DNA of 63,978 nucleotides, the filler included, from Olpidium bornovanus S191 (lineage: Eukaryota; Fungi; Olpidiomycota), in the NCBI GenBank assembly GCA_017911155.1. It is 28 parts of 28 records of this genome, joined end to end, with 100 filler letters (N's around TTAATTAATTAA, not from the genome) between each part and the next. Parts side by side here need not be neighbours in the genome. Positions count along the whole stretch, not along the records: positions 60,132 to 62,649 come from JAEFCI010008077.1; 27 more parts are not named here. One strand, 5' to 3'. Below the pieces are notes generated by a model. The model did not search any database and was not told the origin of the DNA. It saw only the letters and a program-made list of their open reading frames with translations. A program made the translations under genes and the position numbers. This document shows positions 1 through 63,978 of this stretch, in pieces. How positions within the stretch are numbered: the stretch's first letter is position 1; each line of letters opens with the position of its first letter.

Positions 1-289
1 CATGGAAAGGAGCACGTAATTTTAAGCAGATAGCTTCTGGCGCGATGTTTCGCGGTACGAACGTACGACATACCTTATTATTTCATATTCTCTTGGATCC
101 ACTGGCGGTGGAGTCAAGCTTGGAGTTCTGGAAAAAGACCGCAACGTCCGGTTTGGCTTTGTAGATTTTGTCGGTTTGACCGGAGAATCGCCGTCACTGA
201 GAAAGTCTCGTCTTTGTCAGGCTGCGGTTTTTACTTGAAAAAAGTGAAACGGGGGAGAACAAGAGAGGCACATACGTCTCAGAGTTTTC

Positions 290-948
290 GCTACTAATAG
301 ACAAAACCTCGTCCGGGCCATCGGCCGTGTATCCGTTTCCAGTTTGGTTTCGCCGCCCACCGGATTTAGACATGCTGTCTTCGCGCCGCCGTTTTTTCGT
401 GGGTTGGCCCGACTTCGTTTTCGGCTCGCTTGGAACGAGACCAGCAAGATCCGGAGCCCGCGAAACCCGGACCCTGGCTAGCGTGACAGCAGTCGCGGTA
501 AACAGTCGTCAGCGACCCCCTTCATTGCCTTTGGGATTGGCCTCCAAGCACACCCAGCAAAGTTCTGCAGTCTTGCGTGTCGTGTGTTACGATCAGCGGG
601 CTCGTCGTCCGCACCCGTTTCCCACCGGCTCTCCCGATTCGCATTCGGTCGTTTGTGGTGGCGCAGCCGCTACCTACAATCGATGAGTGCCTGCAGCCTT
701 TGAGCCTGCCTTGAAGTCCGTGCCCTGGTGAAAAAGCTGTCTTCGTCGACGTCCTCGTCGTCGTTATGCCGGGGCACCGAGAAGGGTTCGCGTCCGGTCC
801 CCCTTTTCCCCTTGCCGCACCGTGCGCCGTCCTGCAACCTGGCGTGCTTTCTCCGTTTCGGCGCCGGCTGGGGCGCCCTCACGATTTCGTCCTCGGACGG
901 AGAGAGGTTGCGCCCCTCCACGTCGGCATTTTGGCTGGTGTCTGACAT
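290..948 (-). CDS. 5' part of a spliced hypothetical protein (acidic, low-complexity N-terminus; weak resemblance to Esc2/Rad60 N-termini)
   Basis: ORF MSDTSQNADVEG...PAPKRRK...DDEDVDEDSFFTRAR, then a probable intron and an exon reading ...GPDEVLSISSENSE before a GTATGT donor. The family assignment is only a weak motif impression. Confidence 0.4.
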
Positions 949-1048
949 TCTGGGCGACAGGGCAGAGCGGGTTGTCTCGCGCGCTCCGCGCTTTGATTCC
1001 GTCTTGCTTGGGATTTATTTCAGGTAACCGGAGTAAAAAACAAGAGGG

Positions 1049-1082
<34 letters not shown>

Positions 1083-1085
1083 AAA

Positions 1086-1185
1086 NNNNNNNNNNNNNNN
1101 NNNNNNNNNNNNNNNNNNNNNNNNNNNNNTTAATTAATTAANNNNNNNNNNNNNNNNNNNNNNNNNNNNNNNNNNNNNNNNNNNN
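1086..1185. other. Artificial contig-joining linker (first of 27; the others start at 2211, 3577, 6644, 8903, 10314, 13643, 15964, 17397, 19130, 21160, 22431, 25835, 27399, 31109, 33598, 35698, 37235, 40776, 44591, 47878, 50680, 53593, 56128, 58253, 60032, 62650)
   Basis: Identical 44N-TTAATTAATTAA-44N cassette, which has stops in all six frames. Genes are cut mid-exon at these points. Confidence 0.99.
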
Positions 1186-2136
1186 AACACTCCGGCCATT
1201 ATCTGCTCGGCAACCGCAGCAAGAACGTCGGAAGGCAGTGACGCCAGTAGACCCAGCGCCTTAAACACTTCCGCGACCATCTCTTCCTGCACCGCGCAGT
1301 CATGAGCTTCACAATCGCGAACCAACCTTCCGTTCGGAGAAGCACCCGTCTGCACCAATGAGTCACCTTTCGAGCCAACTGGATGCATAATCGCAGCAAA
1401 CCGACAGCGGCGCGCTCCGTCAAAAGGATGCTAAATCTGCTCGCATTCGACAGAATCTGCGACAGGTGATCAAAGACGATGGGCCTGCAACGGTACAAAA
1501 CGACGCCAGTCAGCAACAACACAGAACACGCTGAAAAAGTGACACTTCGTTTCGGTTTTTCCGCCCAGACCATAGAAGCAGGATTTGGTCCCCGCTGTTG
1601 ATTGCAAGATTGACCATCAATTCAAAGAAGAACACGACGGAGGCGTCATACGGGACGGTCTCCGCCGATTTGAGTTCGGAGTTTTGGACCAGCGCCGACG
1701 TCGAGACGTCGCCGGCTGCATGCATGAAGTGCTGTAACGATTTTTCTTCCAGGAACCTGGCATTTGCCCCCAGGCTTCCGGTCAGAACGCGGACGCGGGG
1801 GCCAAGACGCTAGGACGATGTTGTCGAATCCTTCCTCCCCCACCTGATATCGGAAAGAAACTCGTCCACTTTGCACGCGGTCACGCACTCAATGGCGACC
1901 TTTGCCATATTCACCTCCTCTTCTTTCGGTTCTTCTCTTGCAGATTCAAAGGAGTAGGGGCTGAGGAGGTACGATGACAGCGCCGAAAGCAGGCTTCCGT
2001 CTCTTCGTTCGGGCTTGAGAGACACCGGTTTTGGGCCACGAGGGATCGGGACAGTGCCGTTCAGGAAATCCTCGACTTGCCGCATCGAATTCGGCAGCAG
2101 AGAATGGGTGAACAGGTTGCGGACGATCTCCAGAAG
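1186..2136 (-). CDS. GBF1: GBF1/Gea1-Gea2 family Sec7 ARF-GEF, internal HDS-region fragment (4 exons: 2136-1844, 1756-1571, 1484-1367, 1286-1186)
   Basis: Spliced translation gives LLEIVRNLFTHSLLP, SLLSALSSYL, EPKEEEVNMAKVAIECVTACKVDEFLSDIRFLEEKSLQHFM, LAINSGDQILLLWPIVFDHL and LLTERAAVGLLRLC, all typical of GBF1/Gea. Introns are GT-AG and in phase. Confidence 0.8.
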
Positions 2137-2663
2137 CTAAGATAACCCCCCCCCCCCCCCCCCCCGGAAAAAAAGGGTTTTTTAAGGGGCCCCCAAAAAA
2201 AGGGAAAAAANNNNNNNNNNNNNNNNNNNNNNNNNNNNNNNNNNNNNNNNNNNNTTAATTAATTAANNNNNNNNNNNNNNNNNNNNNNNNNNNNNNNNNN
2301 NNNNNNNNNNGCATGGCTGGTAATCACAGTCGCATTCACCGACCATAACTACTGATTTGAAACACGTAGGAACACCAGGGGAACGGGCCAGCCAGATAAC
2401 CACCTTTCCCTTCGCAAACTGAACGCCGCCTCCCACAGGCGTACATCGCTCTATATAGAAGCAAGCAACTACGTGCAGAATGGTGCGCAAGTCGCAACCA
2501 ACTAATCAAAAAAGAAGCAGTCCGCGCGGGACGCTGCTCGCGGCCGGGCTCACAAAATTGGCTGGCCGCCGACGGGCTACATAATCTACAAATACGGCGC
2601 ATAATATCGCCGCGTCTGACGTAAAACAAAAAAAAAAATTGGTGCGCCGCAGGTTGCAACAAA

Positions 2664-3185
2664 TCAGGAATCGTCGAACCTCGCGCGTTTTTGGGGTAGC
2701 CCCTCAGACTCGCCGGGCAGCGAAATTTCGAGTTTGCCTAGGACGTCTTCGGCGGCAACCGCCTCAACTTCCGGCTTGGTCGGCTTTTTGCGGCTGCTGC
2801 CAAGGACTCTGCCGAGGTAGCTGACGTCGCAGTTCGCCACACGGGGCGGCGCCCTTGGCCGTCCAGACGTCGTACACGGGGCTGCGGTTGTCTCAGGCGG
2901 CCTTCTGTGTGGTTTCCTGCAGCCGGTTCTTGGGGTGCTGCGCCCGCTTGCCGGACGGGCCGGTCCCATCCGGGTAGTTCGCGGGGCTGACCTCCCCGAG
3001 CAACCGGAGAAGGTAAGCCCGCACGGCGACGGGGCTGCGGCTCACGTCGACGTAGAACGCGCCGACGAAAGCCTTGAAAGCGTCCGCCCTCGAGGCGGAG
3101 CGCGTCCTAGGGGCTCAGCTCGGACTCCGCGACGGCGAGCGGGCGACAGGACCCTGAGCAGCTCGTTCAGGTTCACGTGCCGGCG
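2664..3185 (-). pseudogene. Disrupted RNase III (C-terminal half) plus dsRBD gene
   Basis: ADAFKAFVGAFYVD (3087-3046) matches the RNase III motif AD.FEA..GA.Y.D. It is followed by HPKNRLQETTQKAA*DNRSPVYDV and, after a frameshift near 2843, VANCDVSYLGRVLGSSRKKPTKPEVEAVAAEDVLGKL, a dsRBD pattern. There is an in-frame TGA at 2895-2893 and further frameshifts upstream. Confidence 0.65.
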
Positions 3186-3699
3186 GGGGAGTGGGTGTGC
3201 GTGCGCGTGCGCGGGCGCGGATTCTCCTTCTCACCCGCTCTTCCCCCCCGTTATCCCCCCCCCTTCCGTGCGGGCGAGCGGGCTCTGGCCCGGAGGGAAA
3301 ATTGCGCCCGGGAGGGAAAGAAAGGGCGGAGGGGGGGAGGGCGCAATCGGGAAGCAGCCGGCTCACGTGACACGAACGAGAGAATAAGATCGCTCGCTGG
3401 CACTCCCGCGGCTCTTCCTTTTATTTTTTGTTCGCCTCTGCTGTCGGGTATGTCAGCATGTTGCTCCGACCGAATGCCGCAATCGGAGGCTGTCGCCTGC
3501 GGACGGGGAAACACAGCGGCTTGCTGTGCGCCGCATCTCCGAGGAGAGCGACCCTGACCAGAAAAAAAGGGAAAACNNNNNNNNNNNNNNNNNNNNNNNN
3601 NNNNNNNNNNNNNNNNNNNNTTAATTAATTAANNNNNNNNNNNNNNNNNNNNNNNNNNNNNNNNNNNNNNNNNNNNCATGTCAGGTAGCTTATTTAGCA

Positions 3700-5479
3700 T
3701 CAAGTCCAGGTCGCGGGCGCTGTTTTCGTGTGACCGGAAGGCGGCCACGGCTTTTCGCAATAAATCGCTGGCAGCCTAAAGACAAATGAGTACCCGACCG
3801 GATAACGAACTGTGCGATTCTTCGGAGATCGCAGGCCCCGCCGTACCATTGCCTCACTGAAGTTCCGATCATTCTGCTCCTTTATCTCTTGTAAGCTCCG
3901 CTCGTACCTTGACAAAGCAACGACCGCGACAACCGTCAGTAGAGCGGTACAATGAGAAGCCTGGGCACTAGTGTGCGTGCGAGGTCGAATTTTCATGTTC
4001 CGCCTTGCCAAAGTCATGTCACCCCTTGCGGCAAGCCAGTCCATCACGGAGACATCAAATGGAACCTCTGGCGAGGGCGGCGCGTTCTCTTTTCCGCCGC
4101 TCATAAAACTGAAAATAGGAAGGTTGATCTCGGGTAGCAAAAACCTGGGACGTCCAGCGCGGATAGTGCGCGAGCGGGAAAATCCAAGCGAGTCAATAAC
4201 TTCCAACGCGTTTCGCCAAGGCGACACAAAAGAAGACTCGGCTCTACGGCACGCACACCTGCGACTGGCTTCCGCGTTGTCACGCAGCAGGACGCTCCAC
4301 GCTCGTACTTCGGGCTTCAACGCGCCAAGTCTTACTGGCACGGGGATCGTCTTTCTGTAAGCGACCGATCTTTTCGGTTTCTGGGCACACCTGAACTTCC
4401 TGGCCACAACCCCCACCTCACACGCCCACCTGGCAAGCAACGCGCTGTCGCATCCGGACTCGTCCGCTCTAGACAGCGAAGCGTGCCCGCTTCTGCGAGC
4501 CTGTCCGTCCGAGACCAGCGTGACCCGCTCATCCTTCGGGTGTCCAAGGGTGGACGCGCACGACTTCAGGGTGCTGAGGACAGTGGCTGCCCTGTTCGCG
4601 TAGCTTGGCGGCGTGTACACTGCAGAACTGCTCGAAGGTCACGCGGGCCCGCTTTCTACGTTAGGCTACGGGTCCAGAGGCGGTGCATCCTGGTATCACC
4701 ACAGTTTGCTGTCTGCCTTTTCCCTTCCTTGCAGAGGTTTGCCCGCACCTCCGATCTACACCGGCCTGCGAAAGGTCAAAGGTTGCTGCTCCTGCGGCCG
4801 CGTCCATGCCACCAGCGGTCGCGGCTTTCGTCGCCGCAGAGGTGCCATCGCCTTTCCCTCCCAAGATGTCGTCAAGGACGCCCCGCCGCACGCGCGCAGG
4901 GTGCGGCGCCGCGCACTGCGGCGGGCAGTCGGCCTGTCGGCCGTCTTCGCCGCGGCGGCAGTCGTTTTCGGCCGCTTCGGTCGATGGCTCTCCACCCGCC
5001 GAAGCCGCGGGCGGGGGGCCGGGGCCGGCGTCGGGCGCGTCGCTCGCAGGAGGAAGGGGGCAGGCGGCGGGGTCGGCCGCGGGCGCGCCCGGCAGCAGCG
5101 AATGCAAGCGGCGGAACATGGATTTGGAGGGCGAGGCGTCTGCTTCAGCGGGGTCGCCGGCCGGGGGCAGGGCAGGGGCGGGGGGAGGGGGCGAGGGCGG
5201 AGGCGGGGTCCGCAAAGCGACTAGAGGGGAGGGGCGGTTGTGCGCATTTCCACCCTCCGAAAAAAAAAAAAAAAAAAAAGGAAAAAAAATCCCCGCTCTC
5301 TGTGAAAAACCGCGGCAGAAAAACAACAGCGCGGAGCAGAGAAACAAAGTCTGCTCTTTCGGAGCTTCCCCCTTCTTCGACCCCTTCAAACAACTGGGTC
5401 GTGAGAGAAAGAGGTCAAAAAGCCCCCCGCACTTCGACACCAACGAAGAGCCAAACCCCGCGGGAGGGAGAAGGAGCAT
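3700..5479 (-). CDS. Spliced hypothetical protein, 3'-truncated; family not recognised
   Basis: Long Pro/Ala-rich frames (4661-5530, 3700-4620) with plausible GT/AG junctions and a helical segment YERSLQEIKEQNDRNFSEAMVRRGL. Exon structure is uncertain. Confidence 0.45.
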
Positions 5480-5493
5480 GACGCCACTGTGCT

Positions 5494-5607
5494 CACGTGC
5501 TCGAGCACGACGCCACGTGCTCGACGGCACGTGGCTCCGTCCTCAGTCAACCTCGCCGCAACGTGGGAGTGATACCTCCATTTGATGACTTCCTTCAATT
5601 GACGTCA
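5494..5607. promoter_or_regulatory. Cluster of three CACGTG E-boxes (5494, 5514, 5528) and a TGACGTCA CRE site (5600) upstream of the minus-strand ORF
   Basis: Motifs read directly from the sequence; function is inferred. Confidence 0.3.
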
Positions 5608-5717
5608 CGGGATTGACCGGGAAGTACGTAAACCGTCTCTCCGGGCTCTACTTATAAATTGGCTCCACATCAGCGAGCTTCGCTCCCTCAGACATAGCGC
5701 CAGGGTTACCCCTAATC

Positions 5718-5835
5718 TCTCTCTCCCTTTCTTTCTCTTTCTTTCTCCCTTTCTCTCTTTCTCTCTCTCTTTTTCTCTCATTCTCTCTTTCTATCTCTCT
5801 TTCTCTCTCTCTTCCTATCTCTCTCTTGTTTTCTT

Positions 5836-5868
<33 letters not shown>

Positions 5869-5890
5869 CTTTTTCTCTTTCTCTCGCTCT
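5718..5890. repeat. Degenerate (CT)n/(CTTT)n microsatellite with a poly-T run
   Basis: Near-pure pyrimidine tract. Confidence 0.85.
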
Positions 5891-6398
5891 TGCCGTTTGG
5901 AGTTTTTTTTTTTTGAAAATTTCCCCGCTCAAAAAGCTATTCCAAAATCACACCAAACCCTGGGTCCTGATCCTTGGATCCAGGTCCTTCTTGTTGAGAA
6001 TATATAAATCGAAGATTTGCACACCAAATTAATCTTATAAGGGATTTGGTAAGGCCCATGGTTGCGGAAGCGGAGCCGGAAGCATATGAGCGGAAGCGGG
6101 GAGCGGGAGGGCGGAACGGGAAGGGAAAGTGTTTGTTTTCTTGTTGTTGTGTTCGGGTGAGGGTGAAGCGCAAATTCACCTGTGGGCGCACTCCCCAAGG
6201 GGACTTTTATACCCCACCCCCGAGGAAGCCGTCCAGCCCACTGGGGCGGGCGCTTCGATGGGCGCATCGAAGCGAAGTCGTTATGGGCGCTACAGAGGGT
6301 TTAGTCTGAAGTAATTTGCAGGCATTGCAAACGGAAAGGTCATCTCGGAACGCGTTGTCCTGTCGCGACTGATGAACAAAAGAGAGGTACTCTACCTC

Positions 6399-6530
6399 TG
6401 TTAGCGTATTAGCACTTAGTAGGTAGATTTAGTGATGTGACTCTCTCATATGTAAATGGTCCAGTTAGTAAAAAAAAAAACAACGCTTTCCACAACGCGA
6501 AAACACCAAAGTCCAACAGGTTATGAGCCC
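6399..6530 (+). mobile_element. Putative Ty1/copia 5' LTR (TGTTAG...CCAACA, about 120 bp) followed by the half-tRNA-iMet primer binding site GGTTATGAGCCC (6519-6530)
   Basis: An LTR-type CAACA end directly abuts the 12-nt complement of the initiator tRNA anticodon arm. The LTR start position is inferred. Confidence 0.55.
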
Positions 6531-6801
6531 AACCTCTTGGTGAACCATCGTCTCCACCGCTTCCATATCAAACACGCCGATTTCGACGTCGTCAGAGCAC
6601 CTCCCGACGAGGGAGAACCTGCTGAAGCAAGGAGAGTAGCGGGNNNNNNNNNNNNNNNNNNNNNNNNNNNNNNNNNNNNNNNNNNNNTTAATTAATTAAN
6701 NNNNNNNNNNNNNNNNNNNNNNNNNNNNNNNNNNNNNNNNNNNCATGATTAGCCTTTTCCAACGACAATTGCGGGTAGCTGTAGGTTTACCGCAGCACTC
6801 A

Positions 6802-7921
6802 CTTGAGACCCGGTCATATCGATAATGTTCAGCGTGGGCTGCACACTAATCGCTTCGGAGATGACCTCCTCTGCGGTCTTGTAGACAACTCCACCCTTAC
6901 GAGGACCCCTCCTATGCCGGACATTGCCCGTCGGGGGTCCGACAGCAAGGTTATCTTCCTCCAGTTCTGGCGTGAGTTGTCCCGCCTTTCTCCTCTCTTC
7001 GTCTACCTCATTTTTCGACTTTTCCTTATAATTTCGATACGCAATGCCCATCTTCGTCGGCCGCTGCTTGGACTGGATTGGGTTAACGATTCCTTCCTTG
7101 TTGGTGCCGAGCCCTTGGCCAATTTTATACCCCATCTTTTCCATCATTTTCAGACCGAAACCTTTCGTGTGCTTCTGCCAATCCGCAAAGTTCTTGTCGA
7201 CTTTGACTGGTGTAGGTGTCCTTGGTGGATCGGGTACCGCCAACGAGGATTGCAACCGCCGTCGTTGAGACGCGGAGGCAAAAGCAGTCGGCGTGCCGTA
7301 CGGGGCGGAAGAGGCGCCATCGCCGGCGCTTCTCCCGTCAGCAGACGCTGTGGGCGAGCCAAGACCAGCTCGCTCGCTGCCCTCCTCTTCGGCGGACGCC
7401 TCGCTGTCCTCACTTGGGACCCGCTTTTCTTTTTCGCCGCCAACTTGAGACTTGACAAAAGTCACCTCTCTGCAGAAAAAGTGCGGGTAAGGGCAAGAAG
7501 ATGTTGTGCGTCGACGGGCGATACCAAGCGGCGAACTCGGCTTTCGCAAGCGTCCAGCAACAAGCGAATTCGCGGGCGGTGCGCGTTTCGCACACAGGCG
7601 TAGGAGCGAAGGGGACTTTACTCACCCATGGTGCACCTTCATGGACAACTCGCGTCGACTTTCCGCGCCGTCGCTATCGCTGTCGGCCCAGACGCCGTAG
7701 ATCGTCTGGTCCTTCGTTTGTCTTCTCCTCTTCCTCCTGGACTCGGGATCTACACGGATCGCGCGGGCAGAGAACCGCGCGCGGGACAAGGCCAGAAACC
7801 GGCCAAGCGCACGGGAGTGTCATTCTTTTTTATTCAGCCTGTCCGAACAACGAGAAGCGCCGCGACTCGGAGTCTCGCCCGCGGCCGGCGCGGGAAAAAC
7901 TCGGCGTTCCCCCCCCCCCGC

Positions 7922-7952
<31 letters not shown>

Positions 7953-8163
7953 CCGCCTGCGGTCTTGTCTGGTGCCTTGTTCTTTTTTTTTTTTTTGCCG
8001 GGGGAAGTTTTTCCTCACCGTTGAAGAACTCGGCCTCCTCCAGCAGGTCCGCGTGGAGCGCTCCTCCCCGGCCCGTCCTCAGCAGGTGCGCCTCCTCCTC
8101 GGCGTCCTCCTCGGCCGAGGAGTCGACGTCGTCGTCCTCGGGCCGCCTGCGTCTCCGTCCCAT
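6802..8163 (-). CDS. TFIP11: TFIP11/Ntr1/Spp382 G-patch spliceosome disassembly factor, 5' part
   Basis: TIP_N motif RRQTKDQTIYGVWADSD and G-patch WQKHTKGFGLKMMEKMGYKIGQGLGTNKEGIVNPI. ATG at 8163, canonical introns. Confidence 0.92.
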
Positions 8164-9345
8164 TAAAGCCGCGGTGTGCAGAGGGCGCTGCGTGCGGTTG
8201 CCGGTGGCCGGGCGGGCGGTCGCTGCGCAGCGAAAACGGATCCGGCTTGGTGGGGGAAATTTGCACGCCAGGAGGGAGAAACAGAAAAGAAAAAAAAAAA
8301 AACTCAAAAAATGTCCGGGAAGCATGCAGCCGGCTGTTTCGGATGCAGGACTGATGCCAAGTACACGGAAAGATCGCGATCCATCCCACCGTCGGCAGAA
8401 GTGCGCAGATATCGTAGCTATGGCTACGCGGCCTCCCGGGAAGGGGAATGCGGGAATTATACGAGGCCCAGGCTAATTGCTTCCCCGCCCTGGCTAAGTG
8501 AGCCCCCCCGACGGCGTGCCAGTAATTAGATTACATATGTTAATATCTAGCATACATATACATATGAATCGGTTGGTGAAAATTAGGCATTGATTTGTGT
8601 TAGATGCCGTGGTTGGCCTCGGAACGACGGAAAGATGGTTTCGGGGCGATGTCGGAGGGAGGTTTTGTGTTTTTTTTGTGGTAAAACGGAGAGAAGAATC
8701 GCGAGTTCCCCAGTGAGCCGGCAACCAGGGCGCTCCTTTATAGGAAGGCCACTGGTCGGTTCCCAGCCGTCCTGGGCCGACATTGTCATCAATAGGCGGC
8801 GACTGCGAACCCAAGCCGCCGGGATGACGACTCGGAGTCGTTTGGTGGCTCGTAGAGTCGTTGTCGAGTCAGTGGGGAGTCGTCGTTCGTCGCAGAGGCA
8901 TGNNNNNNNNNNNNNNNNNNNNNNNNNNNNNNNNNNNNNNNNNNNNTTAATTAATTAANNNNNNNNNNNNNNNNNNNNNNNNNNNNNNNNNNNNNNNNNN
9001 NNCATGATGACAGTAGGGCTCACAGCAGATCAATCGTTCCTAAGGATCGCCAGCTGTACATTTATTACTTCACAGCTGAGGGATGGAAGAGTGCGTCCAC
9101 CACGAGCAATTTACTTTAAGGATGCCTGATTTCTTGCCGCTTCAGCAAGTGAAACGTTCGGGCAAATGCGGCGCGGCCCGTCTGTGCGCGACATCTCAAA
9201 TCTTGAGCATTAACAATGCCGACAGCCCCACAACCTCTTTGTTTTCTTCATCTGCGTCGACTACGTGTAACCAGGTGCAAAGCAAGTTGACCCCGGCCCC
9301 CTTAGGCTCAGGCCCGTCCGAGGTTGCAGCACCCGGCTGGGCGAT

Positions 9346-9375
9346 TAACCCCGGGTAACCCCGGGTAACCCCGGA
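9346..9375. repeat. Three tandem copies of TAACCCCGGG
   Basis: taaccccggg taaccccggg taaccccgga read directly. Confidence 0.85.
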
Positions 9376-11238
9376 GAGATGTTCGTTTCACGACACGCGC
9401 ACCACGACCGCACTGTTTGCCACGCTGGACGCCGCACTGTGGTGCCCATATAACGTGACCCGTAGCACGCATGAGATCCCACATGCTGTGGGGCCCATAA
9501 CTTGTGCGCCCAGCCTAAACACGACAGTTGCGGTCCGTCAAAGCACGGCCCGACGTCCGCGACGCGCCCTTGACTCGGATGCCAGTCTCGTAGAATATGT
9601 TAACGAAAAATTCTACGCGGGCCCTGCTGAATGTAGCCTTCTCTCTGTGTGACGAAGGCCCGATACTGGCAGAACTTCTCAAAAACATGCTTGATGTGCT
9701 GAGCGGCAAGTCGGCAAACGGCCGCGGCGAAATAGCAGCGAACGTAAGCTGTTCGACGGGCGAGCGGGGGCGAGCAGCGAACGTGCGCGGCGAGCGGAGA
9801 AAACTGCGTCGGCAAGAGGCAGAGACAGCGGCGGCCGAGAAGCGGCGGTGGCGACGCCGCGGCTACGGAGCACGGAAAAACCTTCCTGGCGGCCGGTTGG
9901 ATGGGGAGGTGACGGCCGCGGCGGCGCGGCAGATCGAAGTTTTGTGGCGGTGCCCCCACGGAGCCGGCATAGCTGTGCCCACCGCAAGAACGGCCGGAGC
10001 TGGTGAAAGGCGGGTAGCGATAGGGAACGCGCCGCCCGGTGGAGCCGAGGCGACGGGCAACGACGGCAGAGGCTGCGGGCGAGCAGAGCAAGGCTGTAGA
10101 AGAGAAGCGGCAATGGCGCTGAAACCGTGTCGTAGAAGGGGTTGGGTGAAAGGTTTTCCCACGGAATTCACGAGCGGAACTCCGGTTTAGAACATGAAGC
10201 GCGTTTTTCTTTTCGTGCCTTTTTTTCGCGCGCGCGCGCGCGCTCGCGCGTCGGGAGAAGGAAGGTGGGGGGGCGGAAGGGCGGGAGAGGAACGGAAATG
10301 AAAAAAAAAAACGNNNNNNNNNNNNNNNNNNNNNNNNNNNNNNNNNNNNNNNNNNNNTTAATTAATTAANNNNNNNNNNNNNNNNNNNNNNNNNNNNNNN
10401 NNNNNNNNNNNNNCACTCCTTCTCCTCTGGTAAAAACCGTCGTAGAGCCGTGTTACAAAGGGCCTGGAGTAGATAGGCCCATTGCGCCTAAAAAAAAAAA
10501 ACATTCGCTTCCGACGTCACATCCTCACCATGCTTCGCGCTTGCGTTTTGCGTACTTACCAACATTTCCCCTTGGCCCCAAAAAGCAAGAGCAAAAAATC
10601 ACCCCAACCCTATTTATCAATTTCGTGGTTTCGGCTCGCCGCAAAGCCGACTTGCTCCTCGTTAGACTACATGGCACCATCCAATTTCGATACTGCAGAA
10701 CTCACTTCGCATATGTCATGCGACTCGCATTGGCCACATTAGATTCGCGGCATCCAACTGCGTCAGCCCGTCCCCCTCCTTCCCTCCGCCAAAGTTAGAT
10801 TGCCTCGATTTTGTAGAGCCATGGCAGGTCTGCGTCGGAAGTAACTCTAATAGAAATTGTAATGGCCATAGTCAGATCTGTTTGCGACACCATATTAGCG
10901 GTGTAGGGTACACCTGTCATGGTCAACAGGAAACTGCCAGCACCTGGCATTGCAGAAGGCCGGTTCTCTGCGGCGCGACGGCCATCGACACGCAGCTGAT
11001 CCGCCTTCGGTTGCAGTTTGCGTCTGCGGCGCCGTCGGCTGACATTTCACATTGGGCGTTGGCGCCGGCCATCGATCGCGTTTACGGCGGGCGGAGGGGA
11101 AAAAGCCGCATGAGACCGGCGCCCCTCTCCCTTCCTCCCCCCGCTTCCCCCGCATTCCCAACAACCGCGCACCGCCGTTTGGCTGAGCGACGCACCCGGA
11201 GAAGTTCCGCGAACGCGGAGCCCGCACAAACGCGCGCC

Positions 11239-23510: not shown

Positions 23511-25760
23511 CATGTTGAATAAGCCCGCGGCGGCACAGGGTGGAGCAGGAGGAGCCGGCGGAGGAGGAGGAGGAGGAGGAGGAGGAGGAGGAGGAGGAGG
23601 AGGGGGAGGAGCAGGAGGAGGCGCAGGAGGAGCAGGAGAAGGAGCAGGAGGAGGAGGAGTAGGAGGAGGAGGAGGAGGCGGGCCCGCGGGAAAGACAGCC
23701 TCTCATTCCCCTGCCTCTTCCTCCTCGTCGTCTTCGGCTTCGCATGCTGCCGCCGCTGCCGGCACCGCCACCCCGCGAGCCGCCCCCGACGACGCGTCGC
23801 CGCCGCCGGCTGCTGGCAAAAAGAGCGGTGCAAGGAGCAGCAGTACAGACACCAGTGCCAACGTGAAGTCGCCGCAGAAGAGTATGAGGGAAACGGAAGG
23901 GGAGGGCGGCCGTGAAGAATAGGGAAAAAAAAAGACGGATATGCGTGGACTGCCAGTTTGGCGTAACGTGGCATCGGAAACCGGCCCCGTGCATGCGGTC
24001 GACGTGCGAGCGTGTGGAGACGACGCGCCCGTGCCGGCGTGAGCGCAAACGCCTCTGACATCCTGCTTGTGCAACGGCCGCTGACAGCGTCCGCAACCGC
24101 ATCAACTTCGGCAACTCCGACCAAGACTCGCGTTTGTCGCAACGTGGTGATCCACGGCTACTGCAAGTTTGAGGGAAAAGGCTGCGAGTTTAACCATGAC
24201 ACGGTACATGTTCCAGCTGCTTCGCTCGCGGAAGGGGGCGGCTCTCCTGATCTCCTCGAGCTGATGCGGACCGTTTCCCTCCGGCTGGTGATGCTGCCGG
24301 CGCAGGGCAAGTCCAATCTCCACAGCCCAGACCCGTAAGCCAACCGACCGCGGCGCTACAGAAGCGATCGCAGAAAACTGCATGCTTTTAAACTGGTCAT
24401 TCGCTGTCTTGGCCCTATGCATTCGATTGGAGAAGAGCTTCAAAAAGCAAGCTCCGCGTTAATTCGCCGGCGTTCACGCCGTCTACCGCGAGTGAAGCGG
24501 TTCCAACGGTATCGGCGAACGCAGCCCCATATATCCTAAAATACGGCCTCGGCATCAGGAAAGCCCCCGCCGGTGCGTTGAGGGTGGGGGGTGAGGGGGG
24601 AAAGTGAGCCAACCGGAACGGGCTGTGTCGATCTTGTCGAACAGTCGCTCAGTGAATCCTCCGTGTTGCGGTGGCACAGCAGAAGACGTGTTCGGACCGT
24701 CGAGATTTTCTGAGGCGGCGCGACCCCTCTGGCGGCCAGAACAAGCTTTCGGCGAGCAGCAGCAATTTGGCGGGGCGTGAGTGCTGCGTGTCCCCGTGAG
24801 AACGACGCGAACTCAAGCAGTGACGTAGGATGACGACGTGAAACTGGGTCATGTGGCAGGAGCGGCTCCAGAGTCGTCGGCGGCGGCAGCAATTCGATGA
24901 TGAACGGCTACCGTGGATATAACGCGTCAACCTCCGGCGTTAGGGCGATGAACAACGCGTTCTCGCACATGGGTATCGGCGCCGAAATGGTGGTCGCGCA
25001 CGGCTTTGGTTCACTCCATCTTGGATAATTCTCGGAATCCTCAAACTCATTGCAGCACTTCCGCCGCCGACCGTCAGCAGGGTCCGGGAGCGCCGCCAAG
25101 TTTTTCGTTACCTCAACAACAACAGCCACAGTACGAAGGTTTTTACCAACACACGCCTATTCCGCACCAGCCGGTAGGTCACGTAGCGGTCCACTCCAGT
25201 TCCAATGGGGTGATTATTCCAGCAAATTTCAAAACCTGTTCTCACCCCCCACCCCCCCCCTCCTCCTTTCCAAAAAAAAACCACACCCCGGTTGCAGCTG
25301 CAGCACCACCTGTATTCGGTCCCGCTCCCAAGCGTTTCTAATTTTCACCGGAATCAGAAGACGGTACATTCCTTTTTCATGTCCAACAGATTACGGGAGG
25401 AGCTGACAGAACGAAATGAAGCGGTAGTTCGGACCGTTCACCGTGCGTTGTGCTTGGTTGCTTTCAGGCACAGCGAAATTTTAATTTAGGCAATAATGGC
25501 CCTTCACCAGGGCTCCGCTCGCGCGCCCAACTCGGACGGATTATGTTTCCATCTCTGATGACCTTAACTTTGCGTTGGCTCTCTGCTCGCGACCAGCCCA
25601 AAGCATGCACCTACCTCAGCAGCTGCACGTGTATCACTCGTTTTACCCATTGGATGACAGTCCAGAAAGACCAAACAGAGTATTTGGGTATTCAACGAAG
25701 GTGTACAAGGTGACATGCTCGCTTGATGGGAAGCCTTACGTCCTTCGAAGAATAGAAGGT
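23511..25760 (+). CDS. PAN3: PAN2-PAN3 deadenylase subunit PAN3, 5' part
   Basis: CCCH finger CRNVVIHGYCKFEGKGCEFNHD, PAM2-like KLRVNSPAFTPS, LQHHLYS, SFFMSNRLREELTERNEA, and pseudokinase start YHSFYPLD...FGYSTKVYKVTCSLDGKPYVLRRIEG. Confidence 0.95.
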
Positions 25761-25959
25761 AAGGCCCTGGTAGGCTTTTGTTAGAATTTGGCGCGGCTGG
25801 AATTTTGTTTGCCGCGTCGCCCATTATCTGACGCNNNNNNNNNNNNNNNNNNNNNNNNNNNNNNNNNNNNNNNNNNNNTTAATTAATTAANNNNNNNNNN
25901 NNNNNNNNNNNNNNNNNNNNNNNNNNNNNNNNNNGGGGGAATGGGGGGGGGAATGGCCG

Positions 25960-26250
25960 GGGATATCGGGGACGGGGGATATTCCACCCTTGAAGCGTGC
26001 GATGCGGGGACCGATTTGCGACCGGCTGGCCAAACACACCTAGCCGAAGGGGCGCGCCGGAAGTTTGGCCTGAACGCGGATGGCCCCACGCGGCGCGGGT
26101 TCTGAATATCCAAAAAGATCCTCTCGGCCGCGCCCGTTTTTGTTGCGGTGCATCCCGCGCACCGCAATTCAACTGCAATTCGATCCCCTTCGCTGCGCGC
26201 GCGTCGGCGTACAACCTTCCCAATGAACTTGCCGTCGTGGACCGTGGGGC
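25960..26250 (-). mobile_element. Decayed Ty1/copia integrase fragment
   Basis: Frameshifted segments KGIELQ, PQQ/GAAER and VANRSPHRTLQG match the copia integrase pattern GI..Q...PQQNG.AER...NR.P...L.G. Confidence 0.55.
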
Positions 26251-26516
26251 GTCTGGCCGGTGCAATTGAGCAGCCAGGGGATGATGTAGTCGTGCGATGC
26301 AGCCGTCGTGAAACGATACATTCTTTGTTTTTTTTTATACTTTTCTTTCTCTTCTTCCGCTCGGCTGGTCAGCGCGGAGGCGGAAAAAACGCCGGCCCCG
26401 CCCGCGTCAGGACATGCAAAAAAAAAGGATCGCAGCCAAACCGACAACGGCACACGAAAACGGTTGGGGCAAAACGTGCGGGTCCGTTTCCCTTCATATT
26501 GTAGGCCGCAGCGCCC

Positions 26517-26812
26517 GATGGAGCCCCGAACCAGCGAAGCTAGTGATAGATAAAAACGCAGGATGGAGCCCGCAACCAGCTAAGCTAGTGATGGATAAAA
26601 ACAAAAGAAAAAAAAGAGTGGTTGGCTCCCGTCGGCGAATCAGCTAAGCTAGTGACAGATAAAAACGCAGGATGGAAACCGGAACTAGCTAAGCTAGTGA
26701 TAGATAAAAACAGAAAAAAAAGAGGGGTTTTCTCCTGCCGGCGAACTAGCTAAACTAGAGATAGATAAACCAGAAAAAAAAAAAGAAGAGAGGTTGGCTT
26801 CCGCCGGCGCAA
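26517..26812. repeat. Higher-order minisatellite: five about 27-bp cores (consensus C(C/T)AGCTAAGCTAGTGATAGATAAAAAC) separated by alternating 18-nt and 34-37-nt spacers
   Basis: Cores start at 26531, 26576, 26640, 26685 and 26746. Confidence 0.9.
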
Positions 26813-26815
26813 GAC

Positions 26816-27398
26816 TCAGCGGTCAGGGCTGCTCAAGTTCATCCAGGTTGCCCATAAAATGTTCTTGAGCTGCAGCAAATCCGGCCTCCGGCTGTGCTTC
26901 GCGGGGAGTTGACGAAACTCGCCGGTCATGTTCAGCGAACGACCGACGTGCTCCGGCGACACAAAATCCATCGCCACCTTGACGGCGCTCCGGAGGTTGG
27001 CGCCCTGGTGTACGCAGCCCGCCGGTACGTAGACCGCGTCCCCGGGCTTCTGGTAGACGCGCCAACCCCGGACGCCGTACTTCAGGTGGAGGAGGCGGCG
27101 ATCCGCGTCGGTGAGGTACACGACTTGGTCGTGTATGATGTCGGCCGCATACTCCACGGCCCCCTTCGACGCCCCCGGGCCCGGCGGCCTCAGCGGTAGC
27201 ACCTCCTTCCGCAGGAACTCACGCACGACGTCCAACTTGTCCGCGGGGAATATGTCCCAGACCGCACCGACCTGATCGCCATCATCGTCGTTGTTCTCGG
27301 AGTCCTCGTCCCTACCGACATGCACCATGAGGTTGACGGCGTCGGCCATGTCGAGGTGCAAACACGTGGTGCCGACAGAGCCGCGGCGCACCGTGGCA
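26816..27398 (-). CDS. KDM3: KDM3/JMJD1-family JmjC histone demethylase, C-terminal part
   Basis: GTTCLHLDMADAVNLM, GAVWDIF, IHDQVVYL, QKPGDAVYVPAGCVHQ, KVAMDFVSPEHV and DLLQLKNIL. The Fe(II) H-x-D...H triad is intact. Confidence 0.93.
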
Positions 27399-28129
27399 NN
27401 NNNNNNNNNNNNNNNNNNNNNNNNNNNNNNNNNNNNNNNNNNTTAATTAATTAANNNNNNNNNNNNNNNNNNNNNNNNNNNNNNNNNNNNNNNNNNNNCA
27501 GCGGCCAATCGGGCGGCACCCAATCTAACGGCCATATTTCCCGGGGAAGGAATGGCGGGACACCACCAACGTCAGCGCGTCCACGGGCGCCGTTCGTGTT
27601 TACGGGCGGAAACGTCATGTGGCATTGTTTACGACCGGCGGCCCGGGCGGCCGGCCCTGCAGCCGCTCCCGAGCGGAAAACAAGAAGGAGGCGGGGAAAG
27701 ATGGGGTGAGTGTTGCTCTGTTTTTCCGCTCGGCGCGGCGCGCTCTCCTCTCCGTCAAGCGAAACACACCGAGCGCTGACTTCTGTCTCTGACCCTGTTC
27801 GTTCCGCGCCTCCGCCTCTTCGTTCCGCGCCACTGCCTCTGCTCGTTGCGCGACTCCCGCCTCCGTTCGTCTTGTTCCTCCGCCTCTGTTCGTTCCACGG
27901 CCTTCCCTATTCGTTTTGTGCCACGGTCTCTCTTCGGTTCGCGCCGCCGCCTCTGTTTATTAGGTTCTCCGCCAAGTGTTTTCCAAATTTATGACCTCGC
28001 CGCGGACACACTATGGCAAACTAAGTACCTTTCTTTTTTGGTTTTTTTTTTTGTCTGGGAAGTGGGGAGTATATAGATGTGGTGGGCGAGGTCGGATGCA
28101 TGTATCAGACAAGGTACATGCAGGCCGGA

Positions 28130-28285
28130 AGGGGCGTGGTAACATGGCACATGCTGTCCGGAATAATAAGCGGGAGCATGGTAACATAAGTTCATGCAGA
28201 TCGAAAAAGCGGGAGCATGGTAACATGGCACATGCAGACCGAGTAAATGAGGGGGCATGGTAACATAATTCATGCAGACCGGTTC
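28130..28285. repeat. About 40-bp minisatellite, four units with alternating A/B variants around TGGTAACAT
   Basis: Cores at 28138, 28179, 28218 and 28258, followed alternately by GGCACATGC and AA(G)TTCATGC. Confidence 0.85.
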
Positions 28286-29955
28286 CAGCTTGGGCGCGCG
28301 TCGTGGAAATGGGGTGATGCGTCGCCGTGTCTTTTTTTTTTGTCGTCCCTCCGACCATAACATCACTTGCCGCGCTCACTAAGTAACCCTTTCAAGATCT
28401 TCCAAAAGGGAAGTGCACACGCGTTGATTGAGAGATTGTTTTTTTTCTTTTTGTGGGGTTTTTTGCATTTATTTTTCAACACTGACGCTCACCGGTCCCG
28501 TAGGGAGGCGGTGTCCAGCCTACGCGTGCATGCATTAATGCAGCGCGGGGTGCCGAGGAGAGGGTTGGCGACCTCGGCGAATATGGACGATGTGGTTAGC
28601 CTCCGCAAGATCAGGGTTTTGAGGCGGAGTCCAGCCTTCGCGTATGCTTCGCACTGCGCAGGGTGCCGAGGAGGGGTGCGGGCGGCCTTGGCGTATGGGC
28701 GTTGGGTTGCATCAAAGATCCCATCATCCCGCGTGTTAAAAAAGTTAGTAAGCAATGTTTTTTTGTCCCTTCTTTCTCTGGATTTTTTGCAATATTGACG
28801 ACCTCTGCGCATGCCGCGGACTCACCGAACGACGACAGTATCCAGCGCTTCCACGCCGAAAAAAGAAGTACATGTAGTTGTGCAACGATACGCCTTTAAT
28901 AGATTGGTGCCACCCTTAATATAATCGGGCTAAAGTGACAGAAGTCAAATTGCGTTCGTTTTCGGACATGGCCGGGATTTTTTTCTCAGACATGTAGAGC
29001 TTGCTTCTTCGTTATTAATTTTGCATTCCCTATCAACGCCGACCCGCATACACCGCCTCCGCTTGTCCCAAAGCGGGACTTTTTTGTATTCAAATTTCCC
29101 TCCCAATGCAGACCACCGATAGAGCGCCCAATGTATAAAAACAGCGTCGTCCTACGAGCGCATATCCTGCGGTTGCTCCCCCGCAAGGAGCGCATTTCCT
29201 TGTCGTGCCGCCGATTGTGCGTTTGGATGCACGTGGAGGGACACGAAGTGTCGCGGATGCCGCCGTTTTGCGCAGGTATGCATGCCGAGCGGCGAGGTTG
29301 CTTCTGCGACGTCATCAAAGAGCGTGTCGAAGATGGTTTATTTGGTGTGCCTGATGTCTTTGATGCAATTCGTTCACCATGTTGGAGTGTGCGCGGAAGG
29401 CGCCAAAGGGGTTATAGTTATCCTTTTCTTGCCTCCCGTTGCCATGGGCAAAATTTTTCCCCGTGATCTGCCCGAAGCCCTTTTTGGAGCGAATGCGTCC
29501 CGTTCAGCGTATCTCCGGCCCCACCCGAACCGATCCCCCTTTTCCAGCTGTTCCAAGGTGGTCAGACGAAACCGAGATTGTAAAGGTTTTTGTACCGTTG
29601 AAAATCCCATAAAAGGATTAACGAAAAAACCCATCCAAAAACGTTTCTGAGGGAAAGTTTACTCGCGAGTCATTCCACTGTCTGTCCAACCCACACACGG
29701 TGCAAGACTGTTACCCGCGTTTATGGGAGGCGATTCCACCGGCGTACCTGGTTGTGGTGATCCCACTACTCCGAGTTCGACTGGCTCAGAGGCCGCGAAG
29801 AGCTTTTCGTCGCCGTCACTGTAATTGTTGGAGCTGCCTTCGTCGTGGCATTCGGTGCCCGGCGCAGGAATAACGCTCGATTCGTCGTCGTAGCCATCGA
29901 AGAGTTGTTCACCGTCACAGGCTGACTCGGTGGCGGGGGCTGTCGAAGCCAGTGT

Positions 29956-31108
29956 GATCTTCGAAGAATGTCACATCTCTGCTCTAAATTGTACGCCACG
30001 TGGGGGGGGTGGGGGGGGGCAGCCAACATCGCCGACTCTTTTGCTCATCGGAGTAGCCAAACATTACGGCGCATTTGCCACTGTCATCATGTTGCCACCA
30101 GGGCAGCGAGTCTCAGGTATGCGCGCAATGGCCAGACAATAAAAAAAACGCGATGGTGTTTCGTGGAAAGGCTGAACCATATCATGCTTTATAGGGCGTA
30201 ATGGGATTTTTTTAAAGGCTTGTGCGGCTAGTATATTTGTGTAGGTCTACAGTGGTGAGGAGCGCTTCAGCCCAAAATGCGTCAGGCACGTGATGGTGCA
30301 TGAGGATCGCGCGCAGGCGTTCTCCAAGTGTCCTTTTTGAGTTCTTCTGCCATGCCAATTTGAGGGGTGGAGAGGGGGGGGGAGTCACGAACGGTGACAA
30401 AATGGCGTTTGTCAGGTCGGTTAGATGTCGATTCCAGCGATCATTGATATAATTGCTTCCCCTGTCTGTTTGCAAAGACTGATTTTGTATATTTTTCAGC
30501 GGCCGCCTGAAATGTGGGTACTTGTCGACGCTTTTGGATTTGCGCTTCGTGCAATAGGCGGTGATGTACATAGTGGAAGACTATGTCGAGGAAGACGGTG
30601 ACATATTTAACACCACCAAAAAGTCTGATGGGAAGGATCGCGATGTCACGACGGGCCTTTTTTTCCCCCAGACGCTACGATGTGCGGTTTGCGGGGTTGC
30701 TGGTGCGGATGGCGCGGAGTGGCGGTTCGACTGATCTTTCGCATGGCACAGATCGCGCAGCTCATACTTGGTCCGGCGCGGCCAAGGCGTGCATGGAGCA
30801 AGCGTCCCGGGTTCTTCGCATACCTCTTAGTCGAGAGTGTCGAGGGACGGGTTTTCAAAGCTGCGAGCTTCCAAGCTGTCCTTTGGTGTTGCCATTGATG
30901 AGGTGATCAACATCAGGATGATAAAGGTGGCACGCCCTGACAAACTCCAGTGTCTAGACGGCAATCCTTTAATATCATGTTGCAACCCATGCCGTGGAAA
31001 TAGAAGTCCGTTCTTTTGGCCGTCAGGCGGCTGATCGACCGGAGGTTTCTGACCATTTCGGGAAAGGATGTAGATGTCATAGATAGTGACCGAGTGGCCT
31101 CTCAGTAC
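29956..31108 (-). mobile_element. Decayed Ty1/copia pol (protease end, GAG-pre-integrase, integrase)
   Basis: PEMVRNLRSISRL, LLHARLG...CAICAMRK, GGVKYVTVFLD, LQTDRGSNY, RTLGERLRAIL...PDAFWAEAL, GYSDEQK and RDVTFFED appear in copia order, with stops and frameshifts. Confidence 0.88.
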
Positions 31109-31208
31109 NNNNNNNNNNNNNNNNNNNNNNNNNNNNNNNNNNNNNNNNNNNNTTAATTAATTAANNNNNNNNNNNNNNNNNNNNNNNNNNNNNNNNNNNN
31201 NNNNNNNN

Positions 31209-32538
31209 CATGATATCGTCTGATTGCTTTGTGCCGAGACGGTGGTAGTACACCTAAGAGCACGGGAGCGGAATCGGGTTGGCCGAATAATGCTGCGCGG
31301 AATGCTTAGCTCCAAAACGCTTACCATCGCGTTCTCGCTTGAACCGGTTTCTGTGCCGGCCTTATCTTTGTCCACCGTCGGTTTCGGGTACCGCTATTCC
31401 ATTCGCGTAAGTATTCGTCGAACAGAATCGTGTCGTAAACTAACCATCCGGGCAACCCACGTTATAAAAGAATCCTTTATTATCATGCGTCCAGCTCAGA
31501 CCGGTGAACTTGCACCACTCGATGATGTCATCATAAGTTTTACCCCCGGGTGTAGTCTCCTTTACGTGGACGCTGATCCAATCGGATCCAGAGCGCGAAA
31601 TCCCGTAAGCGAAAAGCTGTTGGAAGCGACAGAACCGGTGAATTCCGTGAAATCGCCGCATGCAAAACATTTTCTGCGAACAAGCCCTACTTTCCCGTCG
31701 TCAGAAAATCCATAGGTGGAGAGTGCCGCTGTACCGTCTGCCTCCAGGGTGTTCGGATCAAGGAAACTGGTGGGTTCGTCCTCCAAGCTCTTAAACTGCC
31801 AGAGCACGCTCTGTATTCCGCTGAAAGTCAATATGGCTCGTTCGCATGCAAAATAGAAGACGCAGTTCCCTCTTCTGTCGATACCTGAGGCTGCAGCCCT
31901 GAGTTTCGGAACTGGTAAAAGTAGCTGCCGCGCTTGAAAGGGCAGCCGTACTTAGGATAGTCGTTGAGCTTAGTCAACCTGTCAAGCGGCGTGTCGTGTT
32001 TGTTGTCGGTATGGTGCCGCGCGGAGGGGTATGGGGGGTTCGATTCACGCATTCGTGGGTTTGGAACGCAAAACTGCTCGTGACGGCACGCCCCGAAACT
32101 TCTTTTTACCTCTTCTTGATATTTTCGCGCAGAGGATGGCTCTCGAAGTAACGGAAAGTTCGCTTGTTCTGCTCGTCTACAAATGTCTGTTCGTGTTGCG
32201 CGGCAAAAAAGTATTTAAAGCCGCGTCAAAACAAGGAAATTTCGAAGCCGGCGGTTGAGCGGCAGGACCAACGAAAGGGACGCCTGACGCGCATGCGCGT
32301 CCCGCACGAACGTCGCAAACATTTTTTTCTGGAGACTCCACTGCTTCACCTTGGTCTCCTCCGCATCGGGATCTTCCAGATAGCGGAAGGGGTCGTGGAC
32401 AACTCTCCCGAAGTGCTCCTCCTTGACGGTATCGTCCCGGCGCGCTTTGGGATAATCTCCAGGATCAAAAGCGGAACCGGCGGCAAAGCCCGCCGCCGAG
32501 CCTACCGCGCCGACGGTGGCGAGAGGAGCCGCAGACAT
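31209..32538 (-). CDS. PREP: Prolyl oligopeptidase (S9A), 5' part (beta-propeller region)
   Basis: YPKARRDD, DPFRYLEDPD, YPKYGCPFKRG.YF...NSGLQPQ, FLDPNTLEADGT, FAYGISRSGSDW, EWCKFTGLSWTHDNKGFFY and YYHRLGT over multiple GT-AG exons. Confidence 0.96.
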
Positions 32539-33769
32539 CGTTTCTGGCGAGGCACGCAGTCGGAAGCACGAAGGTCTCCAAGGGCACCAGGCGGGGCGTT
32601 TTCTGGGCGGCAGGAGGGCAGCCGGGAAGGATCGCCAGCTGTACTTCCGGAGAAGCGGCGCCGGGCGAGACGGGAAGGTCGCGAGGACGCAGCGGCAAAG
32701 TCCTGTGGAACGCGGGAGGGTCGGGGATTCGAGATCAGGGGCGACGTCACGAACGTCTTACGGAGACGCACGCGTTCTCGTCGCCACCGCGTTCGCCGCA
32801 CCGCGGAGCGCACTGGAACGCATGACCCGGCCGCCTGTGGACGCGACAGCGGGCGGTTTTTTTCCGCTATTTTTTTTTTTTTTTTTGGCTTTCCAGGTGA
32901 GGGGCGCGGGCTGTGCGCACGCTACCTCTTTTTCGGGAAGGCGAGGGGGGAAACCGAGGCCTTTGGGCGCTTTCGTTTCTTCCGCGGCGGAGTCGGGGCA
33001 GGTGGGAAAAAAACAAAAAGGAAAAAAAAAAAAAAAAGCGCGCGTCACGCGTGTTGTGTTCGGGGGGGGGGGGGGGGGGAAGGGGCGCGCGCGCGACCGT
33101 CTGCCCGCCGCGAAATGCGCCGGAGATTTCAAAAGGAATCAGTACAACGCACGAGAAAGAGGAAGCGCGCAGGGCCGCAGGGCGAGGCGAGCGAGCAAAG
33201 GTTGCGTTTTCCACGTTCGGCTACCGCCCATTCTAGGCCTTTCACAGCACAGAAAACCTAAGGGAAGGCCGGGGCAACGCTGGCATTATCAGGTTGAACA
33301 GTCGTTCGGGAAGAAAATGCCCCGCTGGCGGATGGCGCGCGTGTGTCCTCGGCAACTCCGTGAGCACAGGATCCTTTCCTTTTTTTGTTTCCTTTTGTTT
33401 TAGCTTCTTCTAGGTGCCCAGCAGCCAACCTGGATTCCATTACCGTAAGTGTCCAAGTCTAGCATCACTGGAGTTACATGACAGCATTGCTTGACTTTTG
33501 ATTTCATCAAGCTGCCCTATGAGGGGCTAACCTTTATATCATACAAAAAGTTGGAGACAGGAGAGAGCAATTCAGCTGTTATTTGACAGAGGACGTCNNN
33601 NNNNNNNNNNNNNNNNNNNNNNNNNNNNNNNNNNNNNNNNNTTAATTAATTAANNNNNNNNNNNNNNNNNNNNNNNNNNNNNNNNNNNNNNNNNNNNCAT
33701 GTAAAATAGTAAGCCAGCTCACGGGGGCGGACCCGATCCTTACTCCGGAGGGATTCAGCAATTCCTCCC

Positions 33770-33925
33770 AGATCTCTCTCTCTCTCTCTCTCTTTTCCCC
33801 GCTCTCTTTTCCTCCTTCTCTTTTCCTCGCTCTATCGCACTCTCTCTCCCTTCCTTCTTTCTCTTGCTCCCCTCTTCTAAGTTTCTCTCACTTTCCCTTC
33901 TCTGTTCTCTCTCCTTCCCTCTCCT
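33770..33925. repeat. Degenerate (CT)n microsatellite
   Basis: Pyrimidine-only tract. Confidence 0.85.
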
Positions 33926-34689
33926 CGTTCCATGGGTTCGCAAAATCCGAGATTGTGTCTTCTGGGAACCAGCAAATCTAGCAATCTGTAAGCCCCAGGG
34001 TTCGGCAAATCCCATCCGTATCTGGCTCTGGCTAAAGCGCCACATCTGAATCTATCATATGTGTCGTGAAAGGCGCAATAACACACCAAGCACTAAAAAT
34101 GCCGCAAACACCATGGACAATGCTTGCCCCTGGCATGGCGGTGCCAAGCATGATTGCCCCGGGCATTTTGCATCGCTCCCCGGGCATGTTGCATTGCGGG
34201 CGCGCCGGGGGCCGCCAGCAGCCTGTGTTTTGTCGGTCCTGAATTTTTGATGTTTTCGAAAGCCGGAAGTGGAAGGAGAGGGGAAACTCCTCTTTCCCCA
34301 GAAATCTGGAGCAAAATGCATGATGATGCAAAAAGTATAAGGTAGCAAATCCTGTAAGGCCCTAACCTAACGGTTTGGGAATCATGTTGCAGATCAGACG
34401 CACTTCGTTCTCCAACCGGTGCAGTGCTACATTTTAACAGATTTATTTCACGTCAACCACAATGGAACTAGTCCAGCATCTGAGTCCACATGCACATAGC
34501 AGATAGCGATGAATCAGGCAAAGAACTGGGTGCTTGCAGATGACCAGGTGTATCAGATGTTAAACTTCCTTCCTTCCATAATTCATAATCAGTTCATTCA
34601 TGGCATTAGATTTTTCCTCATGATTAGCTCCGAATATTTCAAGACCAAAAGCCAAAAAGATTACGAGCCCTTCTGAGATGCCTGCACCA

Positions 34690-34980
34690 CCGCAACCGCG
34701 CCCACCTCCGGCCGCCTGCGCCTTTGCGCCCATGCCATCCTGCGCTCTTTCACCTGCGCCCGCCCGTGTCGCGGCGCCCTTGCAACCGCGCCCGCTTTGC
34801 TGTGACCGCGCCGCCCGTGCGCCCATCGCGACCGCACCCGCCTCCGCGTGCCCTTGCACCCTTGCGACCGCGCCCGCCATCACCTGCGCCTCCGCGACCA
34901 CACCCTCCGCACGCCCTTGCAACCGCGCCCGCCCTTGCCTACGCATTTGTGACCACGCGCCTCCGCCCGCGCCTTCGCGC
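34690..34980. repeat. C-rich degenerate minisatellite with core CCCTTGC(A/G)ACCGCGCCCGC
   Basis: The core recurs at about 34777, 34860 and 34915, with looser GACC(G/A)C variants between. Confidence 0.65.
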
Positions 34981-35797
34981 CAGTTCCCTTTGTTTGCCAC
35001 GTTCCCCCGGTCTTTCCCTTGCCGCGGTTTTTGTGCACCGCGCCCACCTTCTGACCTTTCCCGCGCCCGCTTCCCTTCCACAACCAAACAAAAAGAAAAG
35101 AAAATAAAAACTGTTGCAGCGTTTCTCGCCGCTTCCTCACGCGCGCTTCTCTTCCTCCTTCCTCGTTTTTCCCCGCAAAGTCCCTTTCTCCGCCACCTCT
35201 GCGCGCTTTTTCCGATGCCCCTGCGCCTGCGACGGACGCCACCGCCGAACGTGTCTCCTGCGGCCCCCGCGAACGCCGCCATGGTCCGCAGCCGTCTGCA
35301 GCCTGAGGGGGACACTCATTCTCCATGCCGCTCCAGGTCACGACAAACCCTGTAAACGTGCTCACTGATGCCACAACCATGGCGTTGGTATAACTAACCC
35401 AAATGCTTCCTCTAATGCATGAGCGCGAGTTTAAATGCGAAACGAAACAGCAGCCAGGTTACAACAGCTGGAAGAACTGTACAATCGTCTTCTCGATGCT
35501 TTTCATCGTCGGGGAAACGTGAGCGACAATTGCAACAATGAAGAAGAGAATGCTCAAGAATACAAACAAGGTTTATTTAAGGTCTATGACGCCGTAGTCC
35601 ACTTTAAATAATGTGCAAAGTTAAAAAAAAGTTTATCACCTTCTGAAGAACGAATCAATTTATTGAAGCGTCTTTACTATGGTAAATCCCTCATGGCNNN
35701 NNNNNNNNNNNNNNNNNNNNNNNNNNNNNNNNNNNNNNNNNTTAATTAATTAANNNNNNNNNNNNNNNNNNNNNNNNNNNNNNNNNNNNNNNNNNNN

Positions 35798-35898
<101 letters not shown>

Positions 35899-35909
35899 CG
35901 CCCCCCCCC

Positions 35910-35955
<46 letters not shown>

Positions 35956-36338
35956 AACCACCTTCCCCCCTTCTCTTTTGGAGAGGGAGAGGGCAGCACC
36001 CCCGAAAACCGCCCGCCACGCCTCGCGCGGGCGCACTCCCCACCACGGCTGGCGCTCGGCCGCGGCGCCCCCTTTCCCCACGCCTCTTCGCTGGAGTCGT
36101 CGTCTAGTCGCCGCCAGAAGCCCGACGCTTTTTCCGCCCGCCTTCCCTCCTCCAGCCCTTGCCCGCCTTTTTGTCCGGCCCGGAACTAGGGGCGCCCTTG
36201 CGTGGCGCAGTCGTCCCGCGTGCTTTCCTCCGCGCCCCCGGCTGCCTCCCCCCCCCCCTGCGAGCGCCGCGCCGGGCCTGAAAAGACACGTTTGCGCATC
36301 GAGGCCCCGAGACATTCCCCGGGCGGAGCGCGCACGCC

Positions 36339-37162
36339 ATGGTGTCCGAAAAATCGGAGGGCTCGTTCGCAGCTTGTATTGTGAGTTGCTTTTTTTATTA
36401 TCTTACCCTTTTTTAATGATTTCTGACCGGATTTGCGCCGCTCCTTGAGCGCGCTGCGTTCGTCAGATGGGGGAGACCAAGTGGGCACGGTGGTTTGCCA
36501 CGACGGCCTTGATGCAGGCCGTGTCCCTCTGCCTGCTGGAATCGTTGGTTCTGTACTTCCACCAGACGGACGCCAGGAGGATCCTATTAAACGACGAGCT
36601 CCACTCGATCTTCCGGTCGCTGCTCGTCTACCACATACTGTTCATCCTGGCCCAGCTTTTTCAGCAGGTCCTTGTTTTCGACGCGGTATGTTCGGTAAAA
36701 TGTTTGTATTTGCCATTTTTTGCTTTGCTTGTGTTCGCATCTTTGTTTTGTTTTTGGTTTCTCTCTTGACATTCTTATTCTAACTTTTGGTGATTTTTCC
36801 CCCTCGCCGTTTTTGTTCCTGTTGATTTCCCCCAATTTTTGTGCAACCTCGTTTTCTCCCGTTCTCCATCCCTGTCAATACCCCCGCGGTTTGTTCCAGC
36901 TCCGCGCACAGAACCTCATCCAGATCATCGCGGTCGGGGGGTTCAACCTGCTGATCCTCGCGTATTCAGTGGTCCAGTTCATTCAAACCCACAAGCTGTA
37001 CGACATCATCGTAGGCCGGTATCCCTCCTTTGGAAAGACACCGTCCTCGCCCGTTTACGTAGCGGAGTACGTCGTGATTGGTTTATCGTTTGTCTTCACG
37101 ACGACGCTCAGCGTCATGTCGTTCAAGCTGTATAGAGAGTTCGGCTGGTCGATCTATAAAAA
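36339..37162 (+). CDS. UPF0658-family fungal multi-pass (Golgi) membrane protein, 5' part
   Basis: LFILAQLFQQVLVFDA|LRAQNLIQII...FNLLILAYSVVQ and LYREFGWSIYK, with several TM helices. Confidence 0.75.
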
Positions 37163-37535
37163 GTTAGTTTTGGTATACTTTGTCGAAACGCAACAGTTGG
37201 ACAGCTACCGATGGCTGAATTTATGTCTGCCACGNNNNNNNNNNNNNNNNNNNNNNNNNNNNNNNNNNNNNNNNNNNNTTAATTAATTAANNNNNNNNNN
37301 NNNNNNNNNNNNNNNNNNNNNNNNNNNNNNNNNNAAAAAAAAAAAAAAAAAGAAAGAAAAAAAAAAAAAGAAGGCACGCCCGGCCGGCCCCACACCCGCT
37401 CTCGCCCCGCCGTCGGCCGCCCGTCACTCCGACCCCTCTGCGCGCGCGCGCGCGGCCGTTCCCGGGAAGCGAGCGCCCTGTGCCCGCCCGCCGTGACAGG
37501 GAAAGAAAAAGAAGCGGGAAGAAAACAAAAGGAAA

Positions 37536-38855
37536 ATGCTTTCGCCGCGCGCCGTGCCGGGCGCTGCAGCCGTCCGCGCTCGCTTGGGGCCCGTGCGAGC
37601 CGCCGGCCCCGCGCCGGCCGCTCGCCCGCCCGCCGCCCCCCGCGTCCTGCCCCGGTCCTTCGTCCGCCGCGCGCATCTTGGCGCTCCGCCCCCGGCGGCC
37701 GAGGAGGCCGGGCGCCACGTTCACCTGTCCAACCTCCCGCTCCGCTGGACCTTCCTGGAACTCCAGGACGTGTATCGGCCCTTCGGGCCCATCGCCGACG
37801 TCCGGGTCGCCAGGAGGGCTTCGGACGGCGCGCCGCTCGGCCGCGCCGTGGTGACGTTCGAGAACGACGCGGACGCCCGGACCGCTGCCGAGGCGACGGA
37901 CGGCCAAAAGCTGGAGTCGCGCGTGCTTCGCGCCGCCGCCTCCCGCGAGGAAACGGTCCGCGTGCCGCCCTTGCCGGCCGGCCTGGAGACGGTCGTCCGT
38001 GTGGCCAACCTCGCACCCGGGTGCACCCCGACGGAGCTGTGCTCGTTCTACTCGGTATACGGCAGAGTTGTGGACGCGTGCGTTTTCTTCTCGCGGACGG
38101 GCTCCCAATGGAACACCGACGGGTTTCTGCGTTTTTCCTCGCGGGAGGCGGCAGAGCTTGCGCGCAAAGGGATCGCGACAGACGCAAGCGCCGCGGACTC
38201 CGAGCGACATGCCGCTGCGGACTTTTCCGTGAACGACGTCCTGACCGGCGACGAGAATGTCCACGTCACCAACTTCTCTTCAAAGACCACCCCGTCTGCG
38301 ATCGGGAAATTCTTCCGCAAGTTCGGAGACGTCACCCGCCTGAGCTTCCCAAGGTCTACCCCCTCCGGCCGGCCGAGAGGAGACGCGTTGATAAGTTTCC
38401 GGAACGCTGACCAAGCCAAGTTGGCTGCGGAGATTGCAGACGGGGTTGATTTTGGCGGCCAAAAGATTACCACGTGTTACAGCAGAAGCGCCTTGTCGTC
38501 CTCGAGCGGAACGGCGCCGTCCGCGGAAGCGTCGGTAGTCGAAGTGCGAAACCTCGCCAGGCGCGTCAAGGAGGCGGCGGTCATGGAGGCTTTTCAGCAG
38601 TTCGGGCCTGTCGAGAAAGTACTCATCGCGAAGGAGTACACCCACGGAATCCGAAGCACCAGCTTTGTATGGTTCAAGACCCCCGACGACGCCCAGCGAG
38701 CTGTTGACCAGGGCGAGAGTTTGAAGATCTGCGGCAGCCCAGTCCTTCTGCAGCGCGACATCGGGGGTCTCCCTCGACTTCGCCTGCGGTTGTCCGAGAG
38801 CCCGGCCTCGTTTCGGCGGGGCGTTTACAGCAGATACGATCTTTTATCGGTTTAA
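37536..38855 (+). CDS. Intronless protein with four RRM domains and an Arg/Ala-rich N-terminal presequence-like segment
   Basis: 439-aa uninterrupted ORF. RNP2-like VHLSNLP, VRVANLA, VHVTNFS and VEVRNLA; RNP1-like LGRAVVTF, TDGFLRF, RGDALISF and RSTSFVWF. Confidence 0.88.
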   Translation: MLSPRAVPGAAAVRARLGPVRAAGPAPAARPPAAPRVLPRSFVRRAHLGAPPPAAEEAGRHVHLSNLPLRWTFLELQDVYRPFGPIADVRVARRASDGAPLGRAVVTFENDADARTAAEATDGQKLESRVLRAAASREETVRVPPLPAGLETVVRVANLAPGCTPTELCSFYSVYGRVVDACVFFSRTGSQWNTDGFLRFSSREAAELARKGIATDASAADSERHAAADFSVNDVLTGDENVHVTNFSSKTTPSAIGKFFRKFGDVTRLSFPRSTPSGRPRGDALISFRNADQAKLAAEIADGVDFGGQKITTCYSRSALSSSSGTAPSAEASVVEVRNLARRVKEAAVMEAFQQFGPVEKVLIAKEYTHGIRSTSFVWFKTPDDAQRAVDQGESLKICGSPVLLQRDIGGLPRLRLRLSESPASFRRGVYSRYDLLSV

Positions 38856-41277
38856 GCACGGTGCGCCAGACGTTAATCGACCGTCAACGGGTGGCAGTCT
38901 CAAATCCCGGCCGAAATGAAATCGGAGCATGGCAGCATTTGCGCATGCGGCGGAACTGAAATACCCGGGCGGTTGGCTTTCGTGAAGCTATCTTTTCCGT
39001 GTTTATCCTCGTCCAGATACATAGAATATACACCAGGAATTGTGAGTTTTGCAAGGCTTTTCAGCCAGGACCGGACACTGGCTCGGGCGAGGCGCCAAGT
39101 GTTCCCGACCTGGATCATTGGGCACGGGACCCAAATAAAACCGTTTTCGACATCACATGGTCTTTGATGATCCGATGCGGGGACTATACTTTTCTGAGCC
39201 CGCGAGGTTCGGTAGCTGACGGCCGCCAGAGGCGAAGTCGAGGGGTCCTCCAGACGCCTTTTTACGCGTCCTGCATTGTAGCTGGTTTTTTTTTTGCCTT
39301 CCTACACACGGATGCTGAGCTTGATGAGCCGTTTGGGATCTACTGAACGCGTATCTGGAAAAGAAAATTGGCGCGCACTTTTTGCAACGGCTAAACACCA
39401 GCCGCGACAGTCTGGACGAGAAAGGGGGGACATTGTCACGTTTCTGCATTCACCCAGTGCCGTTTTCAACAACGCCCCCTCCCCTCCCCTGCTCTCTCCG
39501 GCACGCCTTTCCTCAACGGGGGGTGGCGCCGAAGGGCCGGTTTTGAGGAAGCTCGAACCGGCGCGCAGATCGGTGTGGAGTCAGGATCCCCAGAGGCAAA
39601 AAATGAAGCGGGGAGCACACGCCCCACACGGAGCAGAAATACAAAAAAAAAAAAAAAAAAAAAAAAAAGGCGCAGAGAGGTTTATGGAAGGGGGGGGGGG
39701 GGGGCCGGTGGGGATGGGGGTGAGGCGAAGGCGATCGCTCTTTTATTCTTGTTTTTGATTATTTTTTTTAAACCTTTTCTCAAGGAAGTTCCGGACGCGC
39801 GCGGCGGCAAGGGACAAAAAAAAAACCAAATCGGGGAAAAAGCGATGCGCGATCGCAAATTTCGTTGTTTTTTTAGGTGGGGGGGGGGGGGGGGGGGCGG
39901 AAGGCCCGCTGAGGGAATGCGCCTTGCGACTGCGACTCCACGACGGAAGGCGGCAGCTTCTAGGGCTCCGGCTCGCGGCAGATGGAAGGAAGCGTCAGGG
40001 CAAACAACCCCCTTCGGGTGTCGTTCGAAGTCTCCTTCGGCAGCATTAGCTGTTCCTCGAGCCCCTCCCGATTTCTCTCCATCGAGCCTTGTCGCCGGAC
40101 ACCGGGCTCGTGAAGCCCTCAACTGCACCCATTTCCATGGGCGTGGCTGCTGGATCAGAGTCGTGCATGCCGGACCTTTTTGGGTGGTTGCATTGTTTAG
40201 ACGCTGTTGATCGAGGATGGTCCCGCCTTCCGTCTTGTTTGCTTTCATACTGAGGACGAAGACGAGGTCTTGGCCCCTCTGAACTTTTCTGCAACGCTGT
40301 CCTCGATTATCTTGACCGGGTCACGATTGGGTCCGGCGATGAGGATTTGCCACCCCTACCGCTGCAGCTCCAGAGGTCTAGGTAGCGCCGTTTAGGACCT
40401 CTGAAGTATCTGGACAGCTAGATCGGGTTCTTGCAAGGTGCGAGACGCGCCGATTTAACACCTCTCCGGATACCACGAAAATCGCGACGGAGAACTCCAA
40501 TCTCAATAAAAACCTCGCCCGCGTTCGGATATTCTCGATATCAACGTTTTGTACCGAAGTCTCCAGTGGCAACGTCTAACGCGCACACCGCAGCCACGAG
40601 CCTTGGGCTGGCGTTCCCCGGGTAAAACATACACACAGGATTTCGAATGCAAATTGCCCTAGGCCCCAGGGCGATAAAATCTCGGCGTAGCCGTATGCTC
40701 CATACTCAGCCGCTTTCCTTTAGCCCCTACAGGTGTCATGATCAGCTCGCAGACTGCGTACAGATTTTTAGGATCNNNNNNNNNNNNNNNNNNNNNNNNN
40801 NNNNNNNNNNNNNNNNNNNTTAATTAATTAANNNNNNNNNNNNNNNNNNNNNNNNNNNNNNNNNNNNNNNNNNNNCATGAAGCCCCAACGAGGATTCTCT
40901 GAGGAACCGCGGCTCCTGTGCCGTGTGAGCGAGTGCCGGAGTCGCCGGATCAACCAACTAGGACGCAGCTCCGCGCCGCAGACCTGCTCCCCTCCGTCAG
41001 CAAATACAACAGAGTTCCCCAAGTGATTCCCCCCTGGTGATCGCGAAAACGACCAGGTCTGCCTCATAGATATCCGCTCCACAGGAACACGTGGAGCTCC
41101 GCGGCACCGAACAAAGTCTCGCGAAGAACGATGAGGGGAACGCAAAAGCAAGAGCTTTTTGATGGCGGAGGAATCCGACCGCGGATATCGTAGAAAAAGT
41201 ACGTGACGGATGAAATACAAAAAAAAACCGGTGCAGCCGGCACCAAGTTCCAGGAAAGACAGCGGGCTCGTCTACCG

Positions 41278-42398
41278 TCATCTCTTTTTTAAAATTCTCT
41301 CGTACGACAAGCGCTTCTTGATATGCTTTCTGTAAAACTGACACGAGTTTGGGACGGAATAAGAGAATGACCGTAAGTGAGTGAAACCCACGACACACCC
41401 ACGGAAAAAGATTAAACAAAAAGAGGAGGACCATAACCGCATCCAATGAAAGAACCACCGGCACAAAGTTCGAAAGTAAAACGTTTTGTCGACCTTGAAG
41501 CAGCAACCTTCTCATGCGTAAAAAAAGATAACAAACCTCAAACGCGTGCATCATCATTTCGGGGGAATGGGGACTTGGGATCTCGACCCGGTTCGCACGC
41601 AACGCGGGCTCTCGCAAAAATACGACGGTTCGGGCGGCGTAGTTAACGTCGAGGTACTCCGGTACGAACATGAACGGAGCGGCGTGGGGCACGTTGTTAA
41701 ATTCGTGGCCATGTTTCGTGGATGTTTTACTGAGAAGAGCGCAATGGGACGCGCAGATCTGGAGCATGTCGCCGTCTTTCAAAACGCGGGCGGGATTCGT
41801 CATCTAAGGAGAAAGCCAGATGCCGTTGTTGCGGCCGTCGTTAACTTTCTTCCTTACGGATTGTCGGATGGCTTAGAAGATAGCAGCCTGGGAACCAGCC
41901 GCTCCGAACTTGCGCCTTCGAGCACATAAACCCAGCAACGGGCGCACGCATAAAAGTGGGGTTGGGCCCGCCTGGGAGACACATTGCACTCACCACTTTG
42001 CCGTTGAGCTTCACCTTCTTTAACCAGATTGCCACCTTGGCTTTGATGACATCGGAAGTGAACAGGGCGCGGTGAAGGACGACGTCGGCCCTCCTCTCGA
42101 TGGGGGCGAAGGCAAGAGCACCCGGAGAGGGGTTGTCGCCGGTGACGCCGCCCGTGCGCGCAACGGTGCTGACGCGCAGCCGGGGCTCGAACCAAAACCT
42201 CCTGAAGGATTTCTCCTGGAGGAAGGGTGCGAAGTACGCTCTGGTTTCCTTCTTCGCCAGCCAGTGCCGCTGGAAGACTGTGGCCTTCTGGCCCAGAGCG
42301 AGAGGGAGAGAACGCCGCGCCAAGTTGAAGAGATTCCGCGGGTCCCACGACATGCGGATCAGAGCCCGCTGCGGGCAGAACATGTTATAACGCGGCAT
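41278..42398 (-). CDS. NAM9: Mitochondrial small-subunit ribosomal protein uS4m (Nam9), complete 3-exon gene
   Basis: RMSWDPRNLFNL, VFQRHWLAKKETRAY, IERRADVVLHRALF, and APFMFVPEYLDVNY...VFLREP...EIPSP. Ends FE|FYRKHIKKRLSYERILKKR*. Confidence 0.93.
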
Positions 42399-42739
42399 TT
42401 TCTTCTCTTTCTATCTTTCGTCCTCTTTCTGCCCGGCGTCGCCGCCCGGACGCCGAAGACGGTCCTTCGCAACGGTGCGCGCCCTCCTGCGCCCCTGCTA
42501 CGCTTCGGTGCTATATACTTGTTCTTCGGCTTTCTCACGCACGCGGGCTGCGCGCGGCACGTCACCGGTCGGGTACCGTCAACCTCGTTTACTTTCTTTT
42601 TTTTGTTGTTTCCTTTTTTTTTTTTTTTTTTTTTTTTTTTCCCCTCCCTCGGCGCCTTCCGCCGCCCCTCCCCGTTTCCGGTTGGAGCGCCGGCGGGGTG
42701 CGTGAGCGCGGCCAGTGTGTTTCGGTTCCTTTTTCCAGG

Positions 42740-44285
42740 ATGTCGCGCGAGCGCCCGCAGGAGCGCGCCGCCCGCGCCCCAAATGCCGCGCCCCGGGAGG
42801 AGAGCCAAGGACGGCCGGACGCCTCGCCCGCGCGGTGGCGGGCGGCATTGAAAAACGGTGAGACGGAAGCTCGCGTTCTCTCGCGGGGAGTCGCGGGGCG
42901 CGTGTGTTTCCTGTTTCGTTCGCCCTCCCCGCCCCAGCCTGATGATTGCTTGCTGCCGCGAAACAACCGCTACCCAGGCTCACGGCTGGAGTCCCCGGAG
43001 GACGTCCTCTTGCACAGCGCGAGCACCCTCTCCCGTCTGCTTCGCGTCTCCGAACCGGAGGCCGCGAAAATCGTCAGATCGGTTTCCAGGTCGATTTTGG
43101 AACCCGGGCCCACGACCGCTTTGCGACTCAAAGCCAGGCTGCGGCACCTGTCGACCGGCGACGAAGGGCTTGACAGGTTTCTGGGGGGCGGCATACCTGC
43201 CGCGGGAGTCACGGAAATTTACGGCGAAAGGTGCGGGTAGGAATCCGCCCCCTTCGAACCTCCCCGCACTCCGTCCTGCCAAAAGCCTGCCGGCACGTCT
43301 CAAACTTACGGCAGGTTACGGCGGTCGCAACCAGCGGCACGGGCAAAACCCAGCTTTGCTTGCAACTGTGTCTGACGGTGCAGAGGTCCATGGACCGGGG
43401 AGGGCTTGACGGAGGTACGATGAGTATTTGGATTTATTTGTTTTTTTGTCGACATACTAGCAAATCCTTAACTGCCGCTGTTGGGTCGCAGGAGCCGTGT
43501 TCCTGGAAACATCAACACCGTTTCCTGTTCGACGATTCGAGGAAATGTCCTCTCGCCTTACGATTTCTGAACCTCTCTCCCTACCGGCTACTGCGCGAGG
43601 CGGCCCCGGCTCTAAGGTCTTCATCGCCCACCTTGCCGACCTGGAGACACAGGAGCACATCATCCAGTACCAGCTGCCCGTCCTACTGAGCAACAACAAC
43701 GTGAAGCTCATAATACTGGACTCGGCAGCAGCGAATTTTCGCTCGATGCAGGAGCACGGCGACGGCGGCGAGAGTTTTTCCCGCGGGCGACGGTACTACG
43801 TCGACCGGGCGAGGGACATCTGCCTCCTGGCTCAGCGTCTGAACGTACTGGGCGCGCGTCACGGGGCCGTCGTCGTTTGCGTCAACGAGGTCACCGCCGT
43901 GGTGGAGGCCGGGGACGCGGACGCGGACGCGGGCGCGTACAGGGCGGACGACGACGCGAGCGCGCGGAAAAGAAGGCGGCCGCCGGACGCGGGATTCGGG
44001 GACGAGACGGCGCTGAAGCCGGCTTTGGGGATGGCTTGGTCGAGCATGGTGACGACGCGGCTTCAGCTGCTCCGGAGGGAACGATTCGGCATACCTCACC
44101 TGGAAGGATCGGAGTGCTTCGACGGACAAACAGCCGCAGACCGCCTCGCGGAGAGCGAGTGGGCGTCGTCGTCAGCCACAGCGCGGTCCACCACGCAGCG
44201 GCAATTGCGCGTCGTTCGATGCCCGTACCTCCCGCCGAAGTCGTGTTCTATATCCATCGGCCCTTCCGGGTTGAAGCGTATCTGA
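42740..44285 (+). CDS. XRCC3: RAD51 paralog XRCC3/Rad57
   Basis: LSTGDEGLDRFLGGGIP...TEIYGES|GTGKTQLCLQLCLTVQ...GGLDG|GAVFLET, Walker B LIILDSAAANFR, VVCVNEV, and PALGMAWSSMVTTRL. Confidence 0.93.
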
Positions 44286-44708
44286 TAATATTTTTAATTT
44301 AAGAAACCGAAGTGAAGCCAAGCGTCGAGCTTTAGGCGCCGGCTACTTTTGCAATCTGCGCACTTGCTCTGAATTGTTCTTTCTGCGCGAACCTACATGT
44401 GACTCCAGAACCATCTGGAACGCAATACGACACGAAGTCACATCGACAACTAAAATGTGAAAATCTTGCACCATGTCGACGCGGTGGGACATTACATTTT
44501 TGTCGCGAAGCGCGTCGAACCGGTTACAGGCTGCTGAAACCGGTTAGGAGCAGTCCGCGACCCACGGTTAAACGATATTGAAGCCTCGTANNNNNNNNNN
44601 NNNNNNNNNNNNNNNNNNNNNNNNNNNNNNNNNNTTAATTAATTAANNNNNNNNNNNNNNNNNNNNNNNNNNNNNNNNNNNNNNNNNNNNCCCCCCCCGG
44701 GGCAACCC

Positions 44709-44741
<33 letters not shown>

Positions 44742-45501
44742 AAAAGAAAAAAAAACAAAAAAAGGCTTCTCGGCGGCGCGTGCGCGCACGCCTTCGGCGA
44801 AAAGATTCACGCGAAGAAAATCTTCTTCCGCCGGCGGTGAGGCTTTTTTTCGGGGCCGGGGCGCGGGTGGAGGGAAAGCGCGGGGGCGCGCGAGCCGCGT
44901 CCCAGGCGGGGAAAGGAGCGCTGCGCGCGCGCTCGGCCCTTCTCCCAGAGAAAGGGTGACCAAGGGATGGCTGGAAGTGACGGGTGGCGGTGGCGAGTGA
45001 TGTCCTCCTCTTTGCAATTGTTTTTTGAGTTCCCCTTTTTGCAAATTATTTTTCGCATTTTGTCCCCCAAAACGAAAATTCCCCTCCCCCCCAAAAAAAA
45101 GAAATACCGCGGGATGAAAGTACGGATATTTTTTCGAAAGAGCAAAGCCGCAAAAAAAAACTTCGCTGGTTCGTCGATTCGGATTCTTTCGTTTGAATGC
45201 CTCCCGAACGAACGAACATTCCGGGGTGGCGAGGAGATTTTTTGTTGTTTTGTTTTTTTTTTTTTTTTTTTCATCGGCCGACCGATAATTGAGGTCACGT
45301 CATCGACGAAACCTACCTTTCGTGACCAGGTGGAACACGGATTTGTTCAAACTGATTTGGTACAACTCCGGCTTCTTTCTTTGACATCAGGCTTGTTGCT
45401 TGCCGTTTTCAAAAATTTCATCGAACCGCTCTTTGTCCGACGAGTGGTGCCCGGAAAACGCGGCAAAAAAGGAATTTTCTTTCTTTCTTCTTTTCTTGGT
45501 T

Positions 45502-45539
<38 letters not shown>

Positions 45540-46300
45540 GGGGCCCGGGGGAGGGGAAAGGCAGCGCTCTGCGCTTTTGCTGCTGAGCTGTAAAAATACA
45601 GGGTCTTGGCGAGAAGGGACCGCAGGCGGGCGGGTGGACGGAGGGAGGGTATCGGGGGAGAGGACATGGCGGCGGGAGCGCAAAAAAATGGCAAATCCTC
45701 TCGAAGCAACAAAAAAAAAAAAGGTCACAAAATAAGCCCCCCGAGGGAGGCGGGGGGAGAAAGGGGAGGGGGGTGAAGGCAGCATGAGAATGTTTGAGTT
45801 TTGGGGCGGCGATCCAAAGGTCATAAAAACGGAGACCGGATGCGGCGGGCGGCCTCGGGAAAAATGAAAACGACGTCCGAAAAAAGAGAGGAAAGATAAA
45901 GGAAAATGCAGGGGGGGGGGGGGAAAGAAGAGACAATAAAAAATTCCCCCGGGTGCCGCAGGACAAGGGAGACAGAAAGGGGTGTGCTGCCAAAGTGAAA
46001 AAATTGGGCGGGGGTTGGGGCTAGGAAACGTCTAAAAGAAAAACTAAAAAAGAATACAAATACAAATACAAATTCTGCCCGGGGTAAGGCGGCTCAAAGT
46101 ACAGCGGTGGGGGTGGAAGGGGTGGGAGCTAAATTGCTCCGGGCGTTGTTTCTCCTGCGTCGAAAGCAGCTTAGCTTTTTCGGTTTGTTTGTTGGGGACA
46201 GGAGGCAGAGGGGAGTGGAGAAAAAAAAAAGAGGGGTGGAAAAAAAAACCTTTTCGAGCGAAAAAAAAAAAATCTCCCACCTCCCCCCAAAAAGGGGTTC

Positions 46301-46424
46301 TCAGATGACTTGTACCAGCTCGACAAGGTTGGCCTTGGGCTGCTTCATGTTCTCGGGGAAAAACTCGAGCAGGTACTCGTACAGCTCGGTGCGAGCCTGG
46401 AACGCGTCCGCTTTAGATTCTGTT

Positions 46425-46459
<35 letters not shown>

Positions 46460-47479
46460 CGTGCGGGTAAAAGGCGTGAGGGGGGGGAAGAGGGTGACGG
46501 CGGGAACGGCGTTGGGGGAGGTGGGCGTTTTCAAACGCGTGTAAGACGGCGAACGAAAAAAAAAAGCAAAAAAAAATAAAAAAAAAAATAAAAACGAAGG
46601 GGAAAAAAGGACAACAACAAAACAACAACAACAAAAACAACCGGAAACGACCCCTTACTGTTCGCCTTGTTGAACAGGTGCGACGTCAGACTTCGGAACT
46701 CGGCGCTCTCCGCCGGGTCGCTGTGGTCGACCACGCTCCCTATGTGCATTTGGAGGAACTTCAGCGCGCCGATGGAGTCGCCCTGCTGGCACATCTCGTA
46801 AAACCTGGGGAGAAGTGTTGGGGGGGGGGGGGGAGGGGGGGATTAGGGTAGTAAAGAAGGGGCTCCGTTCGAATTGCCCCTGGGCCGACAGCTACCCCAA
46901 CAACGCGAGAGGAGCAAAAGGAAAAAAAAAAACGTAGCGAGCTCCGTCGGCGCATGCCGGCATCCGGCATAATCCGCCGGCAAAACGACTCCGCCCCAAC
47001 CCCAGCCTCACATCTGCTTCCTTATGGCAAACAGGGCCTTCCTGACGACGACCTTGGGCACCGGCCTGACCAGCCTCAGCTCCCACATGTCGTCCAGGCG
47101 GGCCTGGGTGCCCTGCTCGCCCGGGTTGCCGCCGAAGAGGTACTGCACGCGGTAGCGCGGGTCGTACACCAGCTGGTGGGCGAACCGCGGGCACGGCTCG
47201 ACGCCCGCCATGCGCGACCAGTACTGGGGGTCGGTGTTCTCGTTGAGGTACACCCGGGTCCACCGCTCCTTGCGAAGGTGGTACACCCAGAAGCTGTTCT
47301 TCACCGTCTCCTGCGCCGTGCTCTTCTCCTTCATCAGGCCGGAGAGCACGTAGAACTCCTCCAGGTCCACGTCGATCGTCGCCCGCTGCGTGAACCCCGC
47401 GTCCGGCCCGCCCTGCTTGCTGTAGTCCCGCGACACCTCGTGCACGACGTCCGCGTCGATGTCGTAGATGTAGAAGTCG
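46301..47479 (-). CDS. MKLN1: Muskelin (kelch-repeat CTLH complex subunit), C-terminal part
   Basis: GFTQRATID, NSFWVY, PCPRFAHQLVYD...YLFGGNPG, RLDDMWEL, ALKFLQ...VDHSDPAESAEF, and RTELYEYLLEFFPENMKQPKANLVELV. Confidence 0.96.
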
Positions 47480-47655
47480 CTTTTGTGCGGGAAAAAGAAA
47501 AAAAACAAAAAAGAAAAAGGTTGGAAGGAGAGCTCATCCCGGCATCGAGGGAAAGAGGAATGGGAGGGAGGAACGAGCGGTGGGATCACGGAGGAAGCAA
47601 CCTGGACGTCCTCGCCCGGAAACCAGGCACCCCCCCCCCCCCCCCCCCCCGGGGT

Positions 47656-47696
<41 letters not shown>

Positions 47697-50600
47697 AAGA
47701 AGACGACCGGAGAGCAAATCGGGGGCGGCCGGGGCCTCCCGAGACGGAGAGAGTGAAAGACTTCTTCCTCGCCCTGCGGGTGCCTCCGGGCGGTAAACCT
47801 GCTGCTGCACCCCCCCCCCCCCCCGATTCCCCCTCCGATTTCAACTCCTTTGCATTGTTTCGCTCTCTTTTGCATCGNNNNNNNNNNNNNNNNNNNNNNN
47901 NNNNNNNNNNNNNNNNNNNNNTTAATTAATTAANNNNNNNNNNNNNNNNNNNNNNNNNNNNNNNNNNNNNNNNNNNNCCAGCCGTTTTTTGCTAACGTCC
48001 CTCCCACGATGACAGATGTCTTGACGCGTTTTCACGTCGGCCATTAAAGATTTTTGAGTAAACAGTGTTTTTCATTTTCACTTGGTCCGTTCGTTTTCAC
48101 ATTCGTTTGGACCTTTTATTTGGCGGACAATTTGTTCGAACCGTTCGTAATTCGAATCTTCCGATAGACCATTCGTATTTGTTATTCGATTAAACCGTTC
48201 TTTTTCCATTAGTATCCATCATCTGGTGCTCCGTTAAGAATAAATGCGTGCTGCTTTCTCGAGCGTTGGGCGTTGGGTGCGGTGCGCGCCAACCATCTGG
48301 ATCTGTCACACGTTGCCAGAACTCCTCAGCTAGCACGCCCTGCGGATGCTTCTCCCCTCCTCCTCTTCCCGCGCTATCCATGATCAATAACAGCTGTGCC
48401 ATCTCGTAATCAAAATGGACATTTATGTCTTCGTTCTTTGTTCACACCAGAGGAGGCCGGGGGATGTTCTGAAATTCATTCAAAATTGCCTTTGTGCGTT
48501 ATGCTCCTCTGTGCAAGAGAAGGCGTTGGGATTTTATCTACCTCATGCGCATACTTATCCGCTTGCTTCTGCTCGCAGAAGGGCTTTTCCATTCACCACA
48601 CACCCAGAACCGCGTGTTTTCAGCAGGCTGCGCCAACCCGTCATGACACTAGCTCGCGCTGGCGTCCTTCCCTTGATGCGTTTCGCAATCTGGCGACTCT
48701 GATCGGCATGGACACATCCGCCTGGCTTTTTTTTTCTTGGTCCCGACCTTTTCGCTCCGCCGCCGGTCGCCCCGAATGCTCCAAGGGGGCGTACGTCGTG
48801 TTTTTCTACGCTTCGAAAATCCTTTCTGGAACCTGGTGCCGGGAATGAAATTCTCAGACGTTTCCCGTCCTCGAAAGCGACCGCGGTTTCCGTAATCCCG
48901 GCAATGGAGCTCCCTGGGAATAGCCGCCCTTCTGTGCCCTCCGCCCTCTCCACGCACGTCCTTCTTTCCCCGCTCCGGGGCCGCCGGGTTTGTTTTTTTG
49001 TACGGGAATCCTTGACCCCCTGGCGCCCCCAACCCCATCTGCGAAGTCCGCTGTACCCACGACACCCAATGAACGCAATGTTATAGCAACGCTTGAATTT
49101 ATCATTGAAGCAAGCAAGATCCAAAAATTTGATTTATACAATTTGTCTTTCGGTAAAAAGTGGATGGGTTATTATTTGTGTTTTAAGAGCGATAAACGTG
49201 TTTTAGAATAATGCGTTGGTATATTTGGAACGGGTGAAAAAGAGGACAAAGGGTAAGGGCGTTATGATTTGGTTTATTCAATTAAGATTTTTGAGGTGAT
49301 AAAAGGGTGATCTAGTTTAATTTGAGTTTAAATCCTTTTTTAAAAAAAAAATCAGGTTGGCTTGTTTGGGGGAAAGAACTGCTATGTAAGTGTATATAAG
49401 TACATTGGTGTGTTTGGAGGCGAAGGGATGAGGTTCAGAGGGATGAGAGTGAGGATGGGAGAGGAGAGGGGAGCGGAGTGAGGGGAGAGGAGTAAGGTAA
49501 GGGATGAGGATGGGGTGGAGTGGGTGTGCGGGTGTGTGCGAGGGGGTGTGCGGGGGAGGGGAGGGGAGGGCGGTGTGCAGGGGCGGGAGGGGGGCCTATC
49601 TGACAAACCTTAGGCAGGCGGATCCTACGGGAGGTGCGGGGGCGAGAGCGCGCTGCCCGGCATCAGGCCGGGGGCGGGGAGAGCGGGAGCACCGGCCCTT
49701 GCGGCAGCGTACCCCCGGTGGTCCCGGCCCGCAGGCCGCCCGCGGATGGCAGCCACCGGCCCTTGACCCTGGGGAGCCACAAGGCCCCGGAAAAACCGCG
49801 GCCAGCCGGAAATAGATCATCGGACTTTTCGAGGCCTTTTGTAAATCTGTGCGAGAGTCGATACGAAACAACGTGTGTTCAAAAAAAAATTCTCTCATTC
49901 CGAAATGCAGAGCGCAAATAAAAAAAAGGAAATATAAACGACGCGAAAAACTCACCAAGAGTGCGCCGCGCCGATGTGAATTGCAGCCGGCCCACCGGAC
50001 TGCCGACGCGCGCGCGCCAAAGCGGTTTCCTGGGAGTCCCCTGGGCTTGCCGGTGGCCTGCCCGATCCGCCGGGTCAGGGACAGCACCGGGTCCGCGAGG
50101 ACGCGCAGTCCTCGCCGCATGTGGGAGTGGCGGGGCGGGTGCTTTCTTTCTTTTCTTCGCTCGGACCTCTTCTGGGAGAGGCCTTCTGATCCCCGAGCGC
50201 GTGGGGTAGAGGGGCGAGGTGGAGGGGAGGGAAATGGGTTGTCGGCGAGAGAGAGAGAGAGTGCGGTCTTGACGAAGTCTTGGGGGGAACGCGTTATAGC
50301 GCCGCGTTGTGGGGGGCCTGGGGACGTGATTTTGGCGGGGAGGCAAACGCCTTTTATACCCGCGAGGGGCCCCGCCGGCGGGACGGCGGCGGGGGGCGTA
50401 GGCGAGACGTCCGCGCGCGACGGCCCGCTGGCCCTCCGCCCCTCCCCCAGCGCACTCACCGTTTGGGGCTGCGATTGGGCGCGCGCAGGTTAAATTGACC
50501 CTGCGTTTATGGCGTCGGGGGGTGAAAGGGCGAACCGCGCCGTGCGCGAATCCGACGGGGTTTTCCTATTTTTATGAAGGATGTGTGGGGGAAGGAACGT

Positions 50601-52559
50601 TCCGGAATGGGGACGCGTTTGGGCTGCGCGAATTTCCCGTAAGGGGGGGAGGGGGACGGCGAAAGAAGGGAGGGGGGGGNNNNNNNNNNNNNNNNNNNNN
50701 NNNNNNNNNNNNNNNNNNNNNNNTTAATTAATTAANNNNNNNNNNNNNNNNNNNNNNNNNNNNNNNNNNNNNNNNNNNNCTATGGTCGATGCAGATACGT
50801 GGATACGATGGTCGCAGAAGGTAGCTGGCTTTAAGTGTCACGCACTATACTCCCTGGTCGCCCTGGTCCGTCCACCCATCAAGCCGGCTCCACCCACATG
50901 ACGTTCCTGGGATTCAGGTTTCCGGTCCGGGAAGTTGCTTCCTGACTTCGGGTTGCAGCGTCCGTGATTTGGAGTCCTCCATCCGGTTCACAAGAGGCGC
51001 GCTGTAAGCGGTGCTTCTCTGTCTGCTGGCTTTTGTGGTCACGTGATGCACCAGAGACGCGTGCAACGGTTCCTACAATCGGTGGATACTACCTCAAGAG
51101 CTGGGTGCTCTTGCCGCTCGGAGTCCCCGCTAACGGTAGGAAGCAGTTTACCGCTGTTTGGAATTCTCTGCTTTTGACACTAGCAGGCACCTGGTCGGCG
51201 AAGTCACCAGCCATCAACTTGCCAGTGTAGGGCAAAATGGGGAACATTCCCGTAGGTCTGACATTTACGCATCGCGGCCGGCTCGAGAGGCTCCAACCGA
51301 GACCTGAAGTGAAAAAGCTGGGGATCGAGGCCAAGGGGTTCTGAGTCATTACGGGACTTTGTTGGTGCACTCCCTGGGGTTTTGGGTTTGCGGAACAGTT
51401 TGCCATTTCATCGCAGTATGCTAATGCAACTCACAGAGCGGCGGCGCCCACACGCAGCAGCTTTCAGCAAAAAAACCAGCAATATACGTATAATTGCATA
51501 ATTGTATACTATTCAACCTATTATTAACTAATAGATTTTCTTCCCCCCCCCCCCTCCCACCCGACTTCCAACGCGCGCAACATCCTTTTCCTGTTTGTTA
51601 CATTGTTGACCACAGCTTGTTATTCAACAAAGTAAAGGTCGCGGAATTCTGCGTCCCAAAAAAAAGAAAAAAAAAATTCTTCCTTTAACCCCAGTTAGGT
51701 TCCCGTTCTGATCACCTTGAGGCAGGCATTCTGGCGGATGAGGAAAAGGCGGGGGCCGCGCGCGATACGTTTTTTTTTCTTTTTTTAGTCTTTTTTCGAG
51801 GACGCCGCGCCAGTCGTCAGATTTTTGGCGACGTCCTCCACCCCCCCCTCCCCCCCCTTCCCCGACGCACACGCCACGCGCACGCACACACTCTCCTCTG
51901 AGGAATGTCGACGACGCGCTGCCTTGAGGTTTTTCCCGTGACAGACGCCCAGGCCTGCGCGGTCGAAAAATTCCGAACACTCGAAACTTTCTGGGCCGTT
52001 TGTGGTTTGGAGCTGCGCTCGCCGAGAATCGGCCAAACGGCCGGACGTCTCTGTGAAGTTCCGGGAGAAAATGTCCCCCCCCCTTCCTCCGCCTTTATTT
52101 TGGACACGAGGCTACCCCATCCGCAGGTGCCTGGCCGCACCAAATCTACCTCTTCCTCCCCCGCCCCTCTCCTTCCCCCGTCTCCCATTCCACGGCCGCT
52201 TGTCGAGGAACGAAAAAAGCTTTTCGTCAACATTTTCCCCGTGACACAAAACGTCACGGACGCGCGTTTGGGACGAGGAAGGGGGGCGGAAGGTGGGATG
52301 CGAGTGTAGGGAACAAAGGGTTAAAATAAAGGGGGAACCGAGGTGTAAGCGCACTGTCCCCACCACTCCCTGTCTTGCCCTTGTAGAATTGCAAATTACC
52401 CATCATGCAAGATACGCCCTTAATACAGCTTTTTTCGTCCTTCTTATCGCTGGCCCGTTGCGCTTCCGTCTTCCGGCGTCCAAAAATCAACAGAAAGTGG
52501 GCCACGCGTTTGCTTTTCTTTTTTTTTTTCCCGCAATAACGCCGTCAGCCGCACACCAG

Positions 52560-53345
52560 CGAGGGTTCATATTTGATGTAAATATGATTGCTTTTACGGG
52601 TGGCCTTGGCGTCGGCTGCTAATTAGGTTGCTTAGATATTATCAATCATGAGTTTCGTCGGTGCTGCCGTCGGTGCTTCATGATTTCGGATATCCACTGC
52701 GTTTCCGGGGCGGCGGCCAAACCAGCGACAAACTCCGCTTTACAAGAAAACATCGCAACGGATCTTTGGCGATATGATCGCCAGGAAATTATGCAAGGAC
52801 AATGGGCCCAGTAGTTGATGTGCGGGTTTCTCAGCATCCAGCCCAGTCCGCGTCACTGTAAGTCGTCAATCCCTTGGCGTGCTCATTCTTCAGCCCGTGA
52901 AAAAAGATCCCGTAGACGGCTGTTCTGGGAAGGTACCGTAATATGCCGCTTGACCGCACCCCAATGCCGTTCTGTCGGTTTGGCTGTGAATCTGGTGGGG
53001 AAGGAGATGGCGAAGGCGATATCTGGGCGCGGGCATAGTAGACAGCCACATCAATGAGCCAATTGTTTCTCCGTAGCGTGCCGCGTCTTTCTCGTTGGCA
53101 CTCGCTGCACCTTGTGAGAAGCGTTAGCGTTTCCTTCCAGCGGCGTCGGGGCCGGGTTCGCATCCTTCATCCCGAGTTTCTACAGTAGTCGCGAAACACA
53201 GTGCCTTTTGTCCAAAAGTCGTGCCTTTCGAATTTCATATACCCTTGACGCCTAGGATCAGAGACAGATCCCCTCCGTCAAACATTTTAAATCTGCTGGC
53301 CAAGTTGCTCTCAAATTCCTTGACAAAGGCTCGTTCGGGTTGGTA
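52560..53345 (-). mobile_element. Decayed Ty1/copia reverse transcriptase and RNase H
   Basis: RFKMFDGGDLSLILG, ILRYL...TYSDADWAG, ISWRSYRQRSVAMFSCKAEFVA and DN...LA...RKSNHIYIKY, with stops and frameshifts. Confidence 0.9.
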
Positions 53346-53481
53346 CCGTGCCCCATCTCCCACCTGAAACCCTTTTGTTTTCTCAAGTTGCGCTTCAGGC
53401 TGCGTTTCGGCGGTTTGCCCCCGGCCCCGCGCCCGTCCCCCGTTCTCTTGTCGGCGGGGTAGGAGCACCCACCGCAGGGTT

Positions 53482-53512
<31 letters not shown>

Positions 53513-53538
53513 GGGGTGGGGGGGTGTTGGTCACGTGA
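53513..53538 (+). mobile_element. Possible polypurine tract plus start of a 3' LTR (TGTTGGTCACGTGA)
   Basis: The 14-mer is identical to the inferred LTR start at 54547-54534, and a G-run precedes it. It lies in a noisy contig end. Confidence 0.35.
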
Positions 53539-53692
53539 TCCCCCGACCGGGCGGGGGTAAAAAAAAAGCCAAAACAAACGGCGAGAAAAAAANNNNNNNN
53601 NNNNNNNNNNNNNNNNNNNNNNNNNNNNNNNNNNNNTTAATTAATTAANNNNNNNNNNNNNNNNNNNNNNNNNNNNNNNNNNNNNNNNNNNN

Positions 53693-54216
53693 CATGAGTC
53701 GTGGCCAAACTCGAAGCTACCGAGGCAATACTTTCAGCGGGGGACGGGCCACGTCGGCGACGGTCTTCCCCGTTTTCGTCGCGGTCGTCGTTGCGGTCGC
53801 GTCGGCCCCGCGGCTTGTTCTCACGCATTGAAAGTGCCTTGAGTAGCTGTTCGATTTGGTTGTCCTAGCTCTTGCCGCGTCTGCTCGAACATACGACGAA
53901 CTTTTTCAGCCGAAACGAACTCAGAAGTGTTCTTCTCGATGGCCGGGAAGCCAGACGTGCTGGTTCTCTGAGGCTCGAGGCGTTCCACGGCTTGTGGAGC
54001 TGAGAACGGGAGCGGGGTCAGCTGCGCAGCGCTTTTCGGTCCGGGCTTCTTAGGACCGGACGACGCGCCCGACTCTGCTGCTGCTTTTCCTTTCTCACGA
54101 GAGGCAGAGGCGTAGCCAAGCCCAAGTTGAGAGTTTTTCGTACCGCGGCCGCCAAGGCGCGCCACGTCCTCCCTGGCCGCAAGCGCACGGGGGGAAGGGC
54201 TCCTCCCAACGGTCAT
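53693..54216 (-). mobile_element. Frameshifted ORF downstream of the LTR/PBS, possibly gag
   Basis: MTVGRSPSP...EQTRQEL / DNQIEQLLKALSMRENKP join across a 1-nt shift. The assignment rests on position only. Confidence 0.35.
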
Positions 54217-54392
54217 GGTCGATCCGATGTCGTAGGTTGAGCTTGTTGTTGGGAAGAGAAAAGCAGGAAAAAAAGAAACGTAAACAAAACAGGGTACGCT
54301 CCGGACAACGAGTTCCTCAAGCCCGTCGCCTTCCGGCCGGCCCCGTACTTGACAGGAAGGGAGGAGTAATCAAGGTCTCTCAGAGAATATTT

Positions 54393-54547
54393 GGGCTCAT
54401 AACCTCTGAGCTGAGCGGCTCAGAGGACAGTGGTGTACGGTCTGGTTTTGTTTACTTTTATTGTGTAATGGTAGAGCGACTATGGAACGCGTTTTAAGAA
54501 GCCCTGTTTGGCTGGGGTCACCCGAAATCAGAGTCACGTGACCAACA
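54393..54547 (-). mobile_element. Putative Ty1/copia 5' LTR (about 140 bp, starting TGTTGG, containing AATAAA) followed by the half-tRNA-iMet PBS GGTTATGAGCCC (54404-54393)
   Basis: The minus strand reads TGTTGGTCACGTGAC...CAATAAAAG...GCTCA-GA-GGTTATGAGCCC. Confidence 0.6.
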
Positions 54548-55379
54548 CAGAAAAGTCCGTCAACAGCAGACGAGCCCTGCTGGTCTGCAAATCTTGGTAT
54601 CGCAAACGATGCCCGCTCCTGGGGTGTCCATACATGTCTTGTGCGTTTTAGGCGCCGTGTGTGTGTGTGCCACGTTACGCATTGGTTGCGTCGCTCTTAG
54701 CCGCTAATTGGCCTAGCTCAGACATTAGTTGTCCGCTATTGGTCGCGGCCCCATGTGGGGGCGTTTTGGAGTGTGCCCCCTCTTTTGGGGGTTCCTGGGA
54801 CCCGGGTTCTCCAGCTTATCCCACACAGCGCACACACTGCGTGTGTATCAGGGCTGTAGGGCGCGGGGCGCCAATGCCATATCCAGAAGCGCTAGGTCGC
54901 CAATGCTCTAGCTATCTAGGCTTGTCTTCGCCAAGCGCACTCTGCGTGCGTATCGGGGTGGCAAAAAGGTGTGTGTGCCCAGCGAAAAGGCGGCGCACGG
55001 CGACCACTGCGGGAAGCCGCTGCTCAGTGATCACTGTGACACCCCCCCCCGATATCCCGGAACGGGAAGTCTCCCTAAAGGGGCCAGGGGTGGATTGGAA
55101 TGGTGCGGCGTGGTCCGCGGGCAAAGCTTAATTTCTGGCGGATATGAAAAGGGGCGGCCGCCGGCGGAGCCGTGCCCCGAGGAAACCCACGCACCGAGCG
55201 AAAAGACGGAAAAAACCAAAAAGGCAGGGAAGCCATGGTCGCTGGCGCCGCGGAAGCCGCAATTGCTTCCGTGCGCGGGAACTGGGATGTCGCCATAGAC
55301 TGGAAATCCGACGACACCCGTTGTGGTTTACGCACCAAGCTGGAGGTGGGTGGCCTTTGCCTCGTCGGTTTGTCAGCAC

Positions 55380-55506
55380 ATGCGCAACTCCGTCGTTGCG
55401 TCTCCTCCGTCTCCTCCGTCTCCGGGCGCGACCATGTGCTCTGGCGCACGCGCAACTCCGTCTGCTCCGATCCTCTCCGTCTCCTCCGTCTCCGGGCGCG
55501 CCCATG
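55380..55506. repeat. Imperfect about 70-bp tandem duplication (GCGCAACTCCGTC...TCCGTCTCCTCCGTCTCCGGGCGCG.CCATG)
   Basis: Two copies read directly. Confidence 0.7.
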
Positions 55507-55665
55507 CGCTTGAACGGGCACGCTGCCTAGTGACTTCCTGGGGTACGCGCGGACGAGGGATGCTGGCGGAGGGCCCCCGCGCAGTATGCCTAGTCTGTGG
55601 TATTCCCGGGTAGCTAGCGTAGAAGGCGTCCGAACAGGCCGTGGGGACGTCCGAAAAACGGAGGG

Positions 55666-55693
55666 CGCCACCTGTGGGACGCCACAGGTGGCG
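55666..55693. other. Perfect 12-bp hairpin CGCCACCTGTGG-GACG-CCACAGGTGGCG
   Basis: Exact inverted repeat with a 4-nt loop. Confidence 0.85.
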
Positions 55694-56096
55694 GCCTCAA
55701 CCGGAACATTGCGTTAGCGCTGCGGCGTTTTCTTGGCAGCGTCAACTGGGGCATTGCGTTGGCGCCGCATCTTGGCGCTTTCTTGCCACTTTGGCGGCCA
55801 TTCTCTAAGTTGTTCGCGCCTCTGCCCCTCCGCCTAGGCTCTCCTGACGCTCCTAGAAAACGTCCTCATGCCTGGCGCTTTGGAGGTGCTCCTCGCCAAT
55901 CGGGACGGCCTCCAATCCGCCGCCAAAACCTTCTTCGCGTGGCCAGCCGCTCGGAAAGTCTGGCCCCTGCTGGACAGTCAGATCGGCTCTCGGGGGACGA
56001 AGTTTCAATTAAGAAGAAGAAGTCGCCATTGCCTGCAGCCCAACGCGGGCGGCGATTTTGCGCCGGGCGCCGGGCGGCGATTTTGCGCCGGGAAAG

Positions 56097-56127
<31 letters not shown>

Positions 56128-56830
56128 NNNNNNNNNNNNNNNNNNNNNNNNNNNNNNNNNNNNNNNNNNNNTTAATTAATTAANNNNNNNNNNNNNNNNN
56201 NNNNNNNNNNNNNNNNNNNNNNNNNNNAAATCGAAAGCACACGTCGCAGTTGAAATGTCTCCTTTTGTCTTGTTATTGATTTGCTCTTGATGTACCATCA
56301 TCAAAGATACCGCTGTTAACTTACTTTTTTTGCCAAACAGGAAACATGGGGGACACTGCGATCGCTTCGAAATCAAACCTCTTTTTTTGCTGTATGAGTT
56401 TAGTTTTGGGTTGTGCTTCGCCGTGATACCAACATGACACCTAAAGACCCGCCACGCGGTGGTTGTGTTTTGTCAGGAGTGACAGTGGGATGACTGTCCC
56501 GCTGCAATACCGCAATGTGGGGGGCGTCTCACGACATTTAATGGCGTCTTGGGTAGGAATGTCAAAGTACAAGATGTGGAACGGGGCAAAGAGGCATGTT
56601 GACATCGCGCAGTGGCATGGGGTGCGAGCTAGGAGAGCCTTCTATGTCGCGTCGATGTCGAAGGGGGACGGCTGTGTACGTTGGAGCTCCGGTTTTATAT
56701 GGCTTTACACCGGCGGACATGTGGCCGTTGCATTTTACCAAAAAAAAAGATTGCATATGGCGATTCGATCACTTGGATTCGGGATCTGAACCAGGGTCTC
56801 TTCACCGCACCCCTCAAGAGCCCGGCCTTC

Positions 56831-58252
56831 CTACTTTTTGGCCTCTAGTTTCACTCTGTGCCTGCGCACGCATTCGGTGCTGCAGTAACGGTACTGCAGC
56901 CGCTCGAAGGGCGTGGTTCCTGCCAAAGATCGGGAGCATTCGGCGCAGGCGTCCGGGCCGACGACGGCTGGTGCCGAGATCGACGTCGTCGACCCGCAGG
57001 ACGCCGCCGCCCGCATTCGCGCCTCGGCGGCCTGCGCCCGCCGTTCGCGATCCAGTCTCGCGCGGACCTCGGGGGACAGCCGGACTGCCTGCTGCTCCGA
57101 GCGGGACAGCGTTGGGAACGCCCTCTGCTGGGCGGAAGCCGCGAGCGGAGCGGAAGACGCGGACGCCTCCGATTCCACCGGAGCGGAAGCGGAGGCCTTG
57201 GCTTTCTCGTCCTTCTCTCTCCTCGCCTTCGCCTTCCTCTCTTTATCTTTCGTTCTGCGCTCTTTCGCTTTCCTCTCGTGTTCCTCCTCCATTGCCGGCG
57301 TCAGCGCGCTTGGCACGCGCGCCCCGGAAATCCAATCCCATTGATCAGGGTGGGACGCCATAAATCGCCGGAAAGCGTTCCGGACCTCCTTGTCCTTTGC
57401 AACTTCATACGCGGTCCTGCTGCGCGCCGGGTCAGGGCCCTCCGCGCCGGCCCCACCAGCGATCGTCGTCGGGTCGGCACCCTAAAATGACTCAAGTCAG
57501 CGGCACTTCAAAGGCTTCGGAAAGTCGCGCTAGTCGCAATCTCAACAGTTACCGACCAGCTCCAAGAGACGCTTTACCAGCTCCGCGCGGCCCTCGGATG
57601 ATGCTAGGTGTAGTAAGGTCGCGTTTCGGTGGTTACCTACCATGCCGCGCTGTGGCAACATGGCGTCCGGGCGAATGCAATGCTTCTCCAGATGGCGCAG
57701 CACATCTTCCGTGCGGCCCTTGCGTACAAGCCCCGTAAGTTTCGCAAGGACTTGGTCCTCTTTCGTTTCTGCGGCTTGTGAAACAATCGAATCATCCTGA
57801 GACGAAGAAGGTCCAACTGAAGCGAGAGAATCGACGGCATCCAGGACCTTTGGAACCGTAGAAACGAGGTCATTCTCAGCTGTTGAGATTGACTCGCCCA
57901 TGATTTTTATGGTCGTCAGCTCCTTGAACGAACGATTCAGCTCGTTGATGGTCTGCGTTTTCGCATATCAGTCGAAGGGTGAGGCTGGTAGCTGGTTAAC
58001 GTGATACTCAGGGAAACAATTAAGGTTTGCCTCTAACCGGCCGTTTGGTTGTGAACGGGAACTTTCTCAGCCGCGGGTCATCTAATTTGTTCAATTAAAA
58101 AATATCAAGCGCAGAGACGGCAAAATCAAGTAAAAGAAATGAATCAAATTGCCTGAAAACAAAGAATTCTTATATAGCTCACCAGGCTTCAGCACCTTTG
58201 AACCTTCTTCGCCGTCTCCAAAAATAACCCGGCGGTTGGCGCTTGGTGCATG
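56831..58252 (-). CDS. VMS1: ANKZF1/Vms1 ribosome quality control factor, C-terminal part
   Basis: HAPSANRRVIF, ankyrin TLLHLASSEGRAELVKRLLELGADPT, TAYEVAKDKEVRNAFRRFMASHPDQWDW, RERRAQAAEARM, and terminal Zn finger CAEC...TPFERLQYRYCSTECVRRH. Confidence 0.93.
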
Positions 58253-58371
58253 NNNNNNNNNNNNNNNNNNNNNNNNNNNNNNNNNNNNNNNNNNNNTTAA
58301 TTAATTAANNNNNNNNNNNNNNNNNNNNNNNNNNNNNNNNNNNNNNNNNNNNGGCGGCGGGGGGGGGGGGG

Positions 58372-58413
<42 letters not shown>

Positions 58414-58517
58414 CCTTTTCCGGGGCGCGGAAAGCGGCGGCCGGAAGGGGACGCCGCCCCCCCGGGAGCCGATCGCGCCCCGCGCCGACTTCTTCCCCTC
58501 CCGCCGTTTTGAACCTC

Positions 58518-60031
58518 CGTCCGCGCAGCGACAACCTCTGGAAGGCGCATCGGAAAGCCCTCCAGCCGGGCTTCGGGCCGACCCACCTCGCCCACGCCGC
58601 GGAGGCGTCTGATCTCGTCGGCGACGAACTCGTCGACCAGTGGTCCGCCTTCGCCGACGCGGTCGCCGCGTCCGCGGGCGGCGACCCCGCCGTCGTCGAC
58701 GTCCGCGTTGCCGCCGCGTGCGCCACCCTGGACGTCCTGGGCCACGTCGTCTTCTCCTACGGCTTCGGCAGCGTCAGGTCGCTCGCCGCGGGCGACGGCA
58801 GGGACGGGCGCACGTTCGGGACCGCGGCGCCGGTGCACGACCAGTTCGAGGCCTACGACGGCATCTTCCGGGTGATGGGAGGGCGCCTGTACGTCCCGAA
58901 GCCGCTGTGGGCCCTCACGGGCGGCACCGCGGCGGCCATGAAGCCTTCCAGGGACGCCGTCGTGAGCGCGGTGGCTTCCGTCCTGGAGGAGAAAAAGCGG
59001 GGCCGCTCGGCGGATAAGCCCGAAAGCCGGAAGGACTTCATGGACCACCTCCTCGACGCGGACAAGTTCACGGAGGAGGACGTCACCGACGAGACGATCG
59101 CCTTTTTCCTCGCCGGGTTCGAAACGAGCGCCAACACCCTCACCACCTGCATCATGTGCGTGGCCGAGCATCCGGAGGTCATGAAGAAGTTGCAAGAGGA
59201 AGTGGATCTCGTGCTCGGTCCGTCCGGAAAGGTTACCATGGACGCTCTGGCGTCTTTGAAGTACACCGAGCAAGTGATTGTGAGTGACGCGCGGACGCGC
59301 GACGTTCCGCAAAATGCGGTGTCCTTGCTTGTTTTGGTCGTTTTGTTTTCCTTTTCTTTTTTCCTTTTTTCTCTAATTTCTTCTTCTTTTTTTCCTTTTC
59401 TTATTTCCTTTTTTCTCTAATTTCTTTCTTCTTTTTTTCCTTTTCTTTTTCCCTTTTTTTTCCTTTTTTTCCTATTTCTTTTTCCTTTTTTTCCGTTTCT
59501 TTTTTTTGTGTTCTTTCCGTTTCTTGTATCCGTTTCATTCTTTTCTTTGTTTCCGTTTTTTATTTTCTGGTTTCCGTTTCTTCCTTTTTCATTGTTCCCT
59601 TTCTTTCTTTTTTTGGTTTCCGATTTTTTTTTCCCCCGCTATTTTTTTTTGTTTGTTTTCCGATTTTTCTTATTTTTATTTTCTTTTTGTATTTTCCTTC
59701 CGTTCTCCCGATCGGACTTCCGCATTTTTCCGACCGCAAAAAACGCCGGGAACACCCCTCTAGAAAGAGACGCTCAGGCTGCACCCGACGGTCCCGGCGC
59801 TGCGGCGGCACGCGGTGCGCGACACGACGCTGGGGGGCCACGCCGTCGCGAAGGGCACGGCGGCCGTAGTGTGCATCCAGGGCTTGCACCGGAAGAAGGA
59901 GTACTGGGACCGGCCGCTCGCGTTCGACCCGGACCGGTGGTCGCCGTCGGGCGCGGCCGCGTTCCCCCCAGGAGCGTTCCTCCCGTTCGGGGACGGGCCG
60001 CACAACTGCATCGGGCAGAAGATGGCCATGA
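58518..60031 (+). CDS. Cytochrome P450, internal/C-terminal fragment
   Basis: WKAHRKAL, I-helix FFLAGFETSA, K-helix KETLRLHP, FDPDRW, and heme motif FGDGPHNCIG. One T-rich intron at 59281-59763. Confidence 0.98.
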
Positions 60032-60180
60032 NNNNNNNNNNNNNNNNNNNNNNNNNNNNNNNNNNNNNNNNNNNNTTAATTAATTAANNNNNNNNNNNNN
60101 NNNNNNNNNNNNNNNNNNNNNNNNNNNNNNNCCCCCCCCACCTCCCCCCCCCCCCCCCCAGACGCCCCGGCGAGGAGGGC

Positions 60181-60217
<37 letters not shown>

Positions 60218-60357
60218 CCCCCCCCCCCCCCCCCCCCCCCCCGCCTGCGCCGACTTCCCTCTTCCCCGCAACATTAGATAAAACAACAAAAAAAGAATCT
60301 GCATCTTGCTCACCTTCACCCCCTCTCCCCGTCCCCCTCCCAACCCCGTCCCCAGCA

Positions 60358-62604
60358 ATGTCCTACGAAGAACAGCTCCGCTGGCACCTCGAGGAATTGC
60401 CGCCGGAGCCCGACCAGCCGGCGTGCCTGGATGGGTCGCTGCGGGTGCGGGAGTGGGCGCAGCACTACCCGCAGGTGGACGTGGAGCCCGGGTTCTTCCG
60501 CCCGCTACCACCGCCGCCGCCGCCGCCGTCGTCCTCCTCCTCATCCCCCTCCGCCTCGCCGGCGGCGGAGGCGGCGCCGCCGCCGTCCGCGACCAGCCAC
60601 CAGCTGGTGGCCGCCGTGCTGAAGGAGCACGCGAAGAGCGCGGCGTTCCGCGAGGCGAAAACCGCGGAGCTCGCCGTCAGGCTGGACGAGTGCGACGCGA
60701 GGATGGTCTGCGCCGTGGCGGCGGCCGACGGCGGCGGCGGCGGCGAGGCGAAGGGGGCAAAGCCGCCCACGCTGCAGTCCGTCCTCGAGGACGTTGAGAT
60801 GGTACGGCGGGGGGGAAGCGGGGGAGCGGGAGGGGGAGCAGGATGTGGGCGGTGTGTGTTCTCCTGTTTCTCGTTCTCGCTTCCTTTCCCTTCCCCGGCC
60901 GCCGCAAAAAAAATCCCACTTCCCCCTCCCCCCAATCTCCCCCCTCTTCTTCCGCCGCACCCACGGGCGATCGACGGCTCCCGTCGTCCCCCTCCTTAAC
61001 ATTCCCTTCCCCCGCGTCGGTCTTTTTTTTTTTTTTTTTTTTTTTTTTGGGGGGGGGTGGGTGGGAGAAGGGGATCTTAATCATTTTCTCTCAATTTCTA
61101 TTCCCCCTTTCCCATTGATCATCATGACATCGTTGTCTTCTCGCATTTCCGCCGCGCGCCTCCTGCCCGCCTTCCCGCACACGCACCCGCCCCCCCGCCC
61201 CAGATAAATCTCGAGCTGAGCCTCTTGGAAAAGTTCACCGCGACCTGCCGGGAGTCGTACGAGCTGTTCCTTCGGCGCGTCGACCCCCAGGCGCTGGCGC
61301 CGTACATGGAGAGCGTGGAGCAGGTGGCGGAGAGGATCCGGCCGGACAAACCGCGGATCGCGCAGCTCGTCGGCAGGCTGTCGAGGAGGTACGACGAGCT
61401 GAGGAGCGGGCGGGTCGCCGGCGGCGGGGACGGCAAGGGACCCGCGGGTAACAACGTCAGCACGTTCGTCCGGAAGAGCATCAAGTACTGGGTGGGTGGT
61501 CGACCGCGCGAATGGGGGGGGGGGAAGGGGAAGGTCAAACGGGGTGACAGTTCTTTTTTTTATTGTTTCTCCCACGACCCCGACTCAAAATTCTTGTACT
61601 TCTTCTTTTGTCCACACACACCGCAGGTCCACCCCGACAACCTGACGGAGATCAAGTGCCACATCCTTCGGCACCTGCCAATCTACGTTTTCCCGAACGC
61701 GGACGGGACGCCGCACAACCCTGCTGTGTCGTCGGTGTACTACGACAACGACGACCTCCAGCTGTACACCGGCCGGCTGCTGAAGCAGGACGAGGCAATC
61801 GCGCTGCGGATCCGGTGGTACGGGGCGCCGGACACGCCGACGGTGTTCGTCGAGAACAAGGTGCACTACGAGGATTGGACGGGCGAGCCGAGCACCAAGT
61901 CGAGGTTCGGGCTGGAGGAGAGCTTGGCGAACGAGTTCATGGCGGGCACGTTCACCCTGGACGCGAGGATCCGAGAGCTCGCCGCGCAGGGGAAGCTGCC
62001 GCAGAAGGAGATCGAGGCGATGGACAGGCTCGCGAAGGACGTCCAGAGGGTCGTCAGGGAAAAGCAGCTCAGGCCGATGGTCCGCACGTTCTACCACCGG
62101 ACCGCCTTCCAGATCCCCGGGTCGGCCAAAGTCAGGCTCAGCATCGACGAGGACCTGACGTTCATCCGGGAAGACGCCAACGTGGTGGGGAGGAAGGGAA
62201 AAGACGGAGCAGGTACGAGGAGGGGGAAAAAAACAAAACGAGATGGGGGCGGCGCGAGATGGGGAGGAGGGGGCGAAAAGAAGTAGAAGAGGAGTTTGTG
62301 CTGACGGGCGAAGCAAAAAGGAACTCTTTCTTCCTCACTGGTGATCGTTGTTTCTGTTTTTATCCCGGGGCAAAAACCGTTCGTGCTTACCTTCGCGAGG
62401 GCCGTTGGGGTGGCGGGGGCCGCGCTGTCGTCAGAACCTGATGCGAACTGGCGCCGCCGCGACGTCGGCATCGATTGGCCTTTCCAGCATCTCCCTGAGA
62501 ACGAGGTCCACCACTTCCCCTACGCCATCATGGAGGTGAAGCTGGAGGTGGAAACGGGGAAAGAGCCTCCGCTCTGGATCCGGGAATTGATGCAGAGTCA
62601 GCTT
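60358..62604 (+). CDS. VTC polyphosphate polymerase complex subunit (Vtc4/Vtc2-3 family) with a divergent SPX-like N-terminus, 3'-truncated
   Basis: FVRKSIKYW|VHPDN...ILRHLP, SSVYYDN, LRIRWYG, FVENKVHYEDWTGE.STKSRF, RTFYHRTAFQIPG..KVRLSID, and FPYAIMEVKL. Confidence 0.96.
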
Positions 62605-62749
62605 GTGAGTTGAAAACCACCGATTCTCTCTACTTCCCTCGGCCCACAANNNNNNNNNNNNNNNNNNNNNNNNNNNNNNNNNNNNNNNNNNNNTTAATTA
62701 ATTAANNNNNNNNNNNNNNNNNNNNNNNNNNNNNNNNNNNNNNNNNNNN

Positions 62750-63860
62750 CATGTTTCGACCGCCGGTGGCCATAGCGACGTTGCCCGTCTCAAACTTGAC
62801 AAAATCGGTGATCTTGCCAGTTTCGAGGTCAAACTTCACCGTGTCGTTGACCTTGATGAGAGGGTCCGGGTAGCGAATAGTGCGCCCATCGTGGGTGACG
62901 ATAAACGGAATTCCGCGGGCGCCGAGGGCAACCTTTTTGACCTTGCAGAGTTTGTACTTTTGTTTCCAATTCCACGGAATGATTTTTCCGCGTAAGGGCA
63001 ACAGGAGAAGACATACCCGGGCGACCAGGTGAGTAAATCCTAGTTATTAGAATCTGCCGCACAATCTTGACCGACAAACCTTTGCCTCTTCAGCGGTAAT
63101 CCTGTGGACAGTAAAACGGCCCTTGGTGTCGTAGACGAGACGAAAGTTTTCCCCAGTTCTCTCGATGGATATGACGTCCATGAAGCCTGCGGGGTAGGTG
63201 ATGTCGGTGCGAACCTTGTTGTCGACCTTCACCAAACGCTGCATGAGAATGGCGTTGGTCTCGCGGTAATTGAGGGCGTACTTCAGCCGGTTGCGGAGAA
63301 AAATGATGAGCGGCAGGCACTCGCGTAGTTTGTGCGGCCCAGTAGAGGGACGCGGAGCCTAGAAAAAGGAAACAAGTCAGGCCGGGCGCTTCAACGCGCC
63401 ACCGAAACGGCAGCCGTAAAAAGCGACTCGATAGGCACGTACATACGTCCCCGTCAGCTTATCCAGAAGCCAGTGCTTCGGAGCGGCGAGGCGCTTCAGA
63501 TGCTTCTTCGGTCCGCGAGCCTGCCGGAAACGATGGAGCGGTCAGAGGGCGACAACCACCGCAAGCTTGCGACAAAACCTGTAGCAGGTCCGGCCGCGCC
63601 GGCAGTGACCAGCCCATCGATCCGCGGTCCTGGCTTGACACGGTATCCCCCGGCGCGCTAAGCGGCAACTCGGTCATCCGGCGCTTCAGCAAAGGCTCCG
63701 TGGCGCCTGAAGAGTTTCGTGACACCGGCAAACGGGCGGAGGCGTCCGCGCGCGCGCTCGGACGGGTTGGAAGATGGGATGGCTCTCCGCGGGGGCACCA
63801 CGCGTCGGGGGGATGGGGGGGGGGTGTGGTGTGTTGCCGTGGCGGCGGGCTCCTCACCAT
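62750..63860 (-). CDS. RPS4: 40S ribosomal protein eS4 (exons 63860-63858, 63520-63443, 63358-63080, 62956-62750), 3'-truncated
   Basis: M|[22 protein letters not shown]...HKLRECLPL...YPAGFMDVI...[12 protein letters not shown]. Confidence 0.99.
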
Positions 63861-63978
63861 GCCAGCTGTAGGCCTGTTTAATGATATCACGGTCAGCTGG
63901 CCTCCTGCCTTGGGTTCCAAGCGTGCAACGAATCTCGGTCTGGCCGGGTGGAAACACACCCCCAGGCGTGGGGCGCAG

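Follow-up and report, generated by a model that had tools for sequence, protein, structure and literature searches.

In eukaryotes, SPX domains are the universal receptors that link transport and storage to phosphate status as signaled by inositol pyrophosphates (PP-InsP), and Vtc4 is the textbook case; Olpidium, the organism studied here, is a root-parasitic fungus. In Saccharomyces cerevisiae, Vtc4 is the catalytic subunit of VTC, with an SPX-TTM-TM arrangement (PDB 5IIQ, 7YTJ, and 8I6V), and its contacts with InsP6 and PP-InsP are Y22, K26, K129, K132, K133, and K136. Y22, K26, and K133 form the phosphate-binding cluster and K129, K132, and K136 the lysine surface cluster (PMC9911596). Vtc4 triple mutants affected in the phosphate-binding or the lysine cluster were described, in the purified yeast complex, as reduced in InsP6-stimulated synthesis and not activated (PMC9911596). 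Yeast "pseudo-active" VTC mutants (vtc3 K126A/vtc4 K129A, N120A/N123A, and Y19F,Y22F) were reported by Pipercevic et al. 2023 (PMC10167327): full activity in the absence of ligand was seen for vtc3 K126A/vtc4 K129A, N123A and Y19F/Y22F showed partial constitutive activity and insensitivity to ligand, and K129A, N123A, and Y19F/Y22F break an inhibitory SPX-SPX contact (PMC10167327).

The gene analyzed here lies in a window of 63,978 nt (the whole stretch of DNA that was analyzed), on a contig labeled by NCBI as Olpidium bornovanus MAG. Positions 60358-61491 of this window cover the first two exons of a Vtc4-type polyphosphate polymerase gene (hereafter copy A) of Olpidium bornovanus, which is transcribed and spliced (Table 1). 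Exon 1 starts with its ATG at position 60358 and exon 2 ends at 61491, and the observed coordinates fit the gene structure exactly. No in-frame ATG was found upstream of 60358, and the similarity of a second copy (copy B) to copy A begins at the ATG of copy B. All three GT..AG introns of the piece shown were confirmed by spliced contigs from two public runs, X1 and X9, and no alternative exon set restoring the lysine cluster, an outcome that would have overturned the original prediction, was found. The protein KAG5458685.1 (Olpidium bornovanus) is the NCBI model on this contig, and it is mis-spliced. A donor at 62605 indicates a further exon past the edge of the piece, and the loose contig ends after 62606 run in frame into the canonical ..EEAPKFSKF. 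Intron 3 was retained in one X1 contig (62183-62461). A spike in read depth at 60532-60562 was due to cross-mapping of unrelated abundant transcripts onto the Pro/Ser/Ala-rich loop. Coverage was essentially zero in the 6% of reads sampled from the raw RNA runs X21 and X24, which are uninformative for expression level.

Table 1. Features of the copy A gene, given as positions in the window.
Feature	Position	Strand	Evidence and remarks
5' untranslated leader	60339..60357	+	X1 record 1 begins at 60339 and is colinear to 60800
Exon 1, 148 codons	60358..60801	+	SPX-like α1-α3 and start of α4; splice donor in transcript contigs
18-residue insertion α1/α2, Olpidium-specific	60394..60447	+	Alignments; contains PACLD..LRV
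Former phosphate-binding face of α2	60454..60489	+	Alignment, hhalign, residue table
Pro/Ser/Ala-rich low-complexity loop α2/α3	60499..60591	+	Much shorter in paralog B
Long helix α3	60592..60729	+	hmmsearch 9.9-10.3 bits, exon 1 residues 79-124 vs. model 43-88; hhalign
Intron 1, 402 nt, GT..AG	60802..61203	+	Removed in X1 and X9 contigs
Exon 2, 96 codons	61204..61491	+	Remainder of α4, α5, α6, linker ending in KYW
Former α4 lysine cluster, FTATCRESYELFLRRVDP	61234..61287	+	Ungapped 47-residue register
Intron 2, 135 nt, GT..AG	61492..61626	+	Transcript contigs; no in-frame stop
Exon 3	61627..62212	+	TTM/VTC catalytic domain; equivalents of R264 and R266 kept
Intron 3, 222 nt, GT..AG	62213..62434	+	Transcript contigs
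Exon 4	62435..62604	+	TTM domain continued; E426 equivalent kept

The domain order is that of yeast Vtc4, the six-helix domain at the N-terminus being followed by a linker that ends in KYW and then by the TTM tunnel domain. Exons 3 and 4 matched the Pfam VTC/TTM tunnel domain (PF09359) with E-values of 1.2e-47 and 3.3e-8, respectively, and the match to yeast Vtc4 (1.8e-62) was far stronger than those to Vtc2/3 (5e-31 to 4e-27), in agreement with the placement in the tree. In the TTM domain, 45 of the 47 columns with at least 95% conservation were kept. Residue-by-residue alignment with the yeast Vtc4 chains showed that K200 (whose equivalent is the KYW lysine at 61483-61485), R264, R266, and E426 were all retained. 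Between copies, dN/dS of the catalytic domain was 0.11-0.29 (NG86; rough values, as dS is saturated). The C-terminal DUF202 membrane domain was found in paralog B (L003) and in a related metagenome protein, L004 (Ga0307902_101332, ORF 429-2381, 650 aa), and the piece of copy A ends upstream of that part. Copy A is thus, as judged from its sequence, a catalytically intact Vtc4-type polyP polymerase subunit. Vtc2 and Vtc3 also combine an SPX with a TTM-like domain, and their SPX is not the main sensor, but their TTM domain is catalytically inactive and less similar (1e-27 to 1e-31 compared to 1e-62), their SPX domains keep the Tyr/Lys clusters (PMC9911596), and they lie far from the Olpidium clade in the tree.

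The original prediction described the product as a VTC subunit with an SPX-derived N-terminus, and several lines of evidence bear this out. The Pfam SPX model (PF03105) did not match exon 1, exon 2, or the NCBI model (P0001), even at E-values up to 1-10, whereas a custom Vtc4-SPX profile built from 37 canonical N-termini matched both exon 1 (10.3 bits, in α3) and exon 2 (19.6 bits, in α5-α6), with scores attained by none of 2000 composition-preserving shuffles. With hhalign, E-values of 5.5e-5 and 1e-9 were obtained for α2-α3 and for α6 plus the linker, respectively, and the matches by the two methods span α2-α3 and α5-α6 in the correct order. In each of the three Olpidium copies, exactly 47 residues separate the EKF anchor from LSxxYD, the modal spacing of canonical proteins. 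The motifs quoted in the original prediction were present and placed as proposed in an alignment with 26 canonical Vtc4 N-termini, MSYEEQL lying over MKFGxxL, EWAQHY over EWxxYY, LLEKF just before α4, and TCRESYELFLRRVDP over LNYTGFxKILKKHDK. The sister protein L004 matched the SPX profile end to end (model positions 1-198, 41.8 bits), its α4-α6 region aligned with exon 2 at an E-value of 3e-9, and SPX clusters made up 74 of the 100 language-model clusters nearest to its N-terminus.

Structure prediction gave concordant results. Helices were predicted in exon 1 at residues 3-12, 26-34, and 77-124, and the AF2 model of P0001:1-226, for which canonical SPX rows were included in the input alignment, consists of six helices (pLDDT 76.6, pTM 0.71), the number in an SPX bundle, where a hairpin of α1 and α2 precedes the long helices α3 and α4 and finally α5 and α6. 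In a fold search with VIA-align, the top 17 PDB entries for this model were all SPX structures, with Z-scores of 11.4-13.2 (13 for the superposition on yeast Vtc4 SPX); unrelated helical bundles score only modestly below values of 10-13. The L004 model, built with no canonical sequences in its alignment, reached a pLDDT of 67, and SPX structures ranked 1-3 of 48,161 chains. SPX chains were also first in rank with Foldseek, at non-significant E-values (0.5-1). Taken together, the sequence profiles and predicted structures indicate that the N-terminal ~244 residues descend from SPX and keep, as predicted, its six-helix architecture. A match of exon 2 to the RGS domain of SNX25 (phmmer E-value 0.06) was attributed to chance, because it is at odds with the arrangement of domains in VTC proteins and all other data lead to SPX.

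Copy A differs from yeast Vtc4 at each of the ligand-contacting positions compared. Column-by-column comparison gave the replacements Y22V, K26P, N123C, K129L, K132R, K133R, and K136P, the two Lys-to-Arg changes (K132R and K133R) being the only conservative ones among the InsP/PP-InsP contacts; Y22, K26, K129, and K136 are thus replaced by non-basic residues. In α2, W33 and Y37 (equivalent to W15 and Y19) are kept, while V40 (60475-60477) stands for Y22, E43 for L25, and P44 (60487-60489) for K26. In the α4 segment of exon 2, C15 (61246-61248) replaces N123, L21 (61264-61266) replaces K129, R24 and R25 (61273-61278) replace K132 and K133, and P28 (61285-61287) replaces K136. The loss of sensor residues that had been proposed therefore stands for the Tyr/Lys contacts, but the cluster was not wholly erased, since copy A has Arg-Arg at 132/133. 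This remnant was further erased in the paralogs. Copy B has V, D, and K at Y22/K26/K133 and L, S, and P at K129/K132/K136; in copy C, whose α2 is off the contig, Q is found at 133 and L, N, and S at the lysine-cluster positions. Positions 132/133 are consequently R-R in copy A, S-K in copy B, N-Q in copy C, and A-A in L004. The net charge of α4 was -1, -2, and -2 in the three Olpidium copies, compared to a canonical mean of +4.5 (range +2 to +8). The InsP/PP-InsP binding surface of the Olpidium SPX-like domain is, on these predicted correspondences, erased. The FTATCR motif carries a conserved Arg.

The same features recur outside copy A. Two older paralogs in the same assembly (B and C) and L004 were equally without the sensor residues; in the tree, the Olpidium copies group together (SH-aLRT 99) and L004 is their sister (SH-aLRT 98). 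L004 shares with the Olpidium copies the LLEKFTA[ST]xR motif and the loss of Y22, K26, N123, K129, K132, K133, and K136. It differs from copy A in that its gene is intronless and AT-rich, it is without the α1-α2 insertion and the Pro/Ser loop, and its N-terminus still matches the canonical SPX profile end to end, whereas the Olpidium domain does so only in parts. Within the insertion, which is missing from canonical proteins as well, PACLD..LRV is conserved between paralogs A and B. Three cysteines do not vary among the Olpidium copies (C23, C112, and the one in FTATCR); a metal or redox site at these residues was considered and dropped, L004 having His at the α4 position. The dS between copies was above 0.7-1, and the SPX-like exons had dN/dS values of 0.13-0.39 (NG86; rough, with dS saturated). 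By these estimates the SPX-like domain is still under purifying selection, which points to a function, structural or regulatory, distinct from canonical PP-InsP sensing. The loss of the sensor is also old, being common to three diverged paralogs and a metagenomic sister lineage. The term "paralog" in the original prediction, which implied a canonical copy elsewhere, was not supported, since all three Olpidium VTC genes and L004 share the loss and word-indexed searches, which are insensitive, of this fragmentary assembly recovered only these three copies and no canonical Olpidium VTC protein. A word search with the N-terminus (P0001:1-226) gave no match, even to the paralogs, its 5138 candidates being dominated by poly-Pro/Ser words, and does not count as evidence for absence.

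VTC proteins of microsporidia, which like Olpidium are obligate intracellular fungi, were also compared (Enterocytozoon bieneusi XP_001827737, Vavraia culicis VCUG_01010, Enterospora canceri ORD93360, and Nematocida NEFER03_2150). Similarly to the Olpidium proteins, they have VTC and DUF202 domains and a ~120-200 aa N-terminus without a Pfam SPX match, in which the sensor positions are degenerate. However, they form a separate clade (SH-aLRT 99) whose sister relation to the Olpidium clade was not resolved by the tree, and their N-termini carry none of the Olpidium motifs. This parallel loss suggests that obligate intracellular life is linked to abandoning PP-InsP control of polyP. In the literature searchable here, no paper on sensor loss in Olpidium or microsporidia was found.

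On balance, we favor the reading that the Olpidium Vtc4-type enzyme, with its SPX-derived domain and erased ligand surface, is most likely PP-InsP-insensitive and largely always on, because yeast mutations at the same positions make synthesis ligand-independent. The changes at Y22, N123, and K129 would abolish the inhibitory SPX-SPX contact, as in the yeast mutants, and loss of this contact would lead to ligand-independent polyP synthesis, with an output then set by expression and by the supply of ATP and Pi. In contrast to the yeast pseudo-active mutants, the Olpidium changes arose in nature, are accompanied by loss of K26 and K136, and are fixed in the whole lineage, and their effect is predicted. 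The always-on state is most likely by analogy with these yeast substitutions. Some observations count against it: the yeast Vtc4 triple mutants had reduced InsP6-stimulated synthesis, the Arg-Arg pair of copy A and the Arg of FTATCR leave room for a weaker or shifted anion site, and the activating effect in yeast needs a Vtc2/3 partner, which was not found in Olpidium by a non-exhaustive search of a fragmentary assembly. Of the constitutive, inhibitory, and other-ligand options of the original prediction, the constitutive one is the best backed, by yeast mutagenesis at the same positions (PMC10167327). The "new way to regulate polyphosphate storage" that it announced is speculation, as the data concern a constrained domain whose sensor surface was lost and reveal no new regulatory input.

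It is rather unlikely that PP-InsP control was retained but moved, acting in trans via a subunit with an intact SPX (Vtc2/3- or Vtc5-like) or through a weaker or shifted Arg site (R24, R25, and the FTATCR Arg). Yeast VTC does have SPX domains on several subunits (PMC9911596, PMC10167327), copy A has its Arg pair, and genes are easily missed in an Olpidium assembly of 1-2.5 kb contigs. However, word-indexed searches recovered no other Olpidium VTC-domain protein (107-894 aa), and Guan et al. concluded that the sensor in the assembled complex is the Vtc4 SPX, not the Vtc3 SPX (PMC9911596). The Arg pair, moreover, is not conserved in copy B, copy C, or L004, and α4 is negatively charged in every copy. 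A blinded SPX domain could instead act as a brake: if the ligand no longer released or positioned the TTM domain, little polyP would be made and the copies would serve in a reduced or different role. The reduced InsP6-stimulated synthesis of the triple mutants in the purified yeast complex (PMC9911596) implies that sensor loss could lower activity. We regard this as improbable given the strong constraint on the catalytic domain (both in conserved columns and in dN/dS), the maintenance of three copies, the transcription and splicing of the gene, and the hyperactivity of mutants at the same positions in the vacuole assay (PMC10167327).

The remaining explanations deny the premise. An unrelated helical extension, for instance an RGS-like one, that resembles SPX by chance would account for the silence of the Pfam SPX model even at E-values up to 10, the weak SNX25 match of exon 2 (0.06), and the non-significant Foldseek E-values. 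This is highly improbable, as the significant profile matches occur in the correct order, the α4 spacing is exact, L004 bridges the Olpidium and canonical groups, SPX clusters are the language-model neighbors, both fold searches rank SPX structures first, and the domain occupies the place of SPX in every canonical Vtc4. That the locus is an artefact or a decaying pseudogene, because of mis-assembly or incorrect exon calls or because the copy is dead, is hardly credible. The contig is short and MAG-derived and its NCBI model is mis-spliced, but the exons, with their frame open, are seen again in spliced transcript contigs from two runs, the two paralogs and L004 are alike in these features, and dN is far below dS.

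Beyond the favored always-on reading, it is possible, as a more tentative proposal, that this is a PP-InsP-independent Olpidium-type VTC in which the SPX shell was repurposed, with the PACLD..LRVxEWAQxYP and LLEKFTATCR surfaces binding another regulator or locking the TTM domain in an active state, and that the same outcome arose independently in microsporidia. If true, this would mean that inositol-pyrophosphate phosphate sensing was repeatedly dismantled in obligate intracellular fungi. Pfam-based annotation labels such proteins as "VTC domain only" and thereby conceals their cryptic SPX domain. An always-on polyP synthase would suit an obligate intracellular parasite. A catalytic Vtc4 lineage in which selection has preserved the SPX fold but not the ligand surface amounts to a natural separation-of-function allele; it allows one to ask what the SPX scaffold does beyond sensing, and tests whether the yeast "pseudo-active" mutations mirror a physiologically viable state.

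The gene in the piece at 60132-62649 carries an intact catalytic domain and an N-terminal region that retains the SPX fold under constraint and has lost its basic ligand surface. This part of the window is GC-rich eukaryotic DNA holding the 5′ part of a single gene on the + strand, with three GT..AG introns (402, 135, and 222 nt) that are skipped exactly by transcript contigs in two public runs, X1 and X9. Past 62606, the contigs run on into a canonical ..EEAPKFSKF segment, and one contig begins at 60339, 19 nt upstream of the ATG. The reading frame 5′ of this ATG is open through a poly-C tract; no ATG was found in the upstream frame before 60358, and similarity to the paralog begins precisely at the ATG of this gene (hereafter copy A). 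Because the contigs of both runs match the exon borders as read, they directly address the possibility that RNA might reveal exons restoring the lysine cluster. None were seen, and the observation was thus not refuted.

Features of the VTC gene and of its flanking and intronic sequence
Feature	Positions	Strand	Remark
Poly-C tract	60132-60245		nearly pure, upstream of gene
Exon 1	60358-60801	+	ATG at start
Cys codon	60424-60426		PACLD
Depth spike	60532-60562		66-94x
Cys codon	60691-60693		DEC/EDC
T(~27)G(~8) run	61023-61066		intron 1
Exon 2	61204-61491	+	
Cys codon	61246-61248		FTATCR, replacing N123
G>C difference	61433		both runs, Gly to Ala
Exon 3	61627-62212	+	
X1 contig with unspliced intron 3	62183-62461		G>T at 62313 and 62418
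Exon 4	62435-62604	+	then splice donor pointing off the piece

Transcript contigs break at tracts such as the poly-C and T/G runs, which could be genuine low-complexity sequence or noise from the assembly. On account of its loose ends at either edge and an A>C difference at 60543, the depth spike is attributed to an unrelated abundant transcript with a shared Ser/Pro-coding repeat; it is no measure of the expression of this gene. The X1 contig bearing intron 3 could come from a transcript that retains the intron, from pre-mRNA, or from carried-over DNA of another strain. The G>C difference lies in the exon 2 linker, which is rich in Gly, and probably marks a polymorphism between strains.

The Pfam VTC profile (PF09359) matched exon 3 at 1.2e-47 and exon 4 at 3.3e-8, and among PDB sequences the TTM part matched yeast Vtc4 at 1.8e-62, versus only 5e-31 to 4e-27 for the inactive Vtc2/Vtc3. 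Residue alignments showed that the catalytic residues K200 (KYW), R264 and R266 (LRIRWYG), and E426 (MEVKL) are kept, and of the 47 columns conserved at 95% or more across 37 Vtc4-like TTM domains, 45 are identical and the other two conservative. These sequence features mark the gene as a catalytic Vtc4. A 99% identical protein, KAG5458685.1 (P0001; 60358-62613), came up in an exhaustive HMMER search; it is labeled [quoted passage not shown], and its 2518-nt contig is this piece. Compared with the transcript contigs, this model is mis-spliced, lacking the first 10 and last 7 residues of exon 2 and extending wrongly into part of intron 3, which is one reason for the odd appearance of the protein in databases.

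The Pfam SPX profile gave no match to exons 1 and 2 up to an E value of 10. A custom profile built from 37 canonical Vtc4 N-termini and searched one exon at a time matched exon 1 residues 79-124 at 10.3 bits (helix a3) and exon 2 residues 43-96 at 19.6 bits (a5-a6 and the linker), in the correct order and with scores reached by none of 2000 composition-preserving shuffles. When the Olpidium exon alignments were compared with the canonical alignment by hhalign, a2-a3, including the EW anchor, aligned at E 5.5e-5, and a6 plus linker at E 1e-9. Exactly 47 residues separate the EKF anchor before a4 from the LSxxYD anchor of a6 in all three Olpidium copies. Canonical proteins most often have this same spacing (26 of 42), and the a4 alignment is therefore gap-free. 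Scanning metagenomes with the exon 2 alignment brought up a sister gene, Ga0307902_101332 (L004). Its residues 1-198 match the canonical profile over the whole length (41.8 bits; with one target, E 6.5e-15), and its a4-a6 segment matches full-length exon 2 (E 3e-9) as well as paralog C (E 3e-15). Among the language-model neighbors of the L004 N-terminus, SPX was found in 74 of the 100 nearest clusters (scores 0.92-0.94); an SPX/VTC cluster neighboring P0001:1-226 at 0.85 is a lead only.

An AF2 model of P0001:1-226, made from an alignment that included canonical rows and lacking the 17 missing residues of true exon 2, contained six helices (pLDDT 76.6, pTM 0.71). VIA-align placed 17 SPX entries on top (Vtc4, rice SPX1, XPR1; Z 11.4-13.2, 158-175 residues aligned), and unrelated helical bundles reached Z ≤ 10.4. 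The L004 N-terminus, modeled from an alignment of its own clade only, also gave six helices (pLDDT 67, pTM 0.64); among 48,161 PDB representatives, rice SPX1, ScVtc4, and the CtVtc4 SPX domain ranked 1-3 (Z 11.2-10.7), by a narrow margin since CorA followed at Z 10.0. Foldseek alone returned no significant structural match. Profile, hhalign, a4 spacing, the L004 bridge, language-model neighbors, and structure prediction, several of them independent lines, agree that the region is SPX-derived, as originally predicted. A weak phmmer match of 61246-61389 (exon 2 residues 15-62) to the SNX25 RGS domain (E 0.06) was judged to be due to chance.

Guan et al. defined a phosphate-binding cluster (Y22, K26, K133) and a lysine surface cluster (K129, K132, K136) in Vtc4 (PMC9911596). 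These columns are invariant or nearly so in 26 canonical sequences.

Residues at the sensor positions (yeast Vtc4 numbering)
Protein	Y22	K26	N123	K129	K132	K133	K136
Copy A (this piece)	V	P	C	L	R	R	P
Copy B (L001 + L003)	V	D	C	L	S	K	P
Copy C (L002)	beyond contig	beyond contig	C	L	N	Q	S
L004	Q	E	H	A	A	A	Q

Among the 32 SPX columns conserved at 85% or more, 15 survive in copy A, versus 45 of 47 in the TTM; losses are concentrated in a1, a2, and a4, and W15, Y19, F60, K64, E67, L110, S162, and the linker survive as hydrophobic or structural columns. For the 27-residue a4 segment, the Olpidium copies have net charges of -1, -2, and -2 (canonical mean +4.5, range +2 to +8, n = 83 proteins). The predicted loss of sensor residues is thus borne out by both column replacements and a4 charge, with the nuance that K132/K133 is Arg-Arg in copy A. 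None of the three cysteines varies among the Olpidium copies that can be compared, and L004 has His at the FTATCR position; a redox or metal role is possible.

The Olpidium assembly holds three VTC copies. L001 (1-1216) and L003 (1-1597), which overlap by 121 nt at 100% identity, make up a nearly complete copy B that extends to the DUF202 membrane domain at the C-terminus; on L001, the NCBI model (P0160) reads through both introns and is annotated merely as a hypothetical protein. L004 (429-2381) is an intronless, AT-rich gene for a complete 650-aa sensor-less SPX-VTC-DUF202 protein. With saturated synonymous divergence among them (dS 0.7-1.7), the Olpidium copies are old paralogs, not alleles. 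The SPX-like exons have a dN of 0.41-0.47 (A versus B or C), about double the 0.20 of the TTM exon, yet far below dS, and dN/dS is roughly 0.13-0.39 and 0.11-0.29, respectively; these rates indicate a relaxed, not neutral, SPX-like domain. New motifs are common to the Olpidium copies (PACLD..LRVxEWAQxYP and NLELxLLEKFTATCR). A tree built from 124 TTM domains joins the three copies in one clade (SH-aLRT 99), to which L004 is sister (98); by parsimony, the sensor loss is older than the Olpidium/L004 split and all duplications. Searches needing shared 5-residue words in this fragmentary assembly found no further Olpidium VTC proteins of 107-894 aa, so a canonical copy may still exist.

Sensors are intact in about 78 of 92 VTC proteins with a long N-terminus. 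Degenerate sensors occur in a well-supported microsporidian clade (Enterocytozoon, Enterospora, Vavraia), in extra paralogs of Phycomyces, Rhizopus, and Rhizophlyctis, and in Fabomonas; Pfam SPX matched none of the degenerate-sensor proteins scanned, including microsporidian P0091, P0068, P0096, and P0157, nor a Nematocida protein. In the microsporidia, likewise obligate intracellular fungi, the loss is a parallel one, and no publication on it was found in the literature searched. In the chytrid Rhizophlyctis rosea, a canonical Vtc4 is accompanied by a sister paralog whose sensor positions are degenerate (P0020, P0104); the 1106-aa model of this paralog, with additional TFIIB and BRF1 domains, is probably two gene models fused.

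No published description of a natural sensor-less Vtc4 was found in the literature searched; the reading of its activity given here is drawn from yeast mutants. In the purified complex, InsP6-stimulated synthesis falls when the phosphate-binding or the lysine cluster of Vtc4 carries a triple mutation (PMC9911596), which speaks against a constitutive enzyme; loss of activity and regulation through another subunit are both live alternatives. In isolated yeast vacuoles, vtc3 K126A / vtc4 K129A is fully active without ligand, and N120A/N123A and Y19F,Y22F show partial activity insensitive to 5-IP7, explained by the mutated residues also stabilizing an inhibitory SPX-SPX contact (PMC10167327). Y22, N123, and K129 are substituted in every Olpidium copy covering those positions. 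Substitutions at these yeast-activating positions would free the polymerase from inositol pyrophosphate (PP-InsP) control, and, considered with the behavior of the yeast mutants, they lead us to favor an Olpidium enzyme that would be a PP-InsP-insensitive, largely constitutive polymerase.
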